Below the pieces are notes generated by a model. It was not told where the DNA came from and made no database searches. It worked only from the letters and a program-made list of their open reading frames with translations. From the NCBI GenBank assembly GCA_963974885.1, contig CAXBEY010000001.1, positions 20,372 through 84,371 on the forward strand: a DNA stretch of 64,000 bases, written 5' to 3'. Made by a program: the position numbers and the translations under genes. Positions 1-64,000 of the stretch are shown here, piece after piece; position 1 is the stretch's first letter; each line of letters opens with the position of its first letter. This DNA is from an uncultured Alphaproteobacteria bacterium (GTDB lineage Bacteria > Pseudomonadota > Alphaproteobacteria > Caedimonadales > UBA9215).

Positions 1-1
1 A

Positions 2-580
2 GGCGTTGCACGCCCCGGCATTGTTCATCGATTGGATAAAGGCACGTCGGGGCTAATGGTTGTGGCAAAAAATGACCATGCCCATCACTTTTTATCTAAC
101 CAATTCGTGGATCGCACCCTCAAGCGCACCTATTTTGCTATTTGCTGGGGAATGCCTAACCCATTGGAGGGAACTATAATAGGGAACATTGCACGGGATC
201 CTCGTCACCGCCAACGGATGAAAGTGATTACCTATGGCGGCAAAGAAGCCATCACCCATTACCATGTCCATGAAAAGTTAGGGCACTATTGCGCCCTTAT
301 TGAATGTACCCTTGAGACAGGTCGCACCCATCAAATTCGAGTGCACATGACTCAAAAAGGAAACAGCCTTGTTGGCGATCCTCTTTACGGACGCAAACCT
401 CGCGGCCTTGCTGTGGAATTGCGTGATAAAATAGCCGAGATAACCTTAGAGGGTAACCGTCCTATTCTCCATGCAGCACGGTTACAGTTTATCCACCCCA
501 CCACCCACGAGACGTTGAAGTTTGAAACGGAGCTTCCTCAAGATTTTGCTGACATGTATGAATATATGAAAACAGTCTAG
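2..580 (+). CDS. RluA/RluD-family rRNA pseudouridine synthase, C-terminal part (5' end lies outside the window)
   Basis: The frame is open from nt 2 (GVARPGIVHRLDKGTSGLMVVAKN). It carries the HRLD catalytic-Asp motif and the GRTHQIRVH motif typical of the RluA family. The ORF-track start at 32 is a window-edge artefact. Confidence 0.85.
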   Translation, partial: GVARPGIVHRLDKGTSGLMVVAKNDHAHHFLSNQFVDRTLKRTYFAICWGMPNPLEGTIIGNIARDPRHRQRMKVITYGGKEAITHYHVHEKLGHYCALIECTLETGRTHQIRVHMTQKGNSLVGDPLYGRKPRGLAVELRDKIAEITLEGNRPILHAARLQFIHPTTHETLKFETELPQDFADMYEYMKTV

Positions 581-638
581 CCTTGAAAATCACATGAAAA
601 TAAGTCACTCTATTATGAAACAAAAATGAGACGAACCC

Positions 639-1901
639 ATGACATCTTTTAAGTCTTCTTACCTGCAAGAAGTGCACGCCCGTGGGTTTATCCACCAAGG
701 CACAAACCTTGACGCCCTTGATGAAAAAATGGCTAAGGGATCTGTAACCGCTTATATTGGATTCGATGCAACGGCAACAAGTCTGCATGTGGGAAACTTA
801 GTGCAGATCATGCAACTGAGGCTCCTTCAAAAGCACGGTCACAAACCCCTTGTTTTAATGGGAGATGGCACAACGCGTATTGGTGATCCCTCGGGTAAAG
901 ATGCCTCACGGCAACTCCTCACCCCTGAGAAAATTGACGAAAATGTTGCGGGCATTCAAAAAGTCTTTTCACAATACCTGACCTTTGGAGACCAAAAATC
1001 GGACGCGATGATGTTGCGTAACAGCGACTGGTTGCTCTCCTTAAATTACCTTGATTTCCTTCGGGATTATGGCCGTCATTTTTCCGTTAATCGGATGCTT
1101 TCCTTTGACAGTGTCAAATTGCGTCTTGAACGTGAGCAAAATCTAAGCTTTCTTGAATTTAACTATATGATCTTTCAGGCCTATGATTTCTTAGAACTTT
1201 CCAAGACCTTTAACTGTGAGCTTCAATTGGGCGGCTCTGATCAATGGGGTAATATTGTGAATGGTGTTGAACTCACAAGGCGGGTCTCCTCTAAGGAAGT
1301 TTTTGGGTTAACGGCGCCTTTAATTACAACGGCCGACGGCAAGAAAATGGGTAAATCCGTTGAGGGGGCTATCTGGCTTAATGAAGAGGCATTGCCGACC
1401 TTTGACTTCTGGCAATTCTGGCGCAACACTCAAGATGCCGATGTGGGGCGTTTCTTGCGCTTATACACAGATATCAACCTTGCTGAAATTGCCCGCCTTG
1501 AGAAACTCGAGGGGGCGGACATTAATGAGGCTAAAATCATCCTAGCCGATGCAGCGACAAAGATGTGCCATGGGGAAGAGGCTGTTCATCAAGCTAAAGA
1601 AACCGCCAAGACTCTTTTTGAAACGGGAGGTGCTTCCAACTCTTTAGACAACCTTCCCTTTGTTGAAGTTTCCCGCTCCCAATTGGAGGCTGGCATCCTT
1701 GCCATTGATTTGTTCCGCCAAGCTGATCTTGCGAAAAGCAATGGAGAAGCCAGGCGACTTGTGCGAGGGGGCGGTGCTAAGATCAATGATACAGCCGTTA
1801 ATGATGAAAATATGAGCCTGTCTGTAACGGACTTACAGGACGATTCTTATATTAAATTATCCGCCGGTAAAAAGCGCCATGCCCTTGTAAAAGTCATCTA
1901 A
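639..1901 (+). CDS. tyrS: tyrosyl-tRNA synthetase
   Basis: 420 aa. Class I signatures HVGN (HIGH-type) and KMGKS (KMSKS-type), plus a C-terminal S4-like RNA-binding tail. Colinear with bacterial TyrRS. Confidence 0.95.
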
Positions 1902-1944
1902 AACAAATGTTATTAAGGCGATTTTAAAAAACAGGATGTAAAAG

Positions 1945-2868
1945 ATGACTCGTGTGACCCTACAGGATAAATTAAAATTTATTCTCATTACGGTTGTTGC
2001 TGGCACAGGGTGGTACGTGATTCCATCACAAATTACCCATGTTGGTACGGAATATGCCATTGCTTACCGCATGCTTTTGGCGGGATTGGCCATTGTTTTT
2101 TTTGCCCTCTCTAAGAAAATTTCCTTTCCACGTTTCTCAAGGCAGAGCCTCGGTCTTTTATTAATTTCCGGTATTTTTCTGTATTCACTGAATTATTTAT
2201 TTATCTACCAGGGCTTAAAGCATCTTCCTTCAGGCATTGGATCCCTTGTGATTTCTGCTGTGATTATCCCTAATGCCATTCTGGGGCGCTGGATTTTAAA
2301 AACACCTTTGAAGCCCCAAACCCTTGTTGGAGCTTGTCTATCTCTTGCAGGACTTGCCGTTCTTTTCCCAGGGGACATTTTTGACTTTGATCTCAGTATT
2401 GGGGCAACCCTTGGTTTTTTAGCCCTGTGTTTTAGTCTCTTCTTATCTTCCTTTGGGACGGTGATGACCAGTAAACTCATTAAAGAAGGGGTGAACCTTT
2501 ATTGGGCCACAGCCCTTGCCATGTTATTGGGTGGCACCTTGAGTTTTGGTTTTGGGCTTTATCAACACCAAGAGATTTTGTGGAGCAATGATATGACATT
2601 TATCTCCTTGTTGCTCTATATCGGCCTATTGGTCACGTCCGTTGTTTTCGTATTTTATATGCAACTTGTGAATAAATTTGGCGCGGCAAGTGCTTCTTAT
2701 ATATGGATTATAGCACCGGTTATTGCGTTAAATATATCGTCTATTTTTGAGGGGATGCAGTGGACTTTAGAACGTATTGTCGCCACTGTCATTATTCTTA
2801 TGGGGGGCTGCGTTGCCCTTAAAAAGACCAAGAGAAAAATAAAAATTCCCTCTAAAAGCCCCGTGTAA
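1945..2868 (+). CDS. EamA/DMT-superfamily permease
   Basis: 307 aa with about 10 hydrophobic helices arranged as two EamA-like halves. AGGA lies upstream of the ATG. Confidence 0.7.
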   Translation: MTRVTLQDKLKFILITVVAGTGWYVIPSQITHVGTEYAIAYRMLLAGLAIVFFALSKKISFPRFSRQSLGLLLISGIFLYSLNYLFIYQGLKHLPSGIGSLVISAVIIPNAILGRWILKTPLKPQTLVGACLSLAGLAVLFPGDIFDFDLSIGATLGFLALCFSLFLSSFGTVMTSKLIKEGVNLYWATALAMLLGGTLSFGFGLYQHQEILWSNDMTFISLLLYIGLLVTSVVFVFYMQLVNKFGAASASYIWIIAPVIALNISSIFEGMQWTLERIVATVIILMGGCVALKKTKRKIKIPSKSPV

Positions 2869-3001
2869 TAAGGTTTTTAAATCTTGTTTTCTTTTTTTAT
2901 CATAAAGGGCCTTGTTACCTCCAAAAAAAAGTGTCACCATTTTAATTATTAAGAATTTAAATAAATCTTAATAGAAATGTAAAAAACAGGAGACCTATAC
3001 T

Positions 3002-4780
3002 ATGAAAAAGCAATTACTTAGCCTTTCTTTATCTACAGCACTCTCAACGGCCCTCTTAACAACTTTTCTTCCCACGACAACCTTGCAAGCAAGTTTAGTA
3101 GCAACTTCTTCTAGCAACGATGGTATGGGAGAGAGTGTTGTCGTCAAAACTGTTAATCCTCTGTCAGTTTCGAGGGATATCGGTATTGTTTTCGACCAGG
3201 ATACACTTCCTTCTGATCGTGAGTATGTTATTCATAATAGTATTTTAGAAAGTCTTCAGAGTTATTTTACTATGACAACGGTTGAGTTTTCGAATAAGAA
3301 AGCAGAGTTCACTTTTCGTCCATCAAATGATGGTGGAGACGATGAGTTGGTTATTGATCTTAAAAAAGGTCAAACGTTCTCTCGTGACGAAGAAGAAGTT
3401 GTGGATTCTTTACGCATATCTTTGAAAAAATGGGTTGAAGAGCGCAATTCTTTTGTCAAGAAATATTTCCAGTACCGAGCTACTGCAAGAGATGTGACCC
3501 TTTTAGAGGCTGCAAGCAGTCGTTATACTGGAGAACGCTATAAACTAATGGGTCGATCTGAAAGCCTTGATACTGCCTTAGATGCCACATATACCCGTGT
3601 TATGTCTCAAATAGTCAACCAAACTGTAAAAAATGCTCTAAGGGCAATGCCTCCTATTACAGAAGATTTTAAGACAAGGCGTGATGGTTTATGGATTGCC
3701 CTGGCTGCAGCAACGTTGCCAGAAGATCAGCGTAGTGATGAAATCACCTCCACTGTTAAAGGGAATACTTTGAAACAAACTGCTTTTGAGGCAGTGTACC
3801 GTGGTTTGATTCTTAGCAATGAAGTCTTCTCTGCCTTGATTGCTAATCTTACTTCTAAAGTCCATGGGCTCCCTTATTCACCTAACCGTGATTATCAAAA
3901 CTTACTGGGAGCAGAAGCTGTCCTTGCTATGCGTACGTCCCAACTGTCTTTAGTTGACCCTGATGCTGTTACAGCTCTTTTTGAAAAAAATGCGCAAGCT
4001 CTTACCTTTGAACAAAAAACTTTTGCTGAGTCAAAAATTCGCAATGAGCGTGACCATAGGCTTTTGGCGACAAACTTAGTCCCCCGTAAATTGCTTCGAG
4101 CGCAAGATAGGTTGCTAGCTAAAGTAGCTCTTACCGATGATGAAGCTGATGCTTATGGCAATGCTGGCAGTGATGCTGATAAGAAAAAAGCTATTGTGGC
4201 GACAGCAAAAGCTCGTATTTTAGAAGAGGCGCGCGCTAAGGCACGGACAACTTCTGGTGTTCCAGAGTTAACAGACACAGAAGCCGATAATTGGAATTAT
4301 TATAAAGAGCCTGGTTATGAAGCTAAGCAAGCTAATGTTGTAGCCCTTGCAAAAGTACGCGTTCTAAAAGAAGCAGAAGCGGAAGCCGCAGCTCTTGAAT
4401 TAAAACGCACCCAAGCCCGTGAAGCGTCTGGTCTTAAGTTGACGGATGCAGAGGCCGATGCATATGCGGCGGCTGAAGTTTCTGGCCAGCCTGCTATTGT
4501 TGCGACTGCAAAGGCTCGTATTGAGAAAGAAGAAGTTGAGCTTGCGGCCCTACGTAAACAAGCTCAACAAGAAGAAGAGGCTCGTCTTGCAAAAGAAGCG
4601 TCTGATCTTGCTGAAAAGCGGACGGCTCTACGGGGAAAACTTGGTATCGTAGGTTTAACTGACGAAGACCTCGACAACGTGATGGCTGCGGCAGGCGATG
4701 TAGCGAAGACAGCTATTGTTGATGCTGCCCTAAAGCGCCTTTTAGCTGAGGAAGCAGCAACTTCTTCCAAGGCAGAATAA
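3002..4780 (+). CDS. hypothetical secreted protein with four C-terminal repeat modules
   Basis: 592 aa. AGGAG Shine-Dalgarno upstream of the ATG and a signal-like N-terminus (MKKQLLSLSLSTALSTALLTTFLPTTTLQA). The C-terminal third is Ala/Glu/Lys-rich and helical-looking. I recognise no family. Confidence 0.7.
   Translation: MKKQLLSLSLSTALSTALLTTFLPTTTLQASLVATSSSNDGMGESVVVKTVNPLSVSRDIGIVFDQDTLPSDREYVIHNSILESLQSYFTMTTVEFSNKKAEFTFRPSNDGGDDELVIDLKKGQTFSRDEEEVVDSLRISLKKWVEERNSFVKKYFQYRATARDVTLLEAASSRYTGERYKLMGRSESLDTALDATYTRVMSQIVNQTVKNALRAMPPITEDFKTRRDGLWIALAAATLPEDQRSDEITSTVKGNTLKQTAFEAVYRGLILSNEVFSALIANLTSKVHGLPYSPNRDYQNLLGAEAVLAMRTSQLSLVDPDAVTALFEKNAQALTFEQKTFAESKIRNERDHRLLATNLVPRKLLRAQDRLLAKVALTDDEADAYGNAGSDADKKKAIVATAKARILEEARAKARTTSGVPELTDTEADNWNYYKEPGYEAKQANVVALAKVRVLKEAEAEAAALELKRTQAREASGLKLTDAEADAYAAAEVSGQPAIVATAKARIEKEEVELAALRKQAQQEEEARLAKEASDLAEKRTALRGKLGIVGLTDEDLDNVMAAAGDVAKTAIVDAALKRLLAEEAATSSKAE
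4130..4750 (+). repeat. four diverged intragenic modules LTDxEAD(x10-20)AIVATAKARI/VVALAKVRV/AIVDAALKRL
   Basis: Modules begin at nt 4130, 4267, 4438 and 4655. Modules 1 and 3 keep DNA-level similarity: gctattgtggcgacagcaaaagctcgtatt at 4190 versus gctattgttgcgactgcaaaggctcgtatt at 4493. Confidence 0.8.
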
Positions 4781-4803
4781 AACACTTTTTTCAAAAGATA
4801 AAA

Positions 4804-4828
4804 GGGGCCTTCAGGCCTCTTTTTTTTA
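4804..4828 (+). terminator. rho-independent terminator candidate between convergent genes
   Basis: GGGGCC-ttca-GGCCTC stem (6 bp, one G:U) followed by T9. An A-rich tract on the 5' side could let it work for the convergent RND gene as well. Confidence 0.65.
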
Positions 4829-4859
4829 TGCCCCAAAAAGCCTTTTGCAGAGGCTTCTA

Positions 4860-7800
4860 TTAAAAATGGCGGGCCTTCATGATCTTATAGGCCATGGGAA
4901 TCACAAATAGGGTGAGGAGAGTGCCAAGAAGAAGGCCGCCAACAAGGACAATGCCAATGGCTTGACGGGCTTCGGCACCGGCACCTGAGGATAGGATAAG
5001 GGGAATCGCACCAAAAACCATGGCTCCCGTTGTCATCAAAATGGGGCGCAATCGAAGGGCGGCGGCTTCTTTAATGACGGTATCAATTTCGGCGCCAGCT
5101 TCTTTCATTTTCTGATTGGCAAATTCAACAATCAAAATACCATGCTTTGTAATTAAACCAATAAGGGTCACCAAACCAATCTGCGTAAAGATATCAAGGG
5201 TACGGTCCAAAGCGTAAACAGAGATGAGGGCGCCTAAGACAGCTAAAGGAACCGTAAACATAATAATAAAAGGGTCGGCAAAGCTTTCAAATTGGATGGC
5301 TAAAATGGCATAAACAAAAATGAGGGCTACTAAAATCAAAAGCACCATCATGGATGAGGATTCCTCTAATTTTTTTGCAACGCCGGTAAATTCATGCTGA
5401 ATATCTTCGGGAACAATTTTATCAATTATTTTGCTAAGCCTTTCAATGGCGTCAGAAAAAGTCACATGAGGCGCAAGGGACACATTAAATTGGGCAGCTC
5501 GGAATTGATTATAGTGGCTGAGTTCTTTTGGTGTCACTGTCTTTTCCAAGGTCATGAAATAGGACAAGGGAAAAGGAGTCCCTTCTTCATTAAAGGCATA
5601 AATTTCTTCTAAATGATAGGGAAGGGTTTGGGGTTTTAAGGCTATGGGATAACGCACGCCCTCTTTTGAAAATTCAAGGTGAAGATTTTGATCCATCATA
5701 ATGGCCAGCACATTTGAGATGTGTAAGGGTGTTAGGGTTGTGCTTGCTAGTTTTTCACGGTCAATAACAATTCTAAATCCAGAGGAGTTAAAGCGTAAAT
5801 TATGGTGACAGTCCACAAAGGTGCTTTTTTCTTCTTCACACGCTTTACGTAATTCATCCATTATTTTGCTTAAATTTTCGTAGGATCCAATGGTTAAAAA
5901 CTGTACCGTGATCGCACCATCTTGTGTGGACGTCGCTTCAACCCCTGGAATACCTGAATCCCAACTCCACGGATAAGCTTGAATGGTGGGAACCTTTTTA
6001 ACACGCTGCCGTAGGTCCTCCACAACTTGGGCGGCACTTCGGCTCCGCTCATCCCACGGTTTTAAAGGCACAACAACTTGCCCCCCCCAAGAGCCTGCAA
6101 AGGACAAATAGGTCAGAGCTTCTTTAATATCTTTGACTTCTTTTTCAACATGCTTTAAATAACCACCGAATTCTTCTAAAGACGCTCCATCCAAATAAGG
6201 CACAAAGATACCAACAACCCCGCGGTCTTCCTTTGGCGTGATGGCCTGGGGGATGGTTTGAAACAAGACTATGCAAAGCACTAAAATGCCGACGCAAGCC
6301 CCTGCCATAGCCTTTGGCCATTTGAGAGAAACCCCCAGAGCTTTTTTGTAAAATCGGGTCATCCGGTCAAGACCTCGATCGAAAAACCGAAGGGCTTTAA
6401 AGGAAGAAAGAGCTTGGGGGGTTGCTTTGCTTTCTTTTTTCAAAAGGTAGCCGCACATTAAGGGCGTAAAGGTTAGAGCCACAACACCGGAAACAATGAC
6501 GGCTCCTGCGAGGGTGACAGCAAACTCGAAAAAAATTTGACCAATGGCATCTTGGATAAAAGCAATGGGGATATAAACACTGGCCAAGGTTAGGGTCATG
6601 GCAACAATAGCAAACCCTATTTCCCGAGAGCCGTCCTTTGCGGCTTTTAACGGAGATTTCCCCTCTTCAATGTGTCGGTGAATGTTTTCAAGGACAACAA
6701 TGGCATCATCGACCACAAGCCCCACAGCTAAAACCATAGCAAGAAGGGTAATGGTATTGATAGAGAGTCCAAAGGCAGCCATGAGGGAGAGCACACCCAC
6801 AAGGGACAAAGGGATAGCAACCAAGGGAATAAGGGTAGCTCTGAAATTCCTCAGGAATAAAAAGACAATAAGAATCACCAATAAAATAGCTTCTAAAATG
6901 GATTTTTGAACGGAGGAAATGGATCCTCGAATGAACTTTGTTTTATCAAAGTTTATTTTGACATTAACGCCGTCGGGCATAACACTTTGAAATTGATCCA
7001 TGCGATCGTGAATTTCATTGGAAATATCTAAAGGGTTTCCATCACTGGATTTAATAATCCCTACAAAGGCAACATTTCTTCCACCGGAGTGGACAATTTG
7101 TGACATAACGCCTCGGCCCAAGGAAATGGTCGCAATATCTTTGAGACGCACAACGCTTGTCTTTGTATGGGAAACAGGGATTTCCTTAAGATCTTCGGGG
7201 GAAAGGACCCGCATATCAAGGGTGATGGGAATAGCTTCTTGAAAACGTCCCCCAGGTAAAGAAACATTATGACGCCTTAAAGCGCTTAAAACCCCATTGG
7301 CATCAATACTATGGGTGAGCATCTTTTCCCGATCGAGGGCAACGGTCATGGTGTATTGATCCCCCATGATATTCAGCATTGAGACACCCTTGATGGCCTT
7401 AAGAGAGTTCTTTAAATACAAATTAATAAGGTGGGTTAGCTCAACAATGGAGTGGTTATCTCCGTCAACGGAGATGTAAAAAAACGGTTCTGAGTCTCCA
7501 GATTGCTGACGAATAATAGGGTCCTTTGCTTCCTCTGGGAGAGCCGTCATGGATAAACGCTCCCTCACATTGGATTGAGCCTTGCTGATGTCCACCCCAG
7601 CTTTAAAGGACAGTTCAACAGAGGCTTGGCCATATTTTGAAGAAGAGGAAAGGGTCTCTATGCCCTCAACCCCTGAGAGAGCCTCTTCCAGCTTTGCGGC
7701 AATTTCTGTTTCCACCACATCAGCACTGGCATTGGGATAATAAACTTGCACCGTCAAAATAGGCAGAGAAACTTTGGGATATTCACGCACCCCTAGATTT

Positions 7801-7889
7801 AGGTAAGCTAAAAAACCAATGATTAAAATCATGGCATTTAAGACCGTTGCAAAAACAGGTCTTTCAAGGAAAAAAACGGGGAGTCGCAT
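4860..7889 (-). CDS. RND efflux transporter, inner-membrane permease (AcrB/HAE1-like)
   Basis: 1009 aa with 12-TM RND architecture and two large periplasmic loops. It starts 6 nt downstream of the adaptor gene. Confidence 0.9.
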   Translation of the reverse strand: MRLPVFFLERPVFATVLNAMILIIGFLAYLNLGVREYPKVSLPILTVQVYYPNASADVVETEIAAKLEEALSGVEGIETLSSSSKYGQASVELSFKAGVDISKAQSNVRERLSMTALPEEAKDPIIRQQSGDSEPFFYISVDGDNHSIVELTHLINLYLKNSLKAIKGVSMLNIMGDQYTMTVALDREKMLTHSIDANGVLSALRRHNVSLPGGRFQEAIPITLDMRVLSPEDLKEIPVSHTKTSVVRLKDIATISLGRGVMSQIVHSGGRNVAFVGIIKSSDGNPLDISNEIHDRMDQFQSVMPDGVNVKINFDKTKFIRGSISSVQKSILEAILLVILIVFLFLRNFRATLIPLVAIPLSLVGVLSLMAAFGLSINTITLLAMVLAVGLVVDDAIVVLENIHRHIEEGKSPLKAAKDGSREIGFAIVAMTLTLASVYIPIAFIQDAIGQIFFEFAVTLAGAVIVSGVVALTFTPLMCGYLLKKESKATPQALSSFKALRFFDRGLDRMTRFYKKALGVSLKWPKAMAGACVGILVLCIVLFQTIPQAITPKEDRGVVGIFVPYLDGASLEEFGGYLKHVEKEVKDIKEALTYLSFAGSWGGQVVVPLKPWDERSRSAAQVVEDLRQRVKKVPTIQAYPWSWDSGIPGVEATSTQDGAITVQFLTIGSYENLSKIMDELRKACEEEKSTFVDCHHNLRFNSSGFRIVIDREKLASTTLTPLHISNVLAIMMDQNLHLEFSKEGVRYPIALKPQTLPYHLEEIYAFNEEGTPFPLSYFMTLEKTVTPKELSHYNQFRAAQFNVSLAPHVTFSDAIERLSKIIDKIVPEDIQHEFTGVAKKLEESSSMMVLLILVALIFVYAILAIQFESFADPFIIMFTVPLAVLGALISVYALDRTLDIFTQIGLVTLIGLITKHGILIVEFANQKMKEAGAEIDTVIKEAAALRLRPILMTTGAMVFGAIPLILSSGAGAEARQAIGIVLVGGLLLGTLLTLFVIPMAYKIMKARHF

Positions 7890-7895
7890 GGTATT

Positions 7896-9014
7896 TTAAG
7901 CCCCCTTATCCTTTTTAGAAAGTTCTTTTTGTTTTGCCTTTGACGAAGGGGCAGACGTTGTTTCTGCCTTATTGATTGCTTTAACAGCTTTTGTTGGCCA
8001 AATACCTCCTTGTCCCTTTAAGATAACGCGATCCCCAATAAAAAGCCCCTTAAGAACTTCGAGGCGATCGTCTGTTTCAAGGCCAAGCTCAACAAAGGCA
8101 AGGGTGGCTTTTCCCTCAACAATCTTATAAAGCGTCGGCTTGCCATCCTTTAAGACAACGGCTGATCGGGGAACGCTTAGGGTTCTGTCTTTTTGATCCA
8201 CTATAATATAAACGCTCACACGGCCACCCAACGGGAAAGGGTGATTGGAAGGTAGGAAGGCCCTTGCGATCCCCATGTGTGTTCTAGCATCTAATAGGGT
8301 TTGAACACTGCTCAAAACCCCCTCTATCATTGCGCCCTTTGCCTTAATCGTGAAGACATCGCCAACTTTTAAGCTTGTGACAAGGGAGTCGGGAACGTCA
8401 ATATCAAGAACATATTCCGACGTGTCATAAAAAGCAACGATGGGATCACCATGGGACACAAACTGCCCTTCTCGAGCCTTGAAAACCCCGACTTGGCCAT
8501 CATAGGGTGCCTTAAATTGAGTGCGTGCCAAAGCTTTTTTAGCTTCTTCAAAGGCAAGTTCAGCGGTGAGCCATGTTTCTTGTGCTTGATCCAGGGAGCG
8601 TTGGCTTTTGTTCTTTCCAGCGGCTAGTTTTTTTTGCCGAAGGTAGTGGTCTTTTTCAAGGCTGGCTTTTTCTTGCATGTACTTAACCGCCCGATGCCAT
8701 TTTTTATTCCGTATTTCTGCTAGTAAAGTCCCTTCACTTACAACAGCGCCTGACTTAACCAAAAGGGGACCCATGGCTCCTTTTTCTTCGGCTTGAAAAA
8801 GAGTGACGCGTTTTGGATTCACAACGGCAGAAAGGCGGACAATCTTACGCAAGGGTTTTTCTTGAATGACCTCAATTTCCACAAGCATAGGGGCTGGGGA
8901 GGGAGGTGTAGGCGATGGCCAAAATAGATACACGAGCCCTGCAATGATAAGAACGGTACTAATAAGTACGATGATAGTGCGCTTTAAAAGCAGTTGCTTT
9001 AAAATCGTTTGCAT
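7896..9014 (-). CDS. RND efflux periplasmic adaptor (membrane fusion protein)
   Basis: 372 aa: N-terminal anchor helix, coiled-coil hairpin region, beta-barrel/lipoyl-like segments. Operonic with the RND permease. Confidence 0.85.
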   Translation of the reverse strand: MQTILKQLLLKRTIIVLISTVLIIAGLVYLFWPSPTPPSPAPMLVEIEVIQEKPLRKIVRLSAVVNPKRVTLFQAEEKGAMGPLLVKSGAVVSEGTLLAEIRNKKWHRAVKYMQEKASLEKDHYLRQKKLAAGKNKSQRSLDQAQETWLTAELAFEEAKKALARTQFKAPYDGQVGVFKAREGQFVSHGDPIVAFYDTSEYVLDIDVPDSLVTSLKVGDVFTIKAKGAMIEGVLSSVQTLLDARTHMGIARAFLPSNHPFPLGGRVSVYIIVDQKDRTLSVPRSAVVLKDGKPTLYKIVEGKATLAFVELGLETDDRLEVLKGLFIGDRVILKGQGGIWPTKAVKAINKAETTSAPSSKAKQKELSKKDKGA

Positions 9015-9109
9015 GGAAATTCTCTTAGATTACTGTGAAATTTTATTAAAACGCATTTTTTGAGGGGAATCAATGGGGAAAAGATATTAAAACAGAGGGC
9101 AGTAGCTCA

Positions 9110-9769
9110 TTAACTATGTCTCAGCGCCTCGATGTTTGATTTGTAGTCGCTGGTTTTAAAAATAGAGGTGCCGGCAACAAGGATAGTGGCGCCTGCTTTA
9201 ATACAGGCCCGAGCCGTTTCAGGAGTCACACCGCCATCGACTTCGATCTCAATAGGGCGGTTGCCAATGATGTCTTTGACTTCCTTAATTTTTGGGAGTT
9301 GGGCTTGGATGAACGTTTGTCCCCCAAAACCTGGATTGACGGCCATAATCAAAACCTGGTCGATGTCTTCGATGACGTACTTGAGAAAATCATTGTTTGT
9401 TGTGGGGTTGAGGACAACACCGGCCTTAACACCTTGGTCTTTGATCAGCTGAATGGTGCGGTGAAGGTGTGCGCCAGCTTCGGGATGAACAAGGATAATA
9501 TCAGCGCCGGCCTTTGCAAAGTCTGCAATATAAGGATCGCAAGGCTCAATCATGAGGTGGGCTTCAAAGGGGAGTTTTGTTCGGGTGCGTAAATCATGAA
9601 TAAGAGCAGGACCAAAGGTAATATTGGGAACAAAGTGACCATCCATGACATCAAGGTGAATGCGATCAGCGCCGGCGGCTTCAAGTTTTTCAACTTCATC
9701 ACCAAGGTTAGCAAAGTTGGCAGATAAAATAGAAGGAGAAATTTGAATGTGTGTCATAAAGCTATCCAT
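9110..9769 (-). CDS. rpe: ribulose-phosphate 3-epimerase
   Basis: ISPSILSANF, HLDVMDGHFVPN and VNPGFGGQ motifs of Rpe. The true start may be the second Met (MTHIQ, nt 9757). Confidence 0.9.
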   Translation of the reverse strand: MDSFMTHIQISPSILSANFANLGDEVEKLEAAGADRIHLDVMDGHFVPNITFGPALIHDLRTRTKLPFEAHLMIEPCDPYIADFAKAGADIILVHPEAGAHLHRTIQLIKDQGVKAGVVLNPTTNNDFLKYVIEDIDQVLIMAVNPGFGGQTFIQAQLPKIKEVKDIIGNRPIEIEVDGGVTPETARACIKAGATILVAGTSIFKTSDYKSNIEALRHS

Positions 9770-9788
9770 AATCCTGTATGAGGGCCGT

Positions 9789-10976
9789 TTAAAAAGAGGA
9801 ATCCGTTGTTTGCAAAACGTGTAAACCTTTTTGCGTTACTTCTAGTATGGCGAGCTTACGCTCGGTCACACCATTTTGTTGTAGACGAAAAACGCCATCA
9901 ACACCATCAAAACCTCTGCTTTGGGTAAGTGCTGCAACATTAAAGGCTTTTTCACCATGGTGACGACGCAAAACAGCTAGCATAGAAACCACATCATAGG
10001 CAAGGGTTGCGAGGCGGCTGGGTTCTTCTCCGTAGGCCTGTTTATATTTCCCATTGAAAGAAAAACGCTCTCGAGGGTCAGGAGCCGCAACCCATGCCCC
10101 TGCAAGCGCATGATTCTCAAAGACTTTTTGATCATCCCATTGGCCTGTGCCGAGCAACTGAATACCCTCAAGGGAAATTTCTTGATAAAGGATTGCAGAA
10201 ACAACACGGGCAAGGGAATGCCCGCCTTCAGGGATAAACAGCGTGTCAATTTTTAATGTTTTTAAGGGGTCTAAATCATGGGAGAGAGTTTTTGATTTCA
10301 CATCATAGGTTATAAAGTCAACATCAAATTGGTATTGCTTCTTGAGGTGTCGTACTTCACGTTCAACCAAAGCTCCATAGCCGTTTCGTGGAATCAGTAC
10401 ACCAAGGGCTCGTTTTCCGTGGCTGGCGGCATAGGCTATAATTTGGCGCACTTGCTCTTCGGGAGAAAAGCCAAGGGCAAAAACACCGCCACTTGCTATA
10501 TCTTTATTGTTAGAAAATGAAACAACATTAATATGAGCGCGGCGGGCTATCTGTGACACCGCTTGTACATTATTAGAGAAAATGGGCCCAAGGATAATGC
10601 CGGCGCCTTCTTGAATGGCTTTTTGAGCCGCATGGGCTGCGCCGGATTCAGAGCTTTTGGTATCATACATGGCAAGGTTAATGGCATCATTTGCATGGTC
10701 AAATAAGCTCATCTCAGCGGCTTTTTGCAGAGATTGCCCAAGGGCTTGATGTTGGCCAGAGAGGGGAATCAACAAGGCAACTTTGTCAGATTTTTTAATT
10801 TTCTCTTGTGGTTTAGCGCCAAAGCCTTTATCTGCCATGGGTTGTAGGGATGTGGGGCGTTGCTGGGAGCAGGCATTTAAAAACAAAAGACTTAACCCTA
10901 TTAAAGAGCTTATGATCAGAGGTCTTGTTATCCTAGGTAAGCTAGCGTATTTTGATAGAGAAAAAAAGTGAGTCAT
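9789..10976 (-). CDS. LpoA-like penicillin-binding-protein activator / type-1 periplasmic-binding-fold lipoprotein
   Basis: Lipobox LLFLNAC, then a Leu/Ile/Val-binding-protein-like fold pattern. It lies divergent from rsmI, as lpoA (yraM) / rsmI (yraL) do in E. coli. I prefer the ATG at 10976 (MTHFF) over the TTG at 10994. Confidence 0.6.
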   Translation of the reverse strand: MTHFFSLSKYASLPRITRPLIISSLIGLSLLFLNACSQQRPTSLQPMADKGFGAKPQEKIKKSDKVALLIPLSGQHQALGQSLQKAAEMSLFDHANDAINLAMYDTKSSESGAAHAAQKAIQEGAGIILGPIFSNNVQAVSQIARRAHINVVSFSNNKDIASGGVFALGFSPEEQVRQIIAYAASHGKRALGVLIPRNGYGALVEREVRHLKKQYQFDVDFITYDVKSKTLSHDLDPLKTLKIDTLFIPEGGHSLARVVSAILYQEISLEGIQLLGTGQWDDQKVFENHALAGAWVAAPDPRERFSFNGKYKQAYGEEPSRLATLAYDVVSMLAVLRRHHGEKAFNVAALTQSRGFDGVDGVFRLQQNGVTERKLAILEVTQKGLHVLQTTDSSF

Positions 10977-10980
10977 TATT

Positions 10981-11853
10981 ATGCCATCCTTCAATAAAGC
11001 GTCTATAGAGAATTTTATAGGTAGTGGGTCTAAATGTAAATATCCTCCAGGGCTTTACTTGGTGGCAACTCCCATTGGAAATCTTGAAGATATTACACTA
11101 CGGGCCCTTGCAACCTTGGAAAAAGCTGATTTCATTGCCTGTGAAGACACCCGTGTGACAAAAAAACTTTTGACCTATTATGGCATTCACAAGCCTCTAT
11201 TAATTTATAACGATGCAAAAGGAGACCCAACAGGGGGAAAAATCATGACCCACTTGCAAGAGGGAAAACGCATTGCCCTTGTATCTGATGCGGGGATGCC
11301 TCTTATTTCAGACCCCGGTTATAAATTGGTTCAAGACGTTATTGCACAGGATATTTATGTGACCTGTATTCCAGGAGCCTCTGCTGGATTAACGGCTCTT
11401 TTGCTCTCAGGTCTCCCCAGTGATTGCTTTTCTTTTCAAGGCTTTTTTCCCCGCAAAGAAAAAGAAACCCAAGATATGTTAGAGAGCTTACAAGGAAATC
11501 AGACCTTGATCTTTTATGAGTCACCAAAGCGCCTTGAGCAAACTTTAAAGCGCCTTAAGGGGTCGTTGAAAGTTCAATCTATGGCCATTGCACGGGAGCT
11601 CACCAAAAATTTTGAGCAAGTTATCAGAGGTACACCTCAAGAGCTTTTAGAGCAATTAGACTCTTTTCCCCTAAAGGGAGAGCTGGTTTTGATTCTGCGC
11701 ACAAAGGTCCAAGAGTTGACACAGGACGATATCGATGCGCACTTAAAAAGAGCCCTTGAAAATCAAAGTGTTAAAAGTGCTGTGCAAGAGGTGATGGATT
11801 TAACGGGCCTGCCTAAAAAACAGCTTTATCAACGGGCCTTAGATTTAAAATGA
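10981..11853 (+). CDS. rsmI: 16S rRNA (cytidine1402-2'-O)-methyltransferase
   Basis: LYLVATPIGNLEDITLRAL N-terminal motif and tetrapyrrole-methylase-like fold. 290 aa. Confidence 0.9.
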   Translation: MPSFNKASIENFIGSGSKCKYPPGLYLVATPIGNLEDITLRALATLEKADFIACEDTRVTKKLLTYYGIHKPLLIYNDAKGDPTGGKIMTHLQEGKRIALVSDAGMPLISDPGYKLVQDVIAQDIYVTCIPGASAGLTALLLSGLPSDCFSFQGFFPRKEKETQDMLESLQGNQTLIFYESPKRLEQTLKRLKGSLKVQSMAIARELTKNFEQVIRGTPQELLEQLDSFPLKGELVLILRTKVQELTQDDIDAHLKRALENQSVKSAVQEVMDLTGLPKKQLYQRALDLK

Positions 11854-11875
11854 CGAGAAATTATGGAGGACTATT

Positions 11876-12754
11876 ATGAGACGACTTTTTTTGACTTTTT
11901 TCACGCTGTTTTTCATGCACTCTCTTTCTTGGGGATCGGAAAATTTTACAGAATCTACCATTAAGTTCAGTGATGGATCTACAGTAACCCGCTTTCATTA
12001 TAGTGATATAGACTCAACACAAACCGCAGCAAAAAAACACTTGAATCCAGGTCAGTGGAGCGTTGTAACCGCTGATTCACAAAGTAAAGGGTATGGCTTT
12101 TGGGGACGGTGTTGGGAGTCACCAGTTGGTAACTTATTTTCAACATTTTGTGTCCATCTTGATATGTTGCATATGAGTCGCTTGAGTTGGGTCCCCCCCT
12201 TTGTTGGTCTTGCGGTTTCTGATACCCTTGTGCAATTAGGCGTACCCAATGAAAAAATTGGTCTGCGCTGGATTAATAATGTTCTTGTTGATGAGAAAAA
12301 AATCGCAGGTATTATTGTTGAAACGGACCGGAAGAAAACGGGGTTAATGCTTAAAATTGGTGTTGGTATCAATGTTGACGTGGCAGATGATGTGTTGGGG
12401 GCTATTGATCAACCGGCAACGTCCCTGCACCAAGCCTTAAAAACACCTCCATCGGTGGACGATGTCCTAAAGACTTTAGTACAAAAATTGAGGGATCGGT
12501 TTTTGGCATTTGAAGAGTGTCGTTCGCCTATTTCTGATTACCGTGAAAAGCTTCTTTACTTGGGAGAAGAGGTAACGATTCGTGAGGGGAATCTCACAAT
12601 GAATCGTAAAAAAGAAAAAGAGTATAATTTTATAGAAACAAAGGGTACTTTTCTTGGTGTAAGCGATGATGGATTTCTGATATTGGGGATACCTGATGGA
12701 AAGAAAGCATTTATTTCTGCAGAAGTTGTCCCAAGGAAAAAAGATGACCTCTGA
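11876..12754 (+). CDS. biotin-protein-ligase (BirA/BPL) family protein, divergent, with a hydrophobic N-terminal extension
   Basis: Colinear with the BirA catalytic domain: DSTQ..A, QSKGYGFWGRCWESPVGNLFSTF versus E. coli QQAGRGRRGRKWFSPFGANLYLS, and LRWINNVLVDEKKIAGIIVE versus VKWPNDLYLQDRKLAGILVE. A strong GGAGGA SD lies 5 nt before the ATG at 11876. Confidence 0.65.
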   Translation: MRRLFLTFFTLFFMHSLSWGSENFTESTIKFSDGSTVTRFHYSDIDSTQTAAKKHLNPGQWSVVTADSQSKGYGFWGRCWESPVGNLFSTFCVHLDMLHMSRLSWVPPFVGLAVSDTLVQLGVPNEKIGLRWINNVLVDEKKIAGIIVETDRKKTGLMLKIGVGINVDVADDVLGAIDQPATSLHQALKTPPSVDDVLKTLVQKLRDRFLAFEECRSPISDYREKLLYLGEEVTIREGNLTMNRKKEKEYNFIETKGTFLGVSDDGFLILGIPDGKKAFISAEVVPRKKDDL

Positions 12755-13469
12755 TTTGACCCCTTCTCCCGAAACCCCCGAGCGTCTTGCCAAAGTCATG
12801 GCGCGGGCGGGTGTTTGTTCAAGACGAGAAGCTGAACGCTGGATTGCTGATAGGCGCGTGCGTGTGAATGAGGTCCTCATTGAAACACCCGCAACCCTTG
12901 TTCTCTCAAAGGACACCATCGAAGTTGATGGTGTGGCCTTGCCTAAAAAGCAAAAGACACGGCTGTGGATGTTCCATAAACCCCGCGGCATTGTAACAAC
13001 CCACTTTGATCCTGAAGGTCGGGAAACATTGTTTGATTTGTTGCCCTCTCATTTGCCTGATCATATTATTTCCGTTGGGCGATTGGACCTTATGAGTGAG
13101 GGCCTTATTTTATTAACCAATGACGGGGAACTGGCTCGAAAATTAGAGCACCCCAGCAGTGAAGTGCCCCGTGTTTATCAGGTGCGTGTCTTTGGACATC
13201 TTGATCCCAGTGGTCTTGAGCAATTGACGAAAGGCATCACGGTCAATGGGGTTGATTACGGCCCCATAAGATGGCGCCAAGGGCCTCGAAAAGGGGACAA
13301 TCAATGGATTGAGATGACGTTAACAGAAGGTAAAAATCGCGAGATCAGAAAGGTCATTGATCATATTGGCGGCCGTGTAAACCGTTTGATTCGGGTGACA
13401 TACGGTCCTTTTAAATTGGGTGACCTTGAGGTTGCACAGTTAAAGGAAGTCCCTTCAAGTGATATATAG
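12744..13469 (+). CDS. RsuA/RluB-family pseudouridine synthase (S4 domain + catalytic domain)
   Basis: RLAKVMARAGVCSRREAERWI (S4 domain) and GRLDLMSEGLILLTNDG (catalytic Asp). The start is taken at ATG 12744 (MTSDL), overlapping the upstream stop by 11 nt, rather than at ORF-track 12696. Confidence 0.85.
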   Translation: MTSDLTPSPETPERLAKVMARAGVCSRREAERWIADRRVRVNEVLIETPATLVLSKDTIEVDGVALPKKQKTRLWMFHKPRGIVTTHFDPEGRETLFDLLPSHLPDHIISVGRLDLMSEGLILLTNDGELARKLEHPSSEVPRVYQVRVFGHLDPSGLEQLTKGITVNGVDYGPIRWRQGPRKGDNQWIEMTLTEGKNREIRKVIDHIGGRVNRLIRVTYGPFKLGDLEVAQLKEVPSSDI

Positions 13470-13471
13470 GA

Positions 13472-13822
13472 AGGCCTGCAAAAGGCCCTTTTGCCGATAA
13501 AAAAGCAAAGACTCGACTTATCAAGGGACGCACGTACTAAAGGTAAGCTTACGATTATCCAGCGGAGCACTGGAAGAGTTTAAGAACGACAAACCTTATA
13601 GAGTCAACCTTTGTAACGGTTCGATATCAAACCAAGAAAGTAAAAGGATGTTTTTCTAGAAAGACGATCTTGACGAGGGTCTTGAAGCTGTGCGAAAGTA
13701 ATGGGAAGCGTTGGCAAATAATTGCCGGATTTAAACGCTTGGGCGAGGTTATTACCGGCGTTAAGTTCGTGGATGGCGTCGCTTCGATCAACAACGATCA
13801 GAACATGAGAGACGCCGCTTGA
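13472..13822 (+). pseudogene. IS256-family (Mutator-type) transposase, C-terminal fragment only
   Basis: It has no Met start, so it is absent from the ORF track. Translation gives ...FADKKAKTRLIKGRTY*R*AYDYPAEHWKSLRTTNLIESTFVTVRYQTKKVKGCFSRKTILTRVLKLCESNGKRWQIIAGFKRLGEVITGVKFVDGV...DAA*. This matches the conserved YDFPxEHWxxLRTTNxIES...GVKFxDG C-terminus of proteobacterial IS256-family transposases. In-frame stops occur at 13538 and 13544, and the N-terminal three quarters or so are missing. Confidence 0.75.
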
Positions 13823-13897
13823 ACTCTCATACACAACTTTCGGTCATAGCTCCCTCATTGGAGAGTTTGTATAATAAAAACTTAAAGGAAAATAACA

Positions 13898-14215
13898 ATG
13901 ATATTTAACCCTAGAAAAATTTTACCCCTTGTTGCTTTTTTTACGGCAGCAACATGTGCTCAGGCAAGCCTTAATTCTGAGGAAGACGCTCCCCAATACT
14001 CTTGGAAGATTTCTACAAAAGCCGGTGTTGTGCAAACAATTGATAGGGAAGACGGTAAAAAAGCTATAAACATGGGTTTTATGACATGTGGTACATTAAG
14101 CTTAAGTGCTCAAAGTTTTAATGGTGTGCCAATGTTGAAGCCTTTAAAGTTATCACCATCAATGAACCTTGAAGAAGCAACAGCTGCGCTGCGCGCTTCT
14201 GGCCTTGTTGACTAA
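13898..14215 (+). CDS. hypothetical small secreted protein
   Basis: 105 aa with a signal-like N-terminus (KILPLVAFFTAATCAQA). AAGGAAAA lies upstream and a clean terminator follows. No family recognised. Confidence 0.5.
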   Translation: MIFNPRKILPLVAFFTAATCAQASLNSEEDAPQYSWKISTKAGVVQTIDREDGKKAINMGFMTCGTLSLSAQSFNGVPMLKPLKLSPSMNLEEATAALRASGLVD

Positions 14216-14270
14216 GCATCCATTCCTACCCTTTTCCCCAGAGACTTTTATAAAGCCTATTTAATTTAGA

Positions 14271-14294
14271 AACCTCCCCATGGGAGGTTTTGTT
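14271..14294 (+). terminator. rho-independent terminator
   Basis: AACCTCCC-cat-GGGAGGTT (8-bp perfect stem, 3-nt loop) followed by TTTTGTT. Confidence 0.7.
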
Positions 14295-14495
14295 ATATGA
14301 ATGCCTCATAAAATACAGGTGCGGTTTATGTGAGGCATTCACCTCTAATCTAAAAATTCAAATTTCATTTGCCCTATTAAAACCCTCTGTTGCATAATCT
14401 GCAACTCCGTTATTCTTTTTTAATATTTGTATCTTTGACAAGTGGTCACTATATATAAGATATAAGAAATACAGAATACATATATAAGGATTTAA

Positions 14496-15158
14496 ATGAT
14501 GAAAAAGACTTTTCTAACACTTATTATCGGAACAACACTTTCACTCTCAAGTGCCTTTGCACATAATGAGCTTGCTCTTGTGCCCTATGAAGGCCCTGAC
14601 TTGACACGCGCTTTTGTAAAGTATAACCCTTCTCAAGAGAAACTTATTAAAAATAACCTTGCTCTTGTGCCCTATGATGCAGAATTTGCAGCAGCACAAA
14701 AAGGAGTGCAAGAAGATGCGCCGGAAAGCTGGGGCAACTGGGCTATGAACAAAGCAGTGGGCGCTACAAAGTATGTGGGCGGAAAACTTGTTGATAGTGG
14801 ATCAGAAACAGCAAAATACCTTCTTGCTTGGAACTTGAACTACTACGGTGTCAATGCTCTTGAAGAGCTAACAGCCTATGGTGTTTATGTGGGTGCCAGC
14901 TTAATTGGCGGGCCTGTGGCAGGAAATACGGCTTATTATGTAACAAAAGGGGGCATTAAGCTTGCCCGTTATGTTCTTCCTGGGTTTGATGGTTTCATCG
15001 CCGGTACCTATGCACCCTTGACAAAGAGCTTTGTGATTGATCCCTTAGTGAACAACGCTCCAGCCATTGCAAAGGCTGCTGTCTCAACAGCGTCTACTTG
15101 TGCAAGCTATGTTAAAAGTGCGGGAAGTGCAGCTTACAATTACTTCTGGGGTGCTTAA
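14496..15158 (+). CDS. hypothetical secreted protein with duplicated N(E/N)LALVPY(E/D) motif and Gly/Ala-rich C-terminal half
   Basis: 220 aa. Signal peptide MMKKTFLTLIIGTTLSLSSAFA, AAGGA SD, and a terminator directly downstream. No family recognised. Confidence 0.55.
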   Translation: MMKKTFLTLIIGTTLSLSSAFAHNELALVPYEGPDLTRAFVKYNPSQEKLIKNNLALVPYDAEFAAAQKGVQEDAPESWGNWAMNKAVGATKYVGGKLVDSGSETAKYLLAWNLNYYGVNALEELTAYGVYVGASLIGGPVAGNTAYYVTKGGIKLARYVLPGFDGFIAGTYAPLTKSFVIDPLVNNAPAIAKAAVSTASTCASYVKSAGSAAYNYFWGA

Positions 15159-15180
15159 GACCTCTTAAAGGAAATACTAA

Positions 15181-15211
15181 AAAAGGCCCTGTTAACCCGG
15201 GGCCTTTTTTT
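15181..15211. terminator. bidirectional rho-independent terminator between convergent genes
   Basis: AAAAGGCCC-(10 nt)-GGGCCTTTT followed by more T. The A-tract/T-tract symmetry allows termination from both directions: the 14496 gene on + and bamB on -. Confidence 0.7.
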
Positions 15212-15247
15212 ATGGGGTGATTGGTTAGTTTTGTGGCAACAGGTCCC

Positions 15248-16573
15248 TTAAGACCCGCGGTAAGCCACTAACTCTGCATGATCCGTTAAGAACACAAGGG
15301 TATTATCAACGGCGATGGGGGAAAGAAGAGTGCGGCTGCCAATATCAAGCTCTTGAACGGTGTCACCCTTTTCTATTGAAACAATCAACGCTTTTCCATT
15401 TGATCCAGAAAGAGCAAGGGCCTTACCAACAAGAATAGGGCCTGCCCATAAAATGGGATCACTTTTATTTTCTGGGTCAAGGTAACGGGGCAATTGTTGT
15501 ACCCAGATAACTTTACCGTTAAAGCGATTAAAGCACGCAAGCTCATTGTTATTGGTGACCATAAAGAGATAATCACCTGAAACAGCAGGGCTCCTGATGC
15601 CACCAACAGTATGGGTCCAAAGGGTTTTACCCGAGTTCGCATCAAGGCAGCTCATAACACCACCATTGCCAATGAGATACACGTGATTGCCCTTAACAAC
15701 GGGGCGGGCTTTGATGTGAAACAACGAGGAAATAGGATCAAGTTTTGTGAGGCTCACCAGGCTTTCACTCCAGAGGGGTAGACCGTTCCCAGGGTGCAAT
15801 GCATAGACCTCGCCAGACGTATAAGGCACAATGAGCAGATCGCTTGTCAAAGCAGGGCTTGCCCCGCCTAATAGGCCAGCGATTTCCATAATGCCGGAAT
15901 GGGACCAAGTCGGTTCTCCTGTGCGATAGTTAATAGCCTCAAGTTGGTTGTTAATATTTACCGCATAAACATAACCGTTTTTAACTGTGGGGGCAGCCCG
16001 AACGGGCGCTGTTAACGCAAAGCGTTTTTCAATGTCCCCTGTTTCAGCCTTCATCATGACAACTTCAGCCGCAGGCGTGACAACAAATACAAATCCATCT
16101 TCGTACCCAAGACCACCACTAAAGGCTTGTGTTGAATGATTTTCCGGTGTTGAGTCTTTCGACCACAATTGTTTACCTGTTTGAATATCAAAAGCGCTGA
16201 CGTAGCCCCGTGTATCGACAGTAAAAATCTTGCCGCCAGCAGCCACTGGACCATTTAAGAGGCGTTCAGAAGAACCGGAACCCATTCCAATGGATTCTGA
16301 CCATGCTTTTTTCAGATTTGACCCTAAGGTGACGGGGTCAAAGGAGTGGTCAACGGCACCGCTGGCACTGGGCCAAGCTTTATTAAGCTTTGGTTTTGGA
16401 AGAGAGACTTTGGTATTTTTCAAAGAGGGATCTGCCATCAAGGGATCATCTCCTACAAAAATAGCTTCTCGATCTCCCAAAATAGGGGGGCCTTTTTTAT
16501 TATCACAGGCCGTTAAGCATAAGCCCGACAAAAACAGAGCAAAAAGAGAGAGGCGGGAAAAAGTACGTATCAT
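15248..16573 (-). CDS. bamB: outer-membrane protein assembly factor BamB (PQQ-like beta-propeller lipoprotein)
   Basis: 441 aa. Lipobox LCLTAC, repeated propeller blades (G.vyA.d..tGk..W pattern), and position directly downstream of a yfgM-like TPR gene. Confidence 0.85.
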   Translation of the reverse strand: MIRTFSRLSLFALFLSGLCLTACDNKKGPPILGDREAIFVGDDPLMADPSLKNTKVSLPKPKLNKAWPSASGAVDHSFDPVTLGSNLKKAWSESIGMGSGSSERLLNGPVAAGGKIFTVDTRGYVSAFDIQTGKQLWSKDSTPENHSTQAFSGGLGYEDGFVFVVTPAAEVVMMKAETGDIEKRFALTAPVRAAPTVKNGYVYAVNINNQLEAINYRTGEPTWSHSGIMEIAGLLGGASPALTSDLLIVPYTSGEVYALHPGNGLPLWSESLVSLTKLDPISSLFHIKARPVVKGNHVYLIGNGGVMSCLDANSGKTLWTHTVGGIRSPAVSGDYLFMVTNNNELACFNRFNGKVIWVQQLPRYLDPENKSDPILWAGPILVGKALALSGSNGKALIVSIEKGDTVQELDIGSRTLLSPIAVDNTLVFLTDHAELVAYRGS

Positions 16574-16601
16574 AGAAAAACCTTTAAAGCTTATTATTTA
16601 G

Positions 16602-17225
16602 TTAAGGATTTCAACCATAGCTTGTGCACGAGCACGCATAGATTGGGGGGCTTGTGGGTGTTGTGCAACGGACATAAAAGCTTGGGAAGCTTTTTTTTAG
16701 GCTCCGAAGTTTTAAGTAGGCAAAAGCCTGCAGTTCAATAGCCGCTGCTTGGAGGGGAGAATTTTTAGTCACAAGGCTTTCAAGCTCTTCTAAAAGTACC
16801 GTCCCATGAGTTGAGTCAAATTTTCTCATGATCCCCTGAAGAGCCGCTGTTTCACGGTAAAAAGCATCATAGGATGTGTTGTTCGCTAGGGCTTTTAAAA
16901 GATCCTCGGCCTCTTTGGTGCTGGCTGCAAGACGGGCCTGTTCAAAGATCCCCATGATTTGATAGCCCGCTGATCCTTCTTTAATTAACAAAGAATAATC
17001 TGCTTTTTCACCTTTTGAAGGGTCAGGTTCTAGATTTTTCTCATAAATAAGAGTTTGATCTAAAAGCTTTTTTTCTTGATGGGTATGCCAAAAAAGATAG
17101 CCAATGGTCATGAGAACAATAGCAATTACAGCACCGATAACAAAGTTGCCATACTCATTCCAAAAGGCAACTAACTGGTCATTGCGGATATCTTCTTTGA
17201 TTTCTTCAATTAAATCATCAGACAT
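16602..17225 (-). CDS. YfgM-like membrane-anchored TPR protein, with an apparent frameshift in an A8 tract near the 3' end
   Basis: N-terminal anchor helix (FVIGAVIAIVLMTIGYLFW) followed by TPR-like helices. The start is taken at MSDDL (17225), preceded by GAGGAG. After the A8 run (16691-16698) the annotated frame reads SFPSFYVRCTTPTSPPIYACSCTSYG*. The adjacent frame reads KKASQAFMSVAQHPQAPQSMRARAQAMVEILN* and ends at 16602. Confidence 0.6.
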
Positions 17226-17415
17226 GGATAGGCTCCTCATTGTATAATAGATTACTCTGTGGCACTTACTCTACCTTCAGATCCCCTAAAGATCAAGGGT
17301 ATGCAACGAAGCCCTCAAAGTTTTATTGAACCTTTCAGTATAAATGTGCTAAAAAAAACCATAGGATGCACTGCAACACCTTCCTTTGCAGTGGTTCAGT
17401 CAATTTTAAGGGTTA

Positions 17416-17997
17416 ATGATGCTTCGTAAAAGTTATGATTGGGTTTTAGCCCATGCTGGCACGCCTAGAGCACGTTGGATGCTTGTTGCTATTTCCTTTG
17501 CAGAGAGCTCCTTTTTCCCTATTCCCCCTGACCCCCTTTACATGGCTATGATTTTGGCTCGCGTTCAAGATGCATGGAAATTGGCGTTTATTTGCACTTT
17601 GAGCTCTGTTATTGGGGGAATTCTTGGCTATTATATTGGCTTTGCCCTTTATGAAACCGCAGGGGAATGGATTATTAATACTTATGGCCTTCAGGAGTCT
17701 TTTGAGAAGTTTCAAGCTGGTTTTGATAAATGGGGCTTTTGGATTGTGGCTCTTAAGGGATTAACGCCCATTCCTTATAAGGTTGTAACAATCTTTAGCG
17801 GTGTTGCAAAGCTTGATATGGCAACATTTCTAACCGCTTCTATTGTCGCACGAGGATTCCGTTTTTACCTTGTTGCGGGGCTGTTGAAATTTTGTGGTCC
17901 ACAAATTAGAGACGTTGTGGAAAAGAACCTGGGCCTTGTGACTCTTGTTGTTATTGCGGTTATTATTGGCGGATTCTTTATTGTTAAATATATTTAG
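17416..17997 (+). CDS. DedA/YqaA-family inner-membrane protein
   Basis: 193 aa. The FAESSFFPIPPD motif and the helix layout are typical of YqaA/DedA proteins. Confidence 0.75.
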   Translation: MMLRKSYDWVLAHAGTPRARWMLVAISFAESSFFPIPPDPLYMAMILARVQDAWKLAFICTLSSVIGGILGYYIGFALYETAGEWIINTYGLQESFEKFQAGFDKWGFWIVALKGLTPIPYKVVTIFSGVAKLDMATFLTASIVARGFRFYLVAGLLKFCGPQIRDVVEKNLGLVTLVVIAVIIGGFFIVKYI

Positions 17998-18306
17998 ATA
18001 GCCCTTCTTTTATTAAATAGACTTAAAAAAGTATCTTATTGCAAAAAATATTTTTGAGCCCTAAGGGCATGATAAACAGTTCGTTTTCTAATTAGGCAAA
18101 CTTAATAAAAGAAAAGCGTTATCTGCAATGGTAAGTTTTTTGCAACAAAGTCTGAATTTCAATGTAAGATTCTATTAGATAGTTCTGATGTGAAAATCCT
18201 AAAGCGGACGCGTAAATTATTTTCTGGAAGCAGCGTCACATACTAAATTGATTTAACGTTTCTCTTAACATGACATGTCCGTCGTAACTTAAAAAATGGA
18301 GTTAGT

Positions 18307-19221
18307 ATGAAAATAGGTATTCTCTCAAGAAATCCAAAGCTGTACTCAACAAGGCGTTTGGTTGAAGCAGCCAACGCAAGAGGTCACGACGTTGAGGTCG
18401 TTGATACTTTAAAATGCTATATGAACATTACAGCCAGCAAGCCTGCTGTGTATTACAAAAAAAAAGGCTTTAAGGGAAAGTTAGAATTTGATGCTGTTTT
18501 AGGTCGTATTGGGAGCTCTATAACAGCATACGGAACAGCCGTCTTAAGGCAATTTGAAGTTGGTAATGTTTATTGCTTAAATGAATCAATATCAATATCA
18601 AGATCCAGGGATAAGTTGCGTGCTCATCAACTATTGGCACGTAAAGGCATTGATATGCCCATTACCAGCTATGCTCACCAAGCAGATGCAACGGAAGACC
18701 TTATCGAATTCGTTGGGAATGCTCCCTTAATTGTAAAAGTTATGAATAGCACACAAGGAAAAGGAGTATTATTGGCTGAAACAAACAAGGCCGCAGAAAG
18801 TCTTATTAATGCCTTTAGGGACCTCGACACTGATTTTTTGGTTCAAGAATTTATCAAAGAAGCAAATGGCGCTGATATTCGATGTTTTGTCTTAGGGGAT
18901 AAAGTGATCGCTGCTATGATCCGAACCGCCAAAGAAGGTGAGTATCGCTCAAACCTTCACCGAGGTGGATCAGCGTCTGTTATTAAATTAACACCGGAAG
19001 AGAGGTCTATCGCCGTTAAATCTGCCAAGGTTATGGGACTTGATATTGCAGGCGTTGACTTAATTAGGTCTTCACGGGGACCTTTGGTTCTTGAGGTTAA
19101 CTCCTCGCCCGGTCTAGAAGGTATTGAAACAGCAACAGGAAAAGATGTTGCTAAATCTATTATTGAGTATATTGAAAAAAATGCTGTGAAAGGCCCCCAA
19201 AAAACAAAAGGGAAAGGTTAA
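18307..19221 (+). CDS. rimK: RimK-type ATP-grasp alpha-L-glutamate ligase (ribosomal protein S6 modification family)
   Basis: 304 aa. [19 protein letters not shown]-terminus and ATP-grasp motifs ([39 protein letters not shown]). Colinear with E. coli RimK. Confidence 0.9.
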
Positions 19222-20253
19222 ATGTTCAATAATAAAGAATTTGCTGTTGGAGGCGTTTCTATTGCGCCTGGCAAACGTAAGCAAATTGAAATTGAGGTTG
19301 CAAAACTTTACGATTATACAAAGCTAACAATACCCGTCGAAGTTATTCGAGGCAAAGAAGACGGACCCGTTTTGTTTCTTTCTGCGGCCATTCACGGAGA
19401 TGAAATTAATGGTGTTGAAATCATCAAGCGTATTTTGGCTAAGAAAAAAAAACTTTCAAAAATCAAAGGTACATTGATTGCGGTGCCTATTGTTAACGTT
19501 TTTGGTTTTAATAGAAATCTTCGTTACCTTCCCGATCGTCGAGATTTAAATAGGTGTTTTCCAGGCTCAAAAGAGGGATCCCTTGCAGGGCAAATTGCCA
19601 AAATTTTTATGGATGAAATTGTTTTAAAATCGACCCATGGCATTGACTTACACACGGCAGCCCTGCACCGGAACAACTTACCTCAAGTGCGCGCTTGCCT
19701 AGATTCAAAAGAAACCGAAGATTTGGCCATGAGTTTTGGCGTTCCTGTGGTTTTAAATTCCAGTGTTCGGGATGGATCTTTGCGTCAGTGCGCGTCTGAG
19801 GCTGGTGTCAATATGCTTTTGTTTGAGGGGGGAGAGCCCCTTCGCTATGAAGAAAAAATTATTTCTTCGGGCATCCATGGAATTTTGTCAGTTATGAAAT
19901 CCATTGGGATGATCGAAGGGGCAGTGTCCAGCAAAGAAAAAAGACGAAAAGCAGTTTTCATTTCTCATTCCAGCCATTGGTTACGTGCGCCTCACAGTGG
20001 GAGCTTGCGTATTAAGAAACATCTGGGAAACCATGTTAAAAAGGACGAAATTCTAGGTATTATTTCCAATCCTTTTGGAGAAGATAAATATGAAGTCAAA
20101 GCGAAAAAAACCGGTATTATTATTGGTATTGCTACTATGCCCTTGGTGAATAATGGTGATGCTCTCTTTCATGTAGCAACCTTTGAAAACTCAGAACGCG
20201 TCCACGAGCAAGTTGAATTTTTTGATGAAAGAATCGAAGAAAGCCTTTTATGA
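19222..20253 (+). CDS. succinylglutamate desuccinylase/aspartoacylase (AstE/AspA)-family M14-like zinc peptidase
   Basis: 343 aa. Zn-binding HGDEINGVE motif and a downstream DLH motif. The ATG abuts the rimK stop (TAAATG at 19219-19224). Confidence 0.8.
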   Translation: MFNNKEFAVGGVSIAPGKRKQIEIEVAKLYDYTKLTIPVEVIRGKEDGPVLFLSAAIHGDEINGVEIIKRILAKKKKLSKIKGTLIAVPIVNVFGFNRNLRYLPDRRDLNRCFPGSKEGSLAGQIAKIFMDEIVLKSTHGIDLHTAALHRNNLPQVRACLDSKETEDLAMSFGVPVVLNSSVRDGSLRQCASEAGVNMLLFEGGEPLRYEEKIISSGIHGILSVMKSIGMIEGAVSSKEKRRKAVFISHSSHWLRAPHSGSLRIKKHLGNHVKKDEILGIISNPFGEDKYEVKAKKTGIIIGIATMPLVNNGDALFHVATFENSERVHEQVEFFDERIEESLL

Positions 20254-20269
20254 TTCAAAGGAAGGTATA

Positions 20270-20731
20270 ATGATAAGAAAATCAATTATTGGATGCGAAG
20301 AATGGGGGGCCTTAAAAGATTTAAGGATTCCTGCTATTAAAATGCGTATTGATACAGGCGCAAAAACATCTTCCCTGCACGCCTTTAATATTGCAATCCA
20401 CCAAAGGGAAGGTAGGGAATTTGTCACATTTGATATTCACCCCATTCAAAAGAGTCACAAAATCATTCGTCAGTGTCAGGCCGATATTATTGATAATAGG
20501 GTTGTCAAAAGTTCCAGTGGTGATAAACAGCGTCGCTTTGTTATCCTTACTCCGCTTATGATTGGAGAAGAAACTTGGAATATTCAAGTGACTTTAACCA
20601 ATCGAGATACCATGGGATATCGAATGCTTCTTGGAAGAGAGGCCATGGAAAAGCGATTTCTTGTTGATCCCGATCTTTCTTTTTGTAAGGGAGACATCTC
20701 CAAGGAAAATCTTAGAAAACTTTACTTGTAA
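20270..20731 (+). CDS. retropepsin-like aspartic peptidase-fold protein (DUF785, often annotated as ATP-dependent zinc protease), RimK-associated type
   Basis: 153 aa. D-T-G-A signature (RIDTGAKTSSLHA, nt 20351-20362) and MLLGREAM in the second half. AAGGAAGG SD lies before ATG 20270. The ORF-track start at 20183 overlaps the upstream gene and is discounted. Confidence 0.75.
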   Translation: MIRKSIIGCEEWGALKDLRIPAIKMRIDTGAKTSSLHAFNIAIHQREGREFVTFDIHPIQKSHKIIRQCQADIIDNRVVKSSSGDKQRRFVILTPLMIGEETWNIQVTLTNRDTMGYRMLLGREAMEKRFLVDPDLSFCKGDISKENLRKLYL

Positions 20732-20738
20732 TTAAAGG

Positions 20739-20857
20739 CTATAGGGCACCTCTAAAAACTCTGTCTTTTACCAAATTCAGTAAGATGAACCCAATGTTTA
20801 CAAGGGTTACAGACAATACTAAAAGTTTTATTAGGGGTTTTTAGAGGTGCCCTATAG
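20739..20857. repeat. 119-bp element bounded by perfect 21-bp inverted repeats (MITE-like element or long hairpin)
   Basis: CTATAGGGCACCTCTAAAAAC at 20739-20759 and its exact reverse complement GTTTTTAGAGGTGCCCTATAG at 20837-20857, with a 77-nt spacer. It fills the gap between two convergent stop codons. Confidence 0.8.
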
Positions 20858-20874
20858 TGGTGTGTTTTCCGCCT

Positions 20875-21516
20875 CTATTTTTTCCCCTTAAGACTTTTTT
20901 TCTTATGATTTTTTTGATGTTTTAGCTCATGGAGCGCAAGGATGTGGGCAATACCCCCTGCGGCAATCAAGATGCCGATAATAGTTGCAATATAAACCTC
21001 TATGCCAAATACGTTGTTGAGAGTTCTAAAAGTCCCCAAAACAAAAATAAGAATCCAAAAGACAAAGGAAATCGTGCCGTTATAAAAGTAGACTCTAATT
21101 TTTTGAAGGGACATGCCCTCAAATATGCCTTTTCCAATCTGTTCTCTCAATGTTTGTTGTAGGTTACTATTTAAAAAGATGCCGTTAATGAGCAAAATAG
21201 CAACCATTAAGCTTTTTCCATATATTTTTTGATTACTTAAGGTTTCAGGGGAATTTATTGCATAATAGGCAAGGAACCCTAAGCCAGAGAGAATAAGAAC
21301 TCCGATGGAAATCATGATCACTTTATGTCCAATGGCATATATTTTTGATCTCGAATTCGCACTTCCTTGATAAGCTCTAAACTGGCGTGTACTTGTAAAA
21401 AAATGGCAGCTCCCATGCCAGTAACGGCCGCTAAAGAATGTAAAAAAATAATTGATTCTTTTATTAACATGTAAAAAATCCTTTTTTGTTATTAATATAT
21501 GAATTATACATAGCAA
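20875..21516 (-). CDS. hypothetical integral membrane protein (start uncertain)
   Basis: About 4 hydrophobic helices in the C-terminal 145 aa and a Lys-rich C-terminus. The first 70 or so codons are of doubtful coding quality; an internal Met (MISIGVL...) is an alternative start. Confidence 0.4.
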   Translation of the reverse strand: MLCIIHILITKKDFLHVNKRINYFFTFFSGRYWHGSCHFFTSTRQFRAYQGSANSRSKIYAIGHKVIMISIGVLILSGLGFLAYYAINSPETLSNQKIYGKSLMVAILLINGIFLNSNLQQTLREQIGKGIFEGMSLQKIRVYFYNGTISFVFWILIFVLGTFRTLNNVFGIEVYIATIIGILIAAGGIAHILALHELKHQKNHKKKSLKGKK

Positions 21517-21562
21517 TATTTAATTTTTTATTAAGTAAAATGTTTTTTTGTTAAAAAGACAT

Positions 21563-21584
21563 AAAAAAGGGGGCTTTGTGCCCC
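21563..21584 (-). terminator. rho-independent terminator candidate downstream of cdnL
   Basis: On the minus strand, GGGGC-acaaa-GCCCC is followed by TTTTTT. Confidence 0.55.
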
Positions 21585-21616
21585 ATCTTTTGGTGTTTTA
21601 AATAAAGATTTCTTAA

Positions 21617-22114
21617 CTAAGCAACACGAAGCATGGTTTTAAGTTTCTCGCAAGCGTCTTCAAATTGGATAGCTTCAACAACAGCAACCTCATCGGCAAA
21701 ACGCTCTAGGGCATTTTGATAAATTTGACGTTCACTATAGGATTGATCTCCTTGGTTTTCATCACGATGTAATTCCCGCAAAACTTCTGAGAGGGAGATG
21801 ATGCTTCCGGAATTAATTTTTGTTTCATATTCCTGAGCACGTCTTGCCCAAATGCCTTTGGTTGTTTTGATTTTTTTTGTTAACAGAGCGAGTGTTTTAC
21901 CCATGTCATCTTTTGTTGTAAGATTGCGAAGGCCTGTATTTTTTGCTTTTACGAGAGGAAGTCGCAACGTCATACGTTTTTTTTCAAAATTAATGACAAG
22001 GACCTTAAGTTCCTGGCCTGCAATGGTTTGACTCTCTATTTTTTCGAGCTTGCCAACGCCATGGTTTGGATACACTACGGTATCTCCTGTAGAAAAGGCT
22101 GTCGTAATTTCCAT
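21617..22114 (-). CDS. cdnL: CarD/CdnL-family RNA-polymerase-binding transcription factor
   Basis: 165 aa. The GDTVVYPNHGVGKLEKIE N-terminal Tudor-like RNAP-interaction domain is typical of the CarD_CdnL_TRCF family. Confidence 0.9.
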   Translation of the reverse strand: MEITTAFSTGDTVVYPNHGVGKLEKIESQTIAGQELKVLVINFEKKRMTLRLPLVKAKNTGLRNLTTKDDMGKTLALLTKKIKTTKGIWARRAQEYETKINSGSIISLSEVLRELHRDENQGDQSYSERQIYQNALERFADEVAVVEAIQFEDACEKLKTMLRVA

Positions 22115-22291
22115 AAAAGCTCTCCTTTTGAGTCTCTTGTTGATTTATCACAAATATTTCAAAGGGTTATGAGGTAAAAATGTTGTTTTCTTTGTTGTAG
22201 ACTTTAAGGTATAACATATTTCAAAGCAGAAATATAGAAAAAATTTATAAGTGTAGTGTCTCTATCCTTATTTATTAGTCAACTGTTTCTC

Positions 22292-22732
22292 TTAACGCAT
22301 AGATGAAAGCCGCTTTAAGAAGGTATCAACGGAGAGAGAGCCAGCCCCCCGAGCGAAAATTGTTCCTAGCATAATAGCCCAAATGAGATGAACCTGAGGT
22401 GTGGGCATAACAATTTGAATGACGGCAGTCATAACCAGAAGGCCAAAGGCGCTAAAACGCCCAAAAAGACCAAGGGCAAGCAGAGTAGAGAGGCCGAGCT
22501 CGCCAGCCGTTCCTAGAACTGCTGCAGTTTCTGGTGATAAATAGGGAACAGGGTGCACTTCCGTGAAGAGAAAAATCGTACTATCCCAGTCATCATTCAT
22601 GTAATTTTGGAATTTTAACCAACCGGATTTGAAAAAGATATTGGCCATGTAAAGGCGGATGGTCAAATCGACGAGGGGTGAGAAATATTTTATAAGGAAA
22701 TAGGCAAAACCTGTTTCTTCTTGTTGACGCAT
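22292..22732 (-). CDS. DoxX-family membrane protein
   Basis: 146 aa with 4 helices and a DoxX-like pattern (FFKSGWLKF ... GRFSAFGLLVMT). Confidence 0.7.
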   Translation of the reverse strand: MRQQEETGFAYFLIKYFSPLVDLTIRLYMANIFFKSGWLKFQNYMNDDWDSTIFLFTEVHPVPYLSPETAAVLGTAGELGLSTLLALGLFGRFSAFGLLVMTAVIQIVMPTPQVHLIWAIMLGTIFARGAGSLSVDTFLKRLSSMR

Positions 22733-23001
22733 TTTTCTATGACTCCCTTGTGAAATTATATAAAATTTGACATATATTATTATTATATATCTATTTTTAA
22801 CTTTTACAAAACTATTTCTAAATAAAGTTTAACCTTCTTAAGATGAAGGTTGGTTTTAGGGACTCTAAAAGCAAAATGATTACTCTTGATAGGTTTGAAA
22901 TTTTTGCAACAGGGCCTTTTTCAGAGGAGCCTATATGGACTGGTTTTTTTTGGGCACTTTATATATAGTCATTCTATATTCCTTAAAAGAGTACATGGTA
23001 G

Positions 23002-23946
23002 ATGACAAGCATACAGAATTCCCCCCAAAGCCTTTCAAAAAAAGAAAAAAGCTTTCAAAATATTATCCTCAAACTTCAAGGTTTTTGGAGCGATCAAGAC
23101 TGCACCATTATGCAGCCCTATGATATGGAAATGGGGGCTGGAACCTTTCACCCTGCAACGACCCTGAGAACCCTTGGTGCAAAACCGTGGCGCACCGCCT
23201 ATGTGCAGCCGTGCCGCCGTCCTACCGATGGTCGTTACGGGGATAATCCTAATCGAGTGCAATCTTATTATCAGTTTCAAGTGATTATGAAACCGTCTCC
23301 CGATGATATTCAGGACCTTATGTTGGAAAGCTTTAAAGCTATTGGTATTGATCCAGCGATCCATGATATTCGTTTTGTGGAGGACAATTGGGAGGGACCG
23401 ACTTTGGGGGCTTCTGGTCTTGGTTGGGAAGTCTGGTGTGATGGTCAAGAAGTCTTGCAGTTCACCTATTTTCAACAGTTGGGCGGAGCTGATTGCGCGC
23501 CGGTGCCTGTGGAACTGACCTATGGACTGGAGCGTTGTGCTTGTGTTGTTCAAGGGGTTGAGAGCTTATTTGATCTTGATTGGAATGGTGCTGAGGGGGA
23601 ACGAAAAATCACTTACCGTGATATTTTTCACCAAAATGAACAGGAGTTTTCAGCCTTTAACTTTGACTATGCGGATGTTAAAAAATTAGAGAATGAATTT
23701 AAAGCGGCTGAAAAGCAATGCCAGCTTCTCCTTGAAAAACAGTGCGTTCTACCGGCCTATGACCAAGCTTTGAAAGCCAGCCATTTGTTTAATTTACTCG
23801 ATGCTCGGGGTGTGATCAGTGTTCTTGAGCGGGCGAGTTATATCGCTCGCGTACGGGATTTGGCACGGGGATGTTGTGAACAATACCTCCAACAGCAAGA
23901 TAAGTCTTCATCGCCAGAACCAGAACAAACAAGCCTAGGGGTATAA
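23002..23946 (+). CDS. glyQ: glycyl-tRNA synthetase alpha subunit
   Basis: [36 protein letters not shown] is near-invariant GlyQ sequence. 314 aa. Confidence 0.95.
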
Positions 23947-23950
23947 AGCC

Positions 23951-26050
23951 ATGTCAGAATTCTTTTTTGAAATCCGTTCCGGTGAAATCCCAGCCCAAAT
24001 GCAAAAGCCAGCAACCGCTGATCTTAAACGCCTTTTAGAACAAAGATTTAAAGATCTTCAATTAGCTCATGGGGAGATTGCCTGCTATGTGGGACCTCGC
24101 CGTCTTGTCGCCGTTGTGGAAGATTTAGCTTCAGAACAAGCGGCCCGCCATGAAGAGCGTCGTGGCCCAAGGACAGATGCACCAGAGCAAGCTATTCAAG
24201 GGTTTCTCAAATCAACGGGAAAAATCCTTGATGACCTTGAGATTCGAGAAACGCCAAAGGGATCTTTTTACTTTTCTGTGGAGACCTTCCAAGCAACGCC
24301 GACAAAAAGAGTGTTGCCCGATGTTGTCCGAGAGGTTATTTATACGCTGCCATGGCCCAAAAAGATGACATGGTCAACCACGACAAAAACTTGGGTGCGC
24401 CCCCTTCAAGGAGGATGTGCCCTTTTTGACGGACAGCCCCTTGATTTTACAGTGTCCATGAATGAAGAAGGCCACCCCGATCCCTTTCTTGTGCCCTTTA
24501 ATGGCGTGACAGTTGGGCATCGCTTCATGGCGTCCTCTCCTTTTACAGTGAAAAACTTTGAAGATTATACGCAGAAATTAAAAAAGGCTTTTGTGATTGT
24601 TGATCAAGGTGAGCGTCAAGAAAAGTTGAAGAAACAAATTGCTGACCTTTGCGCCAAATATGACTTAACAATCCTTGATGATAAAGGATTGCTTGATGAA
24701 GTTACCGGTTTGGTAGAATGGCCTGTGTGTCTTTTGGGGGATATCGATGATGCCTTTATGGCCCTTCCCCCAGAGTTATTGCGAACAACGATGAGGGTTC
24801 ACCAACGTTACTTTAGTGTGCACAAAAAAGGTGGTTCTTTTGCGCCGCACTTTATCGTAGCTGCAAACATTGTGGCCCCTGATGGGGGTAAAGCTATTGT
24901 GACGGGTAATGAGCGCGTCTTAAAAGCGCGCCTTTCTGATGCGGCTTTCTTTTATGAGCAAGACCGTAAAAAAACCTTAGTTGAGCACGGTAAAAAGCTG
25001 GATAAAACAGTGTTTCATGCTCACCTTGGTACCCTAGCTCAAAAGCAAGAGCGCCTTGTGCACCTCATCGATTTAATGGAAAAAGAAGAGGTGACAGCGC
25101 GTCAAGATGCCAAGGTTGCTGCGGCTTTATGTAAAGCTGATTTGATGTCTGAAATGGTTTTTGAATTCCCTGAATTGCAAGGTATTATTGGATCTTATTA
25201 TGCTAAGGCTGATGGATTAAAAAAGGCGGTGACACAAGCAATCTATGAGCAGTACTCGCCAAAAGGCCCCAGTGATGCTCTTCCTACTCACAAAACCAGT
25301 CAACTCCTAGCCTTGGCAGATCGCCTTGATACTCTCGTTGGGTTTTTCAGCGTTGGCTTAAAGCCAACGGGGTCGAAGGATCCTTTTGCGTTACGCCGAG
25401 CTGCCCTTGGCGTGATTCGTTTTCTTGAAACAGGTTATGAATGGGTTTTGAGAGATATTTTAAATGCGGCTTTTGATCTTTATGAAGGCACTAAAAAAGC
25501 GGATAAAGCTCTTCCTAAAGAAGATGTATTAGAGGACCTTGAAACCTTTTTCATTGAACGCCTTAAGGTTTATTGGCGGGAATACGGTTTTCCCCATGAT
25601 TATATTGAAGCGGTTTTGTCCAAGGGACTCTCAGAACCTTTACATGTTATGAAAGCGCGCCTTGAGGCCCTTGTGTCCTTTGTTGAAACCCATAAACAGG
25701 AGGCCACAAATCTATTTGCAGGTTATAAACGGGCGACCAATATTTTACGCAAAGAAAAGGCAGTAGACCTTAAAGGGCCCCTAGAAAATCTCTTTGAAAA
25801 AGAGGAAGAAAAAGTTCTTTATAAAACGCTTTCCCGTGCGCAAAAAGAGATTCAAGGACTCTTGTCTCAAGGAAACTTTACACAGGCCATGGCAACCCTT
25901 GCCCCGTTACGCTCTCCCATTGATGCATTTTTTGAACATGTTCAAGTCAATGATGAGCGCCAAGACGTGCGTCAAAACCGCTTGAATCTTTTGGGATATA
26001 TCCAAAAAAGTTTGGAACAAGTGGCGGATTTCTCTAAGATCGAGGGATAA
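23951..26050 (+). CDS. glyS: glycyl-tRNA synthetase beta subunit
   Basis: 699 aa, 4 nt after glyQ. Colinear with GlyS (FFEIRSGEIPA ... HQRYF ... FPELQGIIG). Confidence 0.95.
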   Translation: MSEFFFEIRSGEIPAQMQKPATADLKRLLEQRFKDLQLAHGEIACYVGPRRLVAVVEDLASEQAARHEERRGPRTDAPEQAIQGFLKSTGKILDDLEIRETPKGSFYFSVETFQATPTKRVLPDVVREVIYTLPWPKKMTWSTTTKTWVRPLQGGCALFDGQPLDFTVSMNEEGHPDPFLVPFNGVTVGHRFMASSPFTVKNFEDYTQKLKKAFVIVDQGERQEKLKKQIADLCAKYDLTILDDKGLLDEVTGLVEWPVCLLGDIDDAFMALPPELLRTTMRVHQRYFSVHKKGGSFAPHFIVAANIVAPDGGKAIVTGNERVLKARLSDAAFFYEQDRKKTLVEHGKKLDKTVFHAHLGTLAQKQERLVHLIDLMEKEEVTARQDAKVAAALCKADLMSEMVFEFPELQGIIGSYYAKADGLKKAVTQAIYEQYSPKGPSDALPTHKTSQLLALADRLDTLVGFFSVGLKPTGSKDPFALRRAALGVIRFLETGYEWVLRDILNAAFDLYEGTKKADKALPKEDVLEDLETFFIERLKVYWREYGFPHDYIEAVLSKGLSEPLHVMKARLEALVSFVETHKQEATNLFAGYKRATNILRKEKAVDLKGPLENLFEKEEEKVLYKTLSRAQKEIQGLLSQGNFTQAMATLAPLRSPIDAFFEHVQVNDERQDVRQNRLNLLGYIQKSLEQVADFSKIEG

Positions 26051-26089
26051 TGTTTTTCATACACGAGAGTGGGCAATCTTGAATAGTTC

Positions 26090-26893
26090 TCAGGCAGAAG
26101 CCAAGTCAACCCAAACAGGGGCATGATCTGAGGGTCTTTCCTCCCCTCTGGTTTCCGGGTCAATGCCAGCGTCTTGAAGTCGGTCAGCTGCTTTGGGAGA
26201 CAACAGCAAGTGGTCGATGCGATAGCCTTTATTGTTTTGATAAGAGCCAGACCGGTAATCCCACCAGGAAAAAAGATGTTGATTTTCAGGGAGAGTCTCT
26301 GGATGTTTTAACCGGAAACCATCTATGAATCCTGTGTTGTAGAGAGACCTTAAGGCTTCCCGTTCCTCGAGGGAACATAAAATGCGATCTTGTTTAAAGC
26401 GCTCGGGGCTATGGCCATCGCTCACAAAGGGCGCAATGTTGTAATCTCCGGCAATCACAAGAGGGTCACCTTGAGCCAGAAGAGTTTCACCATGTTTTTT
26501 CAAAGCCTCTAGGAAGGCCATTTTGTAGGCAAATTTCTCGCTGCCAACCTCTTGACCATTGGGGACATAAACACTGGCGACGCGAACGCCGTCAACTCCC
26601 CCGATAAAGGCTTCAATGTAGCGGGCCTGTTGATCTTCTTGAAACGTAGGGAGTCCATAAACAACATCTTCCACAGGGCTTTTAGAAAGAATAGCAACCC
26701 CGTTGTAGGATTTTTGTCCTAACAAAGCGACGTTATATCCCAAATCTTCTATTTCTTCTCGGGGGAAATGTTCTTCTTGGCATTTGATTTCTTGAAGTAA
26801 AATAACATCAGGATTGCGTTCGCCCACCCATTTTTTAAGATGCTCTAGGCGTGTTCTAAGGGAATTTATATTCCATGTGGCGATTGTTGTCAT
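26090..26893 (-). CDS. xth: exodeoxyribonuclease III
   Basis: 267 aa. IATWNINSLR, LQEIK, GDYNIAP and SDHAPV motifs of the ExoIII/AP endonuclease family. Confidence 0.9.
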   Translation of the reverse strand: MTTIATWNINSLRTRLEHLKKWVGERNPDVILLQEIKCQEEHFPREEIEDLGYNVALLGQKSYNGVAILSKSPVEDVVYGLPTFQEDQQARYIEAFIGGVDGVRVASVYVPNGQEVGSEKFAYKMAFLEALKKHGETLLAQGDPLVIAGDYNIAPFVSDGHSPERFKQDRILCSLEEREALRSLYNTGFIDGFRLKHPETLPENQHLFSWWDYRSGSYQNNKGYRIDHLLLSPKAADRLQDAGIDPETRGEERPSDHAPVWVDLASA

Positions 26894-26914
26894 GGATTTT
26901 ATCTTTCTTTTTTC

Positions 26915-27298
26915 TTATATGGAAAATGAATTTCCGCACCCGCAAGAGCTTTCCACATTGGGATTACGCAGGGTAAAGGCTGCACCAATGAGCTCGGTTA
27001 CATAATCAAGGGTTACGTTTTTGAGCAACTCAAAGGAAACCTCATCGGTGATAATAGAGATATCATCGTGGGTAAATAACAGATCATCCTCATTTTGAGA
27101 CGGTTCAAAGTCAAATTTATATTGAAATCCAGAACAACCACCGCTTAAAACAGAAATGCGCAGCAATAGGTCCCCATGGGGATTTTTCTTAGCTTCTTGC
27201 TGTTTGAGCACGCGAAGGCGATCAAGGGCTGTATTGGTGATATAGAGAGTCCCGTCAGTGGTGCTATCGGGGGCTGCCATTCTAAAAGAATCAGACAT
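26915..27298 (-). CDS. A-type iron-sulfur cluster carrier (ErpA/IscA, HesB family)
   Basis: GGCSGFQY and C-terminal CGCGNSFSI motifs. The start is taken at MSDSF (27298); the ORF-track start at 27328 adds 10 hydrophobic codons. Confidence 0.8.
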   Translation of the reverse strand: MSDSFRMAAPDSTTDGTLYITNTALDRLRVLKQQEAKKNPHGDLLLRISVLSGGCSGFQYKFDFEPSQNEDDLLFTHDDISIITDEVSFELLKNVTLDYVTELIGAAFTLRNPNVESSCGCGNSFSI

Positions 27299-27488
27299 AA
27301 CTAAAAGCCTTGTAAAAAAAATCTGCAAAAGAGGTCATTCCCTGATATATATAACATAATACCTACTCTCTTTCAAATTCCTTACGTGTAAAGTATGCAC
27401 TCTGGGAGCTCTGGTCTGGTTTGAAAACCCACACTTTGAAATTGATGAGGGTTAGGATGACAAAAAAGAAATTTTATTTGAGAGACCC

Positions 27489-29234
27489 ATGAACCCTTTT
27501 TCACTATTTTTAGATCATAGTCGCGATATGACAAAAGATCTTATTAAAGAAGGTATTTTGCCAGAAGAAACGCTCCTTGACCGTTTTGTGGTTGAGCCCC
27601 CCAAAGACGCGTCCCACGGTGACCTTGCAACCAATGTTGCTATGGTTTTGTGTAAGCCGGCAAAGATGAGTCCCCGGGCACTTGCCGAGCATTATGTTGA
27701 TCGTTTTAAGAGCCACAAAGATGTGGAATCCGCTGAAATTGCGGGGCCAGGTTTTATCAATATTCGCTTAACACCTTCTTTCTGGCACAGCCAGCTTTCG
27801 ACCCTTTTAAAAGCCGGAGAAGCCTATGGCTCGTCCAATATTGGGCAAGGAGAAAGCGTTAACGTTGAATATGTTTCCACCAACCCAACGGGACCATTGC
27901 ACATTGGGCATTGTCGTGTTGCCGTTGTGGGAGATGTCTTAGCGAGCCTTCTTGAGAAAGCGGGATATAAGGTGACCCGTGAATACTATATTAACGATGC
28001 TGGGGGGCAAGCCAATAACTTGGCGCGTTCGACGTACAAACGTTACCTCCAAGCATTGGGACAGACCATTGATGACCTTGGGTCTTATGGCGGTGATTAT
28101 TTGATCCCCGTTGGAGAGGCACTGTCTAAGGATGTGGGGGAAAAGTGGGTTGATAAGCCGGAAGGTGACTGGCTTGCAGATGTGAGAGCTTATGCCATTG
28201 AGGCTATGATGGCTTTGATTAAGCGTGACCTTGCGACTTTAAATATTCATCAAGATGTTTTCTCTTCAGAGCTTGCCATTGTTAAAGCGGGCCGTGTTGA
28301 AGAAGCCATTGAAGACCTTACGCAAAAGGGGCTTATTTATAAAGGGGTTCTTGAACAGCCCAAGGGACGCGAGATCGATGATTGGGAACCTCGGGAACAA
28401 ACGCTTTTTAGATCGTCCCAATTTGGTGATGACGTGGACCGTGCTATTAAAAAATCCGATGGGAGCTGGACTTATTTTGCCAGTGATATGGCCTATCACC
28501 TCGATAAATTAAAACGCGGATCCCCTAAACTTATTAATGTTTGGGGAGCTGACCATGGCGGTTACGTCAAGCGTTTGTCTTCTGCTGTGATCGCTTTGAG
28601 CGACGGAGCTGCGGAGGTTAACTGTATTTTGTGTCAGATGGTGCGTTTTATGGTAAATGGCAAAGCGTTAAAGATGTCAAAGCGGGATGGAAACTTTATT
28701 ACCGTTGATGAGGCCATTGAAAAAGTGGGGCTTGATGCTATGCGGTTTCTCATGGTCTCTCGAAAAAATGAGGCGTTTCTTGATTTCGATTTCGAGAAAG
28801 CCGTTGAGCAAAGCAAGGATAATCCTGTGTTTTATGTTCAATATGCCTATGCCAGGTGTCATTCCATCAAGCGTCATATAATAGAGCAATTCCCTGGCCT
28901 TGATTTGAGTTCAATGACTTTGTCTCAGTTGCCCCTTGAGGCCCTTGATTCCGAGGAATTTCTGAACCTTATTAAAAAGCTTTCTGAATGGCAACGCCTT
29001 ATTGAGATGGCCGCAAGAACCTATGAGCCCCATAGGATCACCTACTATCTTGGTGAGCTTGCAGCGGAGTTTCATGGTCTATGGAATAAAGGAAAAGAAC
29101 ACTTTCATTTGCGCTTTATTGATCCAGATAATAAAAACTTAACGCAAAAGCACTTTGCACTTGTGGCTGCAGTTGCTACAGTGATCGAATCAGGTCTTAA
29201 CCTCTTGGGGGTAACGCCGCAGGAAAAAATGTAA
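27489..29234 (+). CDS. argS: arginyl-tRNA synthetase
   Basis: 581 aa. NPTGPLHIGHCR (HIGH) and MSKRDGNF (KMSKS-type) motifs, plus a DALR anticodon-binding C-terminus. Confidence 0.95.
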   Translation: MNPFSLFLDHSRDMTKDLIKEGILPEETLLDRFVVEPPKDASHGDLATNVAMVLCKPAKMSPRALAEHYVDRFKSHKDVESAEIAGPGFINIRLTPSFWHSQLSTLLKAGEAYGSSNIGQGESVNVEYVSTNPTGPLHIGHCRVAVVGDVLASLLEKAGYKVTREYYINDAGGQANNLARSTYKRYLQALGQTIDDLGSYGGDYLIPVGEALSKDVGEKWVDKPEGDWLADVRAYAIEAMMALIKRDLATLNIHQDVFSSELAIVKAGRVEEAIEDLTQKGLIYKGVLEQPKGREIDDWEPREQTLFRSSQFGDDVDRAIKKSDGSWTYFASDMAYHLDKLKRGSPKLINVWGADHGGYVKRLSSAVIALSDGAAEVNCILCQMVRFMVNGKALKMSKRDGNFITVDEAIEKVGLDAMRFLMVSRKNEAFLDFDFEKAVEQSKDNPVFYVQYAYARCHSIKRHIIEQFPGLDLSSMTLSQLPLEALDSEEFLNLIKKLSEWQRLIEMAARTYEPHRITYYLGELAAEFHGLWNKGKEHFHLRFIDPDNKNLTQKHFALVAAVATVIESGLNLLGVTPQEKM

Positions 29235-29248
29235 CGGGAATAATAATA

Positions 29249-30379
29249 ATGAACCAGCCTCACCAGTATCAATCAAATTATACAAATCCAGATCGGACCA
29301 ATCCGGAAATTAGCTCTGAGCGCGATGCTCTTAACTTTGTGCGGAATCTCCGCCCAACTTCCACATCTAAAGGAGGATTTATGGGAAAGTTTAACCTTTC
29401 GATGCCTGTTAAAATTAGCGCGATTGTTCTTATTTTTACGGGTGTGGTTCTCAGTGTTTGGACAATGAAGTCTTCTCGTTCATTTGTTGATGACGACGAT
29501 TTGCCGATGATTGCAAATGATTTTGGAGCCGATAGTTTTAAGGCAGCCCCTGGGGAAGAAGATGCGACACAAGCCCCCCATAGCGATAAAGAATTTTATA
29601 GTGAACTTGAACCTGCACAACCCATGACTATGGGCACTGCTGAAAGCAAAGAGCAATTGCGCACAACACCCGAAGCGCCCAGTGAGCAAGTTTCTCAAGA
29701 GGCTCTCTTTGTCGAAGCTAACAAAACCTCTGAAGGGGGAGTAGACAAATCCATTTCTGAGACTTCTAAGGGGGCTGCAAAAGCAGGACCTGCTCTTACT
29801 GCCTCTGCTAAAGAGACGGAAAATACAACAATCAAAGTTGTTGAAACGGCCAATGATACAGCAGAAACTTACAAGGCGCCGGCGCCAACAGCATTAACTC
29901 AGCCTAGAAAAACGTTGAAAATGGCTATCAATGATACTCAGCATGCTATTCATAAAACGGCTAAGTCCTTGGTTCATGATAAGTCTTTATCCAAAGATCA
30001 TCTAGAGAAAAAAGCAGCGCCCGTTCAAGTCGGAAAAGCTAAGTCTACGTCTTCTCAAAAAGTTGTGAAAGCAGCGGCACCGTCCAAAATGGAGTCTTCT
30101 AGTCCCAGCGCTCATTCGAGTGCTCAAAAAATATATTGGGTTCAAATTGCCTCATTGCCGACTCAGGCTGCTGCGGCAAAAGAGTGGAGGCGCCTCCAAG
30201 GCAAAGCCCCTAAACTTCTCAAAGGACAAAATTACCAAGCTGTTCGTGTTGATCTTGGAAAGCCTAAAGGAATTCGCTATCGTGTGCATTTTGGACCCTT
30301 TACGAAGAGCCAGGCTATACAAAAATGTCAAACCTTGAAAAGCAGTAAAATGGGGTGTTTGGTTGTTAAGAAAAAATAA
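29249..30379 (+). CDS. SPOR-domain protein (membrane-anchored, disordered linker)
   Basis: TM helix (VKISAIVLIFTGVVLSVW), a long low-complexity linker, and a C-terminal SPOR-like domain (IYWVQIASLPTQAAAAKEWRRL ... YRVHFGPF). It follows argS, as in many alphaproteobacteria. Confidence 0.75.
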   Translation: MNQPHQYQSNYTNPDRTNPEISSERDALNFVRNLRPTSTSKGGFMGKFNLSMPVKISAIVLIFTGVVLSVWTMKSSRSFVDDDDLPMIANDFGADSFKAAPGEEDATQAPHSDKEFYSELEPAQPMTMGTAESKEQLRTTPEAPSEQVSQEALFVEANKTSEGGVDKSISETSKGAAKAGPALTASAKETENTTIKVVETANDTAETYKAPAPTALTQPRKTLKMAINDTQHAIHKTAKSLVHDKSLSKDHLEKKAAPVQVGKAKSTSSQKVVKAAAPSKMESSSPSAHSSAQKIYWVQIASLPTQAAAAKEWRRLQGKAPKLLKGQNYQAVRVDLGKPKGIRYRVHFGPFTKSQAIQKCQTLKSSKMGCLVVKKK

Positions 30380-30399
30380 TCAAGGTGACATTGCATTAA

Positions 30400-31098
30400 A
30401 TGGATGTACAAATTTTTGAAATCCTAACCAATATTTTAATTTATGGTGTGCCAGCTGTTTTGGCTATTACCCTTCACGAAGCCGCCCATGGTTATGCGGC
30501 CCTTCAAAAAGGAGACGATACGGCAAAACGGGCTGGCCGCCTTTCTATGAACCCTTTTCGCCATGTGGACCCTTTTGGGACCATTATTTTACCGGCTGTC
30601 CTTATTTTTACCCAGGTGCCTTTTATCTTTGGGTATGCAAAACCTGTCCCTGTGAATTTTAATGCCTTAAGAAACCCGCGATTGGACATGGTTTATGTCG
30701 CTATTGCTGGCCCTGCGACCAATATTTTTCTAGCAACACTCTCGGCCCTTTTATTTTACACCCTTGCTTATATGCCTATTCCATTGGCTAAATTAATGGT
30801 GCAAATGCTGGCATTTTCCATTAATATTAATGTTCTTTTGGCTATTTTCAATATGCTTCCCTTGCCACCCCTTGATGGGGGACGTGTTGCCGTTGGGCTT
30901 TTGCCCCCTGCTTTGGCCCGACCTTTGGCTTCTTTGGAGCGTTGGGGTTTTGCTATTATTATAGGCGTTTTTATGTTGCTGCCTTTTATTCTTGGGCAAA
31001 TGGGTATTCACTTTAGTTTATTTGAGGTCTTGATAAAAGAACCAATGACGTGGACAATAAACCTAATAGCCTCTCTCACAGGCATCACAAATCTTTAA
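30400..31098 (+). CDS. site-2 protease (M50) family membrane metalloprotease
   Basis: HEAAHGYAA (HExxH) in the first helix and a NMLPLPPLDGG motif. 232 aa, polytopic. Confidence 0.75.
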   Translation: MDVQIFEILTNILIYGVPAVLAITLHEAAHGYAALQKGDDTAKRAGRLSMNPFRHVDPFGTIILPAVLIFTQVPFIFGYAKPVPVNFNALRNPRLDMVYVAIAGPATNIFLATLSALLFYTLAYMPIPLAKLMVQMLAFSININVLLAIFNMLPLPPLDGGRVAVGLLPPALARPLASLERWGFAIIIGVFMLLPFILGQMGIHFSLFEVLIKEPMTWTINLIASLTGITNL

Positions 31099-31110
31099 AG
31101 GAGAATATTT

Positions 31111-31506
31111 ATGAGCGTTGGTTTTTGGCAGATTATTATTATTGTATTACTTATCCTCGTTTTTTTTGGAAAAGGAAAGATTTCAAGTTTTATGGCTGAT
31201 CTTGGTAAGGGGATGAAATCCTTTAAAGATGGTATGGAGGAAGAAGAAAAAAACGGCAAAAAAAACGATAAGAAAAAGGGTTCAGTAAAGACGATTGCCG
31301 CAAAAAAGCTTGCTGCAAAAAAGGCGTTGCCTTCTAAGAAACCGGCGCCAAAAAAAGAAACGGCTAAGAAAGTGACTCAAAAGAAAACCCCTACAAAGGC
31401 GGCTGCAGCGAAAAAGCCCCCTGTTAAAAAAACAGCGGTTAAGAAAGCGCCTGCAAAGCAAGTGGCAAAAAAAACGCCTCCTAAAAAAACACTTAAAAAG
31501 AAATAA
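31111..31506 (+). CDS. tatA: twin-arginine translocase subunit TatA with a long Lys/Ala/Pro-rich C-terminal extension
   Basis: The N-terminal about 45 aa are canonical TatA (WQIIIIVLLILVFFGKGKISSFMADLGKGMKSFKDG). The remaining about 85 aa are AAKK/PAKK-type low complexity. Confidence 0.85.
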   Translation: MSVGFWQIIIIVLLILVFFGKGKISSFMADLGKGMKSFKDGMEEEEKNGKKNDKKKGSVKTIAAKKLAAKKALPSKKPAPKKETAKKVTQKKTPTKAAAAKKPPVKKTAVKKAPAKQVAKKTPPKKTLKKK

Positions 31507-31512
31507 AGCCTG

Positions 31513-31815
31513 ATGTTCGATCTTGGTACGTGGGGTGAGCTCCTTATTATTCTTGTGGCAGCTTTGGTCCTTATTGGGCCAAAGGAAATGCCAACCCTTT
31601 TACGGGCCTTGGGTCGTCTGATTCAAAAGGTGAAAAATTTAAGTGCGGGGCTTCGCCGAGAAATTGACCAGTATATCCATGAGGGCGAATTTGAAGAATA
31701 CACCAAAGGGGCTAATGTTCTAGGTATGATGGACCAAGATGAAACGGTCTTGATCAAAGAAAAAACACCTAAAAAAAAGGTCAAGAAACCTTTAAAAAAG
31801 ACACCTAAAAAATGA
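31513..31815 (+). CDS. tatB: twin-arginine translocase subunit TatB
   Basis: MFDLGTWGELLIILVAALVLIGPKEMP is a TatB-type N-terminus. Lys-rich tail KTPKKKVKKPLKKTPKK. Confidence 0.8.
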   Translation: MFDLGTWGELLIILVAALVLIGPKEMPTLLRALGRLIQKVKNLSAGLRREIDQYIHEGEFEEYTKGANVLGMMDQDETVLIKEKTPKKKVKKPLKKTPKK

Positions 31816-32630
31816 CGTCTTCTCGAAAATCTGATCCCGACTCTTCTTCTAAGTCAAATTCTGATAAAGAAATGCCCCTTGTGGCTCATCTTTTGGAATT
31901 GCGTTCTCGGTTGCTGTGGAGCTTTCTTTTTTTCACCATAGCTTTTGCAGCCCTTTATCCTTTTTCACAACACCTTTTTGCTTATCTGGTCACACCTCTG
32001 GCTGATCTTTTAACGGGAAATGAAGCAACTGGCGAGACAAGGCGTTTGATTTATACAGGTCTCCCCGAGGCTTTTTTGACCTATTTGAAGGTGACCCTTT
32101 TTTCAGCCTTCTTTGTTTCTTTTCCTCTCATTGCCATGCAAATTTGGCGCTTTATTATGCCGGGACTTTATAAAAATGAGCGCAGAACCTTCTTTCTTTT
32201 TATGGTTTCAACACCTTTTTTGTTTGTGATTGGGGCTGGGTTTGCTTTTTATGGAGTCATTCCCATGGCGTGGAAATTCTTTTTAAGCTATGAAAGTTCT
32301 GCTGCTGTCACCGGCCTTGCCATTCAATTGGAAGCACGGGTCAGTGAATACCTTTCCATGACCCTACAAATGATGATCGCCTTTGGGTTGTGTTTCCAAC
32401 TCCCCCTTATTCTGCTTTTATTGGCAAAATTAGGAATGCTAACCTCAAGATCCCTTGCAGAAAAACGTCGCTATGCTATTGTCTTAATTCTAATTGCCTC
32501 AGCAATTTTAACGCCCCCGGATGTTTTGAGTATGATGGGGCTTGCTATTCCGCTTTATGGATTATATGAACTTTCAATTATATTGGTGCGTTTTTTTGCC
32601 GCTCCCAATAAGGATCAGGAGAAAAACTAA
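31812..32630 (+). CDS. tatC: twin-arginine translocase subunit TatC
   Basis: 272 aa with 6 TM. MPLVAHLLELRSRLL is a TatC N-terminal motif. 4-nt overlap with tatB. Confidence 0.9.
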   Translation: MTSSRKSDPDSSSKSNSDKEMPLVAHLLELRSRLLWSFLFFTIAFAALYPFSQHLFAYLVTPLADLLTGNEATGETRRLIYTGLPEAFLTYLKVTLFSAFFVSFPLIAMQIWRFIMPGLYKNERRTFFLFMVSTPFLFVIGAGFAFYGVIPMAWKFFLSYESSAAVTGLAIQLEARVSEYLSMTLQMMIAFGLCFQLPLILLLLAKLGMLTSRSLAEKRRYAIVLILIASAILTPPDVLSMMGLAIPLYGLYELSIILVRFFAAPNKDQEKN

Positions 32631-33920
32631 GTGTTAGATATTAAGTGGATTCGAGATAATCCAGATTTATTGGATGCCGGCCTAAAAAAGCGTAATAAAC
32701 CCCCTTGTGCAGCGCAATTAATCGACTTGGATATAACACACCGTGATCTTCTAACACAAGTTCAAGATCTACAAAGTGAGCGTAATACCGTAGCAAAGGC
32801 CTTTGGAGAGGCTAAGCGTAAGGGTGAATCCGCTGATGAATTGGGTGCTCGAGCAACGGAAATCAAGCAATTACTTGCCAGCCTTGAGGAAAAATCAACC
32901 AAGGCCCAAAATGAACTAGAGCACCTCCTTGCTATTACTCCTAATATGCCCCGGGATGAAGTGCCCGCAGGTATCGATGAAGCTGATAACGAACTTGTTA
33001 AAACGTGGGGCGACCTTCCTGCTTTTGATTTTGAGCCCAAGCGTCACTTTGACCTTGGGGAAGAGTTAAGGCTGATGGATTTTGAAACCGCGGCTAAGAT
33101 GTCAGGGTCTCGCTTTGTTATTTTGCGGGGAGCCCTTGCAAAGATGGAGCGTGCTCTTGCAAACTTTATGTTGGATCGTCATATCGAAACCTATGGTTAT
33201 GAAGAAATTCAACCGCCTGTTCTTGTGAAAGACCAAGCCTTTTATGGTGCAGGGTTGCTGCCTAAATTTTCTGATAATGCTTTTAAAACAACGGAAGATC
33301 ATTGGTTAATTCCAACATCAGAAGTCCCTCTCTCTAACATGGTCAGTGATTCTATTGTTGAAGAAAAAGAGCTGCCTTTGCGCTTTGTCGCTCATACCCC
33401 TTGTTTTCGCTCGGAGGCCGGTGCTGCTGGACGAGATACGAGGGGCATGATTCGCCTTCACCAATTTAACAAGGTTGAGCTGGTGTCCATCACCCATCCT
33501 GATGGAACCCAAAAAGAGCATGAGCGCATCGTATCTTGTGCGGAAAGTATCCTTGAAAGTTTGGAATTACCCTATCGCCGCATGTTGCTTTGTGGGGGAG
33601 ATATGGGGATTCAGTCTGAAAAGACTTATGATCTTGAGGTTTGGTTGCCGGGGGAAAACACGTACCGTGAAATTTCCAGCTGTTCGACTTGTGGAGATTA
33701 TCAAGCACGTCGTATGAAAGCACGCTTCAGGGATGAAAAAACCGTAGACGGCAAGAAAGCAAAGCCTCGTTTAGTGAATACCCTTAATGGGTCGGGGCTT
33801 GCGGTAGGACGCACCCTTGTGGCGGTGCTTGAGAATTATCAACAGGCTGACGGTTCCATTATGGTTCCGGAGGTTTTGCGCCCCTATATGGGTGGGCTTG
33901 AGAAAATTGAAAAAAGGTAA
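32631..33920 (+). CDS. serS: seryl-tRNA synthetase
   Basis: 429 aa. The GTG start abuts the tatC stop. N-terminal coiled-coil arm and class II core (FRSEAGAAGRDTRGMIRLHQFNKVE, GSGLAVGRTLVA). Confidence 0.95.
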   Translation: MLDIKWIRDNPDLLDAGLKKRNKPPCAAQLIDLDITHRDLLTQVQDLQSERNTVAKAFGEAKRKGESADELGARATEIKQLLASLEEKSTKAQNELEHLLAITPNMPRDEVPAGIDEADNELVKTWGDLPAFDFEPKRHFDLGEELRLMDFETAAKMSGSRFVILRGALAKMERALANFMLDRHIETYGYEEIQPPVLVKDQAFYGAGLLPKFSDNAFKTTEDHWLIPTSEVPLSNMVSDSIVEEKELPLRFVAHTPCFRSEAGAAGRDTRGMIRLHQFNKVELVSITHPDGTQKEHERIVSCAESILESLELPYRRMLLCGGDMGIQSEKTYDLEVWLPGENTYREISSCSTCGDYQARRMKARFRDEKTVDGKKAKPRLVNTLNGSGLAVGRTLVAVLENYQQADGSIMVPEVLRPYMGGLEKIEKR

Positions 33921-33924
33921 ATTT

Positions 33925-34983
33925 GTGAAAAAAACAACTCACTATCATTTTGTTGTTTTTCTTTTCTTACTCCCGTTGTTGGTGTTGGGTGGTTGTGTCT
34001 TTGATCGTTATCACCCCTATTTTTCAAATGCACCCCTAAGGCAGAATAACCCAGCAATTTCCGTTCAAAAGGGGGATAATTTATACCAAGTCTCTAAGCG
34101 TTACGATGTGACCTTGCGGGACCTTATCGATATTAATAAGTTAAAACCACCCTATCATATTCGCCCCGGACAAGCCCTCCTTCTTCCCAAAAAACGCCTC
34201 CATATTGTCAGACGCCACGAAACGCTAACCTCTATTTCTCGTAAAAGAAATGTGGATATTCACAGCCTTGTTAAGATGAATAACCTAAAGCCACCCTATA
34301 ACCTTCATGAAAATCAGCGTTTAAAACTGTCCTACCCAACAACCTCAAGATCCTCGGCTCCTTTTGCTCAAACAAAACCTTTAATAAAGAGGCAAAGTAA
34401 AAAAGAAGTTGAACCGCTTTTGCCTTTAGAAAAAAAATTAGCACGTCAAAAGCCCAAGCCCCTTGGTGTGGGCCTGTTAGAAGGGGGCCCCCCTCAAAAA
34501 CCTACTCTGAAATCCGTTAGGAAAACCTCTCAAAAAACCCTGAAAAAGCCAACGCCTTCCTCTCAATCACGCTCTGCTCACAAAATAAAACCTATAAAAC
34601 AATCCCCTATTTCAAAGTTCCAATGGCCTATGCGAGGGAAAATTCTCGCAAAGTATGGTAAAAAATCCGCTGGTTTGCGTAACGATGGTATCAATATTAA
34701 AGCTGCAAAAGGAACACCGATTAAGGCTGCTGAATCTGGGCAGGTTGTTTACGTTGGCAGCGCTCTAAAGGGGTATGGAAATTTGATTCTTATTAAGCAT
34801 AGGGGAGGCTGGATGACGGCCTATGCCCATGCTCAAAAAACCTTTGTGTCTAAGGGGAGTGATATTAAAAAGGGACAAAAAATTGCTCTCGTTGGATCAA
34901 CGGGCAATGTAAAAATCCCTCAACTTCATTTTGAGATAAGGAAAAAAACACGAACGGTTGATCCCGTGCGCTATCTCAAGTAG
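33925..34983 (+). CDS. NlpD-like lipoprotein: two LysM domains + degenerate LytM (M23) domain
   Basis: GTG 33925, lipobox LVLGGC, two LysM repeats. In the C-terminal M23 fold the HxxxD site reads NDGIN and HxH reads QLH. It therefore resembles amidase-activator dLytM proteins more than an active peptidase. The ORF-track start at 33817 overlaps serS and is discounted. Confidence 0.8.
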   Translation: MKKTTHYHFVVFLFLLPLLVLGGCVFDRYHPYFSNAPLRQNNPAISVQKGDNLYQVSKRYDVTLRDLIDINKLKPPYHIRPGQALLLPKKRLHIVRRHETLTSISRKRNVDIHSLVKMNNLKPPYNLHENQRLKLSYPTTSRSSAPFAQTKPLIKRQSKKEVEPLLPLEKKLARQKPKPLGVGLLEGGPPQKPTLKSVRKTSQKTLKKPTPSSQSRSAHKIKPIKQSPISKFQWPMRGKILAKYGKKSAGLRNDGINIKAAKGTPIKAAESGQVVYVGSALKGYGNLILIKHRGGWMTAYAHAQKTFVSKGSDIKKGQKIALVGSTGNVKIPQLHFEIRKKTRTVDPVRYLK

Positions 34984-35026
34984 ACTGTCCCTATCTTTAT
35001 TTTTATATACCCTGAAAGGAAAACAC

Positions 35027-35458
35027 ATGTTAGCAATCACTTTAGCAGATTTTAGTTTTATTGGCACTGCAAACGCCCAAGCCTTTGGCGGCTCAGGAGG
35101 CATTGTAGGTTTTTTACCCATTATTGCAATCTTTGCCATCATGTACTTTTTTATGTTTCGCCCCCAAAGCAAGAAAGCAAAAGAGCATCGTGAAATGGTG
35201 GCAGCCCTTAAGCGTGGTGATCGTGTTGTGATTGCCAATGGTCTTTTGGGGATCGTGACAAAAGTCATTGATGAGACTGAAATTTCCGTCGAGATCGCGT
35301 CGGGTGTTGATGTTAAAGTCATTCGCTCAAGTGTTTCCCAAGTGATTTCAAAAAAAGTCCCCGCAGAGAAAAACACGGCTGATAAGCCAGCTGTGAAAAA
35401 AACAGTGGCTCTTAAGAAAAAAGCAGCGCCCAAAAAATCAACGGCTGTAAAAAAATAA
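35027..35458 (+). CDS. yajC: preprotein translocase subunit YajC with a Lys-rich C-terminal tail
   Basis: PIIAIFAIMYFFMFRPQSKKAKEH...GDRVVIANGLLGIVTKV is the canonical YajC core. The start is ATG 35027. The tail reads KKVPAEKNTADKPAVKKTVALKKKAAPKKSTAVKK. Confidence 0.85.
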   Translation: MLAITLADFSFIGTANAQAFGGSGGIVGFLPIIAIFAIMYFFMFRPQSKKAKEHREMVAALKRGDRVVIANGLLGIVTKVIDETEISVEIASGVDVKVIRSSVSQVISKKVPAEKNTADKPAVKKTVALKKKAAPKKSTAVKK

Positions 35459-35491
35459 TACCCTACCTCCGTATAGAATAGAGTTAAGAAA

Positions 35492-37069
35492 ATGATTCAT
35501 ATCCCCTTTTGGAAACGTTTGGTTGTCCTTGTCACTGTGATTTTTGGTGTGCTTTTTGCTGCCCCAACTTTTATGGATAATAAAGATGTAGAAAGCTTGC
35601 CAAGCTGGCTACAAGATCAGGTCAGCCTCGGCTTGGATCTGCAAGGTGGCTCCCACTTATTATTAGAAGTGGACGTGCCGTCAGCCCTCAAGGATCAAGT
35701 CAGTGTTCTGGCCGATGATGCTCGTAAAATATTGCGCAAAAAACGTCTCAAGTTTTCTAATATGCGGGTGGAAGGATTAACGGTACGTTTTAAAGTTGAT
35801 ACGCCATCTGATCGTCAAGCTATTCACAAGGCCTTGGCTCAACAAGGCGTTGAGACTAAATTTAATGAGGGCACCTCCGAGTTTTCTCAGAAATTTACGG
35901 ATGCTGAAATTGCTCAAAAGAAAACATTACTGATTCAACAATCCCGCGAGATTATTGAACGCCGTATTAATGCTCTTGGTACACGGGAACCCAATATTCA
36001 AACTCAAGGGACCGATCGCATTATTATTCAATTGCCCGGTGTGAGCGATCCTGGAAAAGTAAAAGATATCCTTGGTAAAACAGCCAAGCTAACTTTTCAA
36101 ATGGTTCACAATCAATACCCGACGTTGGCCTCCACAGGAGGACGTGTTCTTCCCGGGACTATTGCGGTACCAGAAGACCCTTCCCAAGTGCGCGGGAATC
36201 GTGAGCCTCTTACCTACCTTGTGAAAAAACAAGTTCTTCTTACGGGCGAGAGCCTTTCCAATGCTCAGCCCGGCTTTTCTGAGAATAATGCGCCAGTTGT
36301 GACCATGCGTTTTGATACCGTTGGCGCTCGTAAATTTGGCGAAATCACAAAACAATATACCCACCATCAATTGGCTATGATTCTTGATGGAAAGGTGATT
36401 AGCGCCCCAAATTTAAACGAGCCAATTATGGGAGGAAATGTTCAAATTTCTGGTAATTTTACCGTTGAAGAAACTGTTAATCTCTCGATTCTTTTGCGGG
36501 CAGGCTCTTTACCAGCGCCTTTGAATGTCCTGGAGGAGCGTACTGTGGGACCTGATTTAGGAGCAGATTCTGTTGCAGCTGGTGAAAATGCCACCGTTGT
36601 TGCTATTATTCTCGTCTTTGTGTTTATGTTGGTTGGCTATTCCCTTTTTGGACTTTTTGCGAATATTGCTTTGGCCTTTAACTTTGTGTTTTTGATTGCT
36701 GCTTTAGCGTTAACGGGGTCAACTTTGACTTTGCCTGGTATTGCTGGTATTGCGTTGACCCTAGGTATGGCCGTTGATGCTAATGTCCTGATTCTCGAGC
36801 GTATTAAAGAAGAGCTTCGAGCGGGGACTAAGCTGATACAAGCCATTGATGCGGGTTATAAACGCGCCATGACCACAATTATTGACTCCAACATTACAAC
36901 CCTTATTGGTGGATTGGCCCTGTTCTTTTTTGGATCAGGACCCGTTAAGGGATTTGGCGTGACCCTGTGTCTAGGCATTGTGATTTCAATGTTTACAGCC
37001 ATTACCTTGACTCGGATTTTAGCGGTTTCATGGTTTAAATGGGCAAAACCAAAAACCCTTCCTATTTAA
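35492..37069 (+). CDS. secD: protein translocase subunit SecD
   Basis: 525 aa. LGLDLQGG motif, large periplasmic domain, C-terminal 5-6 TM bundle. Confidence 0.95.
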   Translation: MIHIPFWKRLVVLVTVIFGVLFAAPTFMDNKDVESLPSWLQDQVSLGLDLQGGSHLLLEVDVPSALKDQVSVLADDARKILRKKRLKFSNMRVEGLTVRFKVDTPSDRQAIHKALAQQGVETKFNEGTSEFSQKFTDAEIAQKKTLLIQQSREIIERRINALGTREPNIQTQGTDRIIIQLPGVSDPGKVKDILGKTAKLTFQMVHNQYPTLASTGGRVLPGTIAVPEDPSQVRGNREPLTYLVKKQVLLTGESLSNAQPGFSENNAPVVTMRFDTVGARKFGEITKQYTHHQLAMILDGKVISAPNLNEPIMGGNVQISGNFTVEETVNLSILLRAGSLPAPLNVLEERTVGPDLGADSVAAGENATVVAIILVFVFMLVGYSLFGLFANIALAFNFVFLIAALALTGSTLTLPGIAGIALTLGMAVDANVLILERIKEELRAGTKLIQAIDAGYKRAMTTIIDSNITTLIGGLALFFFGSGPVKGFGVTLCLGIVISMFTAITLTRILAVSWFKWAKPKTLPI

Positions 37070-37154
37070 AATAGGCTATCAAGAACAGACTATTAAAATA
37101 GTTTATTTAAAAGACAGACCCTTTAACAAAAAATAAAGACTTAAGAGAAATAAT

Positions 37155-38087
37155 ATGCGCGGTTTACAACTGGTTCCCTACAATACAAACATTGACTTTT
37201 CAGGTCGCCGCCTTTTGGCCTATGGATTAGCCCTTTTTATCATTCTGGGCTCCTTTGCAGCTCTTTTTACAAAGGGACTCAACTATGGAATTGATTTTAA
37301 GGGGGGGCTTCTTATTGAAATCCGCACCCAAGAAAAAGCCGACATCGCAGGTCTCCGTTCAACCTTAAATAACCTCAATCTTGGTGAAGTAAAACTGCAA
37401 GATTTTGGAACGGACCGTGATGTTCTTATTCGTATTGAGCAACAAGAAGGAGGCGAAAAGGCCCAAGCCGTTGCTCTAAAGATGGTTAAAGCTACCTTGG
37501 GAGACCAGGTCACGTACCGGCGTGTTGAAACCGTTGGAGCAAAGGTCAGTTCTGACCTTATTCAAAATGGGATTATGGCGGTCGTTTTTGCTATGATTGG
37601 CATGCTGATTTACATTTGGATTCGATTCGAGTGGGAATATGGTGTGTGTGGTATCTTAGCCATCGCCCATGATGCTATTGCGGTCCTTGGTTTTTATGCT
37701 ATTTCAGGGTTTGAATTTAATGAAACAGCCTTTGCCGCTCTTTTAACGACTGTTGGCTATTCTATTAACGATACCGTTGTTATTTATGATCGTTTGCGGG
37801 AGAACTTGCGGAAATTTAAAACAACTCCAATTCCTGAGCTTATCAATATCAGTGCTAACAACACCTTGTCACGCACTCTTTTGACAGCAGGCACAACATT
37901 ATTGGCCCTTTTTGCTTTATATGTTTTTGGAGGACCTGTGATTGAAAATTTCAGTATGCCTATTATTATTGGTATTCTTGCGGGAACTTTCTCCTCCATT
38001 TTCTTGTCGGTGAATTTATTGCTTTTCTTTGATTTACGTAAGAAAAAAGACGAGGAGCCGACCCCCTCAGGCCCCCTTAGAAAATAA
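37155..38087 (+). CDS. secF: protein translocase subunit SecF
   Basis: 310 aa. GIDFKGG motif and a SecF TM bundle, directly after secD. Confidence 0.95.
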   Translation: MRGLQLVPYNTNIDFSGRRLLAYGLALFIILGSFAALFTKGLNYGIDFKGGLLIEIRTQEKADIAGLRSTLNNLNLGEVKLQDFGTDRDVLIRIEQQEGGEKAQAVALKMVKATLGDQVTYRRVETVGAKVSSDLIQNGIMAVVFAMIGMLIYIWIRFEWEYGVCGILAIAHDAIAVLGFYAISGFEFNETAFAALLTTVGYSINDTVVIYDRLRENLRKFKTTPIPELINISANNTLSRTLLTAGTTLLALFALYVFGGPVIENFSMPIIIGILAGTFSSIFLSVNLLLFFDLRKKKDEEPTPSGPLRK

Positions 38088-38112
38088 AAAAACTTAAGGG
38101 TAGGGATTTTTC

Positions 38113-38141
38113 TTGATTTTTACCCAAAGGCGCCCTATAAA
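38113..38141 (+). promoter_or_regulatory. sigma70-like promoter candidate for rpmE
   Basis: TTGATT (38113-38118), a 17-nt spacer, then TATAAA (38136-38141), about 36 nt upstream of the rpmE ATG. Sequence pattern only. Confidence 0.35.
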
Positions 38142-38177
38142 TAACTTGAAATTATATATTGATAATAGGATTTTCCC

Positions 38178-38402
38178 ATGAAAAAAGACATTCACCCTGA
38201 ATACCACACAATCAAAGTTGCCCTAACGGATGGGACAACTTTTGAAACACGCTCTACATGGGGTAAAAAGGGTGAGATTATGCGCCTTGATATTGATCCC
38301 TCTTCACATCCTGCGTGGACAGGTGTTCACCGTCTTATGGATGCGGGTGGACAGCTTTCCAAATTTAATTCAAAGTTTTCGAATTTTGGCTTGAAGAAGT
38401 AG
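38178..38402 (+). CDS. rpmE: 50S ribosomal protein L31 (Cys-less, zinc-independent form)
   Basis: MKKDIHPEY ... [12 protein letters not shown]. 74 aa, with no CxxC motifs. Confidence 0.9.
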
Positions 38403-38847
38403 CGCCCTGATTCATACGTTGAGATAAGGCTAGGACGCGTTTATAAAGTCCAAGACTATCGGCAAGAAGCTCTCGAATGGGCAAGGGGTAGTGTTCCTCT
38501 TGTCCATTTATGCTATTTGCCAAACAAAATGGATCATTTTTGATGGTATATTTATCTGAACAAGCCTCTTCCAATGAAATTTCTTCCGCTAAAAAGGCTT
38601 TTTGAGCAAGGAGCCAAGCCATCACTTGAGTAAGTCGTGCGGTGACCCGTGTCATTTCACAATTAATGCGCATATCACGGACTTGGTTGGGCTCTTGAGC
38701 CCGTTGCATGGAATAGCCTTTTAGAAACTTTTCCGCATTTGTTAAGAGGTTTAAAGTTTCAGAATATGTATTGTCATATAATATTGAAGCGAATCTATTT
38801 GTAATCATAATAACTCCTAAAGTAACTATAGACCTTATTATATACAA
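38365..38847 (-). CDS. DUF1465 / RcdA-like protein (regulator-of-CtrA-degradation family)
   Basis: About 150 aa, helical. The [19 protein letters not shown] pattern fits my recollection of alphaproteobacterial DUF1465 proteins. The start may be the internal MITNRF (38808). The 3' end overlaps rpmE by 38 nt. Confidence 0.6.
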
Positions 38848-38988
38848 TAGTTATTAATATTTCGTAAATTTATTATTGACAATACTATCTATTTATGATT
38901 TTTTATTGTTTTTCTTTGCTGAGCTTGACTCTTATGTTGCTATTGAGCTAGTGTTAGAAAACCTATTTTCCGCAAAAAGGATGCTATT

Positions 38989-39966
38989 ATGAAAAATCTT
39001 AAGTCTGTTATCATAAGCACAGGAAGTTATCTTCCTGAAAATGTTGTGAGTAATGAGAAGTTATCTGAGACCGTTGATACATCCCATGATTGGATTGTTG
39101 AACGAACAGGTATTCACCAGCGCCATTTTGCAGCAGAGGGTCAAACCACCTCCGATCTTGCAACGGAAGCTGGAAAAGAAGCTCTTGAACGGGCAAATTT
39201 ACAACCCAATGATATTGACCTGATTATTGTGGCAACAGCCAGTGCTGACCAAACTTTCCCCTCCTGTGCAACCCGTGTGCAGGATAAGATCGGCAACACA
39301 AAGGGGTTAGCCTTTGATGTGGCAGCCGTTTGCACAGGTTACCTTCTTGGGTTAAATGTTGCCGATAGCTTTTTGCGTCTTGGCAAAGCAAAGAGAGCCC
39401 TTGTGATCGGCGCTGAAGCCATTTCAAATCTCTTAGATATGACTGATCGTACCACCTGTGTGTTGTTTGGCGATGGCGCAGGTGCTGTGATTCTTGAAGC
39501 CGTTGAAGATAAAGATAATCCAAAGGATCGTGGCCTCATCGGTGTTGACCTTGAATCCGATGGACGACTTTTTGATATTTTACATGCCGATGGCGGCCCT
39601 TCTTCTACCCGCACCATCGGTAAATTACGTATGACAGGCCAAGAAGTCTTTAAGCATGCGGTTACTAAACTTGCAAAATCAGCAGAGCAAACCCTTGAGA
39701 AGTATAATGTAACCCCTAACGACCTTGATTGGCTTATTCCTCATCAAGCCAATGCGCGCATCATTGAAGGAATGCGTCGCAAATTAGATATGGACGAAAG
39801 CAAAGTGATTATTACCGTTGATAAACATGCTAACACCTCTGCTGCGTCTATTCCCTTAGCTCTCCATGATGCTGTTAAATCTGGCAAAGTGAAAGAAGGG
39901 GATCTGATTCTCCATGAAGCCATTGGTGGTGGGTTGATTTGGGGATCAGCTCTCTTACGTTTTTAG
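38989..39966 (+). CDS. fabH: 3-oxoacyl-ACP synthase III
   Basis: 325 aa. The active-site context AAVCTGY (Cys), HQAN (His) and NTSAASIP (Asn) is typical of FabH. Confidence 0.9.
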   Translation: MKNLKSVIISTGSYLPENVVSNEKLSETVDTSHDWIVERTGIHQRHFAAEGQTTSDLATEAGKEALERANLQPNDIDLIIVATASADQTFPSCATRVQDKIGNTKGLAFDVAAVCTGYLLGLNVADSFLRLGKAKRALVIGAEAISNLLDMTDRTTCVLFGDGAGAVILEAVEDKDNPKDRGLIGVDLESDGRLFDILHADGGPSSTRTIGKLRMTGQEVFKHAVTKLAKSAEQTLEKYNVTPNDLDWLIPHQANARIIEGMRRKLDMDESKVIITVDKHANTSAASIPLALHDAVKSGKVKEGDLILHEAIGGGLIWGSALLRF

Positions 39967-39978
39967 AAAGTTCTATAA

Positions 39979-40335
39979 ATGACTTATATTGTAACGGACA
40001 ATTGTATCAACTGTAAGTTTGGGGATTGCATTGAAGTCTGTCCCGTTGATTGCTTTTATGAGGGAGAGAACATGATTGTGATCGATCCTGAAGAGTGCAT
40101 TGATTGCGGCGTGTGTGAGTCCGAGTGCCCTGCAAATGCTATTATCTCTGATACACATGAAGATGCAGAAGCTTATGGAAATATAGAAAAGTGGGTCGCG
40201 CATAATCAAAAATACGCAAAGCTATGGCCCCAACTCACCGAAAATATCCCCCCTCTGCCCGATGCTGAAAAGTGGGATGGCGTTGAGAACAAACTTGAAA
40301 CGGTCTTCTCGGAAAAGCCTGGCAAGGGCAGTTAA
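39979..40335 (+). CDS. fdxA: 7Fe-type ferredoxin
   Basis: [29 protein letters not shown] and [12 protein letters not shown] cluster motifs. Confidence 0.85.
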
Positions 40336-42176
40336 GCAGATTTAGTAAGGGCTTGAGCAAGAGAGGTCTGGACGAGATCTTCAAGGCGAAACTGAACGCG
40401 CTTTACACCGTTCCACTCATCAAGGTTAAGAGTCCCAACGGCAGACAGCCATTTTCCTCTGGCATTCAATAACAAGTCTCCAAGGGGCGTGCCCACACAT
40501 CGAAAGGCAATGCCAGAAAGAGTACCTGATTTTGAAAAGTCCGTGAAAATACAGCGCACATGGTTTTCCCCAACAATATCAGCACGCACAACAGAAAGTT
40601 CCTCAAACAAAAAGCGCGGCGTTGCATTTCCTTGGCCGTAAGGGGCTAGGCCCTCAAACTTTTCAGCAAGGTCAATGGACGCACCACCGGCTGAAAGGCG
40701 CGCATCAATTTTAAGGGCTGGTGTTAAATCAAGGCTTTCTTTCTCGATAATATGGGTTAAACGCTTTGTGCAAAAGTCTTTAAAGGCCTGCATGTTTTTC
40801 CCCTGAATACTTAAACCGCCAGCCATGGCATGGCCTCCCCCTGCTTCTAAAAGCCCGTCTTGTTTGGCGGCTTGAATCAAACTGCCAATATCAAGACCTG
40901 GGATAGAGCGCGCCGATCCTTTGCCTTCTAAAACACCGTTCTTTTCCTCAAGGGAAATAACCATGGTGGGTTTATTAAACGCGTCTTTTAGGCGACCCGC
41001 AACAATGCCAATAACACCCGCATGCCAGTTTTTCCCCGATACAATAAGAAGGGGACTCGCTCCAGAACTTGAGTTTTCAATTTCCCCTTGAGCCATGGCC
41101 TCTTCTAAGACCTTAGCTTCAATGGTTTTTCGCTCCTCGTTAAAGGCTGAGAGCTGTTGAGAAATGTCACGGGCACGGTTGGGGTCATCACAGGAAAGAA
41201 GTTCAGCCCCAAGGGCGGACGATCCAACACGTCCCCCAGCATTAATGCGAGGACCAAGGAGAAAGCCAAGGTGGTAGGCAGTGGGGTACGAATCAATACC
41301 CGATGCATCAAAAAGAGCTCGGAGACCAGTATTTTGGCGGTGGGCCAAGACCTTTAAGCCTTGCTTAACAAAGGCTCGGTTAAGGCCTTTAAGAGCAACA
41401 ACATCGCAAACGGTTCCCGTGGCGACAAGATCAAGAAAGCTTAGAAGGTCCGGCGGGGTTTTGTCTTTAAAAAAGCCCGCTTCGCGCAATTCCTTTTGAA
41501 GGGCAACAAGGGTCACAAAAACAACCCCAACAGCAGCGCAGTCCTGGCAAGGGCTGTCAAGTTGATCAAGGCGATTGGGGTTTATAAGAGCCACAACTTC
41601 AGGATTTTTGGGTTCGGCAATATGGTGATCAATGACAATAACCTCAAGGCCCATTTCCTTAGCAGCCCTTAAGGGATCAAAGGAGGTCGTGCCGCAATCA
41701 ACGGTAATAACAAGGTCGTGGTTTTCTTTTTTAAGGTATTGAAGAGCAGGGATATTGGGCCCATATCCTTCTTTCAGGCGGTCAGGAATATAAACGGTGA
41801 TGTCTATATTGATGGCTTGAAAGTAACGTTTTAAAAGGGCTGAGGACGTGGCTCCATCTACATCGTAATCTCCAAAAACAGCTATTTTTTCAGCTTTAGA
41901 GATTGCTTGCATGAGGCGTTTAATGGCTTTATCCATGTCCTTTAAATGATAGGGATCGGGGAGAGACATTTTGAGACTGGGTTTTAAATAATTCCCAAGA
42001 CTTTCTTTGGGAATGCCCCGGGCAACCAGTAACCGTGCAACAGCTTCAGGAAGACCAAATTTCTGGACATAAAAAGCCACTTGGCGATCATCGGCGTCCC
42101 GTAAAAACCAGCGTTTTCCAGAGGTGGAAAGTTGATCTCCTAAGAGGTTGTTTTGTTTTTTGAGGGCTTGCGTCAT
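40332..42176 (-). CDS. recJ: single-stranded-DNA-specific exonuclease RecJ
   Basis: 614 aa. DHH-family motifs ([19 protein letters not shown]) and a DHHA1 region (GGHAMAGG). Confidence 0.9.
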
Positions 42177-43093
42177 ATATCTTTACTTTCCTGAAATCCA
42201 TAGAGGTCTTTTGGCCAACGACGGTGAATCCAAAACCATTGTTCTGGGTGGTCTCGGATCCAGCCTTCAATGTGGTTATTCATTTGTTTTAAGATAGAGA
42301 TCGTTTTTTCTTGGTCTGTGCCCGTTTTAGGCATAACCAAAGGAGGGTAGTAAATAACTTTGCACTTTATGCCATCGGTTCTAATAGCTTGAAAGGGCAG
42401 GATAGGGCAGTCAAACTTCAAGGCCATTCTAGCAAAGGCCGGCGCTGTCATAGCGTCCCGACCAAAAAAAGGGGCAGCCATACCATCGTTCATTTTTTGA
42501 TCTGCCAACATAGAAACATGATGGCCTAACTTCAGTTCCTTCATGATCTCCTTGGCCCCCTCAGATCCTTTGGGAATGATTTTACGGGCGATCCGCCCAT
42601 GAACTGTATTCACCAAAAATCGAGTGAGGGGGTTATTCAAAAAACGCGTTATCTGAGCCGTCTTTAAGCCTCGTTTTTGTGCAATATAAGTGCCCACCTC
42701 CCAATTTCCATAATGGGCTGAAAACAAGAGTCCTGGTTTTTGATCTTGGATGAGGGCCTCTAAATTTTCGAGACCTTCAATGGTGTAGGGACTTTTTTTT
42801 CCGAAGGGTTTTTGATAGGGGAGGCGGATGTACTCTAAGAAAGTCCGTCCCAAATTCTGCCACATTTTTTTAAGGATCTGGTCTTGTTGTTCCTTGGTAA
42901 AATCAAGGCCCGCAAGTTGGAAATTACGATGGGCAATTTGTGTTTTTTGGGTGAGTAGGGGCCCCAGGACTCCAAATAAATAACCGCCCAATGCCGAGCC
43001 CCAGGAAAAAGGAATAATAAGCCCCACAAGGACAACTATAATAAAAAAAAAGGCTTCAAAGGGATAAAATAGATATTTTAAAAAGCGTTTCAT
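42173..43093 (-). CDS. lipid A biosynthesis late acyltransferase (LpxL/HtrB family)
   Basis: 306 aa. N-terminal anchor helix and HYGNWE (Hx4E acyltransferase motif). Sits in the lipid A gene block. Confidence 0.75.
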   Translation of the reverse strand: MKRFLKYLFYPFEAFFFIIVVLVGLIIPFSWGSALGGYLFGVLGPLLTQKTQIAHRNFQLAGLDFTKEQQDQILKKMWQNLGRTFLEYIRLPYQKPFGKKSPYTIEGLENLEALIQDQKPGLLFSAHYGNWEVGTYIAQKRGLKTAQITRFLNNPLTRFLVNTVHGRIARKIIPKGSEGAKEIMKELKLGHHVSMLADQKMNDGMAAPFFGRDAMTAPAFARMALKFDCPILPFQAIRTDGIKCKVIYYPPLVMPKTGTDQEKTISILKQMNNHIEGWIRDHPEQWFWIHRRWPKDLYGFQESKDI

Positions 43094-44088
43094 TGATCTT
43101 TATCCTTTTTTAAAAAGGGGCTGAGTAAATGCTGAAATTTAAGGCGTTCATCATATTCCAACTGAATACGAAGTTGATGAATTTTTTTCTGTAAGGGTTT
43201 TGGAAGGCGTACCCAGTCTTTTTGAGTGGTCACAAGATCAGCACAATATTCTTGAGAAAACCGTTGTAACATCTCTAGATCATCCTTGTTGTAGAAATGA
43301 TGATCTGGAAAAGAAACAGTGTGTTGGATATCAAAGTTTTCAAGGCGCAGGGTTTCAAAAAATTTATCAGGATGAGCAAGGCCGGCAAAAGCCACAAGAC
43401 GCTTGTTTTTTAAAGTGGCCCAATCGCCCTTGTTAATGGAAATACTGGCGTGTAAAAGAGGTTTTTTAATATCGTTAAAGGTCAGGCGTTGCACCTCAGG
43501 ATTTCCAACAACAATGACCCCATCAATGCGCTTTAAACCAGACTTAAGGGGTTCACGCAAAGGACCTGCTGGCATGACTTTTTTATTCCCAAAACCACGC
43601 CGTGCATCCACCACACAAATTTTAAGATCTTGCCTAAGAGTTGTGTGCTGCAATCCGTCATCCAGCAAAATAATATCGGCACCTGCTTCAATGGCAGCCT
43701 TAGCTCCCTTGTAACGATTTGACGAAATCCATGTCGTGCAAGTTAAGGACAATAAAAGAGGCTCGTCGCCGACATCTTGGGCCGTGTGTTTTGTTGGATC
43801 AACCAAAAGTGGGCCCTTTAGATTTCCTTTATATCCCCTTAAAATAATGGCAACCTTTTTCCCGTGCCCTTTGAAGTATTGTGCGATGGACAGGGTGACC
43901 GGTGTTTTTCCAGCGCCGCCCACCGTTAAGTTTCCAATGCAAATAACAGGCTTATTAACAGCTTTGGTGGCCGTAAAGAGAGGCTTTAAAAAGGCACCAA
44001 AACGGAAAAGATAGCTTAAGCCCCATAGGAAAAAACGTTGAAGGGCGGAAGGCACAGAAGAGGTATACCAAAATTTAGGCTCTTTCAA
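43090..44088 (-). CDS. lpxK: tetraacyldisaccharide 4'-kinase
   Basis: 332 aa. P-loop GNLTVGGAGKTP and LLDDGLQH motif. Confidence 0.85.
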   Translation of the reverse strand: MKEPKFWYTSSVPSALQRFFLWGLSYLFRFGAFLKPLFTATKAVNKPVICIGNLTVGGAGKTPVTLSIAQYFKGHGKKVAIILRGYKGNLKGPLLVDPTKHTAQDVGDEPLLLSLTCTTWISSNRYKGAKAAIEAGADIILLDDGLQHTTLRQDLKICVVDARRGFGNKKVMPAGPLREPLKSGLKRIDGVIVVGNPEVQRLTFNDIKKPLLHASISINKGDWATLKNKRLVAFAGLAHPDKFFETLRLENFDIQHTVSFPDHHFYNKDDLEMLQRFSQEYCADLVTTQKDWVRLPKPLQKKIHQLRIQLEYDERLKFQHLLSPFLKKDKDQ

Positions 44089-45362
44089 GGATCACCTCCT
44101 GAGCGACATAGGGATGAAGATGCTCTATAATTTTACCGAGTATTTTCGTTTGTTGTTCGAGGAACTGGTCCGCATTTTTGGTATAGGCTTGAGCAATTTT
44201 TGGATTGTTCATTAGCTCTAAAAGGGATTGGGAAAGGTCAGGTGCCTCCTTCACAAGGCGGCTGGCCTTTGCCGCTTTTGCCTCAGCAACAATTTCTTTG
44301 AAATTTCCCATATGGGGCCCGTGCAGAGCCACACACTGTTGGCGCATTGGTTCAAGGATATTATGCCCTCCAATTCCATCCACCAAGGATCCTCCGACGA
44401 ATACAAAAGAGGCAAATTCATAAAACAAGCCCATGATGCCCATTTGATCGACCAAAAGAACGTCTTGGGTAAAGGGGGCTTCTTTATTGTGTTGCCACGT
44501 GCTATATCGTTGAACGGTCAGGCCCCGATCTTGTATAAGGCTCTCAACGTCTTTGCAGCGATGAGGGTGGCGAACAACAAGAATAAGGCATGTTTCTTTT
44601 TGAGTTTTTTGAAGTGTTTTATGGGCTTCTAAGACAATTTCCTCTTCCCCTTTGTGAGTGACCTTTGAAAGCTTTTTGAAGCTTGGTTAAATCCTCTGTC
44701 AGGTAACTAGGGTGGTCGGCTGCATATTTTAAATTTCCGCAAAAAGCTGATTTTTTATAACCAATGTGTTTTAAGTTTTGGTCTAGCTCTTTGGTTTGGG
44801 TCAGGACAAGATCAAAGCAATTCAATAGGTCTAAAAAGACTTGTCGTAAAAAGACCCAGCGCTTAAAGGAACGATTTGACAGGCGCATATTCAACAGGAC
44901 TAAGGGGATTTTTTGTTTATGGGCGTGGAAAATTAAATTAGGCCATAATTCAGATTCAACCCACACCATAAGATCAGGCTGCCAGTGCTTGAGAAAACGC
45001 TTTATGCCTGGCGTGAAATCAAGGGGTGCATATTGGTGAGTTACTGATTTAGGAAAACGCTGCTCAATGATCTTAGCGGATGTCATGGTGCCGCTTGTGA
45101 GAAGAATTTTCCACGTGGGATGCTCTATGGTAAATCTCTCAATAAGCTTGAGAAGAGAGAGACTTTCTCCCACACTGGCTGCATGGAACCAAACACACTT
45201 TTGAGTGGTATCTCGTTTATGGGAGGCGTAGCCAAATTTCTCAAGATAGCGTCGGGGGTCTTCTTTCCCTTTTTTAAGACGTTTGGGGATAATCACAAAA
45301 CGATAAATAGGGGCGAAAACCGTTGTTAGAAAATCATAGAAAAAATTTATAAATAGGGTCAT
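44075..45362 (-). pseudogene. waaA: Kdo transferase WaaA (KdtA) interrupted by a frameshift
   Basis: The N-terminal 236 aa (VWFHAASVGE ... GNLKYAADHP ... LQKAFKG) are in one frame and then run into a stop at 44619. The adjacent frame, open from about 44670, continues THKGEEEIVLEAHKTL...LILVVRHPHR...LLVDQMGIMGLFYEF...GGHNILEP to 44075. The junction lies near 44655-44665. Confidence 0.8.
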
Positions 45363-45371
45363 TTCTTATCC

Positions 45372-46058
45372 TTAGGTTAAGGGCTCATGACCACACAAAG
45401 CATCGGCCTTATTGCTTGTTTCACGCAAATTATTTTGCAGGTTTTCCTTGAGAATTTTCATCTCCTTGGGGGTTGTTTTTGAGGGCACAGACAGCGCATC
45501 TCCCCACACAAAGTAGCCCTTTGTGAACGGGAGAGCTAGGATAAAACGATCCCAAGATCCAAGAATTTTCCGACGTTTTACACCATAGGCACCCGGCAAA
45601 ATATCACATCCTGAAAGTTGGGCTAACTTCATAACACCATCACTCACCTCAAAACGAGGTCCCCTTGGCCCATCGGGTGTTATGCCTATGCTTTCTCCTT
45701 TTTTCAAGACTTTAAGGAGGTTGCGCAGGGCGTCAAGACCGCCCTTGCTTTTGGAACCCTCAACGGTTTTGATGTGAAAATTATCCATGATTTGGGCAAT
45801 GAACTTGCCATCGGAATGTTTGGAAATAAGCATATTGAAAGGCTTCTTGCGGTTCCATCCATAAACGTTCATAAGAACGCGGTTATGCCAAAATACACAA
45901 ATGAAAGGTTTATTTCGGTTCCAATAGTGTTCCGGAATGTCTCTATTCACATGGGACCAGCGTGACGTGTAATACACTAAGCGAATGTAGGCTGAAGCCA
46001 CGTGTGCTAAAAATTTAATAAAGAAGGAGCTTTTTAAAAGGCGCTTATGGAATCTCAT
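45372..46058 (-). CDS. DUF374-type lysophospholipid-acyltransferase-like protein
   Basis: 228 aa. A conserved small protein found between msbA and waaA in alphaproteobacterial LPS clusters (from recollection). 4-nt overlap with msbA. Confidence 0.65.
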   Translation of the reverse strand: MRFHKRLLKSSFFIKFLAHVASAYIRLVYYTSRWSHVNRDIPEHYWNRNKPFICVFWHNRVLMNVYGWNRKKPFNMLISKHSDGKFIAQIMDNFHIKTVEGSKSKGGLDALRNLLKVLKKGESIGITPDGPRGPRFEVSDGVMKLAQLSGCDILPGAYGVKRRKILGSWDRFILALPFTKGYFVWGDALSVPSKTTPKEMKILKENLQNNLRETSNKADALCGHEPLT

Positions 46059-47872
46059 GATGAGGTTGAATCCTCACTTGAGGCAGCATTTTGAAACTGT
46101 ATACGAGAAAGTTGCTGATAGCGCTTACTGGTTTTTAAAAGGTCGTCATGGGAGCCTTGATCTGTAATAACGCCGTCTTCCAAAACATAAATAATATCAG
46201 CGCTGCGAACCGTTGCAAGACGATGGGCAATGGTGAGGGTTGTGCGCCCTTTCATTAGTAACTCGAGGGCCTTTTGAATTTTCTCTTCGGACTCCGAATC
46301 CAGAGCAGAAGTGGGCTCATCCATCAAAAGAATAGGGGCATCTTTCAAGAATGCTCGTGCGATGGAAAGTCGCTGACGCTGCCCCCCTGAAAGACGCATA
46401 CCTTGCTCCCCAACAAAAGTGTCATATCCCTTGGGAAGGGACTCGATGAAGTCATGGGCAGCGGCAGCTTTAGCCGCTTTTTTAATGTCTTCGAGGGGCG
46501 CATCTGGGCGTCCAAAACCAATGTTGGCTGCAATGGTATCATCAAATAAAACCACTTCTTGACTAACAAGGGCAATGGCATGGCGCAAGGAATCTAAGGT
46601 TACGTGCCGTGTGTCTTGACCATCGATGGTAATGCTCCCTTCATTCACATCAAAAAATCGTGGAACGAGGTTCATAAGAGTTGACTTTCCGCCGCCACTT
46701 GGGCCCACAAGAGCGGCTCTTTGTCCGGGATTCAAGGTGAGGGAAATTTGTTTTAAAACCGCTGCACTCTCTTCTTCGTCATCATAACTAAAGTGAACAT
46801 CTTTGAAACAGACAGAGCCCTTTGGGACAGAAAGAATCGTTGCATCTTCTTGTTCTATAATTTCATTCTTGTGGGACATCAGTGCAAAAACACGGTCTGC
46901 TGCAGCCAGTTGCTCTTGCAAATTAGCATTCAAATTCGCTAAACGTTTGAGGGGTTCATAGCTCATAATCAACGCCGTAATAAAGGTGAAAAAAGCGCCC
47001 GGCGTATGGGTCCCTTTAATGACTTCCGAGCCCCCATAAAGAATCACAACGGCAATAGCTATACCCCCAAGAAATTCCATGACAGGGTGACTAATTGCTT
47101 TTGTTTTAACCCCTTTAAGGGTTCGGTTGAAAACACTTTCAATAACTTCCCCCATTTTGCTTTTTTCGTAGGCTTCCATGCAATAGGATTTCACAAGGCG
47201 AACGCCCTGAAAAGCTTGGGTCAGGAGAATGGTTAAATCGGATGTATGTTCTTGAACTTTGGTTGAGGTTTTGCGCATTTTGCGACCGATGATGACAACG
47301 GGCAAGATCGCAATGGGGAGGATAAAAAAGACAACGGAGGCCAATCGCCAGTCTTCGTCAAACATCACAAGCACAAAGAAGATCAGCGTTAAAAAGTCTT
47401 TACCGATACTAGAAAGGGTACCTGTTACCGCATTATTCAATCGCCCAACATCATTCATAAAACGAGAAACAAGATCCCCTGTTTGCATTTTCTGATAAAA
47501 TTTTAGGTCTGCTTGAATAAGAACCTTGAAGAAATCTTTTTGCACATCGGCAATAACGCGGTGCCCCACAAAGGCCATAAGGACAGATTCGCCGTAGGTG
47601 AAAAGACCTTTAAGGAAAAAGACCAAAAAGATTAACCCTGTGATGGGGAGGAGCATTTCTTCTTTGCGATCCAGGAAAATATCATTAATGATAGGTTTCA
47701 TTAGCTTGGCTGAGGCGGCGGTTGTCGCAGCTACAATAACCATGCAAATAAATCCCAGGGCAATCTTAGAGCCATAGGGTTTTGCATAATGGATCAATCT
47801 TTTGATCAATGCCCGTGTTGAGGCACTTTTAGCGACTTGAATAATAGAACGTTTAGCGCGCTTTTTAGCCAT
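46055..47872 (-). CDS. msbA: ABC transporter permease/ATPase, MsbA-like lipid A exporter
   Basis: 605 aa. 6-TM domain, Walker A GPSGGGKST, signature LSGGQRQR, Walker B LLMDEPTSALD. Sits in a lipid A gene context. Confidence 0.8.
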   Translation of the reverse strand: MAKKRAKRSIIQVAKSASTRALIKRLIHYAKPYGSKIALGFICMVIVAATTAASAKLMKPIINDIFLDRKEEMLLPITGLIFLVFFLKGLFTYGESVLMAFVGHRVIADVQKDFFKVLIQADLKFYQKMQTGDLVSRFMNDVGRLNNAVTGTLSSIGKDFLTLIFFVLVMFDEDWRLASVVFFILPIAILPVVIIGRKMRKTSTKVQEHTSDLTILLTQAFQGVRLVKSYCMEAYEKSKMGEVIESVFNRTLKGVKTKAISHPVMEFLGGIAIAVVILYGGSEVIKGTHTPGAFFTFITALIMSYEPLKRLANLNANLQEQLAAADRVFALMSHKNEIIEQEDATILSVPKGSVCFKDVHFSYDDEEESAAVLKQISLTLNPGQRAALVGPSGGGKSTLMNLVPRFFDVNEGSITIDGQDTRHVTLDSLRHAIALVSQEVVLFDDTIAANIGFGRPDAPLEDIKKAAKAAAAHDFIESLPKGYDTFVGEQGMRLSGGQRQRLSIARAFLKDAPILLMDEPTSALDSESEEKIQKALELLMKGRTTLTIAHRLATVRSADIIYVLEDGVITDQGSHDDLLKTSKRYQQLSRIQFQNAASSEDSTSS

Positions 47873-47899
47873 AGAACATACCTTTTATAATGACCTCAA

Positions 47900-49102
47900 T
47901 TATACACTTTTTGAGGGAGATTTCAACGTTGTTACAAGTTCTGATGTGATTGTATTGAGGCGTAAGAGTCCTGAGGAGGTGACCTGAAAATGTCTCTCAT
48001 TTTCGTCGATGAACCCGAGCCCTTTGAGAAAAGTCACTTTTTGAGGATCTAGGATGCTGTCCAAGCTCACGCCATGCATTTTATCAAAACTCTCTTTATG
48101 AATACCAGCCTTTAAACGCAACCCCATCAGAAGGTGTTCAATGAGTTGGTCATTAGAGGTTAAAAGGTCACTGGTTTCTTGGCCGTGACCGTGCTCTTTA
48201 ACTTTTTTGAGCCATGTTTCAGGGGCTTTGTAATTTTTAATAGCGTGCTTTTTTCCGTCAAGTAAAACACGACCATGGGCACCGGGGCCAATGCACACAT
48301 AGTCTTTATACTGCCAATAAAGTAAATTGTGGCGACATTCATGACCTGCTTGCGCATAGTTGGAGACTTCATAGTCCTCATATCCCTGCTGTCCAACACG
48401 ATCTCTTGTGAGATCATATAAGTCGGCAGACTTTTCTTCGCTGGGCAGTTTAAAATCACCTCGCTGATAACGGGTGTAAAAGGCTGTGCCCGGTTCAATG
48501 ATCAGCTGATAAAGGGAGAGGTGCCCTCGAGCAAATTCTAAGGCTTCTTCAAGTTCTTTTTGCCATTGTTCTGCGGTTTGGTTGGGAAGGGCGTAAATCA
48601 GATCAAAGGAAGAACGGTCGAAAAGGGTTGATGTGATCTCAAGGGCACGTTTGGCCTCGGTCGCATTATGTAAACGCCCCAAAAAGGTGAGGGAATCTTG
48701 ACGCAAAGACTGGATGCCAACGGAAACACGGTTAATACCAGCGGTTTTGAAGTCCCGATACTTAGAGACCTCAATGGAGTTTGGGTTTCCTTCAAGGGTG
48801 ATTTCAAGATTGGGATCTAATGTCCAGTAAGTGCCAAGAGCCTCAAGGAGTTTTTGAACCGTCCGAGCGGGCATTAAGGACGGCGTCCCACCGCCAAAAA
48901 AGACACTTGTGAGAAGACGACCTTTTGTTTGCTGACCGACATAAGAGAGTTCCTGCAAGAGAGCTTGTTCCCACGCTGCCTCATCAATGGATTTTCGGAC
49001 ATGGCTGTTGAAATCGCAATAGGGGCATTTGGACTCACAAAAAGGCCAATGAATATAGAGTCCGAGCTCTTTCTTATGGGGGAATGGTTGGTGACTTTCC
49101 AA
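47900..49102 (-). CDS. hemW: radical SAM heme chaperone HemW (HemN-like, oxygen-independent coproporphyrinogen oxidase family)
   Basis: 400 aa. LYIHWPFCESKCPYCDFNS contains the CxxxCxxC radical SAM motif. The gene abuts rdgB, as is commonly seen. Confidence 0.85.
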   Translation of the reverse strand: MESHQPFPHKKELGLYIHWPFCESKCPYCDFNSHVRKSIDEAAWEQALLQELSYVGQQTKGRLLTSVFFGGGTPSLMPARTVQKLLEALGTYWTLDPNLEITLEGNPNSIEVSKYRDFKTAGINRVSVGIQSLRQDSLTFLGRLHNATEAKRALEITSTLFDRSSFDLIYALPNQTAEQWQKELEEALEFARGHLSLYQLIIEPGTAFYTRYQRGDFKLPSEEKSADLYDLTRDRVGQQGYEDYEVSNYAQAGHECRHNLLYWQYKDYVCIGPGAHGRVLLDGKKHAIKNYKAPETWLKKVKEHGHGQETSDLLTSNDQLIEHLLMGLRLKAGIHKESFDKMHGVSLDSILDPQKVTFLKGLGFIDENERHFQVTSSGLLRLNTITSELVTTLKSPSKSV

Positions 49103-49705
49103 TTAGAAACAACCCTCAAAGAGCTTTTGGAGGGCTCTTGCACGGTGAGAATTTTTCTTTTTATAGCTCCTATCTTCGCTGGACGTTTTGGTTTGCCCTT
49201 GAGGCTGGAAGATAGGATCAACACCAAATCCAGAATCGGGACCCATTGCATAGCGGGCAGGAAATACAAGATCACCCTTGCAAACACCTTCAAAGGTCTC
49301 TGCATGTCCATCGGGCCAAGCAAGGGCTAAGGCACACTGCATACTTGCTGACTTGTTCTCGTCTTTCAAAAGCATTTCAAGATGCTTGAAGGTTTTCTTT
49401 TCTCCCCCAAGCTCCTCAATAAAACGCTTGCTGTAGACCCCTGGTTTTTGATCAAGGGCCTCAACGCAAAACCCAGAATCATCAGCAAGGGCTGGAATTC
49501 TGAAAAACTTTGAATAATAATGAGCTTTTAATAAGGCATTCTCTAAAAAGGTTGCCCCCGTTTCTTCCGGGTCATCAAGATTTGTGTTTTGCAAAGAAAT
49601 AACCTGAATGTTGAGAGGGGCTAAAAGGATTTCAAATTCCCTTATTTTCCCTAGATTTTGGGTACCAATCAGGAGTTTTTCTTCTGTAAACTTACGGTGT
49701 GTCAT
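49103..49705 (-). CDS. rdgB: non-canonical purine NTP pyrophosphatase (RdgB/HAM1)
   Basis: 200 aa. TQNLGKIREF ... EETGATFLENALLKA ... DDSGFCVEALDQKPGVYS pattern. Confidence 0.85.
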   Translation of the reverse strand: MTHRKFTEEKLLIGTQNLGKIREFEILLAPLNIQVISLQNTNLDDPEETGATFLENALLKAHYYSKFFRIPALADDSGFCVEALDQKPGVYSKRFIEELGGEKKTFKHLEMLLKDENKSASMQCALALAWPDGHAETFEGVCKGDLVFPARYAMGPDSGFGVDPIFQPQGQTKTSSEDRSYKKKNSHRARALQKLFEGCF

Positions 49706-49710
49706 CTTTT

Positions 49711-50427
49711 TTATATCTCGAGCGCTTTCTTTTGGGCTTGGATTAATGTCTTAATTCCTTGCTTTGCAAGGTCCATCATGGCTGCAAATTCCCCTTCGTT
49801 AAAGGGATTTTGCTCGGCAGTTCCTTGAATTTCAACAATACCTCCTTTTCCCGTAAGGACAAAGTTTGTGTCCGCTTGAGCATTGGAATCTTCAGGGTAA
49901 TCAAGATCTAAAACCGGCTGGCCTTCGTAAAGGCCGCAAGAAATAGCAGCCACATGATCCGTTAAAGGTATTTCTTGAATCGCTCCATCGGCTTTTAATT
50001 TTTGAAACGCAAGGGATAAAGCAACAAAGCCACCAGTAATTGAAGCCGTTCGTGTGCCGCCATCGGCTTGAAGAACATCACAGTCCACCCGAATTTGGCG
50101 CTCGCCAAATTTTGTAAGATCGGTTACAGCACGTAAAGAACGTCCGATGAGTCGTTGGATTTCTTGGGTGCGACCTGTTTGCTTGCCTTGCGAGGCTTCC
50201 CGTGCAACGCGGCTGTGGGTTGAACAAGGAAGCATGCCATATTCTGCGGTAACCCAGCCTTTTCCTGTGTTGCGCAAGAAAGGCGGAGCTTTGTCTTCAA
50301 TGGTTGCCGTGCAAATGACATGGGTTCCCCCCATGCGAATAAGGCAAGATCCATGGGCATGTTTCATAAACCCAGTCTCTAGGGAAAGGTCGCGGAGTTG
50401 GTCGGGGGCTCTTTTGGACGGACGCAT
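49711..50427 (-). CDS. rph: ribonuclease PH
   Basis: The start is taken at [12 protein letters not shown] (50427), giving 239 aa, the usual Rph length. The 72 extra N-terminal codons in the ORF track are low-complexity and antisense to the grpE 5' region. Confidence 0.9.
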
Positions 50428-50527
50428 ATTTATATTTTCCTTGGGGGTGAGGGCAAATCCCTTCTTTAAAAATGGAGGGGTATCGGTTATAAAGGGACTG
50501 TATAATATATTTACCAAAGGTGTAAAG

Positions 50528-51103
50528 ATGTCAGATGATATTTTAAAAGAAGAAAATGATGAGAATTCCGTGGGTACAGATGAAAATGTAGTGGATTTAA
50601 CCGCCGTTGAAGACTTATCGGCAGAAGTTGAGTCAGATGACAACGCGTCTGAGCCGTCCCTGGAAGAGCAGCTCGTCGAAACAAAAGATCGCTTGTTGCG
50701 TTCTATGGCTGAGATTGAAAATATTCGAAAGCGAGCTCAACGGGAAAAAGAAGAAATGGCTCAGTATGCCGTGACAAATTTCGCACGGGACCTCCTTTCC
50801 GTTGCTGATAATTTAAACCGCGCCGTTGGGAGCCTGTCAATATCAGAGCAAAAAGAAGCACCCAGCCTTCTCGAGGGCGTTGAGATCACAGAAAAAGAAC
50901 TTTTAAAAGTGCTAGAAAAACATAAGATCAAAAAAATTGAGGCTCTTGATCAACCTTTTGATCCCAATTTTCACCAGGCTATGGTTGAAATTCCAAGTGG
51001 CGATAAAGAACCGGGTACGGTCATTCAGGAAATGCAAATTGGATATACCATTGCAGGGCGTTTATTGCGCCCCGCCCTTGTTGGTGTTGCAAAAAAAGCT
51101 TAA
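50528..51103 (+). CDS. grpE: nucleotide exchange factor GrpE
   Basis: The start is taken at [10 protein letters not shown] (50528), giving 191 aa. Acidic N-terminus followed by [18 protein letters not shown] and [16 protein letters not shown]. The ORF-track start at 50147 lies inside rph on the other strand. Confidence 0.9.
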
Positions 51104-51129
51104 TTTTAGAGAGGTCTCTTTAGGAGAAA

Positions 51130-52473
51130 TTAAGGCATAACAACGGTAACATCGGCATCAATCTGAATTGTGGTGTCGTTGTTTGTATAGGTAACGTAGT
51201 CTTGGCCATTAATGGTGGTGGTGCCCGTATCAACAAAGGTATCTTCAAAGGTCACCTGAGAAGTGCTGTCACCATCTACCTGCATGGTGTACCCTTGCCC
51301 ATTTACATTATTGACAAAGATACTGTCAATGGTAAGGGTGCTACTCTCAAGATCCAGAACTTCAACATTATCTATGATGCCGTCTAAGGTTGAGAAATCG
51401 AAGTTTCCGCTGGTTATTTGAACCGAATCTAATCCGGCCCCCCCATCAATGGATCCATCATTGACATCGAACACAAAAACATCATCTCCCGCACCGCCAG
51501 AAAGGGTGTCCTTTCCGCTTCCGCCGTCTAAGAAGTCATCTCCTTTTCCACCATAAAGAGAATCGTTACCAGCGTTACCATAAAGGGTATCATTGCCGTC
51601 ACTGGACCATAATGTGTCATTGCCATCACCACCTTTGAGGGTAATATCACCAAGGGAGTATGTATTAGATGTTAGATCAATAATATCATTCCCTCCGCCC
51701 CCATTAATTTCCTCAACATCCACAACCCGGGCTTGCTGGTTGCCATCATAAAAAGGTGAAAAAGAGTTGTCCAAAAAGAAGGCTTCGTTGGCATTGCTCA
51801 TTTGGATGCTGTCATAGCCATCCCCCCCTTGGAAGACATCGCTAGAGGCCCTGTGGCCTGCTAAATTAACATTTTCACCTGTTTCGACATTATGTGCAGC
51901 CCAACCGCCGGTCCATATATTATCGACGGAAGAGTAAAATGTATCATCGCCATCTCCTCCTTGAATAAGATCTGCAACACCATCTTCGCTTTCAATAATC
52001 ATGCCGACAGGGGTGTCGTCAACCTCAACGGGCTTTTGCGCCACGGTATTGACGGTGAGAGGTTTATAATTAATAGACTGAACAGCGGCAAAGGTAAAAG
52101 AAGTATACCCATTATCCAAACTAGACCCTTGAAAGCTTGATAGGTTCTCAAAACCACTTTCAAGGCCAAATAAGCCCTGCATTTCATTAAGAGAAAAAGG
52201 TTTTAAGGCGCCCTGCTCGCTAGAATTACTCTCTTCTTTTGCCTGAAAATTAAAATTAACACCAAAGGGGAGGTTGCCCTCAAAAAGAACAGGGGATATC
52301 AGCCCGTCTGAGGTTTCATTTGTTGAGAAAAGGGGGGTATTATCTAAGGTGTTTCCGGAATAAGAGAATGTTTCTGTGGCACTGTCAGAAAAGGACATGT
52401 CAAAGGGTTGTCTGGAAGCAGCCAAGAGGTCTATTGAAAGGGGGGCTGTGCTTTTTGTTTTTATTTCGGGCAT
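51130..52473 (-). CDS. RTX-type (hemolysin-type calcium-binding repeat) secreted protein
   Basis: 447 aa with no N-terminal signal peptide. GGxGxDxUx nonapeptides, and an acidic Asp/Thr/Val-rich C-terminus compatible with a type I secretion signal. Confidence 0.8.
   Translation of the reverse strand: MPEIKTKSTAPLSIDLLAASRQPFDMSFSDSATETFSYSGNTLDNTPLFSTNETSDGLISPVLFEGNLPFGVNFNFQAKEESNSSEQGALKPFSLNEMQGLFGLESGFENLSSFQGSSLDNGYTSFTFAAVQSINYKPLTVNTVAQKPVEVDDTPVGMIIESEDGVADLIQGGDGDDTFYSSVDNIWTGGWAAHNVETGENVNLAGHRASSDVFQGGDGYDSIQMSNANEAFFLDNSFSPFYDGNQQARVVDVEEINGGGGNDIIDLTSNTYSLGDITLKGGDGNDTLWSSDGNDTLYGNAGNDSLYGGKGDDFLDGGSGKDTLSGGAGDDVFVFDVNDGSIDGGAGLDSVQITSGNFDFSTLDGIIDNVEVLDLESSTLTIDSIFVNNVNGQGYTMQVDGDSTSQVTFEDTFVDTGTTTINGQDYVTYTNNDTTIQIDADVTVVMP
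51466..51633 (-). repeat. contiguous RTX nonapeptide block
   Basis: GGDGNDTLW SSDGNDTLY GNAGNDSLY GGKGDDFLD GGSGKDTLS GGAGDDVFVF (aa 281-336). Further isolated GGDGDD, GGDGYD and GGGGND units lie upstream (aa 172, 216, 258). Confidence 0.85.
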
Positions 52474-52627
52474 ATTTTTTTACCTCATCTGTTTAGAATA
52501 TACCCTTGAGGGCATTAATAAAAAGTTAATTTTACTTAGATTTTAGGTGTGGCAAGTGCTTTTAGCTTTGCTTTTCATCTGGGATGAGCTAAAAAAATAG
52601 AAGATATTAATTCTAAAGGCGTTGGTA

Positions 52628-55423
52628 ATGAGTAACTACAAAGAAACTATTTTTCTTCCTAAAACAGATTTTTCCATGCGGGCTAATTTAGCGCAAAAAG
52701 AACCGATGGCTGTGAAAAAATGGCAAGACAGTAACCTTTATCAAAAATTGCGTCAAAAACGTGAGGGTGCAAAGACGTTTATTCTTCATTGGGGCCCCGC
52801 CTATGCTAATGGACACTTGCACATGGGGCATTTTTTCACCTATGTTCTAAAAGATATTGTTGTGCGTTCCCATTCTTTAAAAGGCCATGATGCCCCCTTA
52901 GTGCCGGGCTGGGATTGCCATGGCCTGCCCATCGAATGGAAAATCGAAGAAGCGTATCGGAAATCTGGAAAGCGCAAAGAAGAAGTGACTCTTAATGCCT
53001 TTCGGGGTGAATGTCGCCAGTTTGCAAAAAAATGGCAAAAAGTTCAAGGGGACGATTTAGATCGCTGGGGTATCTGCTGCGATACAAAAAATCCCTATGT
53101 AACCATGGATTTCTCTTCGGAAGCCGCCATTGCAAAAGAATTTCTAACCTTTCTTGATAGAGGATATGTTTATAAGGGGGTTCGCCCCATTATGTGGTCC
53201 CCCATTGAAAAAACAGCTTTGGCCGATGCTGAAGTCGAGTATCAAGATAAAAAATCTCCTGCGATTTATGTGCGTTTTAAGATCACAAAACCTTCCTTAC
53301 CTGTTCTTGAAGGGGCGTCCTGTGTGATTTGGACCACAACGCCGTGGACCATTCCCGCCAATCGAGGCGTTGCCTATGGTGAAGATATTGACTACGTGGC
53401 CCTTAAGGTAAAAGAGGTAAATGACGTTTCCCTTGCGGCAGTGGGAGATGTTTTTGTCTTTGCCCATGACCTTTATAAATATCTTTGTGAAGGGGTGGGT
53501 ATTACAGAGTTTAAGATTCTTGAAAACTTTAAAGGGAGTGCCCTTGAGGGGACCCTTTGTGCCCACCCTTTTGTGAAGCAAGGTTACGATTTTGATGTAC
53601 CCCTCATTGCAGGTCATCATGTCACAACCGAGGCTGGAACAGGCCTTGTCCACACGGCACCGGGTCATGGTGCCGATGACTTTGAGCTTGGTAAAAAGTT
53701 TGACCTTGAGATCGCTGATACCATCACCGATGAGGCCCTTTATGCCGATAGTGTGAAGTATTTTTCAGGGACCCATGTCTTTAAAGCAGATCCCCTCGTG
53801 CAGACTCTTTTACGTGAGACAAAGAGTCTGCTCCATGAATCTGTGATTACACACAGCTATCCTCATTCTTGGCGTTCAAAGGCGCCGCTTATTTTCAGAA
53901 CAACGCCACAATGGTTCATCAGTATGGATCACGACGGTTTGAGAGATCGCGCTTTATCCGCCATTAAAGAAACAAAATGGATTCCAAGCCAAGGTGAAAA
54001 CCGCATTCGAGGCATGATTAAAGATCGCCCCGATTGGTGTCTTTCGCGCCAGAGAGCGTGGGGTGTTCCCATCACTCTTTATACCCACAAGAAAACAGGC
54101 GAGATCCTTCAAGATCAAGGGGTGAATGAGCGGATTCTTAAGATTTTCCAAGAAGAGGGATGTGATTCATGGTTTCAAGATGATCATAGCCGTTTTTTGA
54201 GCCCCGAGTACAAGAGCGACGACTATACACCGTGCAAAGACATCTTGGATGTGTGGTTTGAATCCGGCGCTACCCAAGGCTTTGTCCTTGAAGGACGCTC
54301 TGATTTGAGGCGACCAGCTGACCTTTACCTTGAAGGGTCTGACCAACACCGAGGTTGGTTCCAGTCGTCCCTTTTGGTCGGCTGTGGTACCCGAGGCGAT
54401 GCCCCGTTTAAGGCTGTTGCAACCCATGGATTTACCGTGGATGCCAAGGGTCATAAAATGTCCAAGTCCTTGGGTAATACCATGTCTCCTATGGAAGTTG
54501 CTAAGGAGATGGGTGTTGAAATTCTGAGGCTTTGGGTTGTGAGTTGTGATTACACCGATGATTTGCGTATTGGGCCCGAAATTCTCAAACACCAACAGGA
54601 TATTTATCGCCGTTATCGCAACACACTGCGTTATCTTTTGGGGGCGTTGAGTGCTCATAACTCTGAGCATGACGTAGACTATTGTCAGCTTCCCGATCTT
54701 GAAAAGTGGGTTTTGCATCGCTTGAACGAGGTTCAAAAAGAATTTGACCGCAGCCTTGAAGAAATCGACTTTCAAAGTTTTTATAGCATGCTTCACACTT
54801 TTTGTAGCGTTGATCTGTCGGCCTTTTATTTCGATATTCGTAAGGACACCCTATATTGTGATGGGGAAGATGATGTGAAACGTCGTGGCGCGTTGATGGT
54901 TATGAGCCATGTGTTTAAGGCCTTAAGTCATTGGCTTGCCCCTGTTTTGCCTTTTACAGCAGAAGAAGCGTGGTTGTCTCGTTATCCTGAGGCAGAATCC
55001 ATCCATTTATCTGATTTGCCTGCTTTTGATTCCTGCTGGAATGCTCCTGCCTTGGTTGAGGGATTTGAAAGAGGGCGTGAGCAACGTTCGGTTATAACAG
55101 CGGCCCTTGAAATTGCGCGAAAAGACGGCGTTATTGGGTCAAGCCTTCAAGCGATCGTTACGGTTTATGATCCTAAAAACCAACTTGACCGTTCCATTGA
55201 TTTTGCAGCACTTACCATTGTATCCCAATTGGATATCAAACAGGAAGAAGCCACGCAGGAAGGTTATTGTGATAGAAACTTAACCGTTGTTGTTCAAAAA
55301 GCAGAGGATGCTAAGTGTGAGCGGTGCTGGAAAGTCTTGCCCGAGGTAGGGCAAAACCCAGAGCATCCTGATGTGTGTTCTAGGTGCGCTAGCGTTGTGA
55401 ATACATTAAAAGAGGCAAGTTAG
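52628..55423 (+). CDS. ileS: isoleucyl-tRNA synthetase
   Basis: About 931 aa from ATG 52628. HMGH (HIGH) and KMSKS motifs, a CP1 editing insertion, and a C-terminal Zn-finger-like CERCW...CSRC. Confidence 0.95.
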   Translation: MSNYKETIFLPKTDFSMRANLAQKEPMAVKKWQDSNLYQKLRQKREGAKTFILHWGPAYANGHLHMGHFFTYVLKDIVVRSHSLKGHDAPLVPGWDCHGLPIEWKIEEAYRKSGKRKEEVTLNAFRGECRQFAKKWQKVQGDDLDRWGICCDTKNPYVTMDFSSEAAIAKEFLTFLDRGYVYKGVRPIMWSPIEKTALADAEVEYQDKKSPAIYVRFKITKPSLPVLEGASCVIWTTTPWTIPANRGVAYGEDIDYVALKVKEVNDVSLAAVGDVFVFAHDLYKYLCEGVGITEFKILENFKGSALEGTLCAHPFVKQGYDFDVPLIAGHHVTTEAGTGLVHTAPGHGADDFELGKKFDLEIADTITDEALYADSVKYFSGTHVFKADPLVQTLLRETKSLLHESVITHSYPHSWRSKAPLIFRTTPQWFISMDHDGLRDRALSAIKETKWIPSQGENRIRGMIKDRPDWCLSRQRAWGVPITLYTHKKTGEILQDQGVNERILKIFQEEGCDSWFQDDHSRFLSPEYKSDDYTPCKDILDVWFESGATQGFVLEGRSDLRRPADLYLEGSDQHRGWFQSSLLVGCGTRGDAPFKAVATHGFTVDAKGHKMSKSLGNTMSPMEVAKEMGVEILRLWVVSCDYTDDLRIGPEILKHQQDIYRRYRNTLRYLLGALSAHNSEHDVDYCQLPDLEKWVLHRLNEVQKEFDRSLEEIDFQSFYSMLHTFCSVDLSAFYFDIRKDTLYCDGEDDVKRRGALMVMSHVFKALSHWLAPVLPFTAEEAWLSRYPEAESIHLSDLPAFDSCWNAPALVEGFERGREQRSVITAALEIARKDGVIGSSLQAIVTVYDPKNQLDRSIDFAALTIVSQLDIKQEEATQEGYCDRNLTVVVQKAEDAKCERCWKVLPEVGQNPEHPDVCSRCASVVNTLKEAS

Positions 55424-55424
55424 A

Positions 55425-55913
55425 ATGGTGAAAATGTATTCAAAAAAACCAATCTTCTGGGGACTTATTCTTATTGTCTTGAGTGCTGTGCTGGACCAGG
55501 CTAGCAAGTGGTATGTCTTAACAGACCTTATGAATCCACCGACGGTTATCCCCGTGACCTCTTTTTTTAATTATGTGTTAGCGTGGAATACGGGGGTGAG
55601 TTTTAGCCTTTTTAATTCCTATGGCCTGACAGGAACCTATGTCTTAATTGGGTTGTCTTCTGCTATTAGCTTATTCTTTTTTGTCTGGCTCTTAAAAGCG
55701 CGTAACTATTGGTTAGCTTCAGGCCTTGGTTTTATTATTGGAGGAGCCATTGGAAATTTAGTGGACCGTGTGCGCTTTGGTGCGGTGGTAGATTTTCTTC
55801 ATTTTTACTATGGCACTTTTTCATGGCCAGCCTTTAATCTGGCCGATACATTTATCACAATTGGTGTTATCCTCATAGTCATTGAATCATTTAAAGGAGA
55901 TAAAAATGCGTAA
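55425..55913 (+). CDS. lspA: lipoprotein signal peptidase (signal peptidase II)
   Basis: 162 aa with 4 TM. NTGVSFS and GGAIGNLVDR / FNLAD motifs. Follows ileS, as in most bacteria. Confidence 0.85.
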   Translation: MVKMYSKKPIFWGLILIVLSAVLDQASKWYVLTDLMNPPTVIPVTSFFNYVLAWNTGVSFSLFNSYGLTGTYVLIGLSSAISLFFFVWLLKARNYWLASGLGFIIGGAIGNLVDRVRFGAVVDFLHFYYGTFSWPAFNLADTFITIGVILIVIESFKGDKNA

Positions 55914-56379
55914 ACTATTTGTGCCTGTTTTAATTGGGCTTGCTCTATCAACAACAGGGTGCGAACAAACGCGCCAGGCCCTTGGTCTTAAGCGCACTCA
56001 AGTTGATGAATTTCAAGTGGCTGATCGCGACCCTTTGTCCGTTCCGCCAGATTATAAGCTTCGCCCTCCCCTGCCAAATGCCCCAGCACCAGCGGAGGTT
56101 GCTCCTTCCGAGAGAGCTAAAGAAGCTCTTTTAGGAGATCAGGCGGCCAATACAACACGGTCAGCTGCAGAAAAGAATTTGTTGGCTCAAGCGTCAACGC
56201 AAGGTTCAAGGCAGGGAAAAGATTCCACGATTCGCGAGAAGCTTGCTCAAGATAGCGTACTTTCAAAAGATACCGAAAAAGCGCCCGGTGAAGCCTTGGC
56301 TTTTTGGAAAGATAAGAGCTCTCAAAAAATCGGTGATGTTATTGACCCTATTGCAGAAAACAAACGTCATAATGGGTAA
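55906..56379 (+). CDS. small Pro/Ala-rich lipoprotein (DUF3035-like)
   Basis: The start is taken at MRKLFVPVLIGLALSTTGC (lipobox), preceded by GGAG. Its position after lspA matches my recollection of alphaproteobacterial DUF3035 lipoproteins. Confidence 0.55.
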   Translation: MRKLFVPVLIGLALSTTGCEQTRQALGLKRTQVDEFQVADRDPLSVPPDYKLRPPLPNAPAPAEVAPSERAKEALLGDQAANTTRSAAEKNLLAQASTQGSRQGKDSTIREKLAQDSVLSKDTEKAPGEALAFWKDKSSQKIGDVIDPIAENKRHNG

Positions 56380-56387
56380 GAACTATA

Positions 56388-57935
56388 ATGAAAAAGTCGA
56401 TTAAATTAGTATTTTTAGCCTTATGTATTGGATTGCTTTTCCCTCAGTTGGGCCATGGTGAAAAGCTCTATAATGCACAAACTTTTACGTTAACAAATGG
56501 CTTGAAAGTTTACTTGATCGAAAATCATCGTGTTCCCGTTGTCTCCCATATGGTTGTGTATCGTGTGGGAAGTGCTGACGATCCCCTTGGAAAATCAGGC
56601 CTCGCCCATTTTATGGAACACATGATGTTTAAAGGCCCTAAAGGATCTGCACCAGAGCGCCTCATGGGGGATGTGAATAAAATTGGCGGATCTGTGAATG
56701 CGTCAACTGACTTTGATGTAACATCTTATTACGAGATTGTGCCACGGGCGCATCTTGAGCATTTTATGAAACTAGAAGCCTCAAGAATGATGGATCTTCC
56801 GGTCCGTTTAAAGGATACAACGCCTGAAATTCAAGTGGTTTTAGAAGAGGAAAATATGCGTATGGGTAATAATCCCATGATGCAATTTTACCGAGATCTT
56901 TATGGAGCTTATTTCCGTCATCACCCTTATGGAACCATGCCCATTGGATGGCGCCATGAAATTAAGGCCTATACGCCCCAAGATGTTAAAAACTTCCACA
57001 GGCGTTTTTATGCGCCGGATAATGCCTTTATTATTTTGAGTGGTGATCTTACCTTGCAAAAAGCCAAGGAGCTTGTTGAAAAATACTATGGTGGCATCGC
57101 CCCCTCAAAGCAACCGCCCCGTAAACGTGTTCAAGAGCCAGCACTGACCAGCATCATTCAAGTGACCAAGGTTTCAGATCGTGTTGCTCATCCTTCCGTT
57201 GTGATGATGGTGCCGGCTCCGACCTATGATCCAGAAAACCCAACACCAGCAGACGCTCTTGATCTTGCCATTTATGGCTTAAGTAATTCTGCAACGGGTC
57301 TTCTTTATCGTCGCTTGGTTGAAGACCTTAAGGTCGCCACGTCTTTTTCTATGGGGTATAATCCTTATAAAGTAGATGAGGCGATGATCACCATTGCCGC
57401 CCAAGGGGCCCCTGGTATTCCCCCGGAGGCTCTTAAAAAAGTCATTCAAGAAGAAATCAAAAAAATTATTGATCAGGGATTTACCAGTGCCCAGCTTGAA
57501 AAATTCAAAACACAAACTTTATCTACCCTTGATTACTTAAAGGATTCACTGCTGGGTGGGGCTAACCATCTTGTGGCTCCTCTCATTAAAAATATTCCCC
57601 TTGAGCAAATTGAAACATGGCCAGAAACAACAAAAGCTCTCAAACTTGAGGATGTGAATGGGGCGTTAAAAGCTCATCTTGCGCCGCAATATTATGTTTT
57701 TGGCTATTTGTTGCCTGAGAAAATGGAAGCACCTGGGCTCCTTGAAAAGGGAGATATTGAAAAGCCTCAAGAAAAAGAAGTCATAGAAAAGCCTAAGGCC
57801 GCTGTTAAAGAAGTGGCTCAAAAGAAAGTTAGCAGGCCTAAAAAAATCATGCCTCCGAAAAAGCCCCCCTTTAAAAAGAAACCTCTTATAAAAGCAAAAA
57901 ATACCACAACGCGAAAAGGAGCCAAGCATGCCTAA
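56388..57935 (+). CDS. M16 (pitrilysin) family zinc peptidase, active-site-bearing subunit, with a Lys/Pro-rich C-terminal tail
   Basis: Signal peptide and inverted zinc motif HFMEHMMFKG (HxxEH, near nt 56607). Tail: KPKAAVKEVAQKKVSRPKKIMPPKKPPFKKKPLIKAKNTTTRKGAKHA. Confidence 0.85.
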   Translation: MKKSIKLVFLALCIGLLFPQLGHGEKLYNAQTFTLTNGLKVYLIENHRVPVVSHMVVYRVGSADDPLGKSGLAHFMEHMMFKGPKGSAPERLMGDVNKIGGSVNASTDFDVTSYYEIVPRAHLEHFMKLEASRMMDLPVRLKDTTPEIQVVLEEENMRMGNNPMMQFYRDLYGAYFRHHPYGTMPIGWRHEIKAYTPQDVKNFHRRFYAPDNAFIILSGDLTLQKAKELVEKYYGGIAPSKQPPRKRVQEPALTSIIQVTKVSDRVAHPSVVMMVPAPTYDPENPTPADALDLAIYGLSNSATGLLYRRLVEDLKVATSFSMGYNPYKVDEAMITIAAQGAPGIPPEALKKVIQEEIKKIIDQGFTSAQLEKFKTQTLSTLDYLKDSLLGGANHLVAPLIKNIPLEQIETWPETTKALKLEDVNGALKAHLAPQYYVFGYLLPEKMEAPGLLEKGDIEKPQEKEVIEKPKAAVKEVAQKKVSRPKKIMPPKKPPFKKKPLIKAKNTTTRKGAKHA

Positions 57936-59277
57936 AGTCTTTTCCTCTCTAGGAAGCTCTGCAAAAGCCTCTTTTTCTGCTCTTTGTCTTACTGTTTTTT
58001 TAAGTACTTTGACGCCCTTAAGCGCCCTTGAGATTCATCAGCTTACAACGCCTAAAGGCCTTAAGGTTTGGTTTGCACCCGATAAGACTGTGCCGGTAAT
58101 TTCTATGGCTTTTAGTTTTGAGAATGCAGGTAGTGCCCATAATGCGGCGGAAAAAGCAGGCCTTGCCATGATGTCTGCGGCTCTTATGACAGAAGGGGCT
58201 GGGAAACTGGAGGCTAATGCTTTTTCTGAAAAGCTGGCAGAGCTTGGTGTTGGGATTGCTTTTAGTGCTGATGCTGATTATTTTAGAGGGGGTTTTAAAA
58301 CAACTCTGCGGACAAAAAAAGAAGCTATGGCTCTTTTAAAAGAGGTGCTTTATAAGGCACACCTTCCAGAGGACCGCCTTGAAATTTTACGCCAACAAGC
58401 GCTTTCCTCTCTTCAAGCTAACCTCAAGGAACCTAATTATATCCTTGGGGAGTCTGCTCGAAAAGTGCTTTATGAAGGGCATCCCTATGAGCGTTCTGGA
58501 GAGGGGACACTTGAAAGTCTAAAGGAAATTTCCACCGATGATATTAGAGATTTTTTAAAAGGCAATTTAGCACGATCTAACTTGAAAATTGCCATTTGTG
58601 GTAACTTATCAACGAATGATGTGATTGAGTTAGTGGACTCTGTGTTTGCCGATCTTCCTTTGACGGCAATGGGAAAACCTTTACCAAAGCATGATGTTAC
58701 CTATTCAGGTGAGACCACGGTTACCCAACAAACCATTCCTCAAAGTGTGAGCCTATTTTATCATCCGGGCCTCAATACCGATCATAAAAACTATATGATG
58801 TTGTCATTGGTTAGTTATATTTTTGGCTCCGGATTTAACTCACGACTTGTGCAGGAAGTGCGTGAAAAAAATGGCCTGGCCTATGTGGTGCAAAGTTTTT
58901 TGAGCCTCAAAAAAGAAGCGGCCTCCCTTGGTGGTTTCGTGGGAAGTGAGAATGCAAAAATTGATGATGCCTTAACACGCATTAAAAAGGAATTTGCAAC
59001 TTTGGCTTCTTTTGGAGTCACAGAGCAGGAACTCAAAGATGCGAAAAAAGCAGCCATTGGATCCTTTATTCTCCGTCTTTCTTCTACTAGCGCCATTGCG
59101 GGGCAACTCCTGACCTATCAAGAAATTAATTACCCCGCTTCCTATCTCAATGAACGATCTGGGAAAATTAATGCCCTTCGAATTGATGAGGTGAATACTT
59201 TTATTAAGGGCTTCTTTGACTTGCAGAAACTAACTTTTTTTGTCGTTGGTAATCCGGAAAAGGACCTAACGCAATGA
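57928..59277 (+). CDS. M16 family peptidase-like protein lacking the HxxEH motif (probable non-catalytic partner)
   Basis: 449 aa with a signal peptide and M16 fold pattern. The HxxEH position reads LAMMSAALMTEG. 8-nt overlap with the upstream M16 gene. Confidence 0.75.
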   Translation: MPKVFSSLGSSAKASFSALCLTVFLSTLTPLSALEIHQLTTPKGLKVWFAPDKTVPVISMAFSFENAGSAHNAAEKAGLAMMSAALMTEGAGKLEANAFSEKLAELGVGIAFSADADYFRGGFKTTLRTKKEAMALLKEVLYKAHLPEDRLEILRQQALSSLQANLKEPNYILGESARKVLYEGHPYERSGEGTLESLKEISTDDIRDFLKGNLARSNLKIAICGNLSTNDVIELVDSVFADLPLTAMGKPLPKHDVTYSGETTVTQQTIPQSVSLFYHPGLNTDHKNYMMLSLVSYIFGSGFNSRLVQEVREKNGLAYVVQSFLSLKKEAASLGGFVGSENAKIDDALTRIKKEFATLASFGVTEQELKDAKKAAIGSFILRLSSTSAIAGQLLTYQEINYPASYLNERSGKINALRIDEVNTFIKGFFDLQKLTFFVVGNPEKDLTQ

Positions 59278-60527
59278 GCCAGCTAACTTTTTCTTATCAA
59301 GCTGTTTCTCTACCGTCTTTTCCAAAAGCTCCCTTGCGGTGTGTTCAAGAAAAGTTAGAGAAACAGGCCTATGCGTTTTTTAATATCTTAGGGGATGAGG
59401 CTCTGCTGTCTCAGGTAGAAGAGAAAGCAAATGCGTTAAAGGAGGGGTTTAAGCACTTTGTTGTTTTGGGCACAGGGGGGTCGTCCCTTGGAGCGAAAAC
59501 TCTGTGTGATCTAAAAAATAATCCTTTTGGCAATCAAAAGCACCACGTTCACTTTCTCAATAATGTGGATTCTCATACAATTGAGCAGATGTTAGAAAGC
59601 CTTGACTTAGAACGAACCTGCTTTATTTCTGTGTCTAAATCTGGTTCAACAGCCGAGACTCTTTGCCAGACCCTTTGCCTTATGAAGGCCCTTGAAATAA
59701 AGGGGATGGATGTTAAAAAGCACTTTGAAATCCTCACAGAAAATAAAGATTCGCCCCTGACCCAGTTGGCTGAAACCTATCTCATTACCCCCCTCAATCA
59801 CCACAAAGAAATTGGCGGTCGCTTTTCTGTTTTTTCCAACGTAGGTCTTTTGCCAGCAGCTTTGATGGGGGTTGATATCAGAGCTCTTCACAGGGCTGCC
59901 AAATCTTACGTGGCAGATTTTCAAAAAGATATCAACAATAACTTGCTAAATCACCCCGCCCTTGAAGGCTCTCTTTTTGCGTTTCAAGCCATGGAAAATT
60001 CTAAACCTATTGCTGTGATGATGCCCTATGTAGACCGCCTTACTTCTTTTGCTCAGTGGCATGCTCAACTATGGGGTGAGAGTCTTGGTAAGAAAGGAAA
60101 AGGGTCAACACCTGTTCCAGCCCTTGGCACTGTGGATCAACATTCTCAACTCCAGCTTTATAACGATGGTCCAAACGATAAGACCTATACCTTTTTAGTG
60201 GAAGATTCACGGAAAAAAGGTCTCGTGCCTAATGCCTATGTTTATACGGATGCAAAGCTTTCTTATCTTGAAGATAAAACCATGGGTGATCTTTTATATG
60301 CAGAAGCAAGAGCAACCATTGATTCCCTGATTAAAGTCGGCCGCCCCCTTCGCGCCATTGCGTTTAAAAAACTTGATGAAACCGTGTTGGGCAATTTGTT
60401 AGCACACTTTATGTTGGAAACTATTTTGACGGCCGAGCTCCTTAGTCTTGATGCATTTGATCAGCCAGGCGTAGAAGAGAGCAAGCGCTTAACACGTGAT
60501 TATCTAGCTGAGAAACAAGCCTCCTAA
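59274..60527 (+). CDS. pgi: glucose-6-phosphate isomerase (short form)
   Basis: 417 aa. LGTGGSSLG and SKSGSTAETL SIS-domain motifs, and a GTVDQHSQLQLY motif. Confidence 0.8.
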   Translation: MSQLTFSYQAVSLPSFPKAPLRCVQEKLEKQAYAFFNILGDEALLSQVEEKANALKEGFKHFVVLGTGGSSLGAKTLCDLKNNPFGNQKHHVHFLNNVDSHTIEQMLESLDLERTCFISVSKSGSTAETLCQTLCLMKALEIKGMDVKKHFEILTENKDSPLTQLAETYLITPLNHHKEIGGRFSVFSNVGLLPAALMGVDIRALHRAAKSYVADFQKDINNNLLNHPALEGSLFAFQAMENSKPIAVMMPYVDRLTSFAQWHAQLWGESLGKKGKGSTPVPALGTVDQHSQLQLYNDGPNDKTYTFLVEDSRKKGLVPNAYVYTDAKLSYLEDKTMGDLLYAEARATIDSLIKVGRPLRAIAFKKLDETVLGNLLAHFMLETILTAELLSLDAFDQPGVEESKRLTRDYLAEKQAS

Positions 60528-60544
60528 ATAAGAGTATTTACGCG

Positions 60545-62515
60545 ATGTCCATACGTTTACTGCCCCCTACCTTGATCAATCAAATTGCGGCTGGTGAAGT
60601 TCTTGAACGCCCCGCGTCTGCCATTAAAGAACTGGTAGAAAACAGCCTTGATGCAGGGGCAACTTCCATTGAGATTTCTGTACGTGATGGGGGGCGAAGC
60701 TATTTATCTATTGTTGATAATGGGTGCGGCATGACAAAAGAAGACCTTACCCTTTGTGTGCAACGCCATGCGACGTCAAAGCTTTCAGACGAGAATTTAT
60801 TTGATATTAAAACCCTTGGTTTTCGGGGAGAAGCTCTTCCTTCCATTGGGTCTGTTGCGCGATTAAAAATCACAACAAAATACAGAGATGAAGACCAGGC
60901 ATTTGATCAAGAAAATCATGATCAAGACAGAGAAAATCATGCATGGGCTTTAACCATTGAAGGTGGAGCTCAAAAGGATCTCGAGCCGGCTTCCCTTGCC
61001 CACGGCACAAAGGTTGAGGTCAGTGATCTTTTCTTTGCAACGCCTGCACGGTTGAAATTCCTTAAAGCCCCCCATACGGAAATCACCCATGCTTTAGATG
61101 CCTTAAAGCGCCTTGCCATGGCCAACCCTTATGTTGCCTTTCTCTTTAAAGACGAGAAAAAGACACTGCTCCATTGTGGGGCACAGTCCGTTGACGATGA
61201 GGATGCGGCGCTAAAGCGCCTTGGTGATATCATGGGATCTGACTTTACGGAAAATGCTGTGGCCATTGACCTTGAGCAAGAAGACTTTCGTTTGACGGGG
61301 TTTGCGGGGCTGCCAACTTTAAATCGAGCCAATGCCCAGTATCAATTTCTTTTTGTGAATGGACGTCCTGTAAAAGATAAAATCCTTAACCACGGGGTCA
61401 AGGTTGCCTACGCGGATTACCTTGCCCGAGATCGTTTCCCTTTGGTGTGTTTGTTCTTAGAATTGAAACCTGAAGCCGTAGATATGAATGTGCATCCAGC
61501 TAAAACGGAGGTGCGTTTTAGAGAGCCAGGGAAGGTACGCAGTATTATCGTGAGTGCCCTTAAAAATGCCTTGCAACACTCAGGTTTTCGCGCATCTACC
61601 ACCATTGCAGATGAAGCGTTATCCTCCTTTAAAGTAGGGCCAACCCCTCATCAACCAACGTTAACTTTGCATTCTACATCCCAGAGACAAGGTGGAACAT
61701 CGTCGAGTTTTTCCCAAGGTCTTAAAACCTTTGCTAATGCTAATATGAACCGGCCATCAAATCCAAGTGTGGGCGCTCGAAATTTTGCCTTTTCTGCTCA
61801 GGCACCTACCTCTTCGCGGGCCCCCTCATACGGCCTAGCAGAAGGAGCCTCTTTTGCCCTTAAACAAGCCTTAGAAAATGATTTCTTGCCTGATCAAGAC
61901 CTCTCTCAAACCCCTGAGCAGGATGATTTTTCAGCTTATCCTTTGGGACTTGCGCGGGCTCAACTTCATGATACCTATGTGATTGCTGAATCTCAAGATG
62001 GGGTTGTCATTGTGGATCAACATGCGGTTCACGAACGCCTTGTATATGAAGGGCTAAAAACCCAGATGGCTGAAAAAGGCATTCGTCGTCAAGGGTTGCT
62101 TATTCCAGAAGTTATTGAGCTCCAAGGAAATCAGTACCATAAAATTCTTGAAATCTCATCGGACCTTGAGGCCCTTGGCTTGGTGATTGAGAGCTTTGGC
62201 GGGAACGCTATTGTTGTCAGAGAAATACCAGCGCTTTTAGGGCAAAGTGACATCAAAGCTCTTATCCTAGATATTGTGGATGACCTTGATGAAATAGGGT
62301 CTAGCGCAAAACTGAAAGAAACCATCGATAATATCCTGGGGACCATGGCTTGTCACGGTAGTATCCGAGCTGGCCGCCGGTTGTCCCTTCAAGAAATGAA
62401 CGAGCTTTTGCGCCAAATGGAGGCAACACCCTATTCGGGCCAATGTAACCATGGCCGCCCGACTTATGTAGAACTCAAAAAAAAGGATATCGAACGCCTT
62501 TTTGGTCGTTCTTAG
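60545..62515 (+). CDS. mutL: DNA mismatch repair protein MutL
   Basis: 656 aa. IRLLPPTLINQIAAGEVLERPASAIKELVENSLDAG GHKL ATPase N-terminus and a C-terminal dimerisation domain (CNHGRPT). Confidence 0.95.
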   Translation: MSIRLLPPTLINQIAAGEVLERPASAIKELVENSLDAGATSIEISVRDGGRSYLSIVDNGCGMTKEDLTLCVQRHATSKLSDENLFDIKTLGFRGEALPSIGSVARLKITTKYRDEDQAFDQENHDQDRENHAWALTIEGGAQKDLEPASLAHGTKVEVSDLFFATPARLKFLKAPHTEITHALDALKRLAMANPYVAFLFKDEKKTLLHCGAQSVDDEDAALKRLGDIMGSDFTENAVAIDLEQEDFRLTGFAGLPTLNRANAQYQFLFVNGRPVKDKILNHGVKVAYADYLARDRFPLVCLFLELKPEAVDMNVHPAKTEVRFREPGKVRSIIVSALKNALQHSGFRASTTIADEALSSFKVGPTPHQPTLTLHSTSQRQGGTSSSFSQGLKTFANANMNRPSNPSVGARNFAFSAQAPTSSRAPSYGLAEGASFALKQALENDFLPDQDLSQTPEQDDFSAYPLGLARAQLHDTYVIAESQDGVVIVDQHAVHERLVYEGLKTQMAEKGIRRQGLLIPEVIELQGNQYHKILEISSDLEALGLVIESFGGNAIVVREIPALLGQSDIKALILDIVDDLDEIGSSAKLKETIDNILGTMACHGSIRAGRRLSLQEMNELLRQMEATPYSGQCNHGRPTYVELKKKDIERLFGRS

Positions 62516-62607
62516 ACCCACTCCTTCTATTAAAAATACCCATTTGATGAAAATATTGACTATTAGTTAAGAAAATGTTATTTCTTAAAGGTGTAACATT
62601 GAAAAAA

Positions 62608-63672
62608 ATGGACTTATTTATGAAGTATAAAATTTTTTTACTCTCTCTCTTCCTCATAATACCAGCCTATTCACAAGCTTCTGACCTTTCAGAGAGTCAA
62701 TTTGAAAGAGAGGCACGGGTAAAATTGCAAGATTACTCTGATAGCCTTGCTGCTGTTGAAGCCTATCTTGATAGACGTCTCAAGGGCCAGAAAACTCAAG
62801 TGATGCATCCAGAAATGAGAGACGATGTTGCAGTGCGCGTTCTCGACGGGTATTACCCTGAAGAATACAATGATTTTTCCTTAACGAACCATTCAGATTT
62901 TACTGCTCAAATTAAATATACACGCACCCAGTTAGGCTCCTTTATGATTCAAGTGAAAGAAGGTCACAGCGCGGCGGCTAAGCAGTATGATTCTTTAGTA
63001 GAAACACACGGAAAACTCAAGATTTTTTTCCGAGAGGTCAGCCATTATAAAGCCATTGATTTTAAGTCAAAGGATATAAAAGATTCTTTTCAAGGAGGAA
63101 AGAAGGAGCACGCTCACATGCTCCATTTAGCAGCTCACGAAACATGGAAACGTTCTGTTTTGACACATTTAAAATTTTCCGTTTATGCCCATAACCTTAT
63201 CGATCTCAAACTTCCTGATTATCTAGCCTCTGGGCGTCATGGTTTTATGGCACATCGTTATGCAATGATACCAGCTGTTTTACACGATAGATCTCATATT
63301 ATGTACGCAAATCTATCTTTTTCCTTGAAGGGAAAAAGCTATAAAAATGCTATCAGGTTTGTTTATGATACGGGTGCAACACATACGTGTCTTCCCTTTT
63401 CTTTGCTTGAGACTTGGGGGATTAAAGAAAGTGATTTGGATTGGAATGAACAATTTTTTACGGCAAATGGCATTGGCGAAGGCACTCGTCTCAAAACCCA
63501 TCATTTACAGCTACATGCCCACGTTGTTTTCTTTGGAATGGACGTTTCTATAAATCGTAAAGGCACAAGTTGTTTGCTGGGTACGGATATTTCTGACCAG
63601 TTTCTTCAGGAAATAAGGAAGGGAACCAGCAAAGAATTCATGGCTATTCAAAACAATTGGCGGGATCTATAG
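62608..63672 (+). CDS. hypothetical secreted protein with a C-terminal retropepsin-like (clan AA) aspartic protease domain
   Basis: Signal peptide (KYKIFLLSLFLIIPAYSQA), about 240 aa of unknown domain, then FVYDTGATHTCLP (D-T-G-A at nt 63367-63378) and LLGTDI near the C-terminus. The start could be ATG 62608 or 62620. Confidence 0.6.
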   Translation: MDLFMKYKIFLLSLFLIIPAYSQASDLSESQFEREARVKLQDYSDSLAAVEAYLDRRLKGQKTQVMHPEMRDDVAVRVLDGYYPEEYNDFSLTNHSDFTAQIKYTRTQLGSFMIQVKEGHSAAAKQYDSLVETHGKLKIFFREVSHYKAIDFKSKDIKDSFQGGKKEHAHMLHLAAHETWKRSVLTHLKFSVYAHNLIDLKLPDYLASGRHGFMAHRYAMIPAVLHDRSHIMYANLSFSLKGKSYKNAIRFVYDTGATHTCLPFSLLETWGIKESDLDWNEQFFTANGIGEGTRLKTHHLQLHAHVVFFGMDVSINRKGTSCLLGTDISDQFLQEIRKGTSKEFMAIQNNWRDL

Positions 63673-63858
63673 GAACCTCTGCAAAAGGGGTGGAATTTTT
63701 TAGAAAAACTCCCCAATTTATTAAAAATATTATATAACTTTTTTATGAGAATCACATTGAGACCCTTGCAAGGAGTTTCTTTTTTCGTTTTTTCTTTTAG
63801 CTTTTGAAAATGCCCTGTAAACTTTATAAGACAGAAGGCGAAAAAAAAGCAGGGCAAA

Positions 63859-64000
63859 ATGGCATATTTTTATAGAACTCTTATCTTCTCTGTCCTGGTT
63901 TTGTGCCCAACGATTGGGCTAACAAAACGCCCAACTGCCTATGTGCCTTCTGTGATTATTGAAACGGTCACCTCGCAAACCATACACACGCCCCTTGAGG
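63859..64000 (+). CDS. 5' end of an ORF running off the window, possibly an efflux adaptor (membrane fusion protein)
   Basis: MAYFYRTLIFSVLVLCPTIGLTKRPTAYVPSVIIETVTSQTIHTPLE: an anchor helix followed by a 'V..v....i....e' pattern common at MFP N-termini. Only 47 codons are visible. Confidence 0.3.
   Translation, partial: MAYFYRTLIFSVLVLCPTIGLTKRPTAYVPSVIIETVTSQTIHTPLE

Follow-up and report, generated by a model that had tools for sequence, protein, structure and literature searches.

A rimK-led operon with an AstE/AspA-family hydrolase and a RimB-like protease as a candidate polyglutamylation cycle

Operon layout and surroundings

Within the 64-kb stretch of DNA from an uncultured alphaproteobacterium analysed here (the window), three consecutive genes encode the ATP-grasp ligase RimK, an AstE/AspA-family zinc hydrolase (referred to as AstE-like) and a retropepsin-type protease (RimB-like). 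An intergenic spacer precedes the genes and a short inverted-repeat element follows them:

17998–18306, no strand: upstream intergenic region of 309 bp, the probable operon promoter region
18307–19221, plus strand: rimK, alpha-L-glutamate ligase (ATP-grasp), the 'writer'; 304 aa; NF007764, PF18030, PF08443
19222–20253, plus strand: AstE/AspA-family zinc hydrolase, a COG3608-type 'predicted deacylase'; 343 aa; PF24827
20270–20731, plus strand: RimB-like retropepsin-type aspartic endopeptidase; 153 aa; PF05618
20739–20857, no strand: 119-bp MITE, non-autonomous, IS5-family; perfect 21-nt terminal inverted repeats

The rimK stop codon TAA (19219–19221) abuts the ATG of the AstE-like gene (19222–19224) with zero gap, giving a TAAATG junction, and a 16-nt spacer containing AAGGAAGG separates the stop codon of the AstE-like gene from the rimB-like start. 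The rimB-like reading frame is open from position 20183; its ATG at 20270, preceded by AAGGAAGG, agrees with the public gene call and with where 16 homologues begin. No internal terminator was seen within the three genes, which form one tightly packed operon. Encoded in the neighbourhood are a DedA/VTT protein, a membrane protein, CarD and DoxX. The open reading frames, the TAAATG junction, the motifs HGDEINGVE and D-T-G-A, the spacer and the inverted repeat, all named in a preliminary description of this DNA, were reproduced to the base, and profile scores (NF007764, PF24827 and PF05618) bore out the three family assignments made there.

With a GC content of 0.311, the 309-bp spacer compares with a mean of 0.343 over 19 intergenic regions of the window; its sigma-70-like matches are weak (e.g. 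18270–18297). Alignment with the nearest cassette relative (locus L082) revealed nucleotide conservation solely in the 22 nt that immediately precede the start codon of rimK. No Rfam family was found in the spacer or anywhere else in the 64-kb window and, as the spacer is also unconserved relative to L082, a riboswitch or leader at this position was rejected.

The 119-bp element lies between the rimB-like gene and a convergent minus-strand gene, folds at −50 kcal/mol (z −5.8) and has no second copy in the window. The identical 21-mer of its terminal inverted repeats (TIRs) recurs in >120 metagenome contigs, where TIR pairs are spaced either about 100–170 bp (MITEs) or about 1.26–1.31 kb apart, the longer elements encoding a DUF772+DDE_Tnp_1 transposase. 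TIRs common to DDE-transposase elements, a short and non-coding body, and multiple copies elsewhere identify it as an IS5-family MITE. Its TIRs end in CTATAG, a palindrome that would mask any target-site duplication. The MITE adjoins the system and is no functional part of the triad. A role for the inverted repeat as a cassette boundary or regulatory element was rejected, since only a solitary MITE of the IS5 family is present here and L082 has none at its cassette.

The three protein families

RimK passes the NF007764 equivalog model (427.7 bits; cut-off 331) and matches PF18030 and PF08443 with 131.8 and 224.5 bits, respectively. It aligns over its full length with the Pseudomonas RimK structures 7QYR/7QYS (411 bits), and with E. 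coli RimK (5ZCT/4IWX) at 376 bits. The modification of ribosomal protein S6 has been on record for E. coli since 1989. To our knowledge, among bacteria only RimK–RimB has been demonstrated to reshape the proteome through reversible polyglutamylation of a ribosomal protein; we know of such studies in Pseudomonas only. The S6 gene, rpsF, is absent from the 64-kb window; among the related loci, it was seen as an N-terminal fragment only, in L014.

The RimB-like protein matches PF05618 with 115.5 bits. Its best NCBIfam model is RimB (NF052261; 117.3 bits, below the 200-bit equivalog cut-off), followed by RloA3 (71.6 bits), RloA (58.8 bits) and RloA2 (50.1 bits). The D-T-G-A signature is encoded by GAT ACA GGC GCA at 20351–20362, and D28-T-G-A-K32, N111-R112-D113, R118 and G122-R123 are invariant among 17 RimB-like homologues. 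The closest solved structures are those of RloA (9G58/9G59), with 2PMA also matched. By inspection, the N-terminus MIRKSIIGCEEW leads directly into the domain and a signal peptide is absent. The protein is classed as RimB-like by its PF05618 domain, its D-[ST]-G motif and basic residues, its presumably cytosolic location and its place in a rimK operon.

In Pseudomonas, RimB is an aspartic endopeptidase that strips polyglutamate from RpsF and stimulates RimK (PMC7343187, PMC11957791), including in the synthesis of free poly-Glu, for which the authors discuss consequences for osmolality and the pool of glutamate (PMC11957791). RloA enzymes cleave poly-Glu in vitro, and paralogous RloA proteases are required for hypo-osmotic tolerance (PMC12239564). 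The preliminary description was right that Pseudomonas RimK has accessory proteins. Its further statement that the function of the triad is experimentally undefined does not hold for the retropepsin partner, in view of these RimB studies, and stands for the AstE/AspA-family member only: this is the sole part of the triad still uncharacterised, the activities of RimK and RimB being already known from Pseudomonas.

The AstE-like protein carries HGDEINGVE at residues 58–66 (nt 19393–19419) and matches PF24827 (AstE_AspA_cat) with 118.2 bits (gathering score 25). In MEROPS, this superfamily belongs with the M14-related zinc hydrolases. It failed the curated models for DoeB (TIGR02994; 82.6 bits, cut-off 402.7), AstE (TIGR03242; 23.0 bits, cut-off 305.65) and ASPA (NF002601; 30.9 bits, cut-off 180). 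Foldseek matches of its AF2 model (pLDDT 82.8) comprised 3CDX and DoeB 6TWM, both at E about 1e-22, as well as CphZ 8EIN, AstE, ASPA and CCP5. The protein is 60–88% identical to its relatives across phyla, and the residues that bind zinc (H58/E61/H144) and the catalytic E202 do not vary. Likewise invariant are R101/N110/R111, along with many further arginines; R101/N110/R111 appear to align with R63/N70/R71 of aspartoacylase, which hold the free alpha-carboxylate. The family-specific invariant residues R150, R157, R183, R188, R208 and R255 correspond in the alignment to L, A, D, D, S and F in DoeB, whose substrate is cationic, and these extra arginines suggest a polyanionic substrate rather than a small mono-acid. 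Because the zinc-binding and catalytic residues are invariant and six arginines replace neutral or acidic DoeB residues, the AstE-like protein is probably a glutamate-releasing exopeptidase on alpha-oligoglutamate that would free single glutamates.

RimK neighbourhoods are reportedly discussed by Iyer et al. in 2009. Our literature search found no paper on the role of the AstE-like gene beside rimK, nor any on RimK together with succinylglutamate desuccinylase or on S6 modification together with aspartoacylase; for RimK with COG3608, COG4067 and DUF785, it yielded only a 2008 paper on RimK and DUF785 and an unrelated paper on a cyanobacterial hydrogenase.

Linkage to rimK across genomes

Gene neighbourhoods were surveyed in 80 species-representative genomes harboring a close AstE-like relative, with the AstE-like gene as the anchor. 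A rimK gene was located ≤6 kb from it in 55 of the 80 genomes; in 47 it was the immediately preceding gene in the same orientation, and the full triad, in variable gene order, was present in 46. Neptuniibacter pectenicola, Thiomicrorhabdus cannonii, Methylophaga lonarensis, Alteromonas lipotrueiana and Vibrio europaeus are among the cultured bacteria with the triad. This linkage is far above chance and covers at least ten phylum-level lineages, confirming the conserved association with rimK expected in the preliminary description, and the rimK-linked loci are scattered over the whole AstE-like family tree. The commonest arrangement in this AstE-like-anchored sample has a third conserved component, a zinc hydrolase, that is unmentioned in the experimental literature searched.

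In L082, the RBS of rimK and the stop codon of rimB mark the exact limits of the conserved cassette. In locus L084, MATCAP, another C-terminal peptidase family, fills the RimB slot beside RimK and the AstE-like protein. As 25 of the 80 AstE-like relatives had no rimK within 6 kb, and a sample of four RimB-like genes, drawn from the RimB side, consisted entirely of orphans, the parts of the triad can work, or at least persist, separately. No recurrent partners of stand-alone AstE-like genes were found beyond a lineage-specific synteny in Halomonadaceae. The AstE-like gene was also detected on some megaplasmids or chromids of Vibrio, Photobacterium, Salinivibrio and Acaryochloris and on haloarchaeal replicons. 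Among the plasmid records with this gene, 32 of 35 were non-mobilizable, and a search for phage carriage found no relatives in IMG/VR.

A possible polyglutamylation cycle and its alternatives

We consider it moderately probable that the three-gene operon encodes a polyglutamylation cycle, in support of the logic of a writer plus two potential erasers or processors put forward in the preliminary description. The proposal builds on the layout of the genes, the families they belong to, their intact catalytic residues and the conserved rimK linkage, all described above; the activities of RimK and RimB would carry over to the triad proteins by analogy with Pseudomonas, and we infer the whole function of the AstE-like enzyme in the cycle. 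RimK, using ATP, would add alpha-linked glutamates onto a C-terminal Glu to form poly-alpha-glutamate, the substrate being S6 (RpsF), free glutamate or both. The RimB-like retropepsin, as a homodimer, would cut within the polyglutamate tail or peptide and, like Pseudomonas RimB, probably also binds and stimulates RimK. The AstE-like zinc enzyme, translationally coupled to RimK, would hydrolyse the amide bond before the C-terminal glutamate, either taking single residues off the tails or, as seems likelier, converting the oligo-glutamates released by RimB to free glutamate. Its translational coupling suggests that it may form a complex with RimK, comparable to DoeA–DoeB. Should the AstE-like enzyme prove to be the exopeptidase so far lacking, it would close the cycle by returning glutamate to the pool, set tail length jointly with RimB, and constitute a bacterial counterpart of the TTLL/CCP writer–eraser pair of tubulin.

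A possible, if rather doubtful, alternative is that the module acts mainly as an ion/turgor device rather than a ribosome switch, poly-alpha-Glu buffering glutamate, Mg2+/K+ and osmolarity together with Mg2+ and mechanosensitive channels. Glutamate is the main counter-anion of the cytoplasm. CorA, MgtE or MscS-family genes directly flank 19 of 57 rimK-linked compared to 1 of 25 stand-alone loci (Fisher p = 0.004), unrelated control loci gave 0 matches in 479 kb, and a Vibrio europaeus plasmid carries the operon DGC-rimK-astE-rimB-mgtE-corA-mscS-usp. However, the triad in the window has no adjacent CorA, MgtE or MscS gene, such channel neighbours are missing in two thirds of the linked loci, the neighbourhood is circumstantial, and a Mg2+ link could equally run via ribosomes, the principal store of Mg2+. 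Marine and halophilic taxa feature prominently in the distribution. Enrichment of rimK (K05844) has been reported in brackish genomes (PMC10219603), and both the discussion of RimB-stimulated free poly-Glu in relation to the glutamate pool and osmolality (PMC11957791) and the role of RloA in hypo-osmotic tolerance (PMC12239564) fit an ionic function. In its most specific form, which we put forward tentatively and at low confidence, the AstE-like protein would be a bacterial alpha-polyglutamate carboxypeptidase, an activity described in no paper of the searchable literature, and the cassette a cycle of poly-alpha-glutamate synthesis and breakdown, linked to CorA/MgtE-mediated Mg2+ uptake and to MscS-type turgor release, i.e. 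a glutamate/counter-ion capacitor of marine and halophilic bacteria and not solely an S6 modifier. Through its repeated association with channels for Mg2+ and with mechanosensitive channels, the module provides a concrete, testable ionic/osmotic-stress context for a modification of unclear purpose.

As to the origin of the operon, the preliminary description had read the AT-rich spacer and the inverted repeat as marks of horizontal acquisition. A recently acquired genomic island appears improbable, and that reading of the spacer and the repeat did not hold. The GC content of the triad genes is slightly low (0.385–0.407 vs. a window mean of 0.433), but this amounts to z-scores of only −1.0 to −1.8, the housekeeping neighbour carD is as low, and the GC content of the spacer is typical of the genome. 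In favour of an island, the flanks are unrelated in L082 and in 80 other genomes, and synteny with the relative L088 ends at glyQ, so that the triad-bearing region is not common to L088. For L088, L090 and L091 alike, common synteny begins only at glyQ/argS. Against an island, neither a tRNA, an integrase nor a flanking direct repeat was found when looked for, and the single MITE sits on one side of the cluster only. Moreover, cassette identity to L082 (RimK 90%, AstE 88%, RimB 77%) resembles housekeeping identity to L088 (GlyQ 91%, ArgS 88%, GlyS 82%), and this equal divergence fits vertical descent within the clade. The case for a recent island is weak. On an evolutionary timescale, transfer of the cassette is still plausible, given its scattered distribution and unrelated flanks even in an 88%-identical relative; horizontal spread of rimB–rimK has likewise been inferred by Little et al.

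Still less probable is that the AstE-like protein is an ordinary small-molecule deacylase, acting for instance on an N-acetyl/N-succinyl amino acid or ectoine intermediate, that merely shares the operon or feeds glutamate to RimK: its closest characterised relatives (DoeB, AstE, ASPA) act on N-acyl amino acids and a quarter to a third of the family is not beside rimK, but it scores far under all curated cut-offs for these deacylases, doeA (the partner of DoeB) and ectoine genes are missing from the locus, the protein shows strong conservation across phyla, its gene is coupled to rimK in translation, rimK linkage extends across the entire family tree, and the extra invariant arginines suggest a polyanionic substrate.

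Read as a polyglutamylation cycle, the operon can be set beside several known systems. Compared to Pseudomonas RimABK, it lacks RimA, an EAL phosphodiesterase, and no EAL domain was found among the neighbours; it places rimK first and has an AstE/AspA-family enzyme between rimK and the protease, which falls below the NCBIfam RimB equivalog cut-off. Common to both the triad and Pseudomonas RimABK/RimBK (Little 2016; Grenga 2020; Little 2025) is the co-transcription of RimK with a PF05618 D-[ST]-G protease. P. aeruginosa RloABC similarly combines a PF05618 protease with an ATP-grasp protein. However, RloA has a signal peptide, unlike the triad protease, and pairs with the membrane pseudo-transglutaminase RloB, whereas the ATP-grasp partner in the triad is a bona fide RimK.

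The AstE-like protein itself shares its fold (TM 0.72–0.78), zinc ligands, catalytic Glu and two-domain architecture with the uncharacterised 3CDX and with DoeB/EutE, an N-acetyl-L-2,4-diaminobutyrate deacetylase. It is only 21–25% identical to these proteins, differs from DoeB in its six invariant arginines and in residues close to the catalytic Glu, and has rimK rather than doeA as its genomic partner. The cyanophycin pathway follows the same logic, in that the ATP-grasp enzyme CphA builds the polymer, cyanophycinase fragments it and the AstE/AspA-family CphZ (8EIN/8EIP) finishes the degradation. The polymer there is beta-Asp-Arg, in contrast to alpha-Glu in the triad, and with an identity of about 14% between CphZ and the AstE-like protein, the analogy is a functional one and does not imply membership. 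Finally, eukaryotic tubulin TTLL, together with CCP (M14) and MATCAP, likewise unites an ATP-grasp glutamate writer with metallocarboxypeptidase erasers acting on C-terminal acidic tails. The tubulin deglutamylase CCP5 is only a remote fold match to the AstE-like protein (TM about 0.4), and the eukaryotic system differs in substrates and cellular context.

Gene content and the properties of each enzyme

ORF analysis of the window revealed three genes in the same direction that together fill positions 18307–20731:

18307–19221 (+), gene 1, rimK; its TAA stop codon directly abuts the ATG of gene 2
19222–20253 (+), gene 2, AstE/AspA-family zinc hydrolase; TGA stop codon
20270–20731 (+), gene 3, RimB-like; 153-aa ORF from the ATG at 20270

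The gapless junction of the first two genes (19221/19222) and the positions of the HGDEINGVE and D-T-G-A motifs are as given in the preliminary description, and its calls of gene 1 as rimK, gene 2 as AstE/AspA family and gene 3 as retropepsin-like (DUF785) agree with the profile searches below. The spacer between genes 2 and 3 measures 16 nt and includes AAGGAAGG; the start of gene 3 is backed by 16 homologue N-termini and the public gene call. No terminator-like site between the triad genes was found in a search of the window. The window is a segment of a 113-kb TARA Oceans scaffold, and its ArgS shares 89% identity with an 'Alphaproteobacteria bacterium' protein and 55–57% with Rhodospirillales; the host is an uncultured marine alphaproteobacterium.

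Gene 1 contains both Pfam domains of RimK, scored 427.7 bits with the NCBIfam RimK equivalog model (cut-off 331) and aligned along its entire length with crystal structures of Pseudomonas RimK (411 bits; E. coli RimK, 376 bits), so that on sequence grounds its annotation would read 30S ribosomal protein S6--L-glutamate ligase. rpsF is absent from the 64-kb window.

Gene 2 belongs to the AstE/AspA superfamily (PF24827, 118 bits), scores far under the curated cut-offs for DoeB, AstE and aspartoacylase, and carries only generic names in public annotation. The best 120 of its >8000 homologues (62–88% identity) stem from sources including Rickettsiales, Gammaproteobacteria, Scalindua and SAR324. 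Alignment of 23 sequences revealed as invariant the zinc ligands H58, E61 and H144, residue E202, at the aligned position of the catalytic Glu in DoeB and 3CDX, and R101, N110 and R111. The last three presumably correspond to R63, N70 and R71 of human aspartoacylase (aligned to an approximate sequence of that enzyme), which hold the free alpha-carboxylate of the substrate. To our knowledge, all characterised superfamily members cleave the amide bond before a C-terminal amino acid with a free carboxylate. An AlphaFold model (pLDDT 82.8) gave 3CDX and DoeB as predicted structural matches (TM 0.72–0.78), with CphZ, AstE, aspartoacylase and, remotely, the tubulin deglutamylase CCP5 ranking lower. 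At positions 150, 157, 183, 188, 208 and 255 the gene 2 family carries invariant or near-invariant Arg; the DoeB residues there are L, A, D, D, S and F, and the side chain of the DoeB substrate is cationic. As judged from the alignment, the charge-reversed, Arg-rich pocket of gene 2 would fit glutamate or oligo-glutamate, and this new element of the triad is predicted to be an alpha-polyglutamate carboxypeptidase. Halophilic archaea (Natronococcus, Haloferax, Natrinema and others) also carry AstE-like relatives (30–33% identity) on megaplasmids and secondary replicons; RimK-DUF785 fusions are found in Halobacteria (PMC2530865).

Gene 3 is a PF05618 protein whose top-scoring NCBIfam model is that of RimB, a retropepsin-like endopeptidase (117 bits), with RloA1-3 scoring lower; as NCBI's strict cut-off is 200 bits, it is not a RimB member by that measure. 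D28-T-G-A-K32, N111-R112-D113 and L-L-G-R123 are invariant among 17 homologues (49–76% identity). RloA is secreted, whereas gene 3 has no N-terminal extension able to serve as a signal peptide and is therefore likened to cytosolic RimB; the closest solved structures are RloA proteins, together with 2PMA. Pseudomonas RimB is an aspartic endopeptidase (D31 being essential) that targets at least five consecutive glutamates, strips them from RpsF and boosts the production of poly-alpha-glutamate by RimK (PMC11957791; PMC7343187), and RloA also cuts poly-Glu, via a basic channel (PMC12239564). Based on best model, invariant residues, lack of a signal peptide and these activities, we call gene 3 RimB-like, a probable functional equivalent of RimB. 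Public names of such genes are inconsistent and partly wrong, e.g. 'RimK/LysX family protein' or 'ATP-dependent zinc protease' (L086, a Vibrio europaeus plasmid locus, 6028–6489, and homologue protein names); proteins of ~155–200 aa are sometimes named 'ribosomal protein S6--L-glutamate ligase'.

Linkage across genomes and flanking genes

A search of GTDB (one genome per species) with the gene 2 family alignment yielded 80 loci. The conserved linkage to rimK expected in the preliminary description was borne out: rimK lay within 6 kb of the AstE-like gene in 55 of the 80; in 47 it directly preceded that gene in the same orientation (gaps mostly 2–60 nt), and the full triad was present in 46. 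The most frequent order was rimB-rimK-astE (31 loci); that of the window, rimK-astE-rimB, recurred in one Rickettsiales MAG, one alphaproteobacterial MAG and three Alteromonadales. Among the carriers are Alpha- and Gammaproteobacteria, Bdellovibrionota, Nitrospinota, Nitrospirota, Desulfobacterales, Spirochaetales, Omnitrophota and Fraserbacteria. No rimK was found near the AstE-like gene in 25/80 loci, part of these 'unlinked' cases being truncated contigs. In a neighbour-joining tree, linked loci spread throughout the gene 2 family and unlinked ones grouped in a few derived clades (Halomonadaceae, Wenzhouxiangella and a few singletons). Two RimK types, 60–80% and 46–51% identical, adjoin the AstE-like gene.

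One lineage lacks RimB and encodes a MATCAP-family metallocarboxypeptidase (PF08014, 328 bits) upstream of rimK-astE (L084, 5813–9026; L085, 5379–8592). This may represent a swap of one C-terminal peptidase for another and reinforces the pattern of rimK paired with C-terminal peptidases. RimB-like genes sampled independently were orphans in 4/4 cases (L212–L215, gene at 6001–6490 in each; 51–56% identical to gene 3), neither rimK nor an AstE-like gene lying within 6 kb. They come from Marinomonas, a zetaproteobacterium, a Rickettsiaceae MAG and a marine taxon of very wide distribution; in the last of these the gene adjoins the potassium uptake genes trkH-trkA.

CorA, MgtE and/or MscS-family (MscK-like) genes directly flanked the module in 19 of 57 rimK-linked loci (L010, L020, L024, L026, L030, L033-L036, L040, L045, L046, L049, L055, L056, L059, L062, L067, L072), in many cases co-directionally and at short distances, vs. 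1 of 25 stand-alone AstE-like loci (Fisher p = 0.004) and none in unrelated control loci totalling 479 kb. Examples are MgtE-rimB-rimK-astE (Nitrospinaceae MAG), astE-corA-mscK (Neptuniibacter) and the Vibrio europaeus megaplasmid NZ_CP064859 (174360–182465, L086), where genes for a diguanylate cyclase, RimK, AstE-like, RimB-like (annotated 'RimK/LysX family protein'), magnesium transporter (MgtE), CorA, mechanosensitive channel (MscS) and universal stress protein all share one strand. This flanking suggests a tie of the polyglutamate cycle to Mg2+ and turgor homeostasis; possible routes are the ribosome and a role of poly-Glu in buffering glutamate and counter-ions. As the triad in the window has no CorA, MgtE or MscS-family neighbour, the link is a lead outside the local finding.

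Origin of the cassette and the inverted repeat

The preliminary description had proposed horizontal acquisition, pointing to the AT-rich spacer and the inverted repeat on either side. Neither bears this out: GC content of the 309-bp spacer (0.311) is close to the intergenic mean (0.343), and the repeat is a one-sided, single element. Nor does composition set the triad apart from its flanks (gene GC 0.385–0.407; adjacent carD 0.402; gene mean 0.433, SD 0.027). With no tRNA, integrase or bracketing repeat found at the triad, no marker of recent insertion was seen. Over evolutionary time, the cassette behaves as a discrete unit: 80% nucleotide identity to its nearest relative (L082) begins exactly 22 nt upstream of the rimK start and stops where the rimB-like gene ends, between unrelated flanks; this agrees with Little et al. 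The window flanks were common to none of the 80 surveyed genomes. Cassette protein identities to L082 (90/88/77%) equal those of housekeeping genes to L088 (91/88/82%), a relative syntenic with the window only from glyQ onwards. At exactly this synteny break, on the corresponding side of glyQ, L088 carries a BufA1-MbnB-HvfC bufferin operon (1364–3305). The DoxX protein adjoining carD (22292–22732, −) is weakly HvfX-like (52.5 bits; cut-off 80); HvfX is a maturation protein for copper-binding RiPPs.

The repeat itself:

20739–20857, 119-bp inverted repeat; MITE of an IS5-family insertion sequence, 21-nt arms CTATAGGGCACCTCTAAAAAC

The arm has exact matches in >120 metagenome contigs from widely differing habitats (sludge, peat, marine, gut), and these often lie at the ends of contigs. 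Paired arms lie ~100–170 bp apart, or ~1.26–1.31 kb apart enclosing a DUF772+DDE_Tnp_1 (IS5-family) transposase (full-length elements of ~1.3 kb in L103, L114, L134, L157 and L162), identifying the window repeat as a MITE. It is single-copy, lies between convergent genes and does not bound the cassette. The gene downstream (20875–21516, −) has no Pfam or NCBIfam match and the most deviant composition of the neighbourhood (GC 0.343, z = −3.3), and the public gene call breaks it up into two ORFs of 146 and 50 aa; possibly this is a degraded or small gene for a membrane protein.

A proposed three-enzyme polyglutamate cycle and known systems

The best-supported model is a three-enzyme polyglutamate cycle. 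RimK would build alpha-glutamate chains, attached to S6 and/or free, a RimB-like dimer would cleave inside them, and the zinc enzyme would give back glutamate by taking it off the C-terminus of tails or, with greater probability, of the oligomers set free. The finding would be of greater interest were the predicted carboxypeptidase function or the tie to Mg2+ and turgor confirmed.

Described arrangements comprise RimK alone (enterobacteria), RimB-RimK, RimA-RimB-RimK and fused RimBK or RimK-DUF785. We found no literature naming RimK together with this AstE/AspA partner; Iyer et al. reportedly noted such RimK neighbourhoods in 2009. The triad is a genuine and widespread form of the Rim system, as yet unexplored by experiment. 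A direct precedent for its division of labour is the cyanophycin pathway, in which an ATP-grasp polymerase is followed by cyanophycinase and then by the AstE/AspA-family dipeptide hydrolase CphZ.
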